Origin: Bacteroidales bacterium
GTDB taxonomy: Bacteria; Bacteroidota; Bacteroidia; Bacteroidales; UBA12077
Assembly: GCA_028282585.1 (NCBI GenBank)
Contig: JANQHR010000097.1
Span: 1-64,000 of the forward strand
Reading direction: 5' to 3'
Length of the DNA stretch: 64,000 bases
Shown here: piece by piece, positions 1-64,000 of the stretch
Layout: each line of letters begins with the position of its first letter
Position numbering within the stretch: position 1 is the first letter of the stretch
Notes under the pieces: model-generated
What the model was told of the DNA's origin: nothing
The model's database searches: none
The model's input: only the letters and a program-made list of their open reading frames with translations
Program-made: the position numbers and the translations under genes

Positions 1-366
1 AATGAATTAAAAACTGCAAGTCAGGAGAGATGGGAATCAATGGTTAAAGAATTTGAGGCATTTTTAGAGGAAGTAAATGCCGATAAGCAAGCTTTCACAG
101 AAAAAGCACAAAGCTGGATCAATGAATTTTCAGATAAAATTGATGAACTTGAAGAAAAAGCCAAACATGCTAATGATGAAATAAAAGAAAAACTAAAAAT
201 TCAGATTCAAAATATAAAAAAGTATAAATCAAATATTGAGGATAAGTTATCAGAAGTAAAAGAATCACAAGAAGAAAACTGGAAGAAGGTTAAAACCGGA
301 GTTGATGAAAATATAAAAAAGGTCAAAGAATCTATTTCTAAAGCTTTTGAACACATCAAAAATTAA
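1..366 (+). CDS. Coiled-coil protein with internal repeat, 5'-truncated by window edge
   Basis: Frame is open from base 1 (NELKTASQERWESMVKEF...). K/E-rich helical sequence; the segment ELKTASQERWESM recurs as EVKESQEENWKKV. Confidence 0.7.
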   Translation, partial: NELKTASQERWESMVKEFEAFLEEVNADKQAFTEKAQSWINEFSDKIDELEEKAKHANDEIKEKLKIQIQNIKKYKSNIEDKLSEVKESQEENWKKVKTGVDENIKKVKESISKAFEHIKN

Positions 367-409
367 AAGTTATTCGTTTCTTAATTTAGAAGAAAATTTC
401 AGATTACAG

Positions 410-1252
410 ATGGTTATTAATATAAAACGATTCTCTTTAATATGCTTGTCAATCATCTCATTTTCATATGCATGTGGGCAGGTAGATAATAAAAACTTAA
501 TTAAGGAGGACGGAATAACAATAAGTGAAAGAATAAAAACACCACAAGGCTTTAATAGGATAAAAGTAGAAAATAATTCATTTTCAAATTATTTAAGAAA
601 CTTACCTTTAAAACCACACGAAACTAAAGTTAAATATTACAATGGCGTAATTAAGCCTAACTTTTGGGTTTATTCAGCTGTTATTGATATTGACGTTGGA
701 GGAAGAGATCTACAGCAATGTGCTGATGCTGTTATGAGACTGAGAGGAGAGTTTCTATACAGCACAAATCAGTTTGATAAAATCCATTTTAATTTTACCA
801 ATGGCTTTCGTGTGGATTACTCTGAATGGATGAAAGGTAAAAGAATAGTTGTGGAAGGAAACAAAACCTACTGGAAAGAAAAAACTACTCCTTTAAATTC
901 ATATAAAAGTTTTAGAAAGTATATGAATATAATATTTTCATACGCAGGCACTATTTCTCTTTCTAAAGAAATGATACCGGTTAATATTAATGACATTAGA
1001 ATTGGCGATGTATTTATTCAAGGTGGAAGCCCCGGACATGCTGTTATTGTTGTTGATTTAGCCAAAGATTCTAATGGAAATAAAATCTTCTTACTTGCTC
1101 AAAGCTATATGCCAGCTCAAGATATCCATATATTAAAAAATCCTAATAATAAAGATATTTCACCATGGTATAGTACGAATTTTGGCGAAACCCTCAAAAC
1201 CCCAGAGTGGGATTTTAAAAAAAACGATTTAAAAAGATTTAGGAATGATTAG
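410..1252 (+). CDS. DUF4846-family putative lipoprotein
   Basis: Motifs DLQQCADAVMRLRGE, YAGTISL, GGSPGHAVIVVD, LAQSYMPAQ. ATG at 410 is followed by a signal peptide ending SYAC. Confidence 0.75.
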   Translation: MVINIKRFSLICLSIISFSYACGQVDNKNLIKEDGITISERIKTPQGFNRIKVENNSFSNYLRNLPLKPHETKVKYYNGVIKPNFWVYSAVIDIDVGGRDLQQCADAVMRLRGEFLYSTNQFDKIHFNFTNGFRVDYSEWMKGKRIVVEGNKTYWKEKTTPLNSYKSFRKYMNIIFSYAGTISLSKEMIPVNINDIRIGDVFIQGGSPGHAVIVVDLAKDSNGNKIFLLAQSYMPAQDIHILKNPNNKDISPWYSTNFGETLKTPEWDFKKNDLKRFRND

Positions 1253-1255
1253 GTT

Positions 1256-1792
1256 CTAATAAGTTCTTACCTCAAAACCTCCAAATACAACATCACACTG
1301 AATAGAAAGGTGATTTGTATCTTTATTAAATACTTCATTTTCATAACGGCCCGTCCCAAAAGCAGCAGTCTCTCCATTCGGCAGTTTTGCCGAAGCAAAA
1401 GCTGCATCAGCTTTAATCTTTATTGGAGTGGACTCATCAACTTTAAGCAAACAGCCGCCAAAAACAGTATTAATGTTTATTTCTTTTGAACTTTCCGAAA
1501 GATCAATGCCACGTAAATCTATGGTTGAACTAGCAAAAATTACATTGTATTCTTTGAATTTCTCTTCCTGCCCATTAATTCGACTTTCACTAAAAATCGT
1601 TGTATTTTCATCTCCACGTTTATCCCAAAAATGGAAATTTCCAACTAATAATTTTATTCCAACAAAAATAAGAAAGAATGCAATAATAAATTTAACTACG
1701 GGGATATTAACGTTGAAAACAACTCGTATAACAATTCCTAATCCCACAAGAATTAGAAGTAAACCCCAAAATAAACCAGCTCCCATTTTCAT
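1256..1792 (-). CDS. LiaF-like cell-envelope stress membrane protein (DUF2154-like)
   Basis: Two N-terminal TM helices (FWGLLLILVGLG), then beta-rich repeats (NVIFASSTIDL, NTVFGG, DVVFGGFEV). Confidence 0.7.
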   Translation of the reverse strand: MKMGAGLFWGLLLILVGLGIVIRVVFNVNIPVVKFIIAFFLIFVGIKLLVGNFHFWDKRGDENTTIFSESRINGQEEKFKEYNVIFASSTIDLRGIDLSESSKEININTVFGGCLLKVDESTPIKIKADAAFASAKLPNGETAAFGTGRYENEVFNKDTNHLSIQCDVVFGGFEVRTY

Positions 1793-1864
1793 AATTTTAT
1801 TAATTAAACTTTACAACGAATTATAAATCTACGGAAAAATAAAGAATTGTCAATAACCTACTTA

Positions 1865-3679
1865 TTAATCTTTTTTGTAAATATCAAGGTATTTCCTTAA
1901 AGCCTCTACATAAAAAATTAATGGATATAACTTTTCATCGTACCAAAGGGTTGCAAAATAAAGTCCGATCGGGTTGGCCACAATCCCATTCTTTTCTATT
2001 TCTCCATTAACCCAATTAAGTGCCTTTAATAAAACACTTTCATTTTTTCTAGATGTAAGTGCAGAAATTGCAAGAGAAGTTTCTTCAATAGTCCCTGAAA
2101 CTCCTTTTTCTCCACCCCAACTACCATCTTCATTTTGTTGGGTGGATATAAATTTCCGAGCTTTTGTTAGCAAACCATTAATAATTTTTTTGTCCTTTTC
2201 ATCTAATGAAGACATGGTCAAGGCTTCATTTAAATAAGATACAACTTTAGCTGTACCATAAACTTTATTCGTTTTTAACCTGGCATTTTGATTTCCAAAC
2301 CACAATGGAACCCACGCCCCATCATTGCCTTGAGTTTTTCGTAGATATTTAAGAATCTTATTTACACTTTTTTGAATAATTTTTTTCTTTTTAATTGAAA
2401 CCTTACCTGTTAAGGCATCTAAAGAATATATCCAAGCCAGGAAAGCGTGGCCTGAAATATCAGGGCAAGAACTATCAAAAGGCAATCTGCCCCAACCTCT
2501 GCTAAATGTTGGTATGCCGCCATCATTATTCTGTAGTTTGCAAAGCCATAAACAACCATCGAGAACAGGATTTACTTCTTCTTTTGTTCCTTGTGTTAGG
2601 TTTAACAATGCGATAATTGCACCTGAAGTATCATCTGCATCTGGAACAGAACCTGAATAATTGGTCCACCCCCATCCTCCGGGCCTCGCTTTATTAAACG
2701 GATGAATACCTGAATACTGCAAAGAAAGGAGATGCTTTTGTAATATATCTATTTCATCAATATTCAACCGGCTATTCAAATTATTTCTTCCGATTGCTTT
2801 TATGCTTAAAGTTGTTACCCATGTTGAAAGATCTGTATCTATTGGCCAACTTCCATTAGCCCTTTGCTGATTTTCTAAAAACATAATTCCCTTTTCAATA
2901 ACAACCGGGCTATTAGCTTTACTGAAATTCAAACACAGGTTAACAAATGCAGTTAAAGGAATAGCTTCGAGATAGCCACCGCTTTCGGGAAGCATCTCTT
3001 CTAACCTGCTTAAGGCTTTTTTAATTGATCTTTTCCTTATAAAATATAAAATTCTGTTGCCTTTACCTTTGTTTTTAAATAAAGCTATTCCTACGGCTAC
3101 TAGAGCTGGAATAGCATAGCTAACTACCTGTAAATTAAAAAACTTATAGAATGAAACTGGTAGGACTGTAAATTCAAAAGGCAACTGCGGTATTTTATTG
3201 AATGCTTCATTGTCGATAACCCCACAAATAGCTAACATGGTTAAGATCGGAATTGAAAAGGTTAAATCTTTTCCGTAAAAATCCAAAATAGTTTGTATTA
3301 CCGATGATGAGGTTAGTTGAATATTTTGATTTAATAAATATCTTTCGACTTTTCTCAAATTACTGAAAATGCTTGGATCTTCTTGCTTGAAACAATATAA
3401 AGCAGCGTAACAAAGTAAAGAAGTACTTACATTGCTTTCACTTGCAACAGTATCGCCATAACCACCGTCTTCATTTATATTTTCTTTCAGCCAGACTAAG
3501 CCTTTTTCTATGTGTGAATTATGACGCGCATTTTCATTTAGCCATAATGCCACAATCGCAACAGCTGTAGAAAGTGCGCTTGACGATAATTCTCCAACCC
3601 AAAACCCCTTTTTATTTCTTTCCAATAATAATTGTTCAGAAAATACTTCAAATTTTTTTGCTATTTCCTTATTTTCCAT
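1865..3679 (-). CDS. Squalene-hopene cyclase-like class II terpene cyclase
   Basis: N-terminal GFWVGELSSSALST; QW-type repeats QQRANGSW, LQNNDGG, TQGNDGAW, QQNEDGSW; catalytic PGGWGW...PDADDT (DxDD). ATG at 3679 directly follows the upstream stop. Confidence 0.85.
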   Translation of the reverse strand: MENKEIAKKFEVFSEQLLLERNKKGFWVGELSSSALSTAVAIVALWLNENARHNSHIEKGLVWLKENINEDGGYGDTVASESNVSTSLLCYAALYCFKQEDPSIFSNLRKVERYLLNQNIQLTSSSVIQTILDFYGKDLTFSIPILTMLAICGVIDNEAFNKIPQLPFEFTVLPVSFYKFFNLQVVSYAIPALVAVGIALFKNKGKGNRILYFIRKRSIKKALSRLEEMLPESGGYLEAIPLTAFVNLCLNFSKANSPVVIEKGIMFLENQQRANGSWPIDTDLSTWVTTLSIKAIGRNNLNSRLNIDEIDILQKHLLSLQYSGIHPFNKARPGGWGWTNYSGSVPDADDTSGAIIALLNLTQGTKEEVNPVLDGCLWLCKLQNNDGGIPTFSRGWGRLPFDSSCPDISGHAFLAWIYSLDALTGKVSIKKKKIIQKSVNKILKYLRKTQGNDGAWVPLWFGNQNARLKTNKVYGTAKVVSYLNEALTMSSLDEKDKKIINGLLTKARKFISTQQNEDGSWGGEKGVSGTIEETSLAISALTSRKNESVLLKALNWVNGEIEKNGIVANPIGLYFATLWYDEKLYPLIFYVEALRKYLDIYKKD

Positions 3680-3680
3680 T

Positions 3681-4574
3681 TTATTTGTTTTCATATGCCA
3701 GGCTTGCAAGTGCTAATAGCCCATAAAATGTATATTCAATATCTGTGCCTGGGTCAAGTTCAGTTGCACAAAAACCTCCGTGGTCATATAATAATGTAAT
3801 AAATTCTAACGATTTTGGTTTGATAAGTCTTAAATCTGCACCACAAATTCGAAGAGTATATAATGCCACTGCCGTAGATAAAAGGTCCTCAAAGGGTGCA
3901 TTCCGAAAAGCTGCAAAGCCTCCCGAAGCCCTGTAATATTTCATTAGTTGTTTTGCGTAACTTTCAATATTCTTCCCTGAAATTTTTTTTAAAATTACGT
4001 TTACTGCTAATAAGGTAATTGAAGTGTTTTCTTGCTCTGATAATAAATCAACCTTTAATTTCTTCAAAAACCTGTTTAACGAATAATATTCTCCGAGGTA
4101 ATATAATGCCAAAAACCCCAGAAACCAATTATAATCTGTTTTATTACCTGGGCTATTACTTATTATTTCTAAAACTTCATCCCCTAATTTTTTATTATAA
4201 GGATCTTTTTTAAATAATTTCGAATATAATATTGCCTTACAAAATACATGAACGTTGTTGTCATTTGTAAAGTTCTCTGCATTATTCAAATATTCTCTTA
4301 AACCATCTTTTATCTTAGGAAGTATTAAGGCTTCAGAAACAAAACACCCGAATACAGAATAGTATAAATCCGGCTTGCCTGCTTTATCTATAAATCCTCC
4401 ATTCTTGGAATGTTGCGCTAAAACATAACTTTTAATTTCATTAATTATATCTTCGTTAAGCAATGTAAAGGCATTTTGTAAAAAATTTTCAAAAGCATAT
4501 TTCTTGCCAAAATTCGAAAGAGAATTTAAAAAAGGATTAAATATAATCGTTAAAAATTTTTCCCATAATTTCAT
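3681..4574 (-). CDS. Prenyltransferase/squalene oxidase repeat protein (single alpha/alpha barrel)
   Basis: Repeats QHSKNGGF..PDLYYSVFG, SGGFAAF..EDLLSTAVAL, HGGF..DIEYTFYGL; no DxDD. Exact start uncertain. Confidence 0.75.
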   Translation of the reverse strand: MKLWEKFLTIIFNPFLNSLSNFGKKYAFENFLQNAFTLLNEDIINEIKSYVLAQHSKNGGFIDKAGKPDLYYSVFGCFVSEALILPKIKDGLREYLNNAENFTNDNNVHVFCKAILYSKLFKKDPYNKKLGDEVLEIISNSPGNKTDYNWFLGFLALYYLGEYYSLNRFLKKLKVDLLSEQENTSITLLAVNVILKKISGKNIESYAKQLMKYYRASGGFAAFRNAPFEDLLSTAVALYTLRICGADLRLIKPKSLEFITLLYDHGGFCATELDPGTDIEYTFYGLLALASLAYENK

Positions 4575-6120
4575 GTAAGGCCAGTTTTAGTGCCAATTTA
4601 TCAACATTACTTATACTCTGATAAGCATTTTGAATATGTCGCCTGAGTAAAGTATGTGTTTTTTCGACAATATTATTACCATGAATTAGTTCAAATATTT
4701 TTTGCCAATTCTTATTATGAATGAGCTCCAACGCTTCCATTCGATCTTTTTTATTCAAATCATCAAATAAAACTGATAAAAGCACAGAGAAATTCCTAAA
4801 TAATATATCGCCATTTTCACCCTTATAATCACCCAGGTCATCTTTTATCTGGTAGGCAATTCCAACGTATTTACTAAATTCTTTTAATTGCTTTAATAGT
4901 TTTTCATCAGCATTGCCTGCTGTGGCTCCAATTAATAACGAAACATTAAATGCAGCTGAAGTTTTATTTTCGAATATTTTTAAGATTTCATCAACTGTAT
5001 AAATCTTAACTTCATTGTCATTGTATAATTCTTCTCCCTGTCCAAGTGTTAAATCAATATGCCCCTGAGATGCTATTTTAATGCAATTTACCAAAACATT
5101 TTTTGGTAAAGGACTTTCAGCAAGCAAACGGTACCCATGCCCAATAAGAAAATCGCCAACATTCAATGCAACAGGAACTCCATATTTTTTGTGGATTGTT
5201 TCAAACCCGTTTCGAAAGATATCATTATCCTCAATATCATCATGTATCAATGATGCCTTATGAAAACATTCAATCGATAATGCAATATGTTCAGTTATTT
5301 CAGGGTCTGGTTCATTACTTAAAGATTCGTATGCCAATGCCGATAAAAATGGCCGCCAACGATGGCCATCTGTCACTAATGCTTCACGAGCTATCTCATC
5401 TGTGATTGTGGTCCCTGGAATTGCTTTCATAACAACTCCATCCTGTTTAAAATAATTGCTAACCTTTTCTCTTAACTGGCTTTGGTTAATCAATTTAATA
5501 CCTTCGCTTTTATGATAAGCTTTAATCTCTTCTTTTAACCATTTGACATCAGTTTCCGTATCTTTGCATCCATCTCCCAACAATGGGATTCCAATCCCGG
5601 GAACCGCATATTTGGTTACCAATTCAAACATCTTTTGTAGTGAATCCATACACCCTACCCCGATAACAGCATCAATTTTTCCGCCTTCAATTAATTTGGC
5701 CGCAATAGTTGTACCTTCCATTACTAAAGTTGTATAACCTAGTTCTTCTGCTTGGTTTATTATTTCAGAAATAGGGCAAGCCTCACAATCAACACATATT
5801 AATCCCAGTTCATCCTTTTTAGCTTTGCAGTTTAGGCTGTTTTTTAAACACTCAGGAAGAAGCAATATTCTTCGGCTATAATGTGTACTTTGTACAACTT
5901 TTCTCCAAACCTCATTCCCACAACAAACCATTACAAATGCCAAATAATTCTCATTCCATTTATAGGTTTTTATTAGGTTCTGCGCATGTTCCAAAAGGGA
6001 ATCATGAGATATTGGAGGGAGGATATCGTGTTCGGAAAAATATAATGCAACATTCCGCCTTAATTCATCTCTTTCCTTTTGCACAGAAGGAACAACAAGT
6101 TGTAAAATATTTGACTCCAT
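4537..6120 (-). CDS. DUF116-like Cys-rich domain fused to trans-polyprenyl diphosphate synthase
   Basis: N-terminal half RRILLLPECL..C..CVDCEAC..VGC..GCKDT. C-terminal half GHRWRP, FARM HDDIED followed by FRNG, GQ, KT, SARM QIKDDLGD. Confidence 0.85.
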   Translation of the reverse strand: MESNILQLVVPSVQKERDELRRNVALYFSEHDILPPISHDSLLEHAQNLIKTYKWNENYLAFVMVCCGNEVWRKVVQSTHYSRRILLLPECLKNSLNCKAKKDELGLICVDCEACPISEIINQAEELGYTTLVMEGTTIAAKLIEGGKIDAVIGVGCMDSLQKMFELVTKYAVPGIGIPLLGDGCKDTETDVKWLKEEIKAYHKSEGIKLINQSQLREKVSNYFKQDGVVMKAIPGTTITDEIAREALVTDGHRWRPFLSALAYESLSNEPDPEITEHIALSIECFHKASLIHDDIEDNDIFRNGFETIHKKYGVPVALNVGDFLIGHGYRLLAESPLPKNVLVNCIKIASQGHIDLTLGQGEELYNDNEVKIYTVDEILKIFENKTSAAFNVSLLIGATAGNADEKLLKQLKEFSKYVGIAYQIKDDLGDYKGENGDILFRNFSVLLSVLFDDLNKKDRMEALELIHNKNWQKIFELIHGNNIVEKTHTLLRRHIQNAYQSISNVDKLALKLALHEIMGKIFNDYI

Positions 6121-6130
6121 AATTTAATCA

Positions 6131-7309
6131 TTAGCCATACGACCCCAGCCCAAAAAAAGCTTTGTTTTTTACAAACCGGTATATTCTGTTTTTTTCAGGT
6201 ATTCTTTCACATGAACCATGGCTACATATACTCGGGGAATTCTTTAACTGTTCCAGAAAATCTTCCCTGTTTGATGTATTTATAGCCTTATGCCTCGCCA
6301 TAAAGTTGTATAACCATTCAGGGTCCTCCATAATGATGCACCCTTTTGTTTTTCGATTTATTTCTTTCCTAAAAGAATCCAAGAATGTCGATTTTTCATA
6401 TATTTCTTCAATGGAAGACGATTTTATATTGTCAACCGCAAACTGTAAAACCGGACATGGTTCAATATATCCTGATGGATTAATATGGTAACTTAAACCT
6501 TCTGCAGCAGGGCAAAATGGCTCTCCTTTTCCATTCCAATAAGAATCTACCAAAATAATATCATATTTCGTTCGCCCTTCAACCATAAACCTTCTTAAAC
6601 GATTTATTTCTTCCTGACTTAAAGCTAAATCATATTGTTGGTTTTCACCGGATGGGCGGTAAATATAGTACCATAGGTATATAACTCCTTTATCTACCAA
6701 CATGTTTACAAACTCATCAGACAATGCCATATCAATATTGGACTTACAAACACTAACTGCAACACCTGTAATAAGCTTGTTTTTTACACAAGTTTCAATT
6801 GACTTTATGGTCTTCTTATAAATATCAGAGCCTCCACGACGTATATCAGCTACATTCTCATCACCTTCAAAACTAATTAATGGTGTCACATTTGCGCTTT
6901 TTCTTAATTCACCAGCAACTGAATCAGTTAAAAGTGTACCATTTGTAAATAATTGGAAATAGCTTTTTTGATGTTTTTTAAAAACCTCTAAAAGAGGCTT
7001 ATACATAAGAGGTTCCCCTCCTAATATACCAAAAAAGTATGAACCCTTCCGGTTTCCTGCTTCTATAATTTTATCAACATACTTGATATCAAGACACTCT
7101 GCTCTCTTCCCTTTTGTTACCCAACACCCCTGACACTTCAAATTGCAATCATTTGTTACAGAAATAAAATGAAATGCAGGAAATAATTGCCCATTTTTCT
7201 TTCTTTTTTGGTACTTGGAAAAACCAACCATTCCCTTTATCCCAAAATTATAAATGAACTTACGCCTACACTTTTTATCAGCTTTTAAAAATTGTTTTAA
7301 TACTGCCAT
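6131..7309 (-). CDS. Radical SAM protein with SPASM/twitch-like C-terminus
   Basis: CNLKCQGC (CxxxCxxC), GGEP, FTNG; C-terminal CPAA..HINPSGYIEPCP..GC. Confidence 0.9.
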   Translation of the reverse strand: MAVLKQFLKADKKCRRKFIYNFGIKGMVGFSKYQKRKKNGQLFPAFHFISVTNDCNLKCQGCWVTKGKRAECLDIKYVDKIIEAGNRKGSYFFGILGGEPLMYKPLLEVFKKHQKSYFQLFTNGTLLTDSVAGELRKSANVTPLISFEGDENVADIRRGGSDIYKKTIKSIETCVKNKLITGVAVSVCKSNIDMALSDEFVNMLVDKGVIYLWYYIYRPSGENQQYDLALSQEEINRLRRFMVEGRTKYDIILVDSYWNGKGEPFCPAAEGLSYHINPSGYIEPCPVLQFAVDNIKSSSIEEIYEKSTFLDSFRKEINRKTKGCIIMEDPEWLYNFMARHKAINTSNREDFLEQLKNSPSICSHGSCERIPEKNRIYRFVKNKAFFGLGSYG

Positions 7310-7324
7310 CTCTATAATTCCGGT

Positions 7325-8104
7325 TTATTTCTTTTTTTGTTCTTTTAAAGCTTTTTCTCTTTCTTCAATTGCCTTATCTATTGCTTCCGTTTTTATAATT
7401 CGTTGCCTTTTAGCTTTTCTTCCTTCCAAAGCTTTATAAATATCGTTGCCAAGTATTTGCTCAACATCTTTGCGTTGTCTTTGAAGTTCTAATGCTTCAT
7501 CTATTGATTCATTTCCACTTATTGCGCCTTCCTGCGTATATTTTGGAAAAATAATTGCAGCATCCGGGCATATTCTAGCACACGCCGGGCAATTATTTTT
7601 ACATGATTGAGGGTTAACCACTTTAACTTGCCCATCTTCCTTCTCGTACGTTCCAAATAAACAAAAATCTGAACATTGCCCACATGCTGTGCAACGTTCA
7701 TAATCTAATACCGGATACCATGATGGCCAATCTTTATCTGCTTCAATTTTTTCAAATTGCCTTTCCTTACCTTTAAATTCCGTAAAAGAATTCAAACTTC
7801 CCAAAACAGTATCTATTGAGTTATTTCGAATGTTTAGATAGAAAATATTTTTATCTTCAATATCAAGGCCGGCAAACTTTAAAAGCGAATTAACACCTCT
7901 CGAATAACAGGCAATTAGTAAGGTTTCCTTATCTTTTGTAATAAGTTCTTGTACAATTTCCTTATTCAAGGCACATAAGCCGCATAAATCTGATAATTCA
8001 TAAACCGGCACATTGGATTTCTTCAGGATTTGCGTTACTTGACTCGCAAGTTCCTTGTTAATTATATCTCCCTTGCATGAACAGTATATTATTTGCTTTT
8101 GCAT
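7325..8104 (-). CDS. Ferredoxin-family protein: HdrA-N-like Cys domain plus 2x[4Fe-4S]
   Basis: N-terminal YCSC..DLCGLC..LIAC; C-terminal CTACGQCSDFC and CKNNCPACARICP. Confidence 0.8.
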   Translation of the reverse strand: MQKQIIYCSCKGDIINKELASQVTQILKKSNVPVYELSDLCGLCALNKEIVQELITKDKETLLIACYSRGVNSLLKFAGLDIEDKNIFYLNIRNNSIDTVLGSLNSFTEFKGKERQFEKIEADKDWPSWYPVLDYERCTACGQCSDFCLFGTYEKEDGQVKVVNPQSCKNNCPACARICPDAAIIFPKYTQEGAISGNESIDEALELQRQRKDVEQILGNDIYKALEGRKAKRQRIIKTEAIDKAIEEREKALKEQKKK

Positions 8105-8250
8105 TATTTACTTTCTTAGGTATTTAAAAAGGATAAAAATATAACTTAAAATCTAACATTCATATAGTAAAAATGTTAATGAGAGTTAATATTTGCATCT
8201 ATAGTTAGCTAGATTTAATAACAACCTCCATTTATTGATAAGCAGGCAAT

Positions 8251-8281
8251 AAAAAACCCTGTCTAGAGTTTAGACAAGGTT
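8251..8281 (-). terminator. Intrinsic terminator after lon
   Basis: Minus-strand hairpin AACCTTGTCTA-aactc-TAGACAGGGTT followed by a T tract. Confidence 0.7.
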
Positions 8282-8308
8282 CAAAATATATGGTTTAAAT
8301 ATTTATTT

Positions 8309-10771
8309 TTAAGATATTTTCAATGGTTTCTTAACTTTTTCTTTCAGCAATGCGATATTTAAAACCTCCATAATTTCTTTTACATAATGAAAGTTCAATC
8401 CTTTTAAATATATATCCTTGATTTTACTAATATCTTTTCGGTTTTCTTCAGATAATATTATATCCGTAATGTTAGCACGTTTAGCTGCTAAAATTTTCTC
8501 TTTAATTCCTCCAACAGGCAATACCTTTCCTCTTAAGGTTATCTCACCTGTCATGGCAATCTTTTGGCGAACTTTTCTTTGTGTAAACATTGATGCTAAA
8601 GATGTTGCCATTGTAACACCAGCAGAAGGTCCATCCTTTGGAATTGCCCCTTCCGGAACATGAATGTGAATATTCCAATTATCAAATGCTTCTTCTCTTA
8701 TATTCAGTTCAGCTGCGTGAGATTTTATATATTCTAGCGCTATAACAGCCGATTCCTTCATTACATCACCTAAATTACCAGTTAAGGTAAGTTTTCCTTT
8801 CCCTTTGCTTAAACTACTTTCCACGAATAAGATTTCGCCTCCTACAGCTGTCCAAGCTAAACCAGTAACAACGCCTGCAAATTCATTACCCTGGTATTTG
8901 TCTTTAGTAAATTCAGGCGGACCTAATATTACCTTAATGTCTTCAACAGTTAAAGACTTGTTAAATTCTTCTTCGAGCGCAATTTTTCGAGCAAGATTTC
9001 TTGTAATTTTTGCTAAAGTTTTATCTAATGTTCGAACTCCTGACTCACGAGTGTGATTCTCGACAATATATTCCAACACCTTTTTACCAAAAGACACTTT
9101 TGATTTCTCAACCCCATGAGAATCTAACTGTTTTGGAATTAAATGTCTTTTCGCAATTTCTATTTTCTCTTCAACAATATAACCACTAACATCGATCATT
9201 TCCATACGATCTCGTAAAGCAGGATTAATTGTAGATAAAGTATTGGCAGTTGCAATAAACATTACATTTGATAAATCGTATTCCAGCTCCAGGTAATTAT
9301 CATGAAACGCATTGTTTTGTTCCGGGTCCAAAACTTCCAAAAGGGCTGATGCAGGGTCTCCATGAAAATTTTTCCCCACCTTATCAATTTCATCTAATAT
9401 AAAAACAGGATTGGATGATTTTGCCTTTTTAATATTTTGGATAATCCTTCCCGGCATTGCTCCTATGTATGTTTTTCTATGCCCCCGGATTTCTGCTTCA
9501 TCATGCAAACCACCTAATGACATTCTTACATATTTTCTGTCAAGTGCTTTAGCAATTGATTTTCCTAATGATGTTTTACCCACGCCTGGAGGGCCATAAA
9601 GGCATAATATTGGAGATTTCAAATCACCTTTAAGTTTTAATACAGCCAGATATTCTAAAATTCTGTCTTTAACTTTTTCCAAACCAAAATGGTCTTCATC
9701 CAATATTTTTTGTGCCCGTTTTAAATCAAAATTATCTTCAGTAAATTCATTCCAAGGTAAGTCGAGTAATGTTTGAAGATAATTTAACTGAACTGAATAT
9801 TCTCCTGTTGCAGGATTCAGTCTATTTAATTTATCAACCTCTTTAGAAAAAGTTTCTGCAACTTCCTTGCTCCATTTTTTATCTTCTGCTCTTTTCTTTA
9901 AGTCTTCAATTTCCTGATCTAAAGGATTACCACCCAACTCGTCCTGAATAGTTTTCATTTGTTGGTGTAAAAGATATTCTCTTTGTTGACGATCAAGATC
10001 ATTTTTTACTTTCGACTGTATATCATTTTTTAACTCAAGCATTTGGATTTGACGAGTCAGATGTTCAAGCAATCGAATAGATCTTTCTTTTAGATTATCA
10101 AGTTCTAAAAGCTTTTGCTTGTCTTCTATGTCAATATCACTATTTGAACAAATGAAATTCACCAAAAATTTCGTGTTTTCAATATTTTTTACGGCAAAAG
10201 ATGCTTCCGGAGGAATGTTGCTTGATAGTTTTATAATTCTTAAGGATAAATCCTTTAGAGAGCCAACAATTGCTTCGAACTCTCTGGTTTTATCATTTGG
10301 TTTTTTATCCTTAAGTAAAGTCACAGTTGCTTTATGATAAGGCTCTGCCTGTACCATCTGATTCATTTCGAATCGTTGACGGCCTTGAATAATTACAGAT
10401 GTACTACCATCTGGCATTTCAAGCACTTTTAAGATTTGAGCTACCGTACCTAATCTGAACATATCCTCCTCCTCCGGTTCATTTACTCTTCCATCTTTCT
10501 GTGCAACAGTACCGATAATTTTATCTTTTTTATAGATATCATTTACCAAGCGAATCGACTTTTCTCTTCCAACTGTTATTGGTAAAATCACTCCTGGAAA
10601 TAAAACAGTATTTCTTAACGGTAAAATTGGCAGTTCCTTTGGCAATTCAGATCTTTTAAAATCAACATCATCTTCATCATCCGAAATTAAAGGGATAAAT
10701 TCCCCATCGCTTTCCATATCACCCGCAAATAGTATACTTCTATATTTACTTTCGTTTATTTTATCACTCAT
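8309..10771 (-). CDS. lon: ATP-dependent Lon protease
   Basis: [15 protein letters not shown]-domain, Walker [18 protein letters not shown] catalytic Ser. Confidence 0.98.
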
Positions 10772-10907
10772 AAATGTTTTCCTCTTTTATAAATCTCTTA
10801 CGACAATCTGTCAGCCACAAACAACAAATTAATTGGGTATTATAGAATGGCAATCACTATGCCAAATTCAGATTACTAATTATAAAAACATAAATAATAT
10901 AAGAAAG

Positions 10908-12095
10908 TTAAAACATTCTGTATTTTGAGGTTCTTTCAAATACTTCTTTTAGAATATCTTTTTCAATATCATCTAGTTGAATATCTCTTCTTTCCATAAC
11001 TTTTTCAGCCACCTCATAAGCTTTATTGATATTATAATTTGAAAATCCATGCGCCCCGCCCCAAGAAAAAGAGGGTACAAAATTTCTTGGAAATCCTTCA
11101 CCAAATATATTTGCATTTACTCCGACTACAGTTCCTGTATTAAACATAGTATTTATTGCACATTTTGAATGATCGCCCATTATTAATCCACAAAATTGTA
11201 ATCCCGTTTTAATAAAACGTTCATTTTCATAATTCCATAAACGTACTTCTGCATAATTATTTTTTAGGTTAGAGTTATTGGTATCCGCTCCTAAATTACA
11301 CCATTCGCCTATTACAGAATTCCCTAAAAAACCGTCATGTGCCTTGTTTGAATATCCAAAGATTACGGAATTATTTATCTCACCACCCACCTTCGAATGA
11401 GGCCCTATGGTGGTAGGCCCATAAATTTTTGCCGCTAATTTTAATACGGAATGATCACATAATGCAAATGGTCCGCGAACAACACTGTTTTCCATTATTT
11501 CGGTATCCTTCCCAATATAAATAGGACCGGTAGTTGCATTTAAAGTTGCAAATTCTATATTAGCACCTTCTTCTACAAAGGTATTTTCTTTCCCAAGTAA
11601 ATTATTTGTTGAACTTATTTCTGCTGATTTTCTACCTTTAGTAAGAAGCTCAAAATCAGCAATTATATTTTCTCCATTTAACTTAAATATCTCCCATGGC
11701 CAGGAAATCGACAAGTATTCTTCGTCGAAATTAACTTCCCGGTAATTCGAGATTTCTAAATAATCAAAACTACTTACATGTTTCTTCTCCAACTTTAAAG
11801 CTAATATCTTATTTTCACTTTTAAGTACCTGATTAAAGTCCAGTTGTTTAATTTTTTCGATTAAACTTTCACTAGGAATAATACTTCCGTTGATTAAAAT
11901 ATTTTCGTCTTCAACATTCAATTTATACTTTGATTGCAGGTATTCCTGAGTTAAATATGACGATTTTACATTTAAAATTTTTTCCCATTTTTCTTTTATA
12001 GTAAGAATTCCTGAACGGACTTCGCAAACAGGTTTTGTAAAAGTAAGAGGTAATAAATTATCCCAGGATTTATCATCAAACAAAATATAGTTCAT
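10908..12095 (-). CDS. GlmU-like sugar nucleotidyltransferase/hexapeptide-repeat protein (Bacteroidota type)
   Basis: LLPLTFTKPV..GILTI N-terminus; left-handed beta-helix with NKAHDGFLGNSVIGEWCNLGA. Confidence 0.8.
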   Translation of the reverse strand: MNYILFDDKSWDNLLPLTFTKPVCEVRSGILTIKEKWEKILNVKSSYLTQEYLQSKYKLNVEDENILINGSIIPSESLIEKIKQLDFNQVLKSENKILALKLEKKHVSSFDYLEISNYREVNFDEEYLSISWPWEIFKLNGENIIADFELLTKGRKSAEISSTNNLLGKENTFVEEGANIEFATLNATTGPIYIGKDTEIMENSVVRGPFALCDHSVLKLAAKIYGPTTIGPHSKVGGEINNSVIFGYSNKAHDGFLGNSVIGEWCNLGADTNNSNLKNNYAEVRLWNYENERFIKTGLQFCGLIMGDHSKCAINTMFNTGTVVGVNANIFGEGFPRNFVPSFSWGGAHGFSNYNINKAYEVAEKVMERRDIQLDDIEKDILKEVFERTSKYRMF

Positions 12096-12132
12096 AGAAG
12101 TCGATTTAATTAGTTTATTGTCAAAATTACAT

Positions 12133-12160
12133 AAAAAAAGCTCCGTATTTCGGAGCTTTT
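12133..12160 (-). terminator. Intrinsic terminator after the L31 gene
   Basis: AAAAGCTCCG-tattt-CGGAGCTTTT perfect stem with flanking A/T tracts. Confidence 0.8.
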
Positions 12161-12179
12161 CAAAATATATATTAAGAAA

Positions 12180-12443
12180 TTATTTTTTCTTATCAACGTG
12201 TTTTTTATACTTACTCATATATTTATCTACACGTCCGGCAGTATCGACAAGTTTCATCTTACCGGTGTAAAATGGATGAGATGTATTAGAAATCTCAACT
12301 TTAATTAATGGATATTCTTTTCCATCTTCGTATTTAATAGTTTCTTTTGTAGGTGCGGTTGATTTTGTAAGAAACATTTCACCATTTGACATATCCTTAA
12401 AAACTACTAAACGATAATTCTCCGGATGTATTCCCTTTTTCAT
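12180..12443 (-). CDS. rpmE2: 50S ribosomal protein L31 type B
   Basis: [32 protein letters not shown]; no Zn-binding Cys. Confidence 0.95.
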
Positions 12444-12501
12444 CTTTAAACTCCTTTATATTTTGCTATACTTTTTATTCTTTATAAAACTTAATGGCTT
12501 G

Positions 12502-12509
12502 CAAAATTA
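12502..12509 (-). promoter_or_regulatory. Bacteroidota -7 promoter box upstream of the L31 gene
   Basis: Minus strand reads TAATTTTG (TAnnTTTG), 59 bp before the ATG. Confidence 0.55.
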
Positions 12510-12556
12510 AATATTGTTATCAAAATTACAAAATTAAATCACTATTTTTTAATGAT

Positions 12557-14029
12557 TTATTTAATCGTAAACCATTTATTCAAATCAAATTCTGTTTCAA
12601 ATTTCATATTGCGATGAATAAATTCATTCTTTCGTTTATTGTAATTGTAATCAGCAGTCCAGATTTCATGATTTTTAGAAATTTCTTCGACAGCAAAAAT
12701 AAAAAAGTCAATTTCAGAATCTAAAGTTGTAGGATGAACGGACCAACGAATCCAACCTGGTTTTTGGGATAAGTCGCCATGATTAATTAACTCTGTAATT
12801 TCACGGGAATAGTCGTAGCTGACGTCTAATAGATAATGACCATAAGTTCCTGCACATGCACAACCTCCACGTACTTGTATTCCAAATCGATCACTAAGTA
12901 ACTTTACAATTAGATTATAATGAACGTTTTCAATATAAAAAGAAAGAGCACCAATTCTATCCATCACATTATCTGCCAAAATCCTTACACCCGGAATCTT
13001 TTTTAATCCTGCAAAAGCTTTTGAGATTAACTCCTTTTCGCGTAATTCCATATTTTCAATTCCCATTTGATTTTTTAAATCAAAGGTTAGAGCAGTTTTT
13101 ATCGCCTGCAAAAACCCAGGGGTTCCTCCATCTTCACGTAATTCAATATCATCTATGTATTTGTATTCGCCCCAGCGATTTGTCCAATCTACTGTTCCTC
13201 CGCCAGGATTATCAGGAACTTCACAATTATATAAGCTCGAATCAAAAATCATAATTCCTGCTGTTCCGGGACCACCTAAAAATTTATGTGGTGAAAAGAA
13301 AATAGCATCCAACTTCTCCATTGAATCTTCGGGGTGCATATTAATTTCAACATAAGGTGCTGAAGCTGCAAAATCTATAAAACAAACACCTCCATACTCA
13401 TGCATTAATTTAGCTAATTTATGATACGGAGGTTTAACTCCTGTAACATTTGATGCTGCCGAAAATGAACCAATCTTTAGCTTTCTGTCTTTATATTTTT
13501 CAAGTTGTTCTTTTAATTTTTCAGGATCTACCAATAAATTTTCATCAGGCTCAATTATCACAACATCGCAAACTGTTTCATACCATGATGTATGATTGGA
13601 GTGGTGTTCCAAGTGTGTAATAAAAACAACCGGGCGATCAATTGTGCTTAAACACTCTTTATGCTTCAACATTCCGCATCCTTTTAATCCCAATATTCGC
13701 TGCATTTTATTGATTACTGCGGTCATCCCAAATCCTGCTTGAATTAAAACATCGTTTGGCCCTGCATTTACTGCTTTTTTTATCAGTTTTTGAGCATGGT
13801 GATAACTATGTGTCATCAAAGTTCCTGTTTCGCTAGTCTCTGTATGGGTATTTGCAACGTATGGACCAAATTCATTTAGCAATTTCTCCTCTATAGGCCT
13901 ATATAGTCTTCCACTTGCAATCCAGTCGGCATACATTATTTTTTGCTCTCCATATGGAGAATTATATGCAGAATCTACCCCTACAATATTTTTTCTAAAT
14001 TGCTTAAAATGTGACTCTAACGATTTCAT
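12557..14029 (-). CDS. Class V PLP aminotransferase (cysteine desulfurase/selenocysteine lyase-like)
   Basis: YADWIASGR, EHHSN, SNVTG, SPHKFLGGPG (PLP Lys), RGGCACAG. Confidence 0.85.
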   Translation of the reverse strand: MKSLESHFKQFRKNIVGVDSAYNSPYGEQKIMYADWIASGRLYRPIEEKLLNEFGPYVANTHTETSETGTLMTHSYHHAQKLIKKAVNAGPNDVLIQAGFGMTAVINKMQRILGLKGCGMLKHKECLSTIDRPVVFITHLEHHSNHTSWYETVCDVVIIEPDENLLVDPEKLKEQLEKYKDRKLKIGSFSAASNVTGVKPPYHKLAKLMHEYGGVCFIDFAASAPYVEINMHPEDSMEKLDAIFFSPHKFLGGPGTAGIMIFDSSLYNCEVPDNPGGGTVDWTNRWGEYKYIDDIELREDGGTPGFLQAIKTALTFDLKNQMGIENMELREKELISKAFAGLKKIPGVRILADNVMDRIGALSFYIENVHYNLIVKLLSDRFGIQVRGGCACAGTYGHYLLDVSYDYSREITELINHGDLSQKPGWIRWSVHPTTLDSEIDFFIFAVEEISKNHEIWTADYNYNKRKNEFIHRNMKFETEFDLNKWFTIK

Positions 14030-14200
14030 AGCAGGATGTTTTTATTAATTATCCGGGGCATAAAAATAGAACAAAGAGAGTTAAAATTAAAACAAAATTA
14101 TCTATTATTTAACATCTTCATATGTATAAATACCTTGATGCTTATATTCATAAAAAAATCCAAAATATAAGCCTGGATTTTAATCTATTACAAAAATTTC

Positions 14201-14968
14201 TTAATCTCTACTTGCAATCTTTGAAAGTAACCTTAAAATTTCAATATATAACCAAATTAAGGTAAGCATTAGTCCAAATGCCCCATACCACTCCATATAT
14301 TTTGGTAAACCCGCCTGCGATCCTTTTGCAATAAAATCGAAATCTAAGATCAAATTCAATGCTGCTATTATTACGATAACCAAGCTAATTCCTATTCCAA
14401 ACACTCCATTACTGTGAATGATTAAATTATTAACACCAAAAAGAGAGAAAATAATTGAAATGAAATAAACTAATGCAACAGCTCCGGTTGCTGCAATTAC
14501 TCCTGCTCTGAACTTTTGGGTAACTTTTACCATTCCTGTTCTATAAGCTATAAGCATTACAAAAAGAGTTCCGAAGGTTAAAGCAACTGCCTGCATAACT
14601 AGTCCGGGATAACGAGCTTCAAAAAATGCTGAAATTGCGCCCAGAAACAGTCCCTCCAATATTGCAAAGATAGGAGCTGTTATGTAAGCCCATGTTTTCT
14701 TAAATATGGTTATTAATGAAAAAATAAATCCTCCTATTCCTCCAATCATAATCCATTTAGATGTTAATGCCGCACCTGCTTCAAATGATGTTGCGCCAAA
14801 AAACATTTTCCAAGTATACATGGCACCAACGATAACCAATAATAACATCACCAAAGATTTATTAACGGTTCCATTTAATGTCATCGCTTCATTGTATGAA
14901 GCAGCGTATGATTGTGTGTTAAAAACCGACCGTGATAATGCCGGATTTGATGATCTTCCTATATTCAT
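14201..14968 (-). CDS. Bax inhibitor-1/YccA family membrane protein
   Basis: SSNPAL N-terminus, about 7 TM helices, LDFD and TLIWLYIEILRLL motifs. Confidence 0.85.
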   Translation of the reverse strand: MNIGRSSNPALSRSVFNTQSYAASYNEAMTLNGTVNKSLVMLLLVIVGAMYTWKMFFGATSFEAGAALTSKWIMIGGIGGFIFSLITIFKKTWAYITAPIFAILEGLFLGAISAFFEARYPGLVMQAVALTFGTLFVMLIAYRTGMVKVTQKFRAGVIAATGAVALVYFISIIFSLFGVNNLIIHSNGVFGIGISLVIVIIAALNLILDFDFIAKGSQAGLPKYMEWYGAFGLMLTLIWLYIEILRLLSKIASRD

Positions 14969-15072
14969 ATTCTTATTAAATTTGTTTGAACTGTTAAATC
15001 AAAAAGTATACCTATTAAAAATTCAACTAAAAAACATGTCAAGATGTTAAGAGAGTCTGAATTTTTGGCAAT

Positions 15073-16419
15073 TTAAATTACAATTATTCTTCTGTCTAGA
15101 AGCACGAATAACGTTCCTAACAGAATACTATAAAAAACATACCACTTTATTGGAATATAATCCATTGGACTGATACCCAGTTTAAAGTAAGTATAAATTA
15201 CAAGTCCAACTTTCGAAACAAAGTAAATTATTACCGTAGCTAAAGCAACACCCACCACACCATATTCTTCTACTAAGAATAAGCTTAAAATAATATTTCC
15301 AACTAATTCAAATATGGATGTTAAAAACAAAATCTTACTTTTCTTTAATCCAATTACAATAGTATGCGGAAAGAGTAATCTGCTTAAAATTGCCAGAATA
15401 TAAACCACAAAAACATCTGCACTCCTGTGAAATTCAGGATTAAACATGCCAATATAAATTGGTTTGGCAAATAGAAGCAATACCATAGAAACCGGATACA
15501 TCGAATGCATAATACGAAGCGATTTCTTTTTTATAAGCGATAATGTCTCTCCTATCTTTTCTTTTTGAGAGAACTCTATTAACATGGCAGAACTTAATGC
15601 TGCCGCCAAGTAAATCACAAGTGGAAATTCTTTTGCGCCATAGCGAAATACAGCAAAGGCTTCAGGGTTTCCATAATGAGAAGTTACCACTAATCCATCA
15701 ACATATTGAGCTGAACTGCCAACCAGAACACTTAGAATAATAGGACCGGAATGTGCTAAGATTTCTTTTATAAATGGAAATGAATAATTTATCTCAGAAT
15801 AATTATACAAAAGCGTAATTAACCAAATATTTTTAATAATTGATACAACTATCAAACCTCTAATTGACCATGTTACATCAAATCCTAAAAGAACAGGAAG
15901 AATAGCTCCTACTAATTGCAAAACAGAAGTTATGTAACCATAACTCAAAGTATTTCCATTCTTGTCCTGAACCATGTAAATATATTCAACAAGGTTTGCG
16001 GGACTACTTAAAAGTAAATACCATAAAGTTAAATTTAGAAAAGGGACATCTCCCCGGTATCCGAACACAGACAAATTGTTCTTCAACCCTAAACCTATTA
16101 AAAATACAACAATACTAAAGAACATCAATATCACATATATATTGAAAACCTCTGGCGATTTTGTTCCAGCAAGCTGCTCTTTATTTCCAAATGTTTTATT
16201 GCTTTTAAATAAAGGTAGAAAAGCCTGAATAAATCCATTAACCCAGAAAAAACTGGAAAGTGTTGCAATAAACAATGAAACTTCAAATATTCCAATCTCT
16301 TCTTTTGATAGTCCAATTTTTGTAAAAACTATTGAAATGATGAGGAATGTAACAAATCGAAGAATATTAATTGCTTGTAAACCGGTAACGTTATTTACGT
16401 ATCTTTTTTGCCCTAACAC
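15073..16419 (-). CDS. Polysaccharide flippase (Wzx/MATE-like)
   Basis: About 12 hydrophobic helices; FAVFRYGAKEFP and YGVVGVALAT motifs. Start uncertain. Confidence 0.7.
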   Translation of the reverse strand: MLGQKRYVNNVTGLQAINILRFVTFLIISIVFTKIGLSKEEIGIFEVSLFIATLSSFFWVNGFIQAFLPLFKSNKTFGNKEQLAGTKSPEVFNIYVILMFFSIVVFLIGLGLKNNLSVFGYRGDVPFLNLTLWYLLLSSPANLVEYIYMVQDKNGNTLSYGYITSVLQLVGAILPVLLGFDVTWSIRGLIVVSIIKNIWLITLLYNYSEINYSFPFIKEILAHSGPIILSVLVGSSAQYVDGLVVTSHYGNPEAFAVFRYGAKEFPLVIYLAAALSSAMLIEFSQKEKIGETLSLIKKKSLRIMHSMYPVSMVLLLFAKPIYIGMFNPEFHRSADVFVVYILAILSRLLFPHTIVIGLKKSKILFLTSIFELVGNIILSLFLVEEYGVVGVALATVIIYFVSKVGLVIYTYFKLGISPMDYIPIKWYVFYSILLGTLFVLLDRRIIVI

Positions 16420-16563
16420 TTTTTTAAAAATTTGAGCCCAAAATTAAGCTTAAACTGCTAAAATAAAAACAAATTAAGTTTTTTTAAGCTTTTATTTCAG
16501 AATATTATACATTATGGCTACAAATATTTTAATTCAATATTGGAAAATATTAAAATTCTTGTT

Positions 16564-16571
16564 TATATTTG
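16564..16571 (+). promoter_or_regulatory. Bacteroidota -7 promoter box for tRNA-His
   Basis: TATATTTG, 15 bp upstream of the tRNA. Confidence 0.7.
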
Positions 16572-16585
16572 CAATCCGAAAAAAT

Positions 16586-16660
16586 GGTGGTTGTAGCTCA
16601 GTTGGTTAGAGCGCCGGATTGTGGTTCCGGAGGTCGTGGGTTCGATTCCCATCATCCACC
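16586..16660 (+). tRNA. tRNA-His (GUG)
   Basis: G-1; acceptor GTGGTTG/CATCCAC; D arm GCTC..GAGC; anticodon arm CCGGA-TTGTGGT-TCCGG; T arm GTGGG-TTCGATT-CCCAT; discriminator C. Confidence 0.97.
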
Positions 16661-16661
16661 C

Positions 16662-16694
16662 AAAAAAGCTTCGACATTTTGTTGGAGCTTTTTT
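16662..16694. terminator. Bidirectional intrinsic terminator between tRNA-His and the trmH-like gene
   Basis: AAAAAGCTTCGAC-atttt-GTTGGAGCTTTTT stem between convergent genes. Confidence 0.75.
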
Positions 16695-17490
16695 ATTTGT
16701 AAAAATTTCGTTGTCGCATTGCTTCAAAAATTAAAATTGCTGCTGATGTGGAAACATTCAGCGAGTCTATTTCTCCTCCCATTGGAATAATTACTTGTTC
16801 ATCCGTATTTTTCAACCATATATCCGTTAAACCATCTGCCTCAGTCCCCATTATAATTGCAACTGAACCCGTAAAATCAGTTTCATGATAAAGCTTCTTA
16901 GCTGTTAAAGCTGCTGCATAAGTTTTTATATTATTTTTCCTGAACCATTCAATTGCAGCATCCGATCTAGTTGATACAACCTGATTTGTAAATACACACC
17001 CAACACTTGAACGAATGGTATTTGGATTGTATATATCTGCTAAAGAATCACAAATTACTACTGCATCTACATTCGCTGCGTCAGCTGTGCGAAGTATTGC
17101 TCCTAAATTTCCAGGTTTCTCCACAGACTCAAGTACAATAATCAATGGATTTTTTCGAAGTTTTAAATCCTCAAGGCTATTAAATCTTGGTCGTGCTAAA
17201 GCTATAACTCCTTCTGTTGAATCGCGATATGCCAATTTTTGATATACTTCTTTGCTTATTTCAAAATAGCTATTTGCAAGTTTTAACTCTTTGCAAATCA
17301 ATTCTTGATCCAAAATATCTAAACACACCAAAACTGAGGTCAATTCAAATCCCGCGTTCAAAGCCAACCCTAATTCTCTTAATCCTTCAATGACAATTAG
17401 ATTCTGTTTTCGGCGTTCTGAAGATTTTTGTTGAAGTTTTAAAATGTTTTTTATTTTAGGGTTCTGAATACTTGTAATTTTTTCTACCAT
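16693..17490 (-). CDS. TrmH/SpoU family RNA 2'-O-methyltransferase
   Basis: EKPGNLGAILRTADA, MGTEADGL, IPMGGEIDSLNVS SPOUT motifs. Confidence 0.92.
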   Translation of the reverse strand: MVEKITSIQNPKIKNILKLQQKSSERRKQNLIVIEGLRELGLALNAGFELTSVLVCLDILDQELICKELKLANSYFEISKEVYQKLAYRDSTEGVIALARPRFNSLEDLKLRKNPLIIVLESVEKPGNLGAILRTADAANVDAVVICDSLADIYNPNTIRSSVGCVFTNQVVSTRSDAAIEWFRKNNIKTYAAALTAKKLYHETDFTGSVAIIMGTEADGLTDIWLKNTDEQVIIPMGGEIDSLNVSTSAAILIFEAMRQRNFYK

Positions 17491-17745
17491 CTCAATATAA
17501 AATATTCACAAAAATAAGACTTTAAACTTTTAGTAAAACTATGGTGTAAAAATGATTTGCTTTTGAAGTACAAACTGATTTCAGTTCAAAAGAAATTAGC
17601 GTTACATTGCATCGTTTGAGATATCAGTAAACGGTTGTGAAAGATAACAAGAATGTAAAAAACTGAATGAACCTTTGTATTTTGAAGATAATAACCAAAA
17701 ATATAAACCAACATTTAATTTAAAGACTCGTTTAATGCCGGTTAG

Positions 17746-18441
17746 TTATTCAACTACTTTAAAAATAAATCCAACGCCATGTTTATTTTCAATAAACACT
17801 TTTGAATCTGATTTGAAATATTTTCTTAATCTTGTTATAAAAACATCAAGACTGCGACCGGCAAAATAATCATTTTCTCCCCATAAAACATTTAAGATTC
17901 TTTCCCTGGTAACCACCGCATTTTTATTCTCAACAAAAAACTTCAGAAGTTCAGCCTCACGATAAGTCAAATTAATTTCCGCTTTTCCAATATATAGCTT
18001 TAAGTTTTCAGCATCAAAAACCGTTTCTCCAATTTTATTTTTTTTACTTTCCGGATCATCGATAATAATTTTTTTACGCCTCAAGAATACTTTAATCCTT
18101 AAAATAACTTCTTCCATATTGTAAGGCTTTACAATATAATCATCCGCCCCCAATAATAATCCTTTAATTCGATCTTCAGGTAATGTTTTTGCAGTTATAA
18201 AAAGAATTGGAATCTCTTTATTAACAGCTCTCACCTTGTGAGCAAGATCAAAACCATCCATTTTAGGAAGCATAACATCAAAAAGACATATATCAAATGT
18301 TTCCTTTGAGAAAATTTCAAATGCTTTAACCCCATCAGTTGCATTAACTACCTCAAATCCTTTTCGTTTTAGGTTATCGGTTGTAATAAAACTTAAAGTT
18401 TTATCATCTTCAACATACAATATTTTTGGAATTTTACTCAC
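17746..18441 (-). CDS. OmpR-family response regulator
   Basis: KILYVEDD, DVMLPKMDG, GADDYIVKP, C-terminal wHTH RSLDVFITRLRK. GTG start overlaps the kinase stop. Confidence 0.92.
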   Translation of the reverse strand: MSKIPKILYVEDDKTLSFITTDNLKRKGFEVVNATDGVKAFEIFSKETFDICLFDVMLPKMDGFDLAHKVRAVNKEIPILFITAKTLPEDRIKGLLLGADDYIVKPYNMEEVILRIKVFLRRKKIIIDDPESKKNKIGETVFDAENLKLYIGKAEINLTYREAELLKFFVENKNAVVTRERILNVLWGENDYFAGRSLDVFITRLRKYFKSDSKVFIENKHGVGFIFKVVE

Positions 18442-19711
18442 ATTCAAGGTCAATTAAAGGAATTACTATTAAAAACTCACTACCCAGATTTGGTTCGCTA
18501 AAAAATTTCAATTTCCACTTATGACTTTTAACTATGCTTGAAACATAACTTAAACCTAAACCGAAACCTTTTACATTGTGTATATTTCCTGTTGGAATCC
18601 TAAAAAACTTCTTAAATATTTTTTTATGATATTTTTTTTCAATTCCAGAACCGTTATCTTTTATTCTCAAACTTAAATATTTTTTATCTGACTCAGTAGA
18701 GATTTTTACTTCTGCATTAGTATCTGAATATTTTAAAGCATTGTCAATTAAATTTATAATCAAATTAGTAAAATGAAATTCGTCAGCACAAACATTATAA
18801 CTTTTTGCTTTCAGCTCAATAGTTATGTTACCATTTGTATTGTTAGTCCTCCATGTGCCATTATCTGTAATATTTGCCAGTAATTCGTGTAAATTAATAT
18901 TTTTCTTGTTTAATCTGCCAATATTTTCAAGTTCGCTCATTCCCAACACTTTTTCGATATGTTTTAACAAAACATTCGCCTGAGTTTTAATAATCCCAGA
19001 GTAAGTTTTTATACGTTCTGGCTCCTGAATTATTTCATTTTCATTTAAAACATCGGATGATAATACAATTGATGATAATGGCGTTTTAAACTCGTGTGTT
19101 AAGTTATTAACTACATCTTTTTGTAATTCAGAGAATCTTTTTTGTTGCATAATAAACACCAAAGCATAACCTAAAAACAAAACAACAAATATTAAAATAC
19201 CTGATAAAACATAAATACTACCAATATTACCTAGGATATATTGATTTCGCCAGGGGAAATGGATTCCGAAATAATAAATAAACTCATCATGTTTTGGTAA
19301 TTCAATTCTTGATGACTCATTTTCTCTTTGTCCTAAATTAATATATTTTCCATAAATCATTTCTTCTGAATAGCAATCATAAATTCCGTATTCAAAATCA
19401 AGTTTAACGTTTTGCTTTTCAAAAGTCTTTACCAAATAATGTTCTAATACATCAGCATCTATAAAATCATTAACATTTACAATGAAATAATCTGAAGATT
19501 CTTGTGAAACAGGGTTATCGCCAACATAATTAATTTCATTGAGTTCATAGATCTGTTCAACAACATCCCAAAGTGCTATACGAATTTTTTGATCCAGTTT
19601 TCGCTCTTCGTTATTAAATGTTATATGAAAAAAATAAACTTGCAAAGAGATAATTCCAATAATGGAAACTACTCCTAAAAAAATCACTAATCGAATGGCC
19701 GGTTTTCTCAT
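18434..19711 (-). CDS. Sensor histidine kinase
   Basis: Two TM helices, H-box NNLTHEFKTPL, N-box NLIDNALKY, DNGSG, GFGLGL. Confidence 0.92.
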   Translation of the reverse strand: MRKPAIRLVIFLGVVSIIGIISLQVYFFHITFNNEERKLDQKIRIALWDVVEQIYELNEINYVGDNPVSQESSDYFIVNVNDFIDADVLEHYLVKTFEKQNVKLDFEYGIYDCYSEEMIYGKYINLGQRENESSRIELPKHDEFIYYFGIHFPWRNQYILGNIGSIYVLSGILIFVVLFLGYALVFIMQQKRFSELQKDVVNNLTHEFKTPLSSIVLSSDVLNENEIIQEPERIKTYSGIIKTQANVLLKHIEKVLGMSELENIGRLNKKNINLHELLANITDNGTWRTNNTNGNITIELKAKSYNVCADEFHFTNLIINLIDNALKYSDTNAEVKISTESDKKYLSLRIKDNGSGIEKKYHKKIFKKFFRIPTGNIHNVKGFGLGLSYVSSIVKSHKWKLKFFSEPNLGSEFLIVIPLIDLECE

Positions 19712-19827
19712 AGGGGCTAAATTATATAAATATCTGATTCCCAATAAAAAATTAACAAAACTTAACAATTCAGCTAATTATAAAAACATTGAATTAATTA
19801 CTATCTTTAACCTCAACGCATTTGCTT

Positions 19828-20364
19828 ATGATTGACCTGGGAAACATAATATTAAGAAACTGGCAAGAAAAAGATATTAAAGCCCTCGTTAAAAATGCCA
19901 ACAACAAAGAAATTTGGGATAATCTTCGCGATGAGTTTCCTTACCCTTATACAGAATTGGCTGCCAAACAATGGATTATTATTGCAAATAAAGATAAGCC
20001 ACCAACAAATTTTGCCATTATTTATAAAGGAATTACAGTTGGAGGAATAGGGATAATAATTCAATCAGATATTTTTAGAATTAATGCCGAAATTGGTTAT
20101 TGGGTAGGAAAAAAATACTGGAATAAGGGTATTGCAACAAAAGCATTAAAAGCAATGGTAAATTACTCATTTGAAACTTTTGATATTAACAGGCTATATG
20201 CACATGTTTTTGAATCAAATAATGCTTCAATATCTGTATTAAAAAAGAGTGGGTTTTTAAAAGAAGCCTGTTTAAAAAAATCGGTGGTGAAAAATAACAA
20301 AATTCACGACTGTTATATTTACTCAATATTAAAATCTAAAGGTGATATTTTACCAAAAGCTTAA
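19828..20364 (+). CDS. GNAT (RimJ/RimL-like) acetyltransferase
   Basis: FPYPYT, AEIGYWVG..WNKGIAT, NNASISVLKKSGF. Confidence 0.85.
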   Translation: MIDLGNIILRNWQEKDIKALVKNANNKEIWDNLRDEFPYPYTELAAKQWIIIANKDKPPTNFAIIYKGITVGGIGIIIQSDIFRINAEIGYWVGKKYWNKGIATKALKAMVNYSFETFDINRLYAHVFESNNASISVLKKSGFLKEACLKKSVVKNNKIHDCYIYSILKSKGDILPKA

Positions 20365-20546
20365 TTATATCTCATTGATTATTAATTAAAATTAATGAAT
20401 AATTTTTATGCTCAGAGTGGAATTTGATTTTAAATTCGCGTATATTTGATATGTTATAAGCTGAGTGTTAAGTTAAGTCTGACATTTTCATTCTGTATTT
20501 TTACTCGCCTTAAACAATTATTATTTATTAAACTTTTTTTATTACT

Positions 20547-20837
20547 ATGAACATTTTTATCGCAAACTTGAACTATAAAGTTCCAAGTGAAAAATTGCAA
20601 GAAATTTTTGGAGAATACGGTGAAGTTTCTTCAGCAAAAATTATTTTTGACCGCGAAACCAAACGCTCAAAAGGCTTTGGGTTTGTTGAAATGCCAAATG
20701 ATGATGATGCTCTACGTGCCATTGAAGACTTAAATGGTGTTGAAATAGATGGAAGACAAATTATTGTTAAACAAGCAAACGAACGTGACGAAGGAGGAAA
20801 GCAAAGAACTCAAAGGAGACCAAGAAATAAATATTAG
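20547..20837 (+). CDS. RRM RNA-binding protein
   Basis: RNP2 IFIANL, RNP1 KGFGFVEM; TATATTTG promoter box at 20441-20448. Confidence 0.92.
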   Translation: MNIFIANLNYKVPSEKLQEIFGEYGEVSSAKIIFDRETKRSKGFGFVEMPNDDDALRAIEDLNGVEIDGRQIIVKQANERDEGGKQRTQRRPRNKY

Positions 20838-20875
20838 TTTTTATTACGAAATTTGTTTTACAATATATCTCTTAC

Positions 20876-20904
20876 AGCCCGGAATATAAATTCCGGGTTT
20901 TTTT
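20876..20904 (+). terminator. Intrinsic terminator
   Basis: AGCCCGGAAT-ataa-ATTCCGGGTT followed by a T tract. Confidence 0.8.
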
Positions 20905-20982
20905 AATAATTTAAATTAAGCAACCAATAAAGCTTAAATTACATCAATTTATTGGGCATGAAAAATATTAAATATTGTAACT

Positions 20983-21951
20983 ATGAAAACATTAATGAAA
21001 TTTATAATTATTGTATTAAGCTTAGTTTTAATGTTACATTCCTGCACAGAAGATTGTGAGATAATAGAGGGATATTTTTCTACATCACCCATAAACTTTG
21101 AAAGTATAAATTCGGAATATGATGATTTTAACTCTTCTTACGGATATCTTAATCAGGAGTTTACTTATATTTTTTCATCAAATAGAAATACCCAGGGAGA
21201 AGAATTTGACATAATCAATTTCTACGCGAAATACTACTTTGATCAAACCTCAAATAGAGCATACTTTACAGCATCTAATATGAATAATAACTATTATAAT
21301 GACGCATTCAACAAAATAAATACTTCTTATAACGAATACGGACCACTATCTTTATTCAGTGAAGATTATTTATACGAAATATTCTTTTATGCTTCTGACT
21401 CCAATGATAATTTAGACATAAAATATATAACACAATATGCCTGGGATAGTTCTTGGGGTGATCCTACTCCACTTGATAAATTAAACACAGAATACAACGA
21501 AGCTTATCCAACATTTACCCGATATTTCAATGAAATGTTTTTCTGTTCTGATAAAAATGGAAATTACGATTTATTTTATGTTGAAGTTTCCAGGTCAATT
21601 ATTAACTGGCTTGAAACTGAAGAGCTTCCTGTATGGAATACATTTGAAAATTTAAACAGTTCTTCTAATGACAAGTGCCCTTATATAAATGGAAACTTAA
21701 TGATATTTGTTTCTGACAGAGAAGGAGGTTTTGGAGGTTTTGATCTTTATTATTCAATATATAATAATGGAATATGGTCTGATCCTATAAATTTTGGAGA
21801 AGATATTAATACAGAATATGATGAGTATAGACCAATTAGTATTTACTTAGACAATTATATAAACGATGTGATGTTATTTTCTTCTAATAGGCCTGGGGGA
21901 TTGGGTGGTTTTGATCTTTACTATGTTGGAATACCAAAAATGATGTTATAA
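20983..21951 (+). CDS. Lipoprotein with PD40/WD40-like beta-propeller repeats
   Basis: Lipobox LHSC; repeats FSSNR, FCSDKNGNYDLF, FVSDREGGFGGFDLYY, FSSNRPGGLGGFDLYY. Confidence 0.8.
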   Translation: MKTLMKFIIIVLSLVLMLHSCTEDCEIIEGYFSTSPINFESINSEYDDFNSSYGYLNQEFTYIFSSNRNTQGEEFDIINFYAKYYFDQTSNRAYFTASNMNNNYYNDAFNKINTSYNEYGPLSLFSEDYLYEIFFYASDSNDNLDIKYITQYAWDSSWGDPTPLDKLNTEYNEAYPTFTRYFNEMFFCSDKNGNYDLFYVEVSRSIINWLETEELPVWNTFENLNSSSNDKCPYINGNLMIFVSDREGGFGGFDLYYSIYNNGIWSDPINFGEDINTEYDEYRPISIYLDNYINDVMLFSSNRPGGLGGFDLYYVGIPKMML

Positions 21952-22036
21952 ACTAAAAAGTAAATAAATTTTGAATCTCTGATCGTAATGTTCAGAGATT
22001 TTTTATTTTTATGAAACCATATAATTTTATAATACC

Positions 22037-23116
22037 ATGAGAAAAATAGTCTTAATAATAATTGTAGCAGTTTTATTCTCAGTAAAGTTATTTGCTCAGG
22101 GTAATAAAATTGTTTTAGTTCATCCGACCAAATATAATTTGGAACTTTTTACTAATTTGATTGATAAAAAGATCATAGAAATCAAGGATCTAAATATTCT
22201 TGGTATTTATCACGAAAAAGAAACTTATGATTATAAAAAATCCCATGACTTTTTATCACAAAATAACATAAAAAATATACAGTTATTAGAAATTAACGAA
22301 GATCTTGATCCATCCAAATTGTATCAAGATAATCCTTGCTCTCAGGTTTTTAATGATATTTTTCAGAAGACCAATGGAATTATATTTTTCGGAGGACCAG
22401 ACCTGCCTCCTGCAATTTATGGAGAACAAATGAGCTTATTAACCAGAATGACCGATCCTTACAGGCATTATTTTGAAGCTTCTTTTTTATTTCATCTGCT
22501 TGGAGGCTCGCAAAATAAAAATTACAAACCTCTTTTAGAACGAAATCCAGGTTACACTGTTTACGCCATTTGTTTGGGAATGCAAACAATGAACATTGCA
22601 GCAGGTGGAACAATGATTCAGGATATTCCAAGTGAGGTCTACAATTTAAAATTGGTTGAAAAAGTTTTGGCAGCTGAGAACAACATACAGCACAGAAATT
22701 ACAACAATAACTTAGTTAATGATTCAACTTTGTTCTCTGGAAATTTTCATCAAATAAATATTACAAAACCAAATTCGATCGTTGGTGATTATAAAAGTAA
22801 TCTTATTCCTGTTATTTATAGTAATCACCACCAGGCAATTGAAAATTTAGGAATGAACCTTAAGGTAATTGCAACATCCATGGATGGAGAAATAATTGAA
22901 GCTATAGCCCATAAAAAATACCCTAATGTTTTAGGTATACAATTTCATCCTGAAGGAAAATACTTGTATGATCCGAAAATTCAATACCGCAAAAATCCTA
23001 ATGATGAATTAAAATCTGGAAAACAAATATTAATAGATAGTAATAGTTACAAGTTTCACCTTGAACTTTGGAAGGTATTTACGCAGAAAATAAATTCACC
23101 CAATCATATAAACTAG
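22037..23116 (+). CDS. Peptidase C26/gamma-glutamyl hydrolase family (class I glutamine amidotransferase fold), with signal peptide
   Basis: GGPD, ICLGMQ (Cys), SNHHQAI, QFHPE (His-Glu); N-terminal signal peptide ending LFA-Q. Confidence 0.85.
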   Translation: MRKIVLIIIVAVLFSVKLFAQGNKIVLVHPTKYNLELFTNLIDKKIIEIKDLNILGIYHEKETYDYKKSHDFLSQNNIKNIQLLEINEDLDPSKLYQDNPCSQVFNDIFQKTNGIIFFGGPDLPPAIYGEQMSLLTRMTDPYRHYFEASFLFHLLGGSQNKNYKPLLERNPGYTVYAICLGMQTMNIAAGGTMIQDIPSEVYNLKLVEKVLAAENNIQHRNYNNNLVNDSTLFSGNFHQINITKPNSIVGDYKSNLIPVIYSNHHQAIENLGMNLKVIATSMDGEIIEAIAHKKYPNVLGIQFHPEGKYLYDPKIQYRKNPNDELKSGKQILIDSNSYKFHLELWKVFTQKINSPNHIN

Positions 23117-23234
23117 TATATGAATTCATTTACTGCATTTTAAGAAAGAGATCGTTGAACTTTCTTTGATTTATAGTGTATTTTTAATATTTTTAGTAAC
23201 TGATTTTAGTACTTAAAACCCTAAATTATATCTT

Positions 23235-23588
23235 ATGAAACTTAAAATTTTTATCATTCCGGTTTTAGTGTTAGCATTCGCATGCCAAAATACTCCAAAA
23301 GAAACTGTGCAAGAAGATGAGCCTGTTGCAGAAGAACCCACTCAAAAAGTTTTAGCAAATGTTCAAAAGATTGAATTAAATATTGAAGGAATGACCTGTA
23401 CAGGTTGTGAGAATGCAGTTCAAAAAACTCTTAACGAGTTTGAAGGGGTTTTTGCTTCGAAAGCAGACCACGAAAAGGGTATTGCAACGGTTGAAATAGA
23501 TTCTACAAAAGTTGATATAACTAAAGTTAAAGAAGCCATTATAGAACTAGGCTATACAGCCAAAGAGCATAATGTTTTAACTGAATAA
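23235..23588 (+). CDS. Heavy-metal-associated (CopZ-like) lipoprotein
   Basis: Lipobox LAFAC; GMTCTGC metal-binding motif. Confidence 0.85.
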   Translation: MKLKIFIIPVLVLAFACQNTPKETVQEDEPVAEEPTQKVLANVQKIELNIEGMTCTGCENAVQKTLNEFEGVFASKADHEKGIATVEIDSTKVDITKVKEAIIELGYTAKEHNVLTE

Positions 23589-23621
23589 TTTCTTAAACGA
23601 AATCAATTAAAAATATATCAT

Positions 23622-24008
23622 ATGAAAAATCTTACAACTGTCGGACGAATATTATTCGCACTGCCTTTTGCAGCTTTTGGATTGAACCATTTTATTATGG
23701 TTGATTTCTTTACAGGAATGCTTAATTCTTTTATTCCCGGTACAAGTTTTACAATTATTCTTACTGGAATTGCTTTAATAGCAGCTAGTATAAGTATTAT
23801 GTTTAAAAAGTATATAAAGCTTTCATGTTTGCTTTTAGCGTTGCTTTTGTTCATTTTCATTGCTGCAATTCACATACCACAGCTATTTGATGATGCAACT
23901 CGCACGATGGCTATGTTTGCACTGTTAAAAGATATGGCGCTAATGGGAGGTGCATTAATGATTGCAGGTATTTATCAAAAAGCTGAAAACGAACCAGGAA
24001 TTTTATAA
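23622..24008 (+). CDS. DoxX-family membrane protein
   Basis: GRILFALPF..FGLNHF, four TM helices, LKDMALMGGAL. Confidence 0.8.
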   Translation: MKNLTTVGRILFALPFAAFGLNHFIMVDFFTGMLNSFIPGTSFTIILTGIALIAASISIMFKKYIKLSCLLLALLLFIFIAAIHIPQLFDDATRTMAMFALLKDMALMGGALMIAGIYQKAENEPGIL

Positions 24009-24018
24009 ATTATTTAAA

Positions 24019-24804
24019 ATGAAAAAAATTGCTATTTTATTTTTTACATCCATACTTGTTTCAACATTTAATCTTAATGCCCAGCAAGCTATTAATCCAG
24101 ATATAGTTGAAGTTGGCTGGATTGAGCATTTAGGAGATACAATTCCATTGGATCTGGTTTTTAACAGCGAGGTAAATAAACAAGTAAACTTAAGAGAATT
24201 AATCGATAAACCAACCGTCTTATCATTTGTCTATTTTAACTGCCCCGGAGTTTGCAATCCCCTGCAGGAAGGAATTTCCCGGGTTGCTGAAAAGGTTGAT
24301 ATGGAACTTGGAAAGGATTATCAAATTCTAACAATTAGTTTCGATGTAACTGATACACCTGAAAGAGCTCAAAAGAAAAAGAAAAATTTCATTGATAACA
24401 TTGTTAAAGAAAAAGCTGACCATTGGATTTATTTAACAGGAGAACAAGAAAATATTGATGCAATTACCGAAGCTGTTGGTTTCAGATATATGGAAACAGG
24501 CTTGGATTTTTCGCATCCTTCCGGGATTATTCTTATCAGTCCGGATGGAATGATTACCCGTTATTTATATGGTTTGGATTTTCTGCCTTTTGATTTAAAA
24601 ATGGCAATTATAGAAGCTCAGCAAGGTTTACCAAAACCTACAATCAATAAAGTATTGCAATATTGCTTTAATTATGATCCTCAAGGACAAAGTTATACTT
24701 TGAGCATAACAAGAGTTGCAGGAACAATCATAATGTTTATTGCAGCACTTGTATTTATTGGGTTAATTATTGCAAGAAGAAAGGCAAAAAAAGTAAAAAG
24801 TTGA
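24019..24804 (+). CDS. SCO1/SenC copper chaperone
   Basis: Signal peptide, CPGVC (CxxxC), conserved His in FSHPSG, C-terminal TM helix. Confidence 0.88.
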   Translation: MKKIAILFFTSILVSTFNLNAQQAINPDIVEVGWIEHLGDTIPLDLVFNSEVNKQVNLRELIDKPTVLSFVYFNCPGVCNPLQEGISRVAEKVDMELGKDYQILTISFDVTDTPERAQKKKKNFIDNIVKEKADHWIYLTGEQENIDAITEAVGFRYMETGLDFSHPSGIILISPDGMITRYLYGLDFLPFDLKMAIIEAQQGLPKPTINKVLQYCFNYDPQGQSYTLSITRVAGTIIMFIAALVFIGLIIARRKAKKVKS

Positions 24805-25676
24805 GAAATAACTTGCTAATAAGAATTATTTACTCACTCCCAAAACTTATGCGTTTGGGAGTTTCTTTAGCTGTATCTTTTTCTGCTGTTACAGGATATA
24901 TAGTCGCAACGTCATTTCTTGATTTAAAAATCCTTTACATTTTTTTAGGTGTATTTCTTATGTCTGGTGGAGCATCCGCTTTGAATCAGTTTCAGGAAAG
25001 AAATATAGATGCTGCAATGAACCGGACGAAGAACCGGCCAATACCATCGAAACTTATTGCTTCCGAAATCGGCTTAATAATTTCTATATTTTTAAGTTTG
25101 GTAGGATTTACAGTCCTATATTTCTTGACAGGTCCTGCTCCTTCCATTTTAGGTTTATTAAATATATTGTGGTATAATGGGCTTTATACTCCTTTAAAGA
25201 AAAAGACCGTTTTTGCGGTTGTTCCAGGGTCTCTAACAGGTGTAACTCCATTATTAATTGGATGGAGTGCAGCGGGTGCATACCTATTAAGCCCTCAAAT
25301 TATTTTTATTTCCTTTTTTATTTACATGTGGCAAATTCCACATTTTTGGCTTTTACTTATAAAAAATGGCGAAGATTATAAAAGTGCAGGTCTAAGTACG
25401 TTTCATAGGTTATTTAACGATAGGCAAGTTAAAAGAATTTTATTTACCTGGATAATTTCAACTTCATTAACATCGTTACTGCTTGCTTATTTTGGATTTA
25501 TCCAATCGCAAATATTATTTATAGTTCTCATAATGCTTAATGTGTTTATAAGTATTTCTTTCTACCAAATACTTTTTAAAAACAATAAGCTTATTCAATT
25601 TAAAAAAGCATTTATCGAAATAAATGCTTTCATGATTATAGTACTGGGATTACTTATTATTGACAGTTTGTTTTAA
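24801..25676 (+). CDS. ctaB: Protoheme IX farnesyltransferase (heme O synthase)
   Basis: ALNQFQERNIDAAMNRTKNRPIPS, YTPLKK, WQIPHFW. Confidence 0.9.
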   Translation: MRNNLLIRIIYSLPKLMRLGVSLAVSFSAVTGYIVATSFLDLKILYIFLGVFLMSGGASALNQFQERNIDAAMNRTKNRPIPSKLIASEIGLIISIFLSLVGFTVLYFLTGPAPSILGLLNILWYNGLYTPLKKKTVFAVVPGSLTGVTPLLIGWSAAGAYLLSPQIIFISFFIYMWQIPHFWLLLIKNGEDYKSAGLSTFHRLFNDRQVKRILFTWIISTSLTSLLLAYFGFIQSQILFIVLIMLNVFISISFYQILFKNNKLIQFKKAFIEINAFMIIVLGLLIIDSLF

Positions 25677-25957
25677 TTTAAAAGGCATGTTTTTCTTTAT
25701 CGATCATACAAAGAAAAAAACATGAACCGTCGAGCGGCAGTAAACTAAATCCTAAAAAAGTCATTAAGCGCTTAAGCAGCAAAAACTGCGAGCCACAATT
25801 GTGAGAATAAAGCTAGAATTAGAATTTTGTCGAAATGGCTTGGCCTATTTTGACCAGAAATCTTTATTGCCTTAGAGCAAGGAAAAGGATTATTTTGCAC
25901 AGTTACAAAAGCTTTCAGGATTGTTCCTTTTGTACTATGATAAAAAGAGGTACAGCT

Positions 25958-26899
25958 TTATTCCTTCTTATCCGATAAACTTTGTAAGTAAACAATGATT
26001 TTATCCACTTCTTCTTCACTTAGTTCTCCTTCATAGGACCTCATAAGCCCTTTACTATAACCCACAACAATTTCCTCATCAGGATCGTAAATAGATTTTC
26101 TTATATAATCTGCATCTACTATAAGGGTTTTCTTTTCTCCTCCCGCTTCAACCTCAACTTCATGCCCCCAGATGCCTTTATAACTTGGGCCTACCAGTTT
26201 TGAACCATCCAAAGAGTGACAGGCTATACATCCATTCATCCTCAATATCTGCAAACCTTCAGCTCCTGGAGTGGCAGCAACCTTTGCAACTGCAGTTGTA
26301 TCTATGTACCATTTATCAAACTCCTCCTGCGTTAAAACTTTTACCTCAGTAATCATAAAAGCGTGTTGTAAGCCACAATATTCTGCGCAAAACAGATCAT
26401 ATTCTCCTGTTTTTCTTGGCTCGAACCAGATATTGGTTACTCTTCCTGGAACGATATCTCTTTTAATTCGGTAAGCAGGAATATATAAACTATGCAATAC
26501 ATCAGGAGATGACATTTGCAGTTCAACCGGTCTTCCTTCAGGAACGTACAATGTATCTGTTTTCTTGCCATTTTCATATTCAAATAACCAGGACCACATT
26601 CTTGCTGTAGTTTTAACTTCGATAGCATCATCCGGTGCATCTGACATAGTTGGTATCCATGCCATCCAGCCATAATAAAACATTCCAATTACTAATCCCA
26701 ACGGAATCACTGTCCAGATAATTTCTAGAATTACACTTCCCTCTATAGGTGTTGGTTCCGGATTCTTCTTTTCATGATATTTAAATAAAAAGAGAATAAT
26801 TGTAACTGTGATTGCTATTAAAAAAAAGCTAATAACCGAAAATATAACAATAAACGAGGTATTGATATCTTCTGAAAAATTTGACAAGTTTGAATACAT
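25958..26899 (-). CDS. coxB: Cytochrome c oxidase subunit II with fused C-terminal cytochrome c
   Basis: LEIIWTVIP; CuA ligands DVLH..CAEYCGLQHAFM; heme motif CIACH. Confidence 0.93.
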   Translation of the reverse strand: MYSNLSNFSEDINTSFIVIFSVISFFLIAITVTIILFLFKYHEKKNPEPTPIEGSVILEIIWTVIPLGLVIGMFYYGWMAWIPTMSDAPDDAIEVKTTARMWSWLFEYENGKKTDTLYVPEGRPVELQMSSPDVLHSLYIPAYRIKRDIVPGRVTNIWFEPRKTGEYDLFCAEYCGLQHAFMITEVKVLTQEEFDKWYIDTTAVAKVAATPGAEGLQILRMNGCIACHSLDGSKLVGPSYKGIWGHEVEVEAGGEKKTLIVDADYIRKSIYDPDEEIVVGYSKGLMRSYEGELSEEEVDKIIVYLQSLSDKKE

Positions 26900-26918
26900 T
26901 GCTTCTTATTTAATTCTT

Positions 26919-27200
26919 TTAATATCCGTAATCTAAAAAAGTAATAATTAGTACAATTGTCATAACCACCAGCACACCAACAACCATTAAAGCATACATT
27001 TTTTTATCATATAACAAGTGCATAAATATTGAAAACACCAAAACTGATTTTAATCCCGCAATAGATAGAGCAACAACAATTCCCAAATTTCCAAAATCAA
27101 GTTGAGTTATATAAACTGAAAACAACGTTAATACGATTAGTGCTAAAAGTACCAATCCATACGTTTTAAAACTTACTATTTTATGTTCTGAGTTTTCCAT
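26919..27200 (-). CDS. coxD: Cytochrome c oxidase subunit IV
   Basis: Three TM helices, K..LV..FMHL motif, operon position. Confidence 0.85.
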   Translation of the reverse strand: MENSEHKIVSFKTYGLVLLALIVLTLFSVYITQLDFGNLGIVVALSIAGLKSVLVFSIFMHLLYDKKMYALMVVGVLVVMTIVLIITFLDYGY

Positions 27201-27203
27201 GAT

Positions 27204-27815
27204 TTATGCAATTAAATAGAATAACGGAAATAAAAATATCCATATAATATCAACCAAGTGCCAGTATAAACCAGTGTTTTCTAACTGGACAAACCTATCT
27301 TCATGAATTTTACCTTTATGAACCTTAACCATCATTACAGCAATCAAAACAACACCAATAATTATATGTAAAGCATGCAATCCGGTCATAAAATAATACA
27401 AACCAAAAAACAGGGTTTCTCCATGCCCAAATTGATGCAAGGTTTCTGTACCGGGAAACAATCCATGTTCGATTTTTGCACCCCATTCATAGTATTTATT
27501 AATAAGAAATACAATTGCTAAAACCAAAGTGATGCCTAATAAAACAACTGTCAAATTCTTTTTCTTCATCTGAATAGATGAAATGGACATTGCGATTGTA
27601 GCGCTGCTAACTAATAAAATTATGGTATTAAATGTTCCAATAAAAACATCCAATCCTTCTCCGGCCAATGCAAATGCAGTTTCGTTTTTATAACGCATCA
27701 CTGCATAAACAATAAATAAACCACCGAAAAATAAAAGTTCAGTAAATATAAATAACCACATGCCCAGTTTTGAGCCTTCGTGATCGTAATGGTCGTGTAC
27801 AGAATGTTCAGTCAT
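27204..27815 (-). CDS. coxC: Cytochrome c oxidase subunit III
   Basis: GMWLFIFTE, TGLHALH, YWHLVDIIW. Confidence 0.93.
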   Translation of the reverse strand: MTEHSVHDHYDHEGSKLGMWLFIFTELLFFGGLFIVYAVMRYKNETAFALAGEGLDVFIGTFNTIILLVSSATIAMSISSIQMKKKNLTVVLLGITLVLAIVFLINKYYEWGAKIEHGLFPGTETLHQFGHGETLFFGLYYFMTGLHALHIIIGVVLIAVMMVKVHKGKIHEDRFVQLENTGLYWHLVDIIWIFLFPLFYLIA

Positions 27816-27823
27816 ATTCTGGT

Positions 27824-29401
27824 TTATTTAATTTCTGGTATATCTTCAAAATTTTCCAATGGCGGAGGACTTGGAATTGTCCACTCTAACGATTTTCCTC
27901 CCCAAGGGTTCATTTCTGCCTTTTCTCCTCTTTTTGCTGACTTAAAAAGATTAATTAAAATAACAGTTAGCCCGGCTATCATTATGAATGCGCCAAAAGA
28001 CGAAATGATATTTGTAAAATGAAATTCTGGAACATAATCATAATATCTTCTTGGCATACCTTGAATTCCTAATAAAAACATAGGGAAATATAAAGTCAAG
28101 AATCCCATAAAGAAAATAATCCATCCTGTATTTGCCCATGCTTCATCGTACATTTTTCCAAATATTTTAGGGAACCAGTAATGTATTCCGGCAAAAAATG
28201 CAAAACCCAAACCTCCAAATACAATAAAATGGAAATGTGCAACCACAAATGCTGTGTCATGTAGGTGAACATTTGTTGAAAGTGCACCCAAAACCATACC
28301 TGTTAAACCTCCTATCATAAAAACAAACAAGAATGATACAGCCCAGTACATAGGTGTTCGAAGCATAATCGAACCTTTATACAATGTAGCCAACCAATTG
28401 AATATTTTAATAGCGCTGGGAATAGCAACAATAAACGTTAGGAATGAAAATGCAAATAGTGATGTTTCACTCATTCCTGCCGTAAACATATGGTGCCCCC
28501 ATACGAAATAGCCAACAAAAGCTATCAACATGGTGGATAATACAATTGCATTATACCCAAATATCTTTTTCTTGGCAAATGCAGGAATCACTTCTGAAAT
28601 AACTCCCATTGCAGGCAATATCATAATATAAACTGCTGGGTGTGAGTAAATCCAAAATAAATGCTGGTACAAAATCGGGTCACCGCCTAAAGCCGGGTCA
28701 AAAAATCCAATACTTAATACTTTTTCGGCAACTACCATTAGTAATGTAATACCTACAACAGGTGTTGCCAATAACTGAATCCACGAAGTTCCATATAATG
28801 TCCATGGGAATAAAGGCATCTTCATCCATTTCATACCGGGAGCTCTTAACCTATGCATTGTAACGATAAAGTTTAAACCAGTAAGAATTGATGAAAAACC
28901 TAAAATAAAAGCTCCGATCAATGCAGGTAAAACATTCGATTGTGTTTGAAAGCTATACGGTGCATAAAAAGTCCATCCCGTATCGGGCGAAGCACCATTC
29001 ATAAATTGAGAGGATAAAGCAATTACCGCTCCTAGCATATACAACCACCATGAAAGTAAATTTAATTTAGGATAAAAAACATCTTTTGCTCCAATCAATA
29101 TTGGCAAGAAAAAATTTCCTAAAATAGCAGGAATACCTGGAACAACAACCAAAAATATCATCGTTATGCCATGCAATGTAAACACAGCATTATAAGCTTT
29201 GGCTTCCATGATAGTTTTTCCCGGTGCTATCAATTCAAATTTCATTAATAAACCTAATATAGCAGCTACTACAAAAAATGCCATTATAGCATAGAGGTAC
29301 AATAATCCTATTCGTTTATGGTCAGTTGAAAAAATCCACGCAAAAATCCCTTTGTATTTACCTTTATGCTCGAGGTAGTTCGGAAGGTTTGATTTATCCA
29401 T
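27824..29401 (-). CDS. coxA: Cytochrome c oxidase subunit I, type A2
   Basis: TDHKRIG, TLHG, YSHPAVY (A2 signature), WGHH, AHFH, GMPRR. Confidence 0.96.
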   Translation of the reverse strand: MDKSNLPNYLEHKGKYKGIFAWIFSTDHKRIGLLYLYAIMAFFVVAAILGLLMKFELIAPGKTIMEAKAYNAVFTLHGITMIFLVVVPGIPAILGNFFLPILIGAKDVFYPKLNLLSWWLYMLGAVIALSSQFMNGASPDTGWTFYAPYSFQTQSNVLPALIGAFILGFSSILTGLNFIVTMHRLRAPGMKWMKMPLFPWTLYGTSWIQLLATPVVGITLLMVVAEKVLSIGFFDPALGGDPILYQHLFWIYSHPAVYIMILPAMGVISEVIPAFAKKKIFGYNAIVLSTMLIAFVGYFVWGHHMFTAGMSETSLFAFSFLTFIVAIPSAIKIFNWLATLYKGSIMLRTPMYWAVSFLFVFMIGGLTGMVLGALSTNVHLHDTAFVVAHFHFIVFGGLGFAFFAGIHYWFPKIFGKMYDEAWANTGWIIFFMGFLTLYFPMFLLGIQGMPRRYYDYVPEFHFTNIISSFGAFIMIAGLTVILINLFKSAKRGEKAEMNPWGGKSLEWTIPSPPPLENFEDIPEIK

Positions 29402-29697
29402 CGTTATTTAATTAATTTATTTATTACCCGATTTTGGTGTTAAAAATCGTGTCAAATTACATAAAAATACAAATTATTCAAAGAAAAGCATCATTGCACA
29501 TTCATACTGAACAATTAAGCTAATGTTACCTGCTCTTTATTATATTCATATTCAACAAAAAACAAAACAACATTTTCGGTATCTCAATACCTATTTAAGA
29601 CTTAATCTAAATAAAATTAGAGGATTAATTTTAAAAAAATTGGGGAAATAGATTTTTTATTGCGAAATTGATGCCAAATTTTGCAATAAAACCTAAC

Positions 29698-30852
29698 ATG
29701 AAACCGGATATATTAAAATTCTTCAGACAATTTCTGTTTGTAAAACTAGTAATTCTTCTTTCAATACAAATAACCTTTGCAAGCGATAATGATTCAAAAA
29801 AAGATTATGAATCAAATAATGGTTACAGTTCTGATGAATTAAAAATTGGTAAACGACTATTTCATGGATTGATTATTACAGGTGATAATACAATAAACTG
29901 TGCTTCGTGCCATAACACGGAAGTTATTGATACCTTCAATTGGAATCCGTCAGCATTAGAGATTGCTCTTTCGACGCAATATATGGACAGCTCTGCATTT
30001 GCTAATACTCTTCTTAATCCAGTAACAAAAAGAATTTCCGAAGTTCATGAAAATGTGCAATTAGATGCACAACAAATTCTATTAATTAGACTGTATTTAG
30101 ATAATATTAAACTGAATGGTCTGGAAAAACCTAAAATGCTTGTAAAACGTTTGGCATTTTTTATTCTTTTAATAATTGTTTTTATTGTTGCATTTATTGA
30201 TCTGACTTTTACTAAAAAAATAAAGTTCAAGCCTGTTCACGGAATAGTAATGCTTGTTACTTTAGTATTTATTTTTAAAATTATTTACGAGGATGCTGTG
30301 AGTTTAGGTAGATCGCAAGATTATGCTCCATTACAACCAATAAAATTTTCCCATAAAGTTCATGCAGCTGATAATAAAATTGATTGTTTTTATTGTCATC
30401 ATACTGCAGAAACATCAAAATCTGCAGGTCTTCCATCTACAAATGTTTGTTTAAATTGCCATGAACTGGTCAGAGAAGGAACTAACTCGGGAAGATTTGA
30501 GATCCAGAAAATCCTAACAAACATGGAAAATGGACATGCAACAGAATGGGTTAGAATTCATAAACTTCCTGATCATGTTTATTTTAATCATGCACAACAT
30601 GTTGGAGTTGGCAAATTAGATTGTTCAGAGTGTCACGGTAATGTTGAAGACGAACACCTGGCAAAACAATACGCAGATTTATCTATGGGTTGGTGCCTGG
30701 ATTGTCATCGAACAAAAAAGGTTGATTTTTTAGGAAACGAATACTACTCAAAAACATTTGAAGAATATCACGAACAATTTAAAAACAGAGCGATTGATTC
30801 ACTTACAGTTGCAGAAATGGGTGGAGAAAACTGTATGAAGTGTCATTATTAA
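29698..30852 (+). CDS. actA: Alternative complex III multiheme cytochrome c
   Basis: Six CxxCH motifs: CASCH, then two TM helices, then CFYCH, CLNCH, CSECH, CLDCH, CMKCH; also QPIKFSHKVH and LPDHVYFNH. Confidence 0.9.
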   Translation: MKPDILKFFRQFLFVKLVILLSIQITFASDNDSKKDYESNNGYSSDELKIGKRLFHGLIITGDNTINCASCHNTEVIDTFNWNPSALEIALSTQYMDSSAFANTLLNPVTKRISEVHENVQLDAQQILLIRLYLDNIKLNGLEKPKMLVKRLAFFILLIIVFIVAFIDLTFTKKIKFKPVHGIVMLVTLVFIFKIIYEDAVSLGRSQDYAPLQPIKFSHKVHAADNKIDCFYCHHTAETSKSAGLPSTNVCLNCHELVREGTNSGRFEIQKILTNMENGHATEWVRIHKLPDHVYFNHAQHVGVGKLDCSECHGNVEDEHLAKQYADLSMGWCLDCHRTKKVDFLGNEYYSKTFEEYHEQFKNRAIDSLTVAEMGGENCMKCHY

Positions 30853-30874
30853 TTAAGAGATAATAAGTTTAAAG

Positions 30875-33808
30875 ATGACTAAATATTGGAAAAGCTTAGA
30901 TGGTAATTCCATCCAGAATAAAAAAGAAAAGGTAGAAAAGAAATCATCTACTAATCGTAGAGATTTTCTTAAAACGTTTGGCTTTGGCCTGGCTTCAACT
31001 TTTATACTTTCTCGTTGCGAAAATGCTGCTCATAAAGCTATACCGTATTTAATTAAGCCGGAAGAAGTAACTCCAAGCATCGCTAATTATTATACATCAT
31101 CATTTTTTGATGGTGATAAGTTTAACAGCATCCTGGTAAAAGTTTTGGACGGGCGTCCAATAAAAATCGAAGGAAATGATTTGTCAAGCATATCCCTTGG
31201 AGCAACAAATAGTATTACTCAAGCTTCAATTCTGAGCTTATATGATGACACTCGTTATCGAAAACCAAAGGTTAATGGCGAAGATTCTGATTGGGGAACC
31301 ATTGATAAACAAATTATTGATCAATTAAAAAAAGCCAAAGAGGAAAAAGGAAAGATTGCAATAGTATCTCCTACCATTATTAGCCCTTCAACTAAAAAAG
31401 TAATCGCTGATTTTATAAAAGAATACCCAACTACAGAACACATTACGTATAATGCAATTTCTGTTTCAGGGCTATTAGATGCTAATAAAGAATCATTTGG
31501 CAAAAGAATTATTCCAAACTACAAATTCGACAAGGCAAAAATTATAGTTGGCATTAATGCTGATTTCTTAGGAACCTGGTTATCTCCTGTTGAATACACT
31601 AAACAATATGTTCAAAATCGCCAGGTTAGTGAAGATAATAGAGAAATGTCATTACATATTCAGGTTGAAAGTGGTATGTCGCTTACCGGTAGTAATGCTG
31701 ATGAACGAATTATAATTAATCCATCTGAAGAACAAAATTTAGTTGCAAACCTATATAATTATATAGCAAACAAAGTTGGAGAAGAAGAAATTACAGCTTC
31801 AAAACCTACAATGAAAATTACTGAATTAGGTAATGATCTTCTTAAGAATAAAGGAAAATCATTGGTTGTTTGCGGAACTAATAATAAAGAAACTCAATTA
31901 ATTGTAAATGGAATTAACCAATTACTTGAAAACTATGGTAAAACTATTTCTTTTAATCAAGCTTTATTAACTAAACAAGCTGATGATTTAGAAATGGCTG
32001 ATTTTATAAAAAATATTGATTCGTATAAAGGAATTATTTTTTATGATTGTAATCCGGTTTATGATTATCCCGCTAAAGAAAAATTAACTAACGCTATAAA
32101 AAATATTGAATTAAGCATTTCGTTTTCAGCTATTCCTGATGAAACTTCTGAAATTGTTAAATATGTTTGTCCAGCACATAATTATCTTGAAGCATGGAAT
32201 GATTTTAATCCAAAAGAAGGAATTTATACTTTATCACAACCCTGTATACATCCAATTTTTGACACCCGTCGGGAACAAGAATCATTTTTAAAATGGGCAG
32301 GAATAGAACAAGAATACTATCAAATAATTAAACAAAACTGGAAATCTGCAGTTTATTCAAAAACAAACCTCGCATTTGATTTTGAAAACTTCTGGATAAA
32401 ATCTTTGCAAGATGGAATTATTGAATTGGAAAGTAACTCTTCAGAACCAAAATATAAGAATGATCTAAGTGCTATTAAAATTACCGAGCCAAAATCAGAA
32501 CTAGAACTTCATATTTATGAAAGTGTTCATATTGGATCAGGAAAACATGCAAATAATCCATGGCTACAAGAACTTCCAGATCCGGTTTCAAAAGTTACCT
32601 GGGATAATTACGCTGCCATCTCTCCCTTTTTATCTAAAGAAAAGAGCTTAAAAACAGGAGACGTAATAATAATAAGCGGTACCATGGAAATTCCGGTTTT
32701 AGTCCAACCCGGACAGGCAAAAAATACTATTTCTATTGCACTCGGTTATGGTAGGACTGTTGCTGGCAAATCAGGAAAAGATGTTGGTACTGATGTTTAT
32801 CAACTAATAAAAACTGATGGTTATAAGGAATACTCGACAGATATAACGATTGAAAAAACCAAAGTTTTTAAAGAACTAGCTACAACACAATTGCACGATT
32901 CAATGGAAGGGCGCGATATTGTTCGCGAAACAACATTGGATAAATACAAAGAAAAGCCGTCGGCTGGAAATGAACGCCACAAAGAAATTGAAAAACATCA
33001 TAATACATTATATCAGGAATACGTATATGAGGGGCACCATTGGGGAATGGCAGTTGACCTAAATGCCTGTACCGGATGTAATTCTTGTGTGGCTGCTTGC
33101 AGTATCGAAAACAATGTTCCTATCGTTGGTAAAGAAGAAGTAAAAAGAGCGCACGAAATGCACTGGATGCGAATTGACAGGTATTATGCCGGCGACCCGG
33201 AAAACCCTGAAGTTATCCGTCAGCCTGTTATGTGTCAGCATTGTGGCAATGCCCCTTGCGAGAATGTTTGCCCGGTTGGAGCCACAAACCATAGTGCCGA
33301 AGGTATTAACCAAATGGCTTACAACCGTTGTATCGGAACAAGGTATTGTAACAATAACTGCCCTTACAAAGTAAGGCGCTTCAACTGGTTTGATTATAAT
33401 AAATCTGATGCTTTAGAAGGCAATTTGTATGACCCGCATGGAATGACAAAAGACTTGCCACGAATGGTATTAAACCCGGATGTTACTGTACGGGCAAAAG
33501 GAGTTATTGAAAAATGTTCATTCTGCGTTCAGCGAATACAGGAAAAGAAATTAAAAGCAAAAATGGAAAATCGTGCTTTGCAAGATGGTGAGATATTAAC
33601 AGCATGCCAACAAACTTGTCCCGCTAATGCAATTGTTTTTGGAGATTTGAATGATAAAAACAGTAAGGTTTCAAAGCTATTTGAACAACAACGCAGGTAT
33701 CATTTGTTAGAGGAGCTGCATACGTTGCCAACTGTTGGTTATTTAACTAAGGTGAGAAATAAAAAAGGTAAAAAATCAAATAATAAAGATCACCAAAAAC
33801 ATGCTTAA
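30875..33808 (+). CDS. actB: Alternative complex III subunit B (molybdopterin-oxidoreductase-like fold plus Fe-S domain)
   Basis: KYWKSL, Tat motif RRDFLK with a downstream Cys, GRPIKIEGN, NNPWLQE; Fe-S motifs CTGCNSCVAAC, CQHCGNAPCENVCP, CIGTRYCNNNCP, CSFC. Confidence 0.93.
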   Translation: MTKYWKSLDGNSIQNKKEKVEKKSSTNRRDFLKTFGFGLASTFILSRCENAAHKAIPYLIKPEEVTPSIANYYTSSFFDGDKFNSILVKVLDGRPIKIEGNDLSSISLGATNSITQASILSLYDDTRYRKPKVNGEDSDWGTIDKQIIDQLKKAKEEKGKIAIVSPTIISPSTKKVIADFIKEYPTTEHITYNAISVSGLLDANKESFGKRIIPNYKFDKAKIIVGINADFLGTWLSPVEYTKQYVQNRQVSEDNREMSLHIQVESGMSLTGSNADERIIINPSEEQNLVANLYNYIANKVGEEEITASKPTMKITELGNDLLKNKGKSLVVCGTNNKETQLIVNGINQLLENYGKTISFNQALLTKQADDLEMADFIKNIDSYKGIIFYDCNPVYDYPAKEKLTNAIKNIELSISFSAIPDETSEIVKYVCPAHNYLEAWNDFNPKEGIYTLSQPCIHPIFDTRREQESFLKWAGIEQEYYQIIKQNWKSAVYSKTNLAFDFENFWIKSLQDGIIELESNSSEPKYKNDLSAIKITEPKSELELHIYESVHIGSGKHANNPWLQELPDPVSKVTWDNYAAISPFLSKEKSLKTGDVIIISGTMEIPVLVQPGQAKNTISIALGYGRTVAGKSGKDVGTDVYQLIKTDGYKEYSTDITIEKTKVFKELATTQLHDSMEGRDIVRETTLDKYKEKPSAGNERHKEIEKHHNTLYQEYVYEGHHWGMAVDLNACTGCNSCVAACSIENNVPIVGKEEVKRAHEMHWMRIDRYYAGDPENPEVIRQPVMCQHCGNAPCENVCPVGATNHSAEGINQMAYNRCIGTRYCNNNCPYKVRRFNWFDYNKSDALEGNLYDPHGMTKDLPRMVLNPDVTVRAKGVIEKCSFCVQRIQEKKLKAKMENRALQDGEILTACQQTCPANAIVFGDLNDKNSKVSKLFEQQRRYHLLEELHTLPTVGYLTKVRNKKGKKSNNKDHQKHA

Positions 33809-33853
33809 AGCTGTTTAATGAATTAAAATATTGTATCATTAAAATATTACAAC

Positions 33854-35194
33854 GTGTCTGACATTTCAACTCGTGAAGAATTAATCCAAGGCAACAAGGA
33901 TTTAAAGACGATCACCGATGATGTTTTTAACCCTATAGTTGCAAAACCCAATAAGTTTTGGTTTGCAGGACTTTTATTAGCGGCATCTGCGGCCTTAATT
34001 GGAGTAATTTCCATTGTCCTTACCGTATGGAAAGGAATTGGGATTTGGGGCGTAAACAAAACTATTGGTTGGGGATGGGGTATTACAAACTTTGTTTGGT
34101 GGGTAGGTATTGGTCATGCCGGAACATTTATTTCTGCAATTTTGCTTTTATTCCGCCAAAAATGGCGTACGAGCATTAACCGTTCTGCCGAAGCAATGAC
34201 AATATTTGCGGTAATTTGCGCCGGGCTTTTTCCATTAATTCATATGGGAAGATTGTTGTTGGGTTTTTTCATTCTTCCTTATCCAAATACCCGCGATGTT
34301 TGGGTAAACTTTAATTCACCTTTATTGTGGGATGTATTTGCAATTACAACTTATCTTCTGGTGTCACTTGTATTCTGGTATGTAGGATTAATTCCTGATT
34401 TGGGTACAGTTAGGGACAGAATGAAAACTAAATTTAAAAAAGCATTTTACAGATTATTAAGTTTTGGATGGACAGGTTCTGCAAAACACTGGCAACGTTT
34501 CGAAATTGTTAGTTTTACTTTAGCGGGGTTAGCTGCTCCGTTAGTGCTTTCAGTACACACTATTGTAAGTTTCGACTTTGCCACTTCGGTAATTCCTGGT
34601 TGGCATACAACTATATTTCCACCTTACTTTGTTGCAGGTGCAATTTTCTCAGGTTTTGCAATGGTTCTTACGCTTATGATTGTAGCCCGCAAAACAATGA
34701 ACCTGCAAGATTATATCACAATTAACCACATTGAACTGATGAATAAAATTATCATTTTAACCGGTTCAATTGTAGGAATTGCATATTTAACCGAATTATT
34801 TATCGCATGGTACTCAGGCGTTGAATATGAGTTATTCGCGTTCGTTAATCGTGCAACCGGACCTTATTGGTGGGCATATTGGATAATGATGACATGCAAC
34901 GTAGTTTCTCCTCAATTATTCTGGTTCAAAAAGCTTAGAAGAAGTATCTGGTTTACATTCTTAATGTCAATAGTCATTAATGTTGGAATGTGGTTCGAAC
35001 GTTTTGTAATTATTGTTACATCGCTCCATAGGGATTATTTACCATCCAGTTGGGAAATGTACAAGCCGACTATTATTGAAGTTCTTATTTTCGTAGGAAC
35101 GCTCGGTATATTCTTTACTCTATTCTTACTATTTGTAAGGTTTTTCCCGGTTATTGCTATGGCGGAAGTAAAAACAACCATTAAGAACAAGTAG
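33854..35194 (+). CDS. actC: Alternative complex III quinol-oxidising NrfD-like subunit
   Basis: [45 protein letters not shown] start. Confidence 0.93.
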
Positions 35195-35288
35195 GCTATG
35201 AGGAAATCAATGACTGAAATAAATATTGAGAAGCAGAATTACTTTAATCAAGTATTTAGTAAATTTAATGTACTCAAATTTTAATCGG

Positions 35289-35801
35289 ATGAAGCTAATA
35301 TCAGGTTATTTTAATAAAGAAGCAAGCTTATTGGAAGCTGTTAAAAGCTTGCGAGCAAATAATATAAAAATAAAAGATGTTTTTTCTCCTTATCCCGTTC
35401 ATGGTTTGGACCAGGCGATGGGATTAAGGCGCTCTTGGCTACCACGCGCAGCTTTTATTGGTGGAGCATTTGGTGCAATATCAGGATTTTTATTCCAGGC
35501 GTGGGTTTTTACAAGAGCATATCCTATAAAAATTGGAGGTAAACCATTTTTGGCAACACCATCATTTATTCCTGTTACATTTGAATTTGCAGTACTATTT
35601 GCAGCTTTTTCTATTGTATTTGCATATTTACTTAAGTCAAATTTAGGTGTAGGAGCTAACAATAAAATATATGATGAACGAGCTACTGATGATAGATTTG
35701 TAGTAGTTCTTGATACATCAAATGTTGATGAACAGGAAGCAGAAAAAATAAAATCAAAGTTTGAAGAAACAGGTGCTGAAGGAATAAAATATGAAGAGTA
35801 A
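35289..35801 (+). CDS. actD: Alternative complex III subunit D (DUF3341)
   Basis: SPYPVHGLD, IGGKP, FIPVTFE, RATDDRF. Confidence 0.88.
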   Translation: MKLISGYFNKEASLLEAVKSLRANNIKIKDVFSPYPVHGLDQAMGLRRSWLPRAAFIGGAFGAISGFLFQAWVFTRAYPIKIGGKPFLATPSFIPVTFEFAVLFAAFSIVFAYLLKSNLGVGANNKIYDERATDDRFVVVLDTSNVDEQEAEKIKSKFEETGAEGIKYEE

Positions 35802-36984
35802 TATAGAGTCTATTATGGAAAATTACAACATAACATTTCAATTCAGCAAAAAGATAAAAACTATTTTAGCGGTCTTTATTGTTATTGGAGTTGCTTCATT
35901 AGCATACGGTATATTCGCCTATTCGCCAACCAAGGTATGGTCGGCTTTACTTTTAAACTCAGTTAACTTTTTAACGATTGGATTGGGTGCTACCTTTTTT
36001 GTTGCGGTACATATAATTACCCAATCAGGATGGCATGTATCAGTTCAAAGAATTCCTGAAGCCATTAGTATGTCATTACCTTTTGGTGCTATTTTCATGA
36101 TTATCATGTTATTTGGGTTAAATAATGTTTTTCATTGGATACACGAAGTACATCATGACCCATTAATTATGAAAAAGGAAGCTTATCTTAATGTACCATT
36201 CTTTATAACAAGATTATTTATTTACCTGGCTGTTTGGATACTTTTTACTTATGTATTGAGAAATTTATCAAAGAAAAGCGATCTAAACGACGGTCTAAAA
36301 TATTATAATAAAAGCAGAACTTATGCAGCTCTTTTTATCGTATTTTTTGCTATAACTATAGTTACTTTCGCATGGGATTGGCTCATGTCAATAGAAGCAC
36401 ATTGGTTTAGTACATTGTTTGGCTGGTATGTACTTGCCGGCGTTATTGTAAAAAGTTTTGCTGTAATTATAATTATTGTGGCCATCTTAAGAAAACTAGG
36501 TTATTTGGAGTTCATTACTAAAGAGAATATTCATGATTTAGCAAGGTATCTATTTTCATTCGCCATATTTTGGATGTATTTGTGGTTTTCGCAATTTATG
36601 TTGATTTGGTATGCCAATCTTCCTGAAGAAACACTCTACTTTATAAAGAGAGTTGATAATTACGGATTCTTATTTTATTTGAACCTTATACTGAATTTTT
36701 TAATTCCATTCCTGGTACTTATTGTTCGTAAATTCAGAAGAATACTTTGGATTGTAACCTCAATTGCACTAGTTGTTTTTGCTGGTCAATGGCTCGACCA
36801 CTACTTAATGATATTCCCGGGAACAATGCTAGATGTTCAAAAAATTGGAATATTTGATATAGGATTAACCATAGGATTTATAGGGATATTGCTTTGGACA
36901 GTTTTACAATCATTAACCAAAGCTAAGCTTTTACCTAAAAATCATCCTTATTTACAAGAAAGTTTCCATTATGAAAATTTATAA
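35791..36984 (+). CDS. actF: Alternative complex III subunit F
   Basis: About 10 TM helices; KEAYLNVPFF, DWLMS..HWFSTLFG, FSQFMLIWYANLPEE. Confidence 0.88.
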   Translation: MKSNIESIMENYNITFQFSKKIKTILAVFIVIGVASLAYGIFAYSPTKVWSALLLNSVNFLTIGLGATFFVAVHIITQSGWHVSVQRIPEAISMSLPFGAIFMIIMLFGLNNVFHWIHEVHHDPLIMKKEAYLNVPFFITRLFIYLAVWILFTYVLRNLSKKSDLNDGLKYYNKSRTYAALFIVFFAITIVTFAWDWLMSIEAHWFSTLFGWYVLAGVIVKSFAVIIIIVAILRKLGYLEFITKENIHDLARYLFSFAIFWMYLWFSQFMLIWYANLPEETLYFIKRVDNYGFLFYLNLILNFLIPFLVLIVRKFRRILWIVTSIALVVFAGQWLDHYLMIFPGTMLDVQKIGIFDIGLTIGFIGILLWTVLQSLTKAKLLPKNHPYLQESFHYENL

Positions 36985-37558
36985 CATTGATATGAAAAGC
37001 TTCAGAGTTGTATATATAATATTTAGCATGTTATTTATCTTTACTTCTTGTGATAAAAGAAGTACGGAGCGCGGACACAGTTATTTACCCGAAATGGAAC
37101 GATCTCAGGCTTACGATACTTATAGCGAAAATCCAAATTTTGAAAATTCCATGACTATGCGAATGCCTGTAAAAGGGACAATTCCCCGAGAAATGGTTCC
37201 TTATCACTTGGCTAAAACTGATGAAGACCTTAAAACTGCTGGAGAGATACTCTTTAACCCTTTAAAAATCGACGAAGAAAATCTTGCAATTGGTAAACTT
37301 TATTACGATAGATTCTGTAATCAATGCCATGGAGAAAAAGGTGATGGACAAGGATTTTTATATACAAGTAAAAAGTACGCATATCCTCCAACCAACCTGC
37401 TGCTTGAAAAAACTGTAGATAGGCCTGAAGGAGAAATTTACCATATTATAAATGTTGGAATTAAGATCATGGGTGCACATGCTTCGCAAATCTCACAAGA
37501 AGATCGTTGGAGAATTGTTATGTACATTCGTGAGGATCTTCAAAAATCAAGTAATTAA
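36971..37558 (+). CDS. actE: Alternative complex III monoheme cytochrome c lipoprotein
   Basis: Lipobox FTSC, PVKGTIPR, CNQCHG..GDG, Met ligand in IMGAHASQ. True start may be 36992. Confidence 0.88.
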   Translation: MKIYNIDMKSFRVVYIIFSMLFIFTSCDKRSTERGHSYLPEMERSQAYDTYSENPNFENSMTMRMPVKGTIPREMVPYHLAKTDEDLKTAGEILFNPLKIDEENLAIGKLYYDRFCNQCHGEKGDGQGFLYTSKKYAYPPTNLLLEKTVDRPEGEIYHIINVGIKIMGAHASQISQEDRWRIVMYIREDLQKSSN

Positions 37559-37637
37559 TATTTTTTTCATGCATTAAAACGCTTGAATTTGGTATCAATT
37601 TTGAGGGTATTTTTATACTTAATCAAAACTAAATATC

Positions 37638-38567
37638 ATGCAAAAAATATATTTCATAAGTATCTTATTTTTAACTTCAGTTTTATTAGTTAATACATCC
37701 TGCCAAAAAGAAGATAGCCTCCCAAAACCCGATTTTATTGCTAATCATTATTCGTCTACAAATAAGGAAATAACAATCGCCTTTACTGATATGTCATCTA
37801 ATGATGCTGAGGAATGGATATGGGCATTTGAAGGAGGAACCCCTGCAATATCATATGATAGAGATCCAATTGTAACATATAATTCGGCTGGAACATTTAA
37901 TGTAACCTTAACAGTTAGAAATAGTCATGGTACAAAAGAAATTACCAAGGTTGATTATATTAACATTGGTGATTTTCTTAATCCAACCTGGGCTGATATC
38001 CAAATTACGCATAATTCGCAAAATAAAGTTGTTGCTGTTGATGATAACATTTTATTAGCTGAAATTGAGACTCCGGTTATTAGTTATTATGCGGAGACAT
38101 ATGGAAAAGCCAGCGACGGAAATCAAATAGGCTTATTAATTTTCTGGAATGAAAGTTTGAACCTTAATAATGGCCTTTATTGGGACTTTATTATTGAGGA
38201 TATTTTTGTATTTATAAATATTCAAAATTATGGTCCTGATAACTTTTACCCGCTAACGGTTAATTGGGGAGATCCGGAATATGAAATTACTGATAATATT
38301 ACTATTCCAAACGATGGATTATGGAAATCAACAGGTTATTATGACGCTTGGGATTTCATGAAAATAAGAGCCTTTTTCGAAAGTAATTCAGATATTCACG
38401 TAGAATGGGAAGAAGATATCCATTTTGACCTATTATGGGCTGTAAACCAAGGACTTGATTTATGGTATGATGGTTCGAAAAGTACTTTAAAATCTAAAGC
38501 AAAATCTAAAAACCTCCGAGAAACTGCAAAACAAATTAAACAATCTGGTTCCGTAAGAAAAAAATAA
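37638..38567 (+). CDS. PKD-domain lipoprotein
   Basis: Lipobox NTSC; FTDMS..WIWAFEGGTP..YNSAGTFNVTLTV PKD motif. Confidence 0.8.
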   Translation: MQKIYFISILFLTSVLLVNTSCQKEDSLPKPDFIANHYSSTNKEITIAFTDMSSNDAEEWIWAFEGGTPAISYDRDPIVTYNSAGTFNVTLTVRNSHGTKEITKVDYINIGDFLNPTWADIQITHNSQNKVVAVDDNILLAEIETPVISYYAETYGKASDGNQIGLLIFWNESLNLNNGLYWDFIIEDIFVFINIQNYGPDNFYPLTVNWGDPEYEITDNITIPNDGLWKSTGYYDAWDFMKIRAFFESNSDIHVEWEEDIHFDLLWAVNQGLDLWYDGSKSTLKSKAKSKNLRETAKQIKQSGSVRKK

Positions 38568-38636
38568 AATGTTATAAGTATTTAAATATTAAAGCGGTAA
38601 CAGCTTTCAACTATCGCTTTTCAATGAATTATTTAG

Positions 38637-40004
38637 TTATCTTTTTTCTATAGGTTCATAATTTCTCCACTCAGATACATTTTTATACGCGGGCCTTATA
38701 ATTCGCTTCTTTTCAAAATTTAATTCTTCTATTCTATGAGCGCACCAACCGGAAATTCGCGACATAGCAAAAAGTGGAGTGTACAGTTCTCTTGGAATAC
38801 CAATCATTTCGTATACAAATCCTGAATAGAAATCAACGTTAGCACAAACTATTTTCCCTGCCCGGTTTCCTTTAAACTCCATAAAAGCTTCAATACCTAA
38901 CTTTTCTATCGCTTCTAAAAACTCAAATTCATCTAATCTGTTCTTCTCTATAGCTAATTTCTTTGCCATAGACTTTAAAATAATGGAACGGGGGTCTGAT
39001 TTAGTATAGACTGCGTGACCAATACCATATATCTTACCTGTTCTATCATAAGCTTCCTTCTTTAAGAGTTTAAACATATAATTCTTGATTTCATCATGGT
39101 TATTCCAATTTTTAATAACTTTCTTAAAATGATCAAACATATGATTAACCCTTAGATTTGCTCCTCCGTGCAAAGGTCCTTTTAATGAGCCAATACCCGC
39201 AGTAATAGCAGAATAAGTATCTGTATTTGATGAACTAATTACTCTAACAGTAAATGTCGAGTTATTACCTCCACCATGCTCAGCATGAAGTACTTGAGCC
39301 AAATCCAGAACATCTGCGTCTAACTTTGTATAATTTCCATCGCCTTTTAACATAAAAAGAAAGTTCTCTGCCATAGAGAGTCCTGGTTTTGGATGTCTTA
39401 TATATAAGGTTTTATTTCTGTAATAATGCTGCATGCTATGATACGCATAACTTATTATTGTTGGAAAGCTTGCAATTAATTTAATTGACTGAATTATCAG
39501 ATTTTCCCGTGTAATCACATCGGCCTCAAGATCTCTTGCATACATAACCATTACCGTTCTGGCCAGCACATTCATAATATCAACACCTTTAAAATCCAGG
39601 ATACTCATTTTAATTGCGGGGTCCAACTCTCTTTGAGTAGCAAGTAGTTCATTAAATCGATCTAATACAGATTTCATGGGTAACCTACCTGATAACAATA
39701 AGAAAACGGTCTCTTCAAATCCATGTCTTCCTTCTTTTTGAAATCCATCCACTATATGCTGTATATTATATCCTCGATAATATAATTCCCCATCAAGTGG
39801 AATTATTTTACCATCTTTACGATGATAGCCAACAACATTCCCAATATTCGTTAAGCCAACCAAAACACCACTGTGATCATCATTACGCAATCCTCGTTTA
39901 ACATTAAACTTTTCCCATAAATGACCATCAATTCTACTGGTTTTTTGAATCGTTGCAGTTAAATCCTTTAGTAAAGAGTCGAATTCCTTAATATCTTTTT
40001 TCAT
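38637..40004 (-). CDS. gltA: Citrate synthase
   Basis: HAEHGGGNNST, GPLHGGAN, GIGHAVY, NVDFYSG, IIRP. Confidence 0.92.
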   Translation of the reverse strand: MKKDIKEFDSLLKDLTATIQKTSRIDGHLWEKFNVKRGLRNDDHSGVLVGLTNIGNVVGYHRKDGKIIPLDGELYYRGYNIQHIVDGFQKEGRHGFEETVFLLLSGRLPMKSVLDRFNELLATQRELDPAIKMSILDFKGVDIMNVLARTVMVMYARDLEADVITRENLIIQSIKLIASFPTIISYAYHSMQHYYRNKTLYIRHPKPGLSMAENFLFMLKGDGNYTKLDADVLDLAQVLHAEHGGGNNSTFTVRVISSSNTDTYSAITAGIGSLKGPLHGGANLRVNHMFDHFKKVIKNWNNHDEIKNYMFKLLKKEAYDRTGKIYGIGHAVYTKSDPRSIILKSMAKKLAIEKNRLDEFEFLEAIEKLGIEAFMEFKGNRAGKIVCANVDFYSGFVYEMIGIPRELYTPLFAMSRISGWCAHRIEELNFEKKRIIRPAYKNVSEWRNYEPIEKR

Positions 40005-40024
40005 GTTTTAGCTTTTTGGTTTAT

Positions 40025-41251
40025 TTATACAGTTGATGCTTTAAGGCCTTTATCAATTTCATTCAAAAAATCTTCGGTATTTAAATAATGTTCTTTCTTT
40101 AAATTGTCTCCATGAATAATAAGTGCTAAATCTTTTGTCATTTTTCCAGATTCAACAGTTTCAATAGACACTTTTTCTAAACTATTAGCAAATTTTATTA
40201 ACTCATCATTTTTGTCAAGCATACCTCTAAAAGCCAACCCTCTTGTCCACGCAAAAATTGAGGCTATAGGGTTTGTAGATGTTGGCTTACCTTGCTGGTG
40301 TAACCTATAATGCCTTGTTACCGTACCGTGAGCAGCTTCTGATTCCATTGTTTTTCCGTCGGGAGTTATAAGCGTTGATGTCATCAATCCTAATGAACCA
40401 AAACCTTGTGCTAAACTATCAGACTGAACATCACCATCATAATTTTTACAGGCCCACACAAATTCTCCTTCCCATTTCATTGCAACAGCTACCATATCAT
40501 CAATTAACCTGTGTTCATATGTTATTCCTAATTTATCAAACCTCTCTTTGAATTCTGACTCAAATATTTCCTGGAAAATATCTTTAAACCTGCCATCATA
40601 TTTTTTCAAGATGGTATTTTTTGTAGACAAATAAAGCGGCCATTTTTTTAACAATGCCTGGTTCATACATGCTCTGGCAAAACCTTTTATTGAATCATCA
40701 AGATTAAACATTACCATAGCAATTCCATCATCATCAAAATTATGTACGTCATAACTTACTTCTTCACTCCCATTGTCCGGTATAAAAGTTACTTTCAATT
40801 TGCCTTTCCCTTTAACCAAAAAATCAGTGGCTATATACTGGTCTCCAAAGGCGTGACGGCCAATACAAATTGGTTTGGTCCAATTTCTGACTACAGGCTT
40901 GATATTGTTAACCATTATTGGTTCTCTAAAAACCGTACCTCCTAACATTTTTCGTATAGTACCATTTGGAGATTTCCACATTTGTTTTAAACCAAACTCT
41001 TCAACCCTTGCTTCATCAGGTGTAATTGTAGCGCATTTAACTCCAACATTATATTTTTTTATAGCTTCAGCAGCATCAACAGTAATTTGATCATTTGTTT
41101 CATCTCTTTTTTGAATACTTAAGTCATAGTATTTTAAGTCAATATCCAAATATGGAAAAATCAGTTTTTCCTTTATCTCTTTCCATATTACACGGGTCAT
41201 TTCATCACCGTCTATTTCAACAACGGGGTTAATAACTTTAATTTTTTGCAT
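40025..41251 (-). CDS. icd: NADP-dependent isocitrate dehydrogenase (eukaryote-like type)
   Basis: [42 protein letters not shown]. Confidence 0.96.
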
Positions 41252-41257
41252 AAACAA

Positions 41258-43519
41258 TTATTTATTTTGTGATTTAATGAGATTTAATGCTGCTCCTGCT
41301 TTGTACCACTCAATTTGTTGCTGATTATAAGAATGAGACAATTTGACAATTTTACTTTCACCGGTACTACGAATAATTTCTAACTCAATCAATTTCCCTG
41401 GTGAGAAGTCTTTAAGATTAATAAAGTTAAAATCGTCATCCTCTCCAATATGATCATAATCATCCTCGTTTACAAAGGTTAAGGCTAACATTCCTTGCTT
41501 CTTCAGATTTGTTTCATGTATACGGGCAAATGATTTCGCTATTACAGCCTTTACACCTAAATGACGTGGCTCCATTGCAGCGTGTTCGCGCGACGAGCCT
41601 TCTCCATAGTTATGATCTCCTACCACTATACTAGGTACTCCTAATCTTTTGTAATCTCGTTGTACGTTAGGCACTTCATCATATTTGCCTGTAATTTGAT
41701 TTTTAATTGAATTGGTTTTATTGTTAAAAGCGTTAACCGCTCCAATTAACATATTGTTTGATATATTATCTAAATGCCCTCTATATTTTAGCCAGGGGCC
41801 TGCCATTGAAATATGATCTGTTGTACATTTTCCTAATGCTTTTATCAATAATTTTGCTCCTCTGATGTTTTCTCCGTTCCAAGGTTCAAATGGACTTAAT
41901 AGTTGTAATCTATCAGATTCGGGATTAACTTTAACTTCTATATTATGACCATTTTTAGCAGGGGCTTTGTAGCCATTGTTTTCAACATCAAATCCATTTA
42001 AAGGTAGTTCAATGCTTTCAGGTGGATCCAATTTTACTTTTTCGCCTTTTTCATTAACCAATTCATCCGTAAGAGGGTTAAATACAAGTTCACCTCCTAA
42101 AACCATTGCTGTTACTAACTCAGGTGATGTAACAAAAGCATGGGTATTAGGATTACCGTCGGCTCTTTTAGAAAAATTCCTATTAAATGAATGAACGATA
42201 GTATTTCGTTCTTGCTTTTCTGAATTCTGCCTTTTCCATTGCCCTATACATGGCCCACAGGCATTGGCAAAAACTTTAGCCCCAATTTTATTAAGGGCGG
42301 AAATAAACCCATCTCTATCAATTGTATAGCGCACTTGTTCAGAACCCGGTGTTACAGTAAAAGTAGATTTCGCTTTTAATCCTTTTTCTACAGCCTGCTT
42401 TGCAATCGATGCTGCTTTTGAAATGTCTTCATAGGAAGAATTTGTACAAGAACCTATCAGTCCTACTTCAATTTTTAATGGCCAGTTATTTTTAATTGCT
42501 TCCTCCTTTAATTCAGAAATTGGAGTTGCTTTATCTGGTGTAAAAGGTCCATTAACGTGAGGCTCCAATTCAGTAAGGTTTATTTCAATGAGTTGGTCAA
42601 AATATTTTTCCGGATTTTCAACTACCTCTTTATCAGGAGTAAGGTGTTGGATAATGTTATTTGCTAAACCAGCAACTTTTTCTCTTCCCGTTGCTTCTAA
42701 ATATCTTTCCATCGAATCATCATATGAAAATAACGAAGTAGTAGCACCAATTTCTGCACCCATATTACAAATTGTACCTTTACCCGTTGCTGATATTGAT
42801 TTTGCACCTTCCCCAAAATACTCAATAATATATCCGGTACCTCCTTTTACCGTAAGAATTCCAGCTAATTTTAATATAACGTCTTTAGGTGATGCCCATC
42901 CATTTAGTTTTCCGGTAAGTTTTACACCAATTAATTTTGGCATTTTCAATTCCCAAGGCATTCCAGCCATAACGTCTACTGCATCAGCTCCACCAACACC
43001 TATAGCAACCATTCCTAATCCACCCGCATTAGGAGTATGTGAATCCGTGCCAATCATCATTCCTCCTGGAAAGGCATAGTTTTCCAGAACTACCTGATGA
43101 ATAATACCAGCTCCGGGCTCCCAAAAACCTATTCCGTACTTATTAGAAGCCGATTCCAGAAAGTCAAAAACTTCTTTATTGGTAATTATTGCATCTTTTA
43201 AATCATCTTTACCTGTTTTATAAGCCTGTATAAGATGATCACAGTGGACAGTAGATGGTACTGCCACACTAGTTTTTCCTGAATTTATAAACTGTAAAAG
43301 CGCCATTTGTGCTGTGGCATCTTGCATAGCTACCCGGTCCGGTCTAAAATCAACATAATCTGCGCCTCGTATAAAATCTTCTATATTTTCTGAATATAAG
43401 TGCGTATATAATATTTTTTCAGCAAGACTAAGCGGGCGATCTAATTTCTTCTTTACCATTTGCATTTTTACATCATACAATTGATAAACCGATTCTATTA
43501 ACTCAATATCAAATAGCAT
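41258..43519 (-). CDS. acn: Aconitate hydratase (mitochondrial-like type)
   Basis: [40 protein letters not shown]. Confidence 0.96.
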
Positions 43520-43773
43520 TTTTCAATTTTTTATATTTACATTATAATACTTAAGAATTTAATTTATATAACAACAGATATACTTCTCTTGTTTATCTTC
43601 TATCACATTAAATATAAATTTATTAGGAAGCTTAAGGTACAAAATAAATTTAATATAAAATAATTTATTTATGTATCTATTTAGATGCTTTGACACAAAA
43701 CTCTATGCGAGCATTTCTAATTCGAATTAATTTAAGAGTTTACCTGATGGAGTAAGTAAAAATTCGTGAAATA

Positions 43774-45006
43774 TTATTTTATGGATAAATTAATAATCTT
43801 TAAAATTACTTGTACTGCCTTTTCCATGGACTCTAAAGGAATAAACTCAAGCTTTCCATGATAATTATGCCCACCCGTAAAAATATTTGGGCACGGTAAT
43901 CCCATATAAGAAAGCCTTGCTCCATCTGTTCCTCCACGTATTGGTTTGATATCAAGAGTTATACCAACTTCAACCATTGCTTGTTTAGCTTGCTCCACAA
44001 TATGAATTACCGGCTCAACCTTTTCTTTCATATTATAGTATTGATCCTTTAATTCAAGCTCTACAATTTTTTTATTATATTTTTTGTTAACTAAATTAAC
44101 AACTTCCTGAATTAAGGACTTTTTGTATTCGAACTTCTCTTTATCATGGTCACGAATAATATACTGTATTTCTGCCTGTTCAACGGTTCCGTTCAATTTA
44201 ACTATATGAAAGAAACCTTCATAATCCTCAGTTAATTCGGGGCGTTGTTCAACTGGCAGCATATTATTTAGTTCTGCAGCAACACGAATTGCGTTGATCA
44301 TTTTTCCTTTTGCATAACCAGGATGAATATTTCTGCCTTGTATTTTTATAGTTGCACCAGCCGCATTAAAATTTTCATATTCCAGTTCTCCAACAGGTCC
44401 GCCATCCACAGTATACGCATAATCAGCCCCAAATTTTTCAACATCAAAGTGGTCTACACCTTTTCCTATTTCTTCGTCTGGGGTAAATGCTACCTTTATT
44501 TCTCCATGCTTTATTTCCGGATGTTTTATTAAAAATTCCATTGCAGTAACAATTTCCGAAATACCTGCTTTATCGTCCGCCCCCAGCAAAGTATCTCCGC
44601 TGGCAGTAATTATTGTTTGTCCTTTATAGCGTTTAATTTCCGGAAATTCTTTTACAGATATATTAACTCCTAATTCTTTGCTTATTTCTAAATCTTCACC
44701 GTTATAACTTTCAAAAACTTGAGGTTTTACGTTCTTACCACTCATATCGGGTGCTGTATCCATATGTGCTAAAAATCCGATTACGGGAATATCTTTTCTT
44801 ATATTTGATGGTAATATTGCTGTTACGTAACCAAATTTATCAACTTCAACCTTGCTTAATCCAATCTCCCTTAGCTCTTCAACCAACAAATTAGCCAAAT
44901 CAAACTGCTTTTTTGTACTTGGAAAAGATTCTGAACTTTCATCAGATTGAGTATCAATTTGAACATATTTTAAAAATCTATCTAATATTTTATTTTTAAT
45001 CTCCAT
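43774..45006 (-). CDS. pepT: Peptidase T
   Basis: AHMDT, LGADDKAG, PDEEIG, IRGGTDGA, HNYHG. Confidence 0.95.
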   Translation of the reverse strand: MEIKNKILDRFLKYVQIDTQSDESSESFPSTKKQFDLANLLVEELREIGLSKVEVDKFGYVTAILPSNIRKDIPVIGFLAHMDTAPDMSGKNVKPQVFESYNGEDLEISKELGVNISVKEFPEIKRYKGQTIITASGDTLLGADDKAGISEIVTAMEFLIKHPEIKHGEIKVAFTPDEEIGKGVDHFDVEKFGADYAYTVDGGPVGELEYENFNAAGATIKIQGRNIHPGYAKGKMINAIRVAAELNNMLPVEQRPELTEDYEGFFHIVKLNGTVEQAEIQYIIRDHDKEKFEYKKSLIQEVVNLVNKKYNKKIVELELKDQYYNMKEKVEPVIHIVEQAKQAMVEVGITLDIKPIRGGTDGARLSYMGLPCPNIFTGGHNYHGKLEFIPLESMEKAVQVILKIINLSIK

Positions 45007-45062
45007 TATTCTGAACTTTTGTTATACATGTTTGTAAAGATAAAGGAATATGATTTGATAAA

Positions 45063-45187
45063 ATAAAATTCCAAATATCAAAATTCAAATCACAATTATA
45101 TAATCAATTTTCGAAAACTAACCGAATAGTTTTGGAGTTTGTTTTAAAAAATTATATAAAATTTGACCATTGTATTTTGGAATTTAT
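45063..45187. repeat. Inverted array of 7-nt repeats
   Basis: AAATTCC AAATATC AAAATTC AAATCAC at 45066-45093, mirrored imperfectly by TTGTATTTTGGAATTTAT at about 45170-45187. Confidence 0.5.
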
Positions 45188-45223
45188 CAGATATTTGTAT
45201 CACTAATAATTAAAATTGTAGTT

Positions 45224-45904
45224 ATGTTAAGTAAAAATCTTCTTGAATTTCTATCAGATTTAAAGGAAAACAATTACAAAGAATGGTTTCATGAAAATAA
45301 GCCTATCTACCAGAAGTTAAAAAAGGAGTTTGAGCAATTTGTTGCGCATGTTATAGCGGAGACTTCTCAGTTTGATAATTCGGTCCAGAACCTGGAACCA
45401 AAACACTGCGTTTTTAGAATTAACCGAGATGTTCGTTTTTCTAAAGATAAATCGCCGTATAAAACAAATTTTGGTGCATATATAGTACCCGGAGGTAAAA
45501 AGTCCGGAAATGCAGGCTATTATATTCATATCGAACCTGAAGGATGTTTTCTGGCGGGTGGAGTTTATGCACCACCAGCGGATAGATTAAAAGCCTTACG
45601 AACAGAAATTTATGAAAATACCGAAGATTTCAAGAAAATTCTAGCTGATAGTACTTTCAAAAAGCTTTATTCGAATCTTTATGATAAAGATATGTTAAAG
45701 ACCGCACCAAAAGGATTTCCAAAAGATTTTGAAGACATTGATTTACTTAAATATAAACATTACATAGCATCACGAAACGTTGATGACAATATAGTTGTTT
45801 CTGATAATTTCGTAGACGAAGTAAGAAATACATTTAAAGCTGCATATCCTTTAAATAAATTTATTAACGAAGGAATTAATTATCATTTGGGGATAGATAA
45901 TTAA
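45224..45904 (+). CDS. DUF2461 family protein
   Basis: NNYKEWF, FRINRDVRFSKDKSPYK, GYYIHIEP, LKTAPKGF. Confidence 0.88.
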   Translation: MLSKNLLEFLSDLKENNYKEWFHENKPIYQKLKKEFEQFVAHVIAETSQFDNSVQNLEPKHCVFRINRDVRFSKDKSPYKTNFGAYIVPGGKKSGNAGYYIHIEPEGCFLAGGVYAPPADRLKALRTEIYENTEDFKKILADSTFKKLYSNLYDKDMLKTAPKGFPKDFEDIDLLKYKHYIASRNVDDNIVVSDNFVDEVRNTFKAAYPLNKFINEGINYHLGIDN

Positions 45905-46068
45905 GCTGGTAGTTAGTAAATATCGACCTTTTGTTCAAAAAAATACAACGAAATAGATTGATGGAATAATGGATAAATAGGTAAGGTAGTTTCCATTTCA
46001 ATTTTCCATAACATCTTTAAATTGTATCAATATTTTATAAGTCAGATCCAAACCTATTGTAAAAAACC

Positions 46069-46767
46069 ATGCAAATACATTTCATACTTGTTGAACCGGC
46101 TGTTCCCGAAAATGTAGGGGCAGCTGCCCGTGCGATAAAAACCATGGGGTTTTCTTCATTGCGCCTAGTAAATACAAAAGCTCATTTAGATGAAAAAGCT
46201 AGCTGGTTGGCTCATGCATCGAATGAAATATTGGAAAATGCAAAGGAATTTGTATCGCTTCAAGAAGCAACTCAAGATATAAATTGGGTTATTGGAACTT
46301 CAGCTAAGAAAAGAAGGGTAAACGAGGATTATTATCCTTCAACTAAAGTTAATGAACTAATTCAGGCAAAAGCAAACACCATTAAAAATCTTGCAATTGT
46401 TTTTGGAAGAGAAGAAAGCGGCTTAACCAATGATGAATTAAAACTTTGTGATATCGTTACCAGTATTCCGATGAAAACTACCTATCCCTCACTAAACCTG
46501 GCACAATCAGTGATGATATACGCATACACTTTATCAATGCTCAGTTTTGAGGACAATAAACCTGGCCGGGAAACTAACCAGTCTGAATTAAACGTATTAA
46601 AGACTAAAACTGAACAGATATTAAATAAAATCGGGTTTGAAGAAAATACAGCAATTTATAACCGCATTATGGAACGTTTAATGATTCTTGGTGAAACTGA
46701 TATTCATTTAGTATTGTCCATTGAAAATAAAATTCACAAATGCTTTAAGAAAGACATTTTCAAATAA
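46069..46767 (+). CDS. TrmJ/LasT family tRNA/rRNA methyltransferase
   Basis: ENVGAAARAIKTMG, FGREESGL, SLNLAQSV. Confidence 0.9.
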   Translation: MQIHFILVEPAVPENVGAAARAIKTMGFSSLRLVNTKAHLDEKASWLAHASNEILENAKEFVSLQEATQDINWVIGTSAKKRRVNEDYYPSTKVNELIQAKANTIKNLAIVFGREESGLTNDELKLCDIVTSIPMKTTYPSLNLAQSVMIYAYTLSMLSFEDNKPGRETNQSELNVLKTKTEQILNKIGFEENTAIYNRIMERLMILGETDIHLVLSIENKIHKCFKKDIFK

Positions 46768-46785
46768 GTTAATTTCTTAGTGCAA

Positions 46786-46822
46786 ATAATAATGCCAAGT
46801 TTAATTTACTTGGCATTATTAT
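46786..46822. terminator. Bidirectional terminator with a perfect 15-bp stem
   Basis: ATAATAATGCCAAGT-ttaattt-ACTTGGCATTATTAT between convergent genes. Confidence 0.8.
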
Positions 46823-46848
46823 AAATATTCTATTAAAATAAAATTAAT

Positions 46849-47034
46849 CTAAGGGGCAGCGCAAATAGGTTGTGTGCCATTATCACAAAGCTCATCACAA
46901 GGAACAACAGTTATTTGTCCATTTGCGTCTATACATACTCCTAATCCTTCTTCTGCTAAACCTCCTTTACCTAAAATGGATTTTTGTTCTTTTTTGCTTA
47001 AAGTTTTTCCAAGTTTTGAAATCTTTTCTTTCAT
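46849..47034 (-). CDS. Double-glycine leader peptide with a Cys-rich core (RiPP/bacteriocin-like precursor)
   Basis: Leader MKEKISKLGKTLSKKEQKSILGKGG of Bacteroidota type; 36-aa core with 4 Cys. Confidence 0.75.
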   Translation of the reverse strand: MKEKISKLGKTLSKKEQKSILGKGGLAEEGLGVCIDANGQITVVPCDELCDNGTQPICAAP

Positions 47035-47502
47035 CTTTTTAAAATTTTAGATTAATAAATACTTTGATATTGCGTTTAAAGCTACCTATACTTTATACGA
47101 ATTTACAAAGAATGTTTATCTCAACAAAACAGCTATATTAACTATGAATAAGTAAGTATAAAATTTCGTGGCTATATTAGTAATTCTCGTACATTAAAAC
47201 TGCATTTTAGTTGTGATTTTTTTGATAAAGACTTCAGTCATTCTTTTAAAAAATAAAAACCTTCTTAAAGAAGTTTAGCACTTTTTATAAAGCCTAATCA
47301 ATTTCTTGAAAGAAATAGTGCTAACGTCTACATTAACTTTCTTTGTATCTTTTTTAGTTAACTGTAAAATATAAAAAGCAAATTACAAAAAAATCAACTA
47401 ATTAATTATCAATGTTTTATATTTAAATAAATTTACTCTAATCAGCACTTTATAGAGTTGGCAATCAACCTTTAAGTCGACTCCTTTGTTCATTATGAAA
47501 GT

Positions 47503-47655
47503 AAAACCGAGAAGATATTAAATGAAATCGAATTTAAAGAAGATACGGCTATTTATAACCGCATTATGGAACTTTTAATGATTCTCGGCGAAACAGAAAT
47601 TCATCTATTGCTTTCTATTGAAAATAAGATAAACGATTCGTTAAATAAGAATTAA
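47503..47655 (+). pseudogene. Diverged duplicate of the 3' end of the trmJ/lasT-like gene
   Basis: Translates KTEKILNEIEFKEDTAIYNRIMELLMILGETEIHLLLSIENKINDSLNKN* versus KTEQILNKIGFEENTAIYNRIMERLMILGETDIHLVLSIENKIHK in the gene. 22 identical bp at 46654-46675 and 47551-47572. Confidence 0.9.
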
Positions 47656-47940
47656 TTCTTATTGCATTTCCAACTTTAAACCAGGTACAAATTTGTACTA
47701 ATAATTAAGGTGTTCTAATTAAATAAAACACTTAAAATAAGGTGCTTTAGGACACTATTATTTTTGTTGTTTTACTCGTTTTAGCAAGCGGTTTTGAACC
47801 GTTTTTTTATTTGATGAACTTAAGGCGTAAAATATGGTTCTAATTTTAAGTGAAAGTTACTGTTTATTAATAATTCAAACGACCACTTAAGTTGATTGCT
47901 AACTTCAATTTACCAATAATATTTTTTATATATTTAGAAC

Positions 47941-50049
47941 ATGGCAAAAAAACACAAATTACAAAAGGAACTGGGATTACTAGATGTATTAGCAATAAGT
48001 ACAGGTGCAATGTTTAGCTCGGGGTTTTTTCTATTACCTGGGATAGCATCTCAACAGACTGGTCCTTCCGTATTCTTAGCCTATTTAATTGCCGGGTTTC
48101 TAATTATGCCCGCGATGTTTAGTATGGCAGAAATATCCACTGCATTGCCCCGTTCAGGAGGGACATATTTTTTCCTTGACAGAAGTTTGGGGCCTTTAAT
48201 GGGCACCATAGGCGGATTAGGAACCTATTTTGCTCTTTTATTTAAAACGGCTTTTGCCATTGTAGGTATTGGAGCTTATGCCGCAATATTTTGGGATGTG
48301 CCAATAAAAACAGTTGCGTTGGCCGCCACGTTAGTTTTTATGTTTTTTAATTTGGTAGGTGCTAAAAAAACGTCCCGCTTACAGAATTTTCTTGTTTTGT
48401 TTTTGCTGTTGGTATTAGGATTATTCATTTTTAACGGGCTTTATAAAATCTTTTTTGCCGATGGGTTTAATACGCATCAATACCAGAAACAATTTGAACC
48501 TTTTTTTACAAATGGCATAGATGGATTAATTACCACTGCAGGATTCGTTTTTGTATCGTATTTAGGTTTAACAAAAATTACAAGTATCGCTGAGGAAATC
48601 AAAAATCCGGAGCGTAATATACCATTAGGAATGTTACTTTCTTTAGTAATAACAACTATAATTTATGTCCTTGGGATTTTTGTAATGGTTGCACTGATTA
48701 ATCCTTCTGACTTAGCTAATGACCTTGCACCTGCTGCAACTGCCGTTAAAAAGATCTTTAACTGGATGCCCGGGGAGTTGGGTACTTATATTATGGTTGG
48801 AGCTGCTATGGCAGCCTTCGCATCCACGGGTAATGCAGGGCTGTTATCCTCTTCACGTTATCCTTTTGCCATGGGGCGCGATAAAATTTTACCAAAAAAA
48901 TTCTCTAGTATTGGAAAAAAGGGCTCACCGGTAACTTCAATTCTTTTAACCACATTGCTTATTATACTTTTTATTTTTGTCCTTTCGGAGGAAGGGATTG
49001 CCAAAATGGCAAGTACTTTTCAGCTTTTGATATTTACTTTAATTAACTTTTCTGTTATCGTATTCCGTAAAAGCAATATTGAATCGTACGACCCCGGATA
49101 TAAGTCTCCTCTTTATCCATGGATGCAAATTGCTGGTATTGTTCTCTCTTTAATATTAATTGCATATATGGGATTAGCTGCTCTGCTTCTTGCCGGATTT
49201 ATTTTACTTGCCGCCTATTTATGGTACCGTTATTATGTCCGAGAAAAAGTACAACGAGAAGGGGCCATATTTCATTGGTTTGCACTTCTGGGAAAATATC
49301 AATATCCTGAACTTGAGCAAGAATTTATGACTATCCTTAAGGAAAAAGGATTGCGGCAAGGCGACCCTTTTGACCAAACTATAATGCGTGCCAGGATAAC
49401 TTATATAAAAAGAGAAATGGAGTTCAAAGAACTGGTTAATACGGTTTCTGAATTATTTTCGACCGAAATGCATGTTAATAAGGAATTACTTATTAATGAA
49501 TTTCATACAATAACAAGCATAGAGCCCGCTTTAATTATTCCTGAAGTTTCAATTCTCTATGCAAAAGACGAAAGTATTGATCATCCATCATTACAAATCA
49601 TTTTATCGCAAAAAGGAATAAATAAACCGGTTAAAAAGAGAAATATAATATCCGAAGACTTTATTAAAGTATTCTTCTTTTTAGTCAACCCTGCTAAAGA
49701 AGCCCGCCAGCAATTAAGAATGTTATCCAGATTAGTAGATATAGTTGAAAGAAATGGCTTTGTAAAAGAAATTATGAACCTTGTAAGCCATCGAAAAATA
49801 AAGGAATATTTGCTCTATAATGAAAGGTACATCACTGTCCAGATAAAACAAAAAACCAAACAATTTGAATTAACTGGTAAACAACTAAAGGATATAAAAC
49901 TACCTCCTGATGTACTTGTTGCACTAATTGAAAGGGATTGTGCATCTTTTACACCACATGGAGATACTGTGATTTACGAAAATGACGTGCTTACTATTAT
50001 TGGAGAGCCAGGGTCGATAAATAAATTATATGAATTATATATGAGTTAA
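47941..50049 (+). CDS. APC-family amino acid permease with PTS-EIIA-like and RCK-C/TrkA-C C-terminal domains
   Basis: GAMFSSGFF, PRSGGTY, AEEIKNPERNIP; C-terminus LTGKQLKDIKLP..LVALIER..PHGDTVIYENDVLTIIG. Confidence 0.8.
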   Translation: MAKKHKLQKELGLLDVLAISTGAMFSSGFFLLPGIASQQTGPSVFLAYLIAGFLIMPAMFSMAEISTALPRSGGTYFFLDRSLGPLMGTIGGLGTYFALLFKTAFAIVGIGAYAAIFWDVPIKTVALAATLVFMFFNLVGAKKTSRLQNFLVLFLLLVLGLFIFNGLYKIFFADGFNTHQYQKQFEPFFTNGIDGLITTAGFVFVSYLGLTKITSIAEEIKNPERNIPLGMLLSLVITTIIYVLGIFVMVALINPSDLANDLAPAATAVKKIFNWMPGELGTYIMVGAAMAAFASTGNAGLLSSSRYPFAMGRDKILPKKFSSIGKKGSPVTSILLTTLLIILFIFVLSEEGIAKMASTFQLLIFTLINFSVIVFRKSNIESYDPGYKSPLYPWMQIAGIVLSLILIAYMGLAALLLAGFILLAAYLWYRYYVREKVQREGAIFHWFALLGKYQYPELEQEFMTILKEKGLRQGDPFDQTIMRARITYIKREMEFKELVNTVSELFSTEMHVNKELLINEFHTITSIEPALIIPEVSILYAKDESIDHPSLQIILSQKGINKPVKKRNIISEDFIKVFFFLVNPAKEARQQLRMLSRLVDIVERNGFVKEIMNLVSHRKIKEYLLYNERYITVQIKQKTKQFELTGKQLKDIKLPPDVLVALIERDCASFTPHGDTVIYENDVLTIIGEPGSINKLYELYMS

Positions 50050-50062
50050 ATGTACAAATAAA

Positions 50063-52282
50063 TCATTCAAGCATTTTATCCCTAAATGCATTCAAGAATA
50101 AAACATCTCCCATTTCGGTGTAGCCCTCAAATAACTTCTCCCCTTCATGTTTTATTTGTTCGCTACGGAAACCTATCATTGTTAAACCTGCCTTCACCGA
50201 TTTTTCATTAATTAATTGCTTTAAATTCATTGATTCATCAATATCGATGAACTCAACATTTTTTAAAGAAATTGGTAATCGTCCGGTTTTTACCAATTCT
50301 AATAAGTGATCTGTTGCTTCGTCATGTTGACCTGGCCGACGAACATTAAATATTTTAATTTTAGCCCCTTTCCAATCCGAATGCCCTAGAATTATGTAGC
50401 TTAGTAAAACCATTAAGTTTAGATTTTTTTCATCAACTCTTCTCACCCAAATATGAATTCCTTCATGGTAATTCACCCCCCTGTTCGACCCTCCTAAAAT
50501 TCCAACATCATACCCTCCAGATCTAACCAGTGGATAGTTTTCTGCAATTTGCTCTAAATTAACCGGATCCTTTTTATCATACTCAAACAAAACCAAGTTA
50601 TTATCTAAACCTGAAATTCCAGGCAATTGAATGATCTGTGCAATTGCTGATGTATATGATGGAGATACGATTGTATCCACATAAACATTACTATTTCTGG
50701 ATTCTGCTCGTTCTATCAGTAAATCCAACACTTCTTTTGATTGTAAATGCGTTGCTCTGGAATAATAACCCTGAATGTATTGAATATATGTTCCAAAACC
50801 ATATTTATGAGAGATCCAGGTTAAAAGACGAAAAGCATTGTCGCGGTCAGAATTTACTTCTGTAACACAAACTGCAGATGGGTGCCAACTTGTTTTTTTC
50901 TTAATTGCCTGATTCTTTTGCAAGTAAACCTGTAGATTTCTATTAATTTGAAATATTGCACTCCTAAATATTGATTCCAAACCTTGACGCTCAGAATGGT
51001 AATAACTAATATATATATAAAGAATTACCATTACAATAATTGCTAAAATAGCGTATAACGAATCCATTCTGAACATTAAATAAATGGAAATTACAAAGCC
51101 TATTAACGAGAGAATCCAATGCGACCTAAATGTTGGGCGATAAGATGGTGATGAACCGAAATGATTTAAAAAAGAGATCAGACATAACGAGCCGTAGGTA
51201 AGCATAAAAAACATAGATATAATCCTGGCAACTGCGTTTACATCACCTAAAGCCACAAACACAAATGCTATTAAAATCGTTATAACAGATGCATTGAATG
51301 GTTCATTTGTTGCTCCCTTTACATTTGCCATCGCTCGGTTAAATCTCTTAAAAGGAAATGTTTTGTCATTTCCTAAAGCCTGCAAAGTTCTTGGAGCAAC
51401 CATTACAGAACCCAAAGCAGATGAAATAGTAGAAGCCGCTAATCCAACCGGTATTATAAATTTACCGAAAACAGCAATATCAGCCATTACTAACTGATTA
51501 TTTACAAGATCTTCGGGTGAAGCAGAGTTAACTAACTTAAAAATAATAAAAATATAAACTATTAATCCTCCTAAAGTAGCTGCCACCGTACCTAGCGGAA
51601 TCGATTTTCCCGGATTTTTTAAATCACCGGATAGACCAACTCCAGCTGTCATTCCCGTAAAAGCAGGAAAAATAATAGCAAAAACAAAAAAGAAATCGTT
51701 CGTATTTCTCAGCGGACTACTTGAGATTCCTTCAACAGTAGAAGCATATTCAGTTTTACCAATAAAGAATAAAAAAAGTGATAAAAACAAGATTGCGACA
51801 ACAACATAAAGAGCCTTTACTCCCATATTTGCACCTTTTCTTAGAATCAAAACAGCTAAAATAGCCATAGCGGGTAAACTAATTATTTGTCTGGGAAGAT
51901 TAATATTATAAACATTCTTAAACCAATTAAATACCGGTTCAAAGGCCTCTGTAAATGCAATTACGTAAAAAGCTACACTTATAGCCTGAGAGAGATAAAG
52001 TGCAATGCCAATTGTTCCACCAATATTTAAACCAAATGACCGGGAAATTATAAAGTATTCGCCTCCACCTTCAACGCGTTGGTTAGTTGCAATTTCAGAT
52101 ATTGCAAAAGCAGTAGGTATTGTAACAAAATGTCCGATTAAAACAATTAGCAGAACGCCTCCAAAACCAAGTGTTCCTACTGCAAAACCAAATCGAAGGA
52201 ATAAAATAGCACCTAATATGGTAGATATTGCGGTAAAAAATACAGGTGCTGTACCAAATCCATTGGCTCTTTTTTCAATCAT
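50063..52282 (-). CDS. SLC12/cation-chloride cotransporter-like APC permease
   Basis: STILGAILFLR, IATN..VEGGGEYFIISRSFG..GG.IG, FPAFTGMTAG..SGDLKNP; large cytoplasmic C-terminal domain. Confidence 0.85.
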   Translation of the reverse strand: MIEKRANGFGTAPVFFTAISTILGAILFLRFGFAVGTLGFGGVLLIVLIGHFVTIPTAFAISEIATNQRVEGGGEYFIISRSFGLNIGGTIGIALYLSQAISVAFYVIAFTEAFEPVFNWFKNVYNINLPRQIISLPAMAILAVLILRKGANMGVKALYVVVAILFLSLFLFFIGKTEYASTVEGISSSPLRNTNDFFFVFAIIFPAFTGMTAGVGLSGDLKNPGKSIPLGTVAATLGGLIVYIFIIFKLVNSASPEDLVNNQLVMADIAVFGKFIIPVGLAASTISSALGSVMVAPRTLQALGNDKTFPFKRFNRAMANVKGATNEPFNASVITILIAFVFVALGDVNAVARIISMFFMLTYGSLCLISFLNHFGSSPSYRPTFRSHWILSLIGFVISIYLMFRMDSLYAILAIIVMVILYIYISYYHSERQGLESIFRSAIFQINRNLQVYLQKNQAIKKKTSWHPSAVCVTEVNSDRDNAFRLLTWISHKYGFGTYIQYIQGYYSRATHLQSKEVLDLLIERAESRNSNVYVDTIVSPSYTSAIAQIIQLPGISGLDNNLVLFEYDKKDPVNLEQIAENYPLVRSGGYDVGILGGSNRGVNYHEGIHIWVRRVDEKNLNLMVLLSYIILGHSDWKGAKIKIFNVRRPGQHDEATDHLLELVKTGRLPISLKNVEFIDIDESMNLKQLINEKSVKAGLTMIGFRSEQIKHEGEKLFEGYTEMGDVLFLNAFRDKMLE

Positions 52283-52360
52283 AGTAAGATTTTTAACCAC
52301 TAAATTTAATCATTTTTATTGATTGAAAATTACCTGAAAATGAATCAATCTATTTTTAAC

Positions 52361-52389
52361 AAAAAAAGCTGCCCCTAAGAGCAGCCTTT
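52361..52389 (-). terminator. Intrinsic terminator after the sigma factor gene
   Basis: Minus strand AAAGGCTGC-tcttaggg-GCAGCTTT followed by a T tract. Confidence 0.7.
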
Positions 52390-52408
52390 GTAAGCTAAAT
52401 ATAAATTA

Positions 52409-53269
52409 TTAACCCAAATACTTCTTTAAAAGTTTATTTTTAGAGGAATGTCTTAGTCGTCTGATTGCTTTTTCTTTAATCTGACGCACTCTTTCTCTAG
52501 TTAATCCTAATTCATACCCTATTTCTTCCAAAGATAAATCTTTACCACCTATACCATAATAATATTTCAGCACCATTCTTTCCTTCTCAGGAAGAATACT
52601 TAAAGTTCTTTCAACCTCTTTTGCCAAAGATTCTTCTAATAAGCTATTATCTGCGTTTGGAGAGTCAGTATTTTCCATTACATCCAATAAACTACCCTCT
52701 TCACCGTCAGCAAACGGAGCATCTACTGATAATGGTTTTCCTGATAATTGCAAAGTATCTTCAACTTTATCTTTTGGTAGATCAACAAACTCTGCCAACT
52801 CATCTGCGGTAGGAGTACGATCGAACTGCTGCTCCAAAGTTGAATATGCTTTATGTATTTTATTTAAAGAACCAACTTTGTTCAATGGTAAACGAACAAC
52901 TCTCGATTGTTCGGCAATAGCTTGTAAAATTGATTGACGAATCCACCATACAGCATATGAAATAAATTTGAAACCTTTCGTTTCATCAAATCTTTCAGCA
53001 GCCTTAATTAATCCTAAGTTACCCTCGTTAATTAAATCAGGAAGGCTCAAACCTTGAAATTGGTACTGTTTTGCTACTGAAATAACAAAACGCAAGTTAG
53101 CTTTGGTTAATCTTTCTAAAGCCGCCCTGTCACCTTTTTTAATTCTTTGAGCTAATTCTACCTCTTCTTCGGCAGATACCATCTCCTCTTTTCCAACATC
53201 TTGCAGATATTTCTCTAGAGAAGAACTATCACGATTTGTAATAGATTTTGTAATTTTTAACTGTCTCAT
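52409..53269 (-). CDS. Bacteroidota-type RpoD/SigA family sigma70 factor (no region 1.1)
   Basis: [46 protein letters not shown]. Confidence 0.92.
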
Positions 53270-53524
53270 TTCAGCCTCTCCTTTTCTATATTTTTATGCG
53301 ATAAATATTGGGGACATTATTTTCATAATATCATAACAAGGAATTATATAAACTTATGGTAATTCAATACTTGCCTAACCCAAAACAAACAACTAACTAT
53401 ACGAAAAATTATGCAAAGAAACAATTTATTTTATAGAATAAAAAATTAAAATTGCATTTAATTGCTCTTGTGTAACGAAATTTCAGCATAAAATGTTTTA
53501 TATTTCATTATGTTTTTTGCACTA

Positions 53525-54676
53525 TTAGTAAAAATTAACAATTTTCTGATAGATATTATGAAATACTTTCACACCAGTTTCAATTATGTCATCGGGAAAA
53601 TCATAATCGGGGTTATGCAATTGAGGTTGCTTTTCTCCTGCTCCTAACCCAAATATTGCGCCTTTAAATCTTTCAGTAAAATGTGCAAAATCTTCAGACC
53701 AGCGCAAAGGTGTTGCTTTGTAATGATAACTCAATTTAGCAGTAATAACAGCACTTTCAATAATTTTAACCATTTCGTTATTATTAACTATAGCCGGAAA
53801 TTCTTCAACGTATGAAATGTCTAGCTTTAATTTATGTTTTTTGGCAATTTTATTCGCTAAAAATTCAGACTGCTTTGTCAATCTTTCCATATCATCGTTA
53901 GAGAAAGTACGTAATGTAGCCATAACCACTGCGTTTCCTGGTGTAGTTCCAAAAGCTATCTCACCCAATTGTGCATGAATTATGGTAAGTAATGTAAAAT
54001 CGGAAAAGTAACCTTCTTTCTTAGGCAAATCATTTAATTGCTTAATAATATCAGTCATTGCAATTACCGGACTATTTCCATTTTCAGGTTCTGCTGCATG
54101 CGATGTTTTTCCGGTTAATTTAATGATCATTCCCTTTGAAGCTGCTGCAAAAGTTCCATCTCTTAAAATGATCTCTCCTTTAGGAAATCCGGGAAGATTA
54201 TGCAATGCAAAAGCATAATCGACTTTTATTTTTTTAAACTTCTTATCATTAACCACTCTAAAAGCTCCCTGCCCGTTTTCTTCTGCAGGTTGAAAAAGTA
54301 ATACAACCTGCCCTTTTTCAGGAGTTTTTTTTGAAAATAAATCAGCTAAGCCAGCTACTATTGCCATATGACCATCGTGTCCGCACTTATGAGAAACGCC
54401 TTTCTTTAATGATTTATAATCCAAATCATTGATCTCTTCAATTGGAAGAGCATCCAGGTCACATCGAAAAAGTATTGATGGACCTTGTTTCTGTCCTTTG
54501 AAAATACACGCTAATCCGTTTCCACCAATCCCTCTAATTATTTCCGTATCTTTATATTGAGATAAAAAAGTTGCTATACGTTCAGAAGTTAGAATCTCAT
54601 TATCTGACAGTTCCGGATATTTATGCAATGTATGTCGAAGTTCGATAATCTTATCTAAATCAAATAATTTATCCAT
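53525..54676 (-). CDS. M20D amidohydrolase
   Basis: RHTLHKYPELS, RCDLDALP, HKCGHDGH, FQPAEE, SEDF, LHNPDYDF. Confidence 0.9.
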   Translation of the reverse strand: MDKLFDLDKIIELRHTLHKYPELSDNEILTSERIATFLSQYKDTEIIRGIGGNGLACIFKGQKQGPSILFRCDLDALPIEEINDLDYKSLKKGVSHKCGHDGHMAIVAGLADLFSKKTPEKGQVVLLFQPAEENGQGAFRVVNDKKFKKIKVDYAFALHNLPGFPKGEIILRDGTFAAASKGMIIKLTGKTSHAAEPENGNSPVIAMTDIIKQLNDLPKKEGYFSDFTLLTIIHAQLGEIAFGTTPGNAVVMATLRTFSNDDMERLTKQSEFLANKIAKKHKLKLDISYVEEFPAIVNNNEMVKIIESAVITAKLSYHYKATPLRWSEDFAHFTERFKGAIFGLGAGEKQPQLHNPDYDFPDDIIETGVKVFHNIYQKIVNFY

Positions 54677-54784
54677 TTGAAAACTAATTATGGTTTACAA
54701 AACTAACATATAAAAATAGATTTAAGTATAATATATCATAATAAATTGTTATAACTTGCGCCCGAATTTTAGGAAATAAATGAA

Positions 54785-55708
54785 ATGAAAAAAGGAAACT
54801 TAATTGCATACATTTCAGTAATTTTAGCCATGTTGTTTTGGAGTTATACTTTTATATGGTATAAAAAAGTATACGATTTCTATAACCCAATAACGGTAGT
54901 TTTCTTTAGGTTAATTATTTCTTCCATATTTCTGTTTTTGTTAATGTATCCTTTAAAAAGGCTACAAAAAATAAAGAAAGGGGATCTAAAATATTTTATT
55001 CTTGTTTCTATATTTAATCCTTTTTTATATTTTATTGGAGAGAGTTACGGAATCAAATATGTATCGTCAACTTTAGCTGCAGTAATTATCGCCACAATTC
55101 CTTTATTCACTTCATTCACCTCATCCTATTTTTTTAAAGAAAAAATAACCAAAATGAATTCGATAGGAATTTTGGTATCTATAATTGGCGTAGGATTGGT
55201 AATTTTTAATAAACAGGAAGCAGCTGAAGCTTCTTTTTTTGGTTTGGGAATGTTATGGTTTGCCGTGGCTGCTGCAATAGGTTATACTTTAGTTCTTAAA
55301 AAACTTGCTTCAAGATATAATCCAACTAGTATTGTAACTTATCATAACTTTATTGGAATATTTCTTTTTGCTCCTTTATTTTTTATTATTGATTTCCCTG
55401 AGTTTAAACAAACCGGGTTTTCATCAGAAGCATGGATTCCATTGCTTGAGCTAGCGATCTTCGGATCTTCTTTTGCCTTTATTTTCTTTACCTTTTCTAT
55501 TCAAAGAATTGGAGTTGGAAAAGCAAATGCCTTTACCAACTTAATTCCTGTAATTACAGCAATTATTGCATATTTTGTTTTAGACGAAATACTTAGCATC
55601 AATAAAATTACAGGTATCTCATTGGTTATTGGGGGATTGTTCCTATCGCAAATAAAAACAAATAATTTTAGGCATAAACTAAGATCTTATATAAAACCAA
55701 GCGAATAA
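54785..55708 (+). CDS. DMT/EamA family transporter
   Basis: Ten TM helices in two EamA-like halves (FFKEKIT, VLDEILS). Confidence 0.88.
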   Translation: MKKGNLIAYISVILAMLFWSYTFIWYKKVYDFYNPITVVFFRLIISSIFLFLLMYPLKRLQKIKKGDLKYFILVSIFNPFLYFIGESYGIKYVSSTLAAVIIATIPLFTSFTSSYFFKEKITKMNSIGILVSIIGVGLVIFNKQEAAEASFFGLGMLWFAVAAAIGYTLVLKKLASRYNPTSIVTYHNFIGIFLFAPLFFIIDFPEFKQTGFSSEAWIPLLELAIFGSSFAFIFFTFSIQRIGVGKANAFTNLIPVITAIIAYFVLDEILSINKITGISLVIGGLFLSQIKTNNFRHKLRSYIKPSE

Positions 55709-56217
55709 TGGGTGTTTTAGATAAAATACTATTGTTAGAATTAAAGAACAGGGCGCTTGATTTAAAACCAGAGACAAAAGCATTTTTCAATAAAATTCGT
55801 AAAAAAAAGCCTAAAAACCTGGATAAGGTCATGCAAGAGCTTAACGATGAAGTTTTTGATGAACTTAATTGTCTTGACTGTGCCAACTGCTGTAAATCTA
55901 TTAGTCCAACTTTGTACGATAGAGATGTAGAACGATTGGCAAAACATTTCAAAATGAAACCTTCTCAGTTTGCAGATGAATACTTATACATGGATAATGA
56001 TGGAGATTACGTTTTTCTGAAAACACCCTGTCCATTTCTAATGCCCGATAATTATTGCACAGCATATGAAGATCGCCCAAAAGCGTGTAGAGAATATCCA
56101 CATCTTAATCGAAAAAGATTTTATCAAATCCTAAATCTAACCTTGAAAAATATGCAGGTTTGCCCAGCTGTTTATGATGCTGTTGAAAAACTAAAGGAAA
56201 GAAAAGAAATTATTTAA
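55708..56217 (+). CDS. YkgJ family Cys-cluster (Zn/Fe-chelating) protein
   Basis: CLDCANCC..PCPFL..C..YEDRPKACREYP..CP. Confidence 0.88.
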   Translation: MGVLDKILLLELKNRALDLKPETKAFFNKIRKKKPKNLDKVMQELNDEVFDELNCLDCANCCKSISPTLYDRDVERLAKHFKMKPSQFADEYLYMDNDGDYVFLKTPCPFLMPDNYCTAYEDRPKACREYPHLNRKRFYQILNLTLKNMQVCPAVYDAVEKLKERKEII

Positions 56218-56452
56218 AATAAGTTTAAAACTTTTTTTGGATGGCAAAGAAAAGTTTTAAAATCACCCTCCAGTCTTCACCACTTACCTCAAGGGAGGGC
56301 AAAGTTTGGTTTATTCTCACCTACGAGGCCGGCTAGGCATGGATACCCAAAGAGTAGAGGATAAATACTTCTTAACTAATGAAAACTATCATCGTCGATT
56401 TTGGTTCTTTCTTCAATAAAAGAACAAATAAAACCTTCAAAAAAGATAGAAC

Positions 56453-57331
56453 TTAGTTAACAAAAACATTCAATCCGTTCTCAATAATCTTTACATTTAG
56501 TATTTTACCCATTTCACCTGGTTCCCCATCATAGTGAATCACATCAGGAGATTTTCTCTTAACGATAATATTTTTGCAACTATACGTTTCCAAATAAACA
56601 CTTTTATCAATGTTTTTAAGGAATAATCTCGCACCAATTCCTGGAGCTGTTATCAAAGGGAATGAACGCATAATAGCAACTTCTAATTTACCATCCTGAA
56701 TATCAGCTTTTGGTGCTATATGAGCATTATTGCCATATTGGGAAGCATTTGCAAAGGTTATTAGAAAAGCATCACGCATAATTGTTGTTCCATTCATAGA
56801 TATTTCATATCTCTTAGGTTTGTATCTTCTAAACTCAGATACAGTAGCCTTTATATAATTTGTAAATCCACGACCTTCCATTTTATCAAAAAGGTGTCCT
56901 ATATGAGCGTCAAAACCAACTCCTGTAGTACAAAAGAATTTTTGATCATTGATTTTTCCATAGTCAATTTTTCTTTTATTCCCTGCCTTTATAAGATCAA
57001 GCGCTTTCTCGGGTTTTAAAGGGATCTTCAAATGTCTGGCCAATCCATTTCCTGATCCAAATGGAACAATACCAAGTATAGCATTACTATCAGCAATTGC
57101 TGAGGCTACCTCATTAACTGTTCCATCTCCTCCAACCGCAACAACTTTTTTATATTCTTTCTTTGAATACTTTTTTACGATCTGAGTTGCTTCGCCAGCA
57201 AAACGGGTAAATATAATTTTTGTTTTATATTGATCTTCCTTGAATTTTTCTTCAATAAGCTCTATGATAAATTCTTTTGGTTTATTTCCCGAAATTGGAT
57301 TTATAACAAATAATAGTTTTTCTTTCATCAC
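56453..57331 (-). CDS. Diacylglycerol kinase family (YegS/DagK-like) lipid kinase
   Basis: INPISG, VGGDGTVNE, PFGSGNGLAR, GVGFDA, DGE. Confidence 0.9.
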   Translation of the reverse strand: MMKEKLLFVINPISGNKPKEFIIELIEEKFKEDQYKTKIIFTRFAGEATQIVKKYSKKEYKKVVAVGGDGTVNEVASAIADSNAILGIVPFGSGNGLARHLKIPLKPEKALDLIKAGNKRKIDYGKINDQKFFCTTGVGFDAHIGHLFDKMEGRGFTNYIKATVSEFRRYKPKRYEISMNGTTIMRDAFLITFANASQYGNNAHIAPKADIQDGKLEVAIMRSFPLITAPGIGARLFLKNIDKSVYLETYSCKNIIVKRKSPDVIHYDGEPGEMGKILNVKIIENGLNVFVN

Positions 57332-57433
57332 ACTTCGTCAAAGTTCTTCTATTGGCTCCAAAAATATATTAGAACCATTTTATAAAAAAGAAAAACGTAA
57401 ACTTAATTTAAACTAATATCCTATAGTATACTG

Positions 57434-57450
57434 TTAACAATACCTTAACA
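57434..57450 (+). promoter_or_regulatory. Tandem TTAACA direct repeat with 11-bp period (Pho-box/OmpR-like site)
   Basis: TTAACA-ATACC-TTAACA in the divergent intergenic region. Confidence 0.45.
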
Positions 57451-57532
57451 GTAAATATAAAATTTTCAATTTCTTAATCGTGTAATAACAATCCCTTAAA
57501 TTGACCGTCATTACTTCGAAACAAAAAGCAAA

Positions 57533-58360
57533 ATGATTAAACCGAACCATTTTAAAACCATAGTAATATCGGATGTTCATTTGGGAACTAAAGCATCAAA
57601 AGCAAAAGAATTAGTAAGGTTCCTAAAAAGTAATACATGCGACAAACTTATCTTAAATGGCGACATTGTGGATGGCTGGAGGCTTAAAAAGAATGGTAAA
57701 TGGAAGAAAAAACACACTCGTTTTTTTAAGGTCTTAATAAAAATGATAGATAAATTTAATACTGAAGTAATATATATTCGCGGAAACCACGATGATTTCC
57801 TGGATAATATGATGCCTCTTACAATCGGCAACCTATCTATCCAAAAAGACTATCTTCATAAAAGTAACGGTAAAAGTTTCTATGTGCTTCACGGTGACAT
57901 ATTTGATACAATTACAACTAATCTTAAATGGTTGGCAAAACTGGGCGATGTTGGATATACATTTTTACTTTGGTTAAATAAAGTTTATAATAATCGTAGG
58001 TTGAAACGCGGGCTTCCATATTACTCTTTATCTCAAGACATTAAACAACGAGTTAAAACTGCTGTTTCATATATATCAAGTTTTGAACAAGAACTAGTAA
58101 AGCTTGCTAAATCAAGAAATTGTGATGGTGTTATCTGTGGACATATTCACCATCCTGATATACATGATTATGATGGAATTACATATTTGAATTCCGGTGA
58201 CTGGGTAGAATCATTAAGCGCGCTTGTTGAGCATTATGATGGAAAATGGGAGATTCTATATTATAATGAATTGGTAAAAGAAGAAATACCTCCTAAAAAA
58301 GAAAAAGTTAAAAAACCCGAGTTTGTTTTGCCGAACATAATAAAAACCAAAATAGCTTAA
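57533..58360 (+). CDS. Metallophosphoesterase, PlcP/LpxH-like
   Basis: SDVHLG, NGDIVDGW, GNHDD, HGD, CGHIH, NSGDWVE. Confidence 0.85.
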   Translation: MIKPNHFKTIVISDVHLGTKASKAKELVRFLKSNTCDKLILNGDIVDGWRLKKNGKWKKKHTRFFKVLIKMIDKFNTEVIYIRGNHDDFLDNMMPLTIGNLSIQKDYLHKSNGKSFYVLHGDIFDTITTNLKWLAKLGDVGYTFLLWLNKVYNNRRLKRGLPYYSLSQDIKQRVKTAVSYISSFEQELVKLAKSRNCDGVICGHIHHPDIHDYDGITYLNSGDWVESLSALVEHYDGKWEILYYNELVKEEIPPKKEKVKKPEFVLPNIIKTKIA

Positions 58361-58367
58361 ATACCTG

Positions 58368-59447
58368 ATGAAATATCTTTTTATAGTCCAGGGCGAAGGT
58401 CGTGGGCACATGACTCAAGCAATTAGCCTGCGAAATATGCTTGCTCAAAACGGGCATGAAGTTAGCTCTGTTATCATTGGGAAAAGTTCAAGACGCGAGA
58501 TCCCTTCCTTTTTCTTTGAGAAAATTCAAACAAAGGTTCATCCCGTTAATAGTCCAAATTTCGTTGTTGGTAAGAAAAACAAAAGAATAAAGATTACTAA
58601 ATCAATAATTATAAATCTATTACATTTTAGAAGATATCTAAAGAGTTTAGGTCAAATAAAATCGATTGTAAAAAATGAAAATCCGGATGTAATAATAAAC
58701 TTTTATGATCTTTTAGGAGGGCTTTTTTACCTTTTTAATAATCCAAAAATCCCATATTATTGTATTGGGCATCAGTATTTATTAAACCATTCAGAATTTC
58801 CTTTTCCCGAAGGTCATAAATTAGACCGTTTTCTTTTAAAAATTAACACGTTAATAACCTCATTCAGAGCTAATAAATTTCTTGCACTTTCGTTTCGTCT
58901 AATGGAAGACCAACCAAAAAAGAAAATTTATGTTGTTCCACCTTTACTTCGTGATAATGTTTTAGAATTAGAACCAAAAAACGAAGGGTTTATCCATGGT
59001 TATATGTTAAATCAAGGCTATGCAAAAGATATTATGGACTGGCATAAATTGCATGTTGATACCAAGGTATATTTCTTTTGGGATAAAAAAGAAGCCGAAG
59101 AAGAAACGGTAGTTCATAAAAATCTGGTTTTTCACAAAATAAACGATGTAAAGTTCTTGGATTATATGAGCCGTTGCGAAGCTTATGCAAGTACCGCAGG
59201 TTTTGAATCAATTTGCGAAGCCATGTATTTAGGTAAGCCAATTATGATGGTTCCAACGGCAGGCCATTTTGAGCAAAAATGTAATGCAATAGATGCCAAC
59301 TTAAGCGGAGCCGGAATTTGGAGTGAAGAATTCGACTTAACCAAACTTCTTAATTATATTCCGAATCATAATACCGATAATTCTGCTTTTAAAAGATGGG
59401 TTGACAGCGCAGAACAAAAATTTCTTGCGTATTTAAATCAAGAATAA
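58368..59447 (+). CDS. Glycosyltransferase, MJ1255/VC2487-like (GT-B fold)
   Basis: VQGEGRGH, IGHQY, STAGFESICEAMYLGKP..HFEQ..NA. Confidence 0.85.
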   Translation: MKYLFIVQGEGRGHMTQAISLRNMLAQNGHEVSSVIIGKSSRREIPSFFFEKIQTKVHPVNSPNFVVGKKNKRIKITKSIIINLLHFRRYLKSLGQIKSIVKNENPDVIINFYDLLGGLFYLFNNPKIPYYCIGHQYLLNHSEFPFPEGHKLDRFLLKINTLITSFRANKFLALSFRLMEDQPKKKIYVVPPLLRDNVLELEPKNEGFIHGYMLNQGYAKDIMDWHKLHVDTKVYFFWDKKEAEEETVVHKNLVFHKINDVKFLDYMSRCEAYASTAGFESICEAMYLGKPIMMVPTAGHFEQKCNAIDANLSGAGIWSEEFDLTKLLNYIPNHNTDNSAFKRWVDSAEQKFLAYLNQE

Positions 59448-59526
59448 TAAGAATACAGATTGTTCGTTTAAAACTTAATGTGATCTAATTTTCCGGATAA
59501 TATTGTAATTTCATTATTTTTACTCA

Positions 59527-60570
59527 ATGAAGAAAATTCATGCTGTAATTATTGTAATATTACTTGCAACTCAGTTATATGGGCAAATTGGTGGCACTCA
59601 CACCTATGATTTCTTGAATTTGATCAATTCTGCAAGAGTAGCATCATTTGGAGGTGATGTAATTGCCATTAATGATAATGATTATAGCTTAACATATCAT
59701 AATCCTGCTTTATTAAATCCAAATATGAATCAGGAATTGGCACTAAATTATGTCAATTATTTTACTGATGTGAATTATGGTTATGCCTCCTATGCATCGA
59801 ATATTAGTAACTATGGTATTTTTTCGGGAGGAATTCATTATATAAATTATGGGAAGTTCATTGCCGCTGATGAAAAAGGCATTATAACCGGTGAATTTAA
59901 GGCTGCAGAGTATGCTATAAACCTAATCTATTCAAGAGCCATAGATAGCACGTTCCGGCTTGGGGTAAATGTTAAACCAATAATTTCAACACTTGAAAAA
60001 TATACATCTTATGGCATTGCAGCTGATTTTGGAGTAGTTTATAATAAACCTGGTAGTTTATTTACTGCTGCTTTGGTTATAAAAAATGTAGGAACCCAAC
60101 TAAAAGCTTATACCGACACCAGGGAAACTTTACCATTTAATATCCAGTTAGGGATATCTCAAAAATTGAAACACGCTCCATTTTTATTTACAGTCACCTT
60201 TGATCACTTAGAAACCTGGGATTTAACGTATGATGAACCACAAAGTGAAGATGTAATCTTAGATCCGGCGGCAAGCGAAGAATCCGAATCTAAAATTGAT
60301 AAACTAGCTGATCAGTTTATGCGACACATTATTCTTGGAGTTGAATTCAATCCAATCAATAATTTTTATGTTCGCGCTGGATACAACTACAGAAGAAGGC
60401 AAGAAATGTTAATTGAATCAAAAACATCTACTATTGGTTTCTCATGGGGATTTGGAGTTAAAATATCTAAATTCCATATAAATTATGGCAGAGCTACTTA
60501 CCATTTAGCCGGAGCTTCCGATCATTTTTCCATTTCAACTAATCTTAATAGTTTTAAGAAAAATTTATAA
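59527..60570 (+). CDS. porQ: Type IX secretion PorQ-like outer-membrane protein
   Basis: Signal peptide, YDFLNL..SAR..GG, NPALL, GYNYRRRQEM; located upstream of cmk. Confidence 0.75.
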   Translation: MKKIHAVIIVILLATQLYGQIGGTHTYDFLNLINSARVASFGGDVIAINDNDYSLTYHNPALLNPNMNQELALNYVNYFTDVNYGYASYASNISNYGIFSGGIHYINYGKFIAADEKGIITGEFKAAEYAINLIYSRAIDSTFRLGVNVKPIISTLEKYTSYGIAADFGVVYNKPGSLFTAALVIKNVGTQLKAYTDTRETLPFNIQLGISQKLKHAPFLFTVTFDHLETWDLTYDEPQSEDVILDPAASEESESKIDKLADQFMRHIILGVEFNPINNFYVRAGYNYRRRQEMLIESKTSTIGFSWGFGVKISKFHINYGRATYHLAGASDHFSISTNLNSFKKNL

Positions 60571-60619
60571 CCGATTATTATTTGATATAGATTGATTTCC
60601 CTTACATTAATTAATAACC

Positions 60620-60735
60620 AATCCAAAAAATAAGATTATTGGAAAATTGGATTATTGAAAACTATTACATTAACTGCATCATTCCATAAATCCAACTATC
60701 CAGCTAATTATTATTTATTAATTCTTTTTTGGATT
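60620..60735. repeat. Inverted repeat enclosing mirrored 8-nt repeat arrays
   Basis: 11-bp IR AATCCAAAAAA (60620) / TTTTTTGGATT (60725). Inside: ATTGGAAA ATTGGATT ATTGAAAA versus ATTCCATA AATCCAAC TATCCAGC. Confidence 0.55.
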
Positions 60736-60810
60736 AATGGAATCTCCTTACTTGAAAACTTGTCAATTGTTGTTTTTGGATTTAACTTTGATGTTCAAAT
60801 TTAAACGTGA

Positions 60811-61515
60811 ATGATCCAGACCAAAAAAAAAATTATTATCGCTATTGATGGTTACTCATCATCGGGGAAAAGTACACTTGCCAAAGAAATTGCCAAAACT
60901 CTTGACTATAAATACATTGACAGCGGAGCAATGTATCGCGCAGTTACGTTATTTGCGATTCGAAATAACATTATTGATCCGAAAAATCATCAAATTGATG
61001 AAGAAAAACTTCGCAATTTGATCAATCAAGTTCAGGTAAATTTTAAATACAATTCTGATAAAGACAAGCAGGAAACTTATTTAAACGAAGAAAATGTTGA
61101 AGAAGAAATTCGAGAAATGGAAGTTTCTGATAATGTTAGTTTTATAAGCAAATATGGATTTGTAAGAGAGAAGATGGTTAAATTCCAGCAAGAAATAGGA
61201 AAAGAAAAAGGCATTGTTATGGACGGTCGTGACATTGGAACTATTGTATTTCCAAATGCCGAACTGAAAATCTTTATGAATGCAAATGCTAAAGTAAGAG
61301 CAGAAAGAAGATACCTGGAACTAAAAGAAAAAAATGTTGATGTAAGTTTTGATGAGATTCTGGAAAATGTAAGGAAAAGAGATCATATTGATGAAACCCG
61401 CGAAGAAAGTCCACTAAAAAAAGCATCGGATTCAATTGAGTTAGATAATAGCAATATGAATCGTCAAGAACAATTAGACTGGATTGTTCGTTTAGTAAAA
61501 GAACGGATTGGCTAA
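60811..61515 (+). CDS. cmk: Cytidylate kinase
   Basis: AIDGYSSSGKST, DSGAMYRA, MDGRDIGT; TAACTTTG promoter box at 60783-60790. Confidence 0.96.
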   Translation: MIQTKKKIIIAIDGYSSSGKSTLAKEIAKTLDYKYIDSGAMYRAVTLFAIRNNIIDPKNHQIDEEKLRNLINQVQVNFKYNSDKDKQETYLNEENVEEEIREMEVSDNVSFISKYGFVREKMVKFQQEIGKEKGIVMDGRDIGTIVFPNAELKIFMNANAKVRAERRYLELKEKNVDVSFDEILENVRKRDHIDETREESPLKKASDSIELDNSNMNRQEQLDWIVRLVKERIG

Positions 61516-61518
61516 GTT

Positions 61519-62397
61519 ATGAAAATTGATATTGATAGTAATTCAGGTTTTTGTTTTGGCGTGGTAAACGCTATACAATTGGCTGAAATGGAGTTGGAAA
61601 GAAACGATACCCTTTATTGCCTTGGAGATATTGTACATAATAGTGCTGAAGTTGAAAGACTTAAACAAAAAGGATTAGTTACTATCGATCATCAGCAGTT
61701 TAAAACTTTAAAAAATTGCAAAGTTTTGTTACGTGCTCATGGTGAACCTCCGGAAACTTACCAAACGGCAATCAAAAATAATATTCAACTTATTGATGCA
61801 TCATGTCCTGTGGTTTTGAAACTTCAAAATAATATTAAACTTGGATTTGATGAGATATTAAGTAAAGGTGGGCAAGTTGTAATTTATGGAAAAGAAGGCC
61901 ATGCCGAAGTTAATGGATTAGTGGGACAAACAAATGGTAAGGCAATAGTTATTGGTGGAATGGAAGACTTATATAAAATTGATTTTTCAAAGCCAATTAA
62001 TCTTTTCTCTCAAACTACAAAAAGTATCGCTGGTTTTTATGAAATACAAAAAGAAATAAAAACAAAAATGATTTCAGCTCAGGGAACAGAAGATGTTGAA
62101 TTTATTTCGAACGATACTATTTGCAGACAAGTATCTCATAGAGAACCACAGTTACGCGAATTCGTAAAAAAACACAATGTCGTAGTTTTTGTAAGTGGAA
62201 AAAAAAGCTCAAATGGCAGAATGCTTTTCGAAGTTTGTAAAGATGAAAATCCAAATACATATTTCGTGTCCGATGCAGATGAACTTCAGAAAAAGTGGTT
62301 TGTAAATACCAAAACTGTTGGTGTTTGTGGAGCGACCTCAACTCCACGATGGTTAATGGAAAAAGTTGCTAAAAACATTGAAAACCTTTCAAATTAA
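61519..62397 (+). CDS. ispH: 4-hydroxy-3-methylbut-2-enyl diphosphate reductase
   Basis: GFCFGV, IVHN, RAHG, DASCP, HAEV, QTT, DTIC, SSN, ATSTP. Confidence 0.96.
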   Translation: MKIDIDSNSGFCFGVVNAIQLAEMELERNDTLYCLGDIVHNSAEVERLKQKGLVTIDHQQFKTLKNCKVLLRAHGEPPETYQTAIKNNIQLIDASCPVVLKLQNNIKLGFDEILSKGGQVVIYGKEGHAEVNGLVGQTNGKAIVIGGMEDLYKIDFSKPINLFSQTTKSIAGFYEIQKEIKTKMISAQGTEDVEFISNDTICRQVSHREPQLREFVKKHNVVVFVSGKKSSNGRMLFEVCKDENPNTYFVSDADELQKKWFVNTKTVGVCGATSTPRWLMEKVAKNIENLSN

Positions 62398-62429
62398 ATT
62401 AGATTTGCTGGGGAGTAAACAAACTTTTA

Positions 62430-64000
62430 ATGAACAATCAACTATTTCAATTTGCAGATGTAATTCTTCCATTGCCTTTAAAGCAACTGTTTACTTATAG
62501 CATTCCATTTAGCATAGCAAAAGAAATTGAAGTTGGTAAGAGAGTTATTGTTCAATTTGGAGCAAGAAAGATTTATACGTCAATTATTTATTCAATTCAT
62601 AATAATGCTCCAAAAGAATATAAAACTAAAAATATCATTTCAATTCTTGATGAAAAACCAATTATAAATAAGTTCCAATTAGAACTTTGGCAATGGATAG
62701 CTGATTATTACATGTGCTCCGTAGGTGATGTTTTTAAAGCCGCTTTACCATCAGGACTAAAGTTAGAAAGCGAAACTAAGGTTATTTATAATCCTGAAAA
62801 CATTGATCAAAAGAGATTTACCTCAGCAGAAACATTATTACTTGATTATTTATCAAATAAAAACATAGCCAGTATATCGGAAATATCAAAAGTTTTAAAT
62901 AAGAAAGATTCGCTTCCAATCATTAAATCTCTTTTAGATAAACAAGCTGTTATCCTTGAGGAAAAACTTCGCGAAAACTACAAACCAAAAACAGAAAGTT
63001 ATATAAAACTTCATGAAGATATACATACTGAAACGAAGCTAAACGACATTTTTGACTCACTAAACCGTGCGCCCAAACAACTTCATACGTTAATGAGCTA
63101 TATTAAACTTTCAGGTAGCTTTATGAAATCCGGTAAAGTTTCTGAAGTTACTAAAAAATCATTGGTTGATGATTCAAAATCAAGTTCTACAATTATCAAA
63201 TCATTAATTGAAAAGAACATATTAAGCGAATATGATAAAAATGTAAGTCGGTTAAATGAAGATATTTTTGAAGAAAATGAAATGAAAAAATTATCTGATC
63301 CACAACGAAAGGCATTTGATTCAATTAACAATCAGTTTAAAGAAAAGGATGTTGTTTTATTACATGGCATTACTTCTAGCGGAAAAACCGAAATTTATAT
63401 TCACTTAATTAAAGAACAACTGGAACAAGGTAAGCAAGTATTATATTTATTGCCGGAAATTGCATTAACTGCTCAAATCATAAATCGCTTGAAATCAGTT
63501 TTTGGAAATAGAGTTGGTATTTACCATTCAAAATTTAGCGATTCGGAAAGAGTTGAAGTGTACCAAAACATTATAGAACCAACCGAAAAACTTAAATATG
63601 ATGTGATTTTAGGAGTAAGATCATCGCTTTTACTACCATTCTCAAATCTAGGTTTGGTAATTGTTGATGAAGAACACGAAAACACATATAAACAGTATGA
63701 TCCTGCTCCTCGATATAATGCAAGAGATTGTTCGATCGTTTTGGCGCAAATGCATAAGGCTAAAGTTTTATTAGGAACCGCAACACCTTCTATAGAAAGT
63801 TTTTTTAATGCACAAACTGAGAAGTATGGCTTTGTAGAATTAAGTACAAGGTATCAAAGTATAAAATTACCTGAAATTCATTTAGTAGATATTTTAAGAG
63901 CAAAAAAAAGGAAAGAAATGCGTTCGCATTTTACTCCTGCTTTAATTGATAGCATAAAGGATTCATTAGCATTGAACGAACAAGTTATCTTGTTTCAGAA
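62430..64000 (+). CDS. priA: Primosomal protein N' (replication restart helicase), 3'-truncated; absent from the ORF track
   Basis: Translated by hand from ATG 62430: MNNQLFQFADVILPLPL..FTY..GKRVIVQFG; WIADYYMC; Walker A LHGITSSGKTEIY; LLPEIAL; IVDEEHE; ends QVILFQ at the window edge. Confidence 0.95.
   Translation, partial: MNNQLFQFADVILPLPLKQLFTYSIPFSIAKEIEVGKRVIVQFGARKIYTSIIYSIHNNAPKEYKTKNIISILDEKPIINKFQLELWQWIADYYMCSVGDVFKAALPSGLKLESETKVIYNPENIDQKRFTSAETLLLDYLSNKNIASISEISKVLNKKDSLPIIKSLLDKQAVILEEKLRENYKPKTESYIKLHEDIHTETKLNDIFDSLNRAPKQLHTLMSYIKLSGSFMKSGKVSEVTKKSLVDDSKSSSTIIKSLIEKNILSEYDKNVSRLNEDIFEENEMKKLSDPQRKAFDSINNQFKEKDVVLLHGITSSGKTEIYIHLIKEQLEQGKQVLYLLPEIALTAQIINRLKSVFGNRVGIYHSKFSDSERVEVYQNIIEPTEKLKYDVILGVRSSLLLPFSNLGLVIVDEEHENTYKQYDPAPRYNARDCSIVLAQMHKAKVLLGTATPSIESFFNAQTEKYGFVELSTRYQSIKLPEIHLVDILRAKKRKEMRSHFTPALIDSIKDSLALNEQVILFQ

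Follow-up and report, generated by a model that had tools for sequence, protein, structure and literature searches.

In the Bacillus sporulenol / C35 sesquarterpene pathway, which consists of HepS/HepT, YtpB and SqhC, a class II cyclase receives a regular head-to-tail chain, and not squalene, from a dedicated polyprenyl diphosphate synthase. The canonical hopanoid pathway instead combines a squalene-hopene cyclase (SHC) with HpnCDE or squalene synthase (Sqs), together with the radical SAM enzyme HpnH. A further SHC-like clade of cyclases is in print with its function given as unknown, and its genomic context is said to imply precursors other than squalene (Santana-Molina et al. 2020, PMC7306690; Mol Biol Evol 2025, PMC12414744). 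The sister group of this clade, according to PMC12414744, consists of enzymes that cyclise head-to-tail epoxy-polyprenyl substrates, among them Lon15 and AtoE; these enzymes use all head-to-tail prenyl chains (C25, C40) and depend on O2 for the epoxidation of their substrates. The domain DUF116 (arCOG02078, COG1852) has been described as Cys-rich, with a CxxCxxC motif and a predicted role in electron transfer, and its fusion to a polyprenyl synthetase in Pirellula staleyi was noted in the same paper (Makarova et al. 2015, PMC5898192). Finally, a terpenoid cluster of Bipolaricaulota strain J31 was reported to hold DUF116, a squalene-hopene cyclase, a hypothetical gene, an adenosyl-hopene transferase (radical SAM) and a polyprenyl synthetase, and its authors link it to an alkaloid-like terpenoid (bioRxiv 10.1101/2025.11.21.689855, Fig. 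S12).

The locus described here lies in a window of 64,000 nucleotides, the whole stretch of Bacteroidales DNA that was analysed, and contains the following features:

8309-10771: lon (TIGR00763, 932 bits)
8254..8282, minus strand: hairpin resembling an intrinsic terminator (12-bp stem, 5-nt loop, T-run), 3' of lon
7325..8104, minus strand: ferredoxin-like protein, 259 aa (Fer4 families; Pfam Fer4_10)
6131..7309, minus strand: radical SAM enzyme, 392 aa (Pfam Radical_SAM, 57.3 bits, and SPASM, 23.5 bits)
4537..6120, minus strand: DUF116-polyprenyl synthase fusion, 527 aa (DUF116, 115.9 bits, and polyprenyl_synt, 140.7 bits)
3681..4574, minus strand: small alpha/alpha-toroid protein, 297 aa (Pfam Prenyltrans PF00432, 35.1 bits)
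1865..3709, minus strand: SHC-like class II (beta-gamma) terpenoid cyclase, 614 aa (SQHop_cyclase_N and SQHop_cyclase_C)
2630..2641, minus strand: codons of the cyclase DxDD motif (D357-A-D359-D360, that is DADD at residues 357-360), located by alignment with a solved SHC

The hairpin marks the upstream boundary of the operon. Open reading frames, Pfam matches and the hairpin confirm the layout given by the first-pass annotation, namely five co-oriented minus-strand genes that overlap or lie at most 15 nt apart past the terminator of lon, and the Pfam domains agree with the ferredoxin, radical SAM enzyme, DUF116/synthase fusion, prenyltransferase-repeat protein and DADD cyclase that it had named. 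The gaps are 15 nt between the ferredoxin and radical SAM genes and 10 nt between the latter and the fusion gene, while the fusion and toroid genes overlap by 38 nt and the toroid gene overlaps that of the 614-aa cyclase by 29 nt. This form of the cyclase begins at a TTG; an ATG at 3694 gives the 609-aa database form (P0001) and would cut the overlap to 14 nt. The J31 cluster, compared by its description only, resembles this set in an unfused form from another phylum, in which DUF116 and the synthase are separate genes and IspH and YjbQ are included (bioRxiv 10.1101/2025.11.21.689855).

The set of five stays together both within and between phyla, an outcome in favour of the first-pass annotation. 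Among 50 Bacteroidota loci, those with at least 4.7 kb upstream, 46 have all four partner genes in order, and in a second set of Bacteroidota loci the toroid and cyclase genes lie downstream in 30 of 33 and the ferredoxin and radical SAM genes upstream in 31 of 32. The five-gene order is also found in seven other phylum-level groups, including Planctomycetota, Verrucomicrobiota, Acidobacteriota, Armatimonadota, Chloroflexota and Desulfobacterales, and the parallels that the first-pass annotation named from the first two are real. The arrangement is far beyond chance, since dozens of independent genomes repeat it. Of 80 loci in Planctomycetia, 68 have the fusion gene immediately after that of the cyclase. 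The genes of the toroid, ferredoxin and radical SAM enzyme mostly do not adjoin this pair, and for that reason these three may not all belong to one pathway there. Of 301 genomes sampled evenly from the window's order, 15 have the cyclase, and every one of these carries the fused DUF116 (15/15), and a single further genome with the fusion is only 82% complete. A lower-scoring, stand-alone DUF116 subfamily also occurs in this sample, there without the cyclase.

Both the DxDD proton-donor motif and the beta-gamma double-toroid architecture of SHC, shared with the canonical hopanoid pathway, are present in the window cyclase. Its DADD aligns with D374-x-D376-D377 of the Alicyclobacillus SHC, and the Asp triad is invariant in 17 cross-phylum and 30 Bacteroidota sequences. 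These retained features, the labelling of some homologues as squalene-hopene cyclase by NCBI and JGI, and a Pirellula MAG that has HpnC and an HpnD-HpnE fusion without a canonical SHC would all suit an ordinary hopanoid producer, in which a divergent SHC acts on squalene that is either taken up from outside or comes from an unrecognised enzyme, and the neighbours are unrelated housekeeping genes. However, the cyclase scores only 69.4 bits against the SHC equivalog TIGR01507, for which the cut-off is 431.1 bits, and the solved SHC matches it with only 31 bits. In a quick IQ-TREE analysis of 41 rows, the 28 cassette cyclases fall into a single clade (SH-aLRT 99, stem 2.41), separate from the 13 SHC-side rows, and in genomes G004 and G005 the cassette cyclase (59-61 bits) coexists as a paralogue with a true SHC (648 and 682 bits). 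Score, clade and coexistence rule out a canonical SHC identity for the protein, and the first two, which place it outside the canonical SHCs, come out in favour of the first-pass annotation; judged by score, it does not belong to the SHC/SqhC part of the family that includes the Bacillus enzyme. The strict gene order and the fused synthase in all 15 cyclase genomes speak further against unrelated neighbours, and a benchmarked survey reports SHC as absent or extremely rare in Bacteroidota (bioRxiv 10.1101/2025.07.29.667474), which together make an ordinary hopanoid producer highly improbable. The published SHC-like clade most likely includes the window cyclase as a Bacteroidales member, and the cassette cyclases share with this clade the phylum range (PVC group, FCB group, Acidobacteriota), a length of 550-700 aa, conserved catalytic residues and a context that points away from squalene (PMC7306690, PMC12414744). 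In their main text these two papers appear to treat the cyclase alone; the five-gene cassette, the two types of radical SAM enzyme found in it, the co-occurrence in genomes and the absence of a squalene synthase from this carrier are added here.

No match to PF00494 (SQS_PSY, covering Sqs and HpnC/HpnD) was found in the window, as first noted from the sequence, or anywhere in the source genome, which is 98.35% complete; the control for this search detected the family in 8 of 14 reference genomes. The cassette differs from the canonical hopanoid pathway in having a dedicated prenyl synthase where a squalene synthase gene would be. YtpB/DUF2600 of the Bacillus pathway was likewise not found in the source genome, although the control search did find it in B. 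subtilis, nor was any squalene epoxidase family gene, in contrast to the epoxidised, O2-dependent substrates reported for Lon15 and AtoE (PMC12414744); here the cyclase keeps an intact DxDD, the acid motif that protonates an alkene, and is encoded beside Fe-S and radical SAM proteins, which are O2-sensitive. Among 14 other cyclase-positive Bacteroidales genomes, PF00494 is present in 8 and absent from 6, and in both carriers inspected (n=2) the gene sits in a carotenoid cluster. Given these 8 carriers and the Pirellula MAG with HpnCDE and no SHC, some members of the family may use squalene.

The likeness to the Bacillus pathway lies in the supply of the cyclase, and the synthase here differs from its Bacillus counterpart in being fused to an Fe-S domain and accompanied by the ferredoxin, radical SAM enzyme and toroid. 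It occupies the fusion from about residue 241 to the C-terminal end, scores 140.7 bits against PF00348 (cut-off 27) and retains both aspartate-rich motifs, the FARM as DDIED at residue 294 and the SARM as DDLGD at residue 427. In 18 sequences the FARM is invariant as FHKASLxHDDIxD (consensus ECFHKASLIHDDIED), and the SARM of cassette synthases is conserved as DDLxD/E. By structure-function rules, the residues before the FARM may hint indirectly at chain length. The cassette synthase has Ala/Ser at -5/-4 and Phe at -8; the source genome encodes two other polyprenyl synthases, one with Phe at -5 and one with Ala/Thr at -5/-4. In the PDB the synthase part is matched best by GGPP and heptaprenyl synthases, all from profile position 196 onward, and the best PDB and NCBIfam matches together range from FPP and GGPP to heptaprenyl synthases without discriminating between them, no NCBIfam equivalog cut-off being reached. 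We infer that this half of the fusion is the dedicated supplier of the cyclase substrate.

The Cys-rich DUF116 domain spans residues 48-198 of the fusion (window 5527-5979), scores 115.9 bits against PF01976 (cut-off 25) with the CxxCxxC included, and has seven invariant cysteines (C91, C98, C109, C112, C115, C157 and C185). Its structure model, which gave no specific fold match, is a small alpha/beta domain and in this agrees with PMC5898192, where a flavodoxin-like fold was predicted; the archaeal proteins of that paper are stand-alone, carry two N-terminal membrane helices and are encoded beside sulfite/nitrite reductase genes, whereas here the domain is fused. The grounds for its putative redox role are these conserved cysteines and the published prediction (PMC5898192). 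Between an N-terminal domain that varies with lineage and a conserved, charged C-terminal tail, the ferredoxin-like protein has its 2x[4Fe-4S] core (about residues 129-187). All eight core cysteines (C138, C141, C144, C148, C168, C172, C175 and C179) are invariant in 21 sequences from several phyla, its top PDB hits are PFOR delta and HdrA ferredoxin domains, and the protein is a likely electron donor for the radical SAM enzyme, DUF116 or both.

The radical SAM enzyme has one auxiliary-cluster (SPASM/twitch-like) domain and qualifies as a member of the radical SAM superfamily with such a cluster; all 57 sequences have C55, C59 and C62 (CX3CX2C), C188, C266 and C285, and 56 of the 57 have C324. 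A radical SAM gene also adjoins the cyclase in canonical hopanoid loci, as HpnH does in the Terriglobia loci L076 and L078, but with 41.2 bits against HpnH (TIGR03470, cut-off 225.05) that identity is ruled out, no NCBIfam equivalog is reached, and the best PDB match is SkfB (E 6.6e-10). Across phyla the slot is filled by one of two unrelated types, SPASM-like of about 390-440 aa or B12-binding of 506-643 aa, which fits a tailoring role better than a scaffold-forming one, and the enzyme probably tailors a terpenoid. This variability also bears on a different way of making the chain, an alternative route to squalene or another tail-to-tail C30-C40 product in which FPP or GGPP from the fusion would be joined by reductive head-to-head or radical coupling, with the Fe-S proteins (DUF116, ferredoxin and radical SAM enzyme) replacing the NADPH-dependent SQS/HpnCDE and a hopanoid-like triterpenoid as the outcome. 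Such a route would account for three conserved redox proteins beside a cyclase with squalene-using relatives in a genome that lacks SQS_PSY; short-chain GGPP and FPP synthases are among the best PDB matches of its synthase domain, and some SHC-bearing anaerobes are reported to lack known squalene synthases, so that new precursor pathways may exist (PMC7306690). We nevertheless consider it quite unlikely: the Ala/Ser pattern at -5/-4 is also shown by the genome's long-chain enzyme, two unrelated radical SAM types that are often unlinked in Planctomycetia would be odd for an essential coupling step, the cassette is kept in genomes with HpnCDE and a canonical SHC, and the clade is reported to be sister to head-to-tail polyprenyl cyclases (PMC12414744).

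The toroid protein is a single domain of prenyltransferase-beta-like GGF repeats with no NCBIfam match. In 30 sequences D230, D274, D278, E280 and many aromatics are invariant. The folds that match its AF2 model (pLDDT 88.5), though weakly, are those of monodomain class II cyclases, drimenyl-PP synthase and RabGGTase beta, the best with E 6.4e-4 and TM 0.60, and RabGGTase beta resembles it in the repeat region only. Zinc-dependent prenyltransferase beta subunits have an Asp/Cys/His zinc site; no Cys or His is invariant or nearly so among the 30 toroid sequences, which speaks against a zinc-dependent protein prenyltransferase beta subunit. Nor was a DxDD-type acid motif found in them, D230 (in DLLST) being the sole invariant Asp at the SHC DxDD position when aligned by eye, and the protein may be a subunit, either accessory or binding a prenyl chain, or may act as a second catalyst. 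Its repeats and its weak likeness to monodomain meroterpenoid cyclases and RabGGTase beta could also indicate a meroterpenoid or cofactor-type product, for which the toroid would act as a prenyltransferase that joins the chain to a head group built or modified by the radical SAM enzyme, with cyclisation following as in merosterolic acid (MstE) and longestin (Lon15). The sister clade does include the meroterpenoid cyclase Lon15 (PMC12414744), and the neighbours in other phyla vary (GcvH-like, CobW-like GTPase, NifS-like and FMN reductase genes). Against this stand the missing zinc ligands, the lack of any UbiA-type or ABBA prenyltransferase or head-group biosynthesis gene in the Bacteroidota cassette by Pfam and NCBIfam, and the same five-gene core in very distant phyla, a pattern that a housekeeping membrane lipid would show more typically than a specialised metabolite. 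A meroterpenoid is therefore an unlikely product.

Our preferred reading, to which we give a probability of roughly 55%, is that the operon encodes a self-contained route to a polycyclic isoprenoid lipid that needs neither squalene nor oxygen. In it, the synthase half of the fusion would extend an allylic diphosphate with IPP to a regular, all head-to-tail prenyl chain, probably longer than C20, and the SHC-like cyclase would then use its DxDD acid to protonate the terminal double bond and form fused rings. The 2x[4Fe-4S] ferredoxin would supply electrons, the radical SAM enzyme would tailor the terpenoid, the DUF116 domain would carry out or gate a redox reaction of the prenyl diphosphate, which may be the reductive loss of its diphosphate group, and the toroid may bind the prenyl chain or assist one of the two core enzymes. 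The catalytic motifs (DxDD, FARM/SARM and the cysteines of the radical SAM enzyme, ferredoxin and DUF116) are intact, and activity is predicted on that basis. The substrate and its chain length, the sequence of the steps and what DUF116, toroid, radical SAM enzyme and ferredoxin do are inferred here, as are the product lipid and any radical or Fe-S chemistry on the prenyl chain. The interpretation offered by the first-pass annotation stands in part, in that the set is conserved, the cyclase is non-canonical and a squalene synthase is absent; its term 'undescribed' was too strong, since the cyclase clade has been published (PMC7306690, PMC12414744) and the DUF116-synthase fusion was noted in 2015 (PMC5898192).

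Pfam and NCBIfam domain matches of the five open reading frames (ORFs) of the cassette show that the gene-by-gene description in the first-pass annotation was right throughout, down to the DADD motif (cyclase residues 357-360).

Features of the cassette and its surroundings
8309-10771, upstream of the cassette: lon (TIGR00763, 932 bits)
8282-8254: T-tailed hairpin with a 12-bp stem, after the lon stop
7325-8104, minus strand: ferredoxin-like ORF, 259 aa, Fer4 dicluster domain (Pfam, NCBIfam)
6131-7309, minus strand: radical SAM ORF, 392 aa, Radical_SAM and SPASM (Pfam, NCBIfam)
4537-6120, minus strand: fusion ORF, 527 aa, DUF116 at residues 48-198 and polyprenyl_synt from residue 241
3681-4574, minus strand: toroid ORF, 297 aa, Prenyltrans alpha/alpha-toroid match, no NCBIfam model
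1865-3709, minus strand: cyclase ORF, 614 aa, SQHop_cyclase_N and SQHop_cyclase_C
1256-1792, minus strand: LiaF-like membrane protein gene, 72 nt 3' of the cyclase on the same strand
347-1252, plus strand: DUF4846 gene (372.7 bits), past the LiaF-like gene

Gaps of 15 and 10 nt part the first three ORFs, and the next two junctions are overlaps of 38 and 29 nt. Two starts are candidates for the cyclase, both within 3694-3709: the ORF listing uses a TTG, giving 614 aa, while the 609 aa of P0001, a database protein of identical sequence, point to an ATG at 3694, in which case the overlap with the toroid gene shrinks to 14 nt. No terminator-like site was found between the cyclase and the LiaF-like gene. 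The latter was rejected as a sixth member of the cassette, as it adjoins the cyclase only in the 94%-identical locus L001.

The cyclase reaches 69.4 bits on the squalene-hopene cyclase (SHC) equivalog model, against a cut-off of 431.1 bits, and matches the solved Alicyclobacillus enzyme with 31 bits (E 8.3e-7), yet the DxDD acid motif of class II cyclases aligns with that enzyme residue for residue. Its three aspartates do not vary across 17 sequences drawn from eight phylum-level groups, nor among 30 from Bacteroidota. In a 41-row tree (quick IQ-TREE search) the 28 cassette-linked cyclases form one clade with an SH-aLRT of 99 and a stem length of 2.41; the 13 rows on the SHC side are nine very similar Acidobacteriota-type MAG sequences, one from an Actinomycetes MAG, a long-branched one from a Poribacteria MAG and two canonical SHCs. 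These two (648 and 682 bits) come from a Tepidisphaeraceae and a Limisphaerales genome, each of which also carries a cassette cyclase (59-61 bits), and since both types occur within the same two genomes they are paralogues, presumably with different jobs. Score, tree and paralogy together rule out a canonical SHC, and the idea that the cassette simply houses a plain hopanoid cyclase, for which the conserved DxDD motif could be cited, is in our estimate very improbable.

We next consider how far the five genes travel together. A search with the cyclase, using one genome per species, gave 598 pattern hits, of which 88 were confirmed as relatives and the best 80 of these 88 kept; 67 of the 80 have Bacteroidota-labelled record titles and are 48-94% identical. 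Fifty of these 67 loci have at least 4.7 kb of upstream flank, and in 46 of the 50 the ferredoxin, radical SAM, fusion and toroid genes follow the window's order; the shorter loci carry whatever fits in 16 of 17 cases. Four of the 50 (L003, L011, L056 and L066) depart from this order, and in two of these four the remaining genes lie 40-57 kb off on the same contig. In L003, where the cyclase is separated from the rest of the cassette, a PD-(D/E)XK family transposase gene (9968-10870) comes after it and, farther along, a TdeIII restriction enzyme and cytosine methylase pair, neighbours that hint at rearrangement.

A second search, with an alignment of the fusion protein, confirmed at least 599 stretches, of which 80 were kept; among the matches listed are Planctomycetota, Verrucomicrobiota, Lentisphaeria, Kiritimatiellae, Acidobacteriota, Armatimonadota, Anaerolineales and Desulfobacterales. 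Neighbours were counted with HMMs built from the Bacteroidota orthologues, with groups assigned by record title, and one of the 78 new loci lacked a complete fusion ORF.

Neighbours of the fusion gene in the second locus set (80 kept of at least 599)
Bacteroidota, downstream: toroid and cyclase 30/33, toroid only 3/33, neither 0/33
Bacteroidota, upstream: ferredoxin and short radical SAM 31/32, ferredoxin only 0/32, radical SAM only 1/32, none 0/32
Other phyla, downstream: toroid and cyclase 16/29, toroid only 7/29, neither 6/29
Other phyla, upstream: ferredoxin and short radical SAM 13/31, ferredoxin only 12/31, radical SAM only 1/31, none 5/31

In 68 of 80 Planctomycetia loci the fusion gene comes directly after the cyclase, and the remaining three genes mostly do not adjoin the pair; all five Planctomycetia genomes searched nevertheless encode, at another site, a ferredoxin of the cassette type (123-135 bits) and an ORF resembling the toroid (45-59 bits). 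Within an even sample of 301 genomes from the window's order, the cyclase occurs in 15, spread over 13 of 208 genera, and in neither of two same-genus relatives of the window's genome. All 15 cyclase-positive genomes contain a high-scoring fused DUF116, and one more genome (82% complete) has the fusion with no cyclase detected. A second, stand-alone DUF116 subfamily with lower scores (60-87 bits, ORFs of about 270-455 aa) is found in cyclase-negative Bacteroidales genomes of this sample (G008, G075, G079, G083, G088, G104 and others). Conservation across the locus sets, the Planctomycetia and the order sample thus identifies the cyclase-fusion pair as the core of the system, with the ferredoxin, a radical SAM enzyme and the toroid as regular companions. 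Matches were also present in 14 DNA sequencing runs labelled coral or marine metagenome; no RNA run was listed.

The window's genome (4.89 Mb in 173 contigs, 98.35% complete) has no match to SQS_PSY (PF00494), for which the control was positive in 8 of 14 reference genomes, none to DUF2600/YtpB, for which B. subtilis served as positive control, and none to the squalene-epoxidase family. A sporulenol-type route through YtpB/DUF2600 and an epoxide-initiated route were both rejected on the absence of these genes, and the window belongs to a Bacteroidales carrier without any squalene route. PF00494 is present in 8 of 14 other cyclase-bearing Bacteroidales genomes and absent from 6. In two carriers outside those 14, Draconibacterium orientale and Tangfeifania diversioriginum, the PF00494 gene is surrounded by carotenoid genes, in one case Idi, a lycopene cyclase domain and CruF, in the other CrtI-family and CruG-like genes. 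A Pirellula MAG encodes HpnC and a 791-aa HpnD-HpnE fusion beside a divergently oriented IspH gene (L168:1806-5182), and no canonical SHC was found in its genome, so that some members of the cassette-cyclase family may use squalene.

Three polyprenyl synthases are encoded in the window's genome, the cassette enzyme included. Before the first Asp-rich motif (FARM), one has Phe at -5, another Ala/Thr at -5/-4, and the cassette enzyme Ala/Ser at -5/-4 with Phe at -8. Chain-length rules applied to these residues weakly point to one short-chain and one long-chain synthase, with the cassette enzyme as a dedicated third that is probably medium-to-long-chain. The FARM of the fusion protein, FHKASLxHDDIxD (consensus ECFHKASLIHDDIED), is invariant, and the synthase half has matches among solved structures of GGPP, FPP, hexaprenyl and heptaprenyl synthases (best 1wy0, E 2.5e-44). 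These matches all align from profile position 196 onward, so none covers the DUF116 domain.

Seven cysteines of the DUF116 half are invariant (C91, C98, C109, C112, C115, C157 and C185), and its AF2 model (pLDDT 85.8) consists of three N-terminal helices and a small alpha/beta domain. Foldseek returned nothing for this model at E <= 1e-3 (best E 8.4e-3), VIA-align found generic Rossmann/flavodoxin-like folds only (Z <= 7.5) and gave no functional lead, and ESM Atlas searches with DUF116 and with the ferredoxin retrieved their own families only. PMC5898192 predicts DUF116 to be flavodoxin-like, proposes a role in electron transfer and notes its fusion to a polyprenyl synthase in Pirellula staleyi; the predicted model agrees with that fold and proposal. 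That DUF116 is obligatorily joined to the synthase points to redox chemistry on the prenyl diphosphate itself.

In the ferredoxin-like protein eight cysteines, for two [4Fe-4S] clusters, are invariant; its C-terminal tail is conserved, and its N-terminal domain is unconserved between phyla. Window-type radical SAM enzymes carry CX3CX2C and four more conserved cysteines (six of the seven in all 57 rows, C324 in 56), and these four would be enough for one auxiliary cluster. The window's enzyme reaches no equivalog cut-off, and identity with HpnH was rejected on score (41 bits vs 225 bits). A Pfam scan of 106 neighbour ORFs from 12 non-Bacteroidota loci included five loci scored as 'ferredoxin only' in which a longer radical SAM ORF (506-643 aa) sits between ferredoxin and fusion (L121:6315-7853, L131:3500-5161, L133:6410-7930, L148:5892-7823 and L160:6388-7959). 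This longer type stands in for the window's SPASM-like type in some Planctomycetota, Anaerolineales and Desulfobacterales, and all four submitted to an NCBIfam scan (L121, L131, L133 and L160) are B12-binding-like, with TIGR04013 at 67-75 bits, below cut-off. A slot filled by either of two unrelated radical SAM types speaks for a tailoring step rather than scaffold formation. An Fe-S-dependent alternative route to squalene, which would do without a PF00494 gene and draw on these same proteins, is next to that observation decidedly unlikely.

The toroid has three clear GGF repeats, and D230, D274, D278, E280 and many aromatic residues are invariant. Its alignment contains no conserved Cys or His, on which ground a zinc prenyltransferase was rejected. 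The model (pLDDT 88.5) is a single alpha/alpha toroid with weak fold matches (best E 6.4e-4, TM 0.60) to myxobacterial monodomain 'SHC' proteins, drimenyl diphosphate synthase, MstE and the RabGGTase beta subunit, and the prediction of a cyclase-toroid complex gave a score of 0.00, 'no answer', which speaks neither for nor against an interaction. In one Planctomycetota locus (L121:10585-13298) two ORFs without a Pfam match (649 and 202 aa) lie between the toroid and cyclase genes. A GcvH-like protein and a CobW/HypB-type GTPase precede the cassette in Acidobacteriota, Armatimonadota, Verrucomicrobiota and Tepidisphaeraceae loci (L146:3583-6900, L163:3500-5165, L153:3482-5052, L155:2961-4652 and L142:4053-5694), two of which also have a NifS-like cysteine desulfurase; these neighbours suggest that metal or sulfur is handled by dedicated proteins. 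An NADPH-dependent FMN reductase gene lies 3' of the cyclase in a Desulfobacterales (L160:12313-12945) and an Acidobacteriota locus (L163:12586-13137).

Taken together, we read the cassette, at slightly better than even odds (roughly 0.55), as a squalene-independent and oxygen-independent pathway to a cyclised isoprenoid, in which the dedicated synthase would make a regular prenyl chain, the DxDD cyclase would fold that chain and the Fe-S proteins would supply reducing power and tailoring. The first-pass annotation had proposed such a pathway, and its interpretation withstood the refuting conditions set there: the genes are conserved together, the cyclase lies apart from canonical SHCs and the genome has no squalene synthase. 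A meroterpenoid product, which would share the prenyl chain and the cyclase with this pathway, has a small chance of being the correct alternative.

The observation is real, but to call the system undescribed goes too far: the cyclase clade is already a recognised unknown (PMC7306690, PMC12414744). The first of these papers defines 'SHC-like' proteins, of which the Planctomycetes ones retain catalytic residues and have a genomic context pointing to precursors other than squalene, with the support placed in supplementary Fig. S10 and text, which may already show part of the cassette's gene context. The second describes an unknown clade from the PVC and FCB groups, Spirochaetota and Acidobacteriota, with neither function nor structure known and an excess of substitutions on the SHC-type dimer surface along its stem; the enzymes expressed there are of the OSC and SHC clades only. 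Both name the clade's substrate or product as a missing piece for the evolution of substrate use. [quoted passage not shown] S12). We found no paper characterising the cassette or its product in the CC-licensed PMC and bioRxiv literature. What the present analysis contributes is the definition of the five-part set of genes with its two architectures, the alternative types of radical SAM enzyme and the co-occurrence at genome level.

A bolder joint reading, which we offer as a long shot, is that the cassette encodes an anaerobic route that has long been looked for, one leading to cyclised regular polyprenoids. Here the fused synthase would build an all head-to-tail chain of C30 or longer, the ferredoxin-fed DUF116 Fe-S domain would strip or reduce the diphosphate, and ring closure by the SHC-like cyclase would stop after the first three or four rings. 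The resulting tricyclo- or tetracyclo-polyprenols would then be modified by the radical SAM enzyme. Polyprenols of this kind are hypothesised to give rise to the orphan tricyclic terpane (cheilanthane) and tetracyclic polyprenoid biomarkers found in sediments and oils, a connection that the geochemical literature draws through tricyclohexaprenol. If this reading were true, the broad occurrence of the cassette among sediment dwellers of the Bacteroidales, Planctomycetota, Verrucomicrobiota, Acidobacteriota and Desulfobacterales would reveal which organisms the biomarkers come from.

Hopanoids, sterols and other cyclic terpenoids give order to membranes and persist as molecular fossils. A clade of hopene-cyclase relatives from many phyla now has a partner set, namely a fused Fe-S prenyl synthase, a ferredoxin, a radical SAM enzyme and a toroid, and in at least some carriers squalene cannot be the starting point of the pathway. 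The question lends itself to direct testing, since the cassette is available in cultured carriers (Draconibacterium orientale DSM 25947, Tangfeifania diversioriginum DSM 27063, Maribellus sediminis, Bremerella sp. JC770 and Anatilimnocola sp. NA78) and the minimal gene set for reconstitution is known as well. If a new polycyclic lipid is indeed made without oxygen, it would bear on the membrane biology of anaerobes and on how orphan terpane biomarkers are read, and it would provide the first functional context for DUF116.
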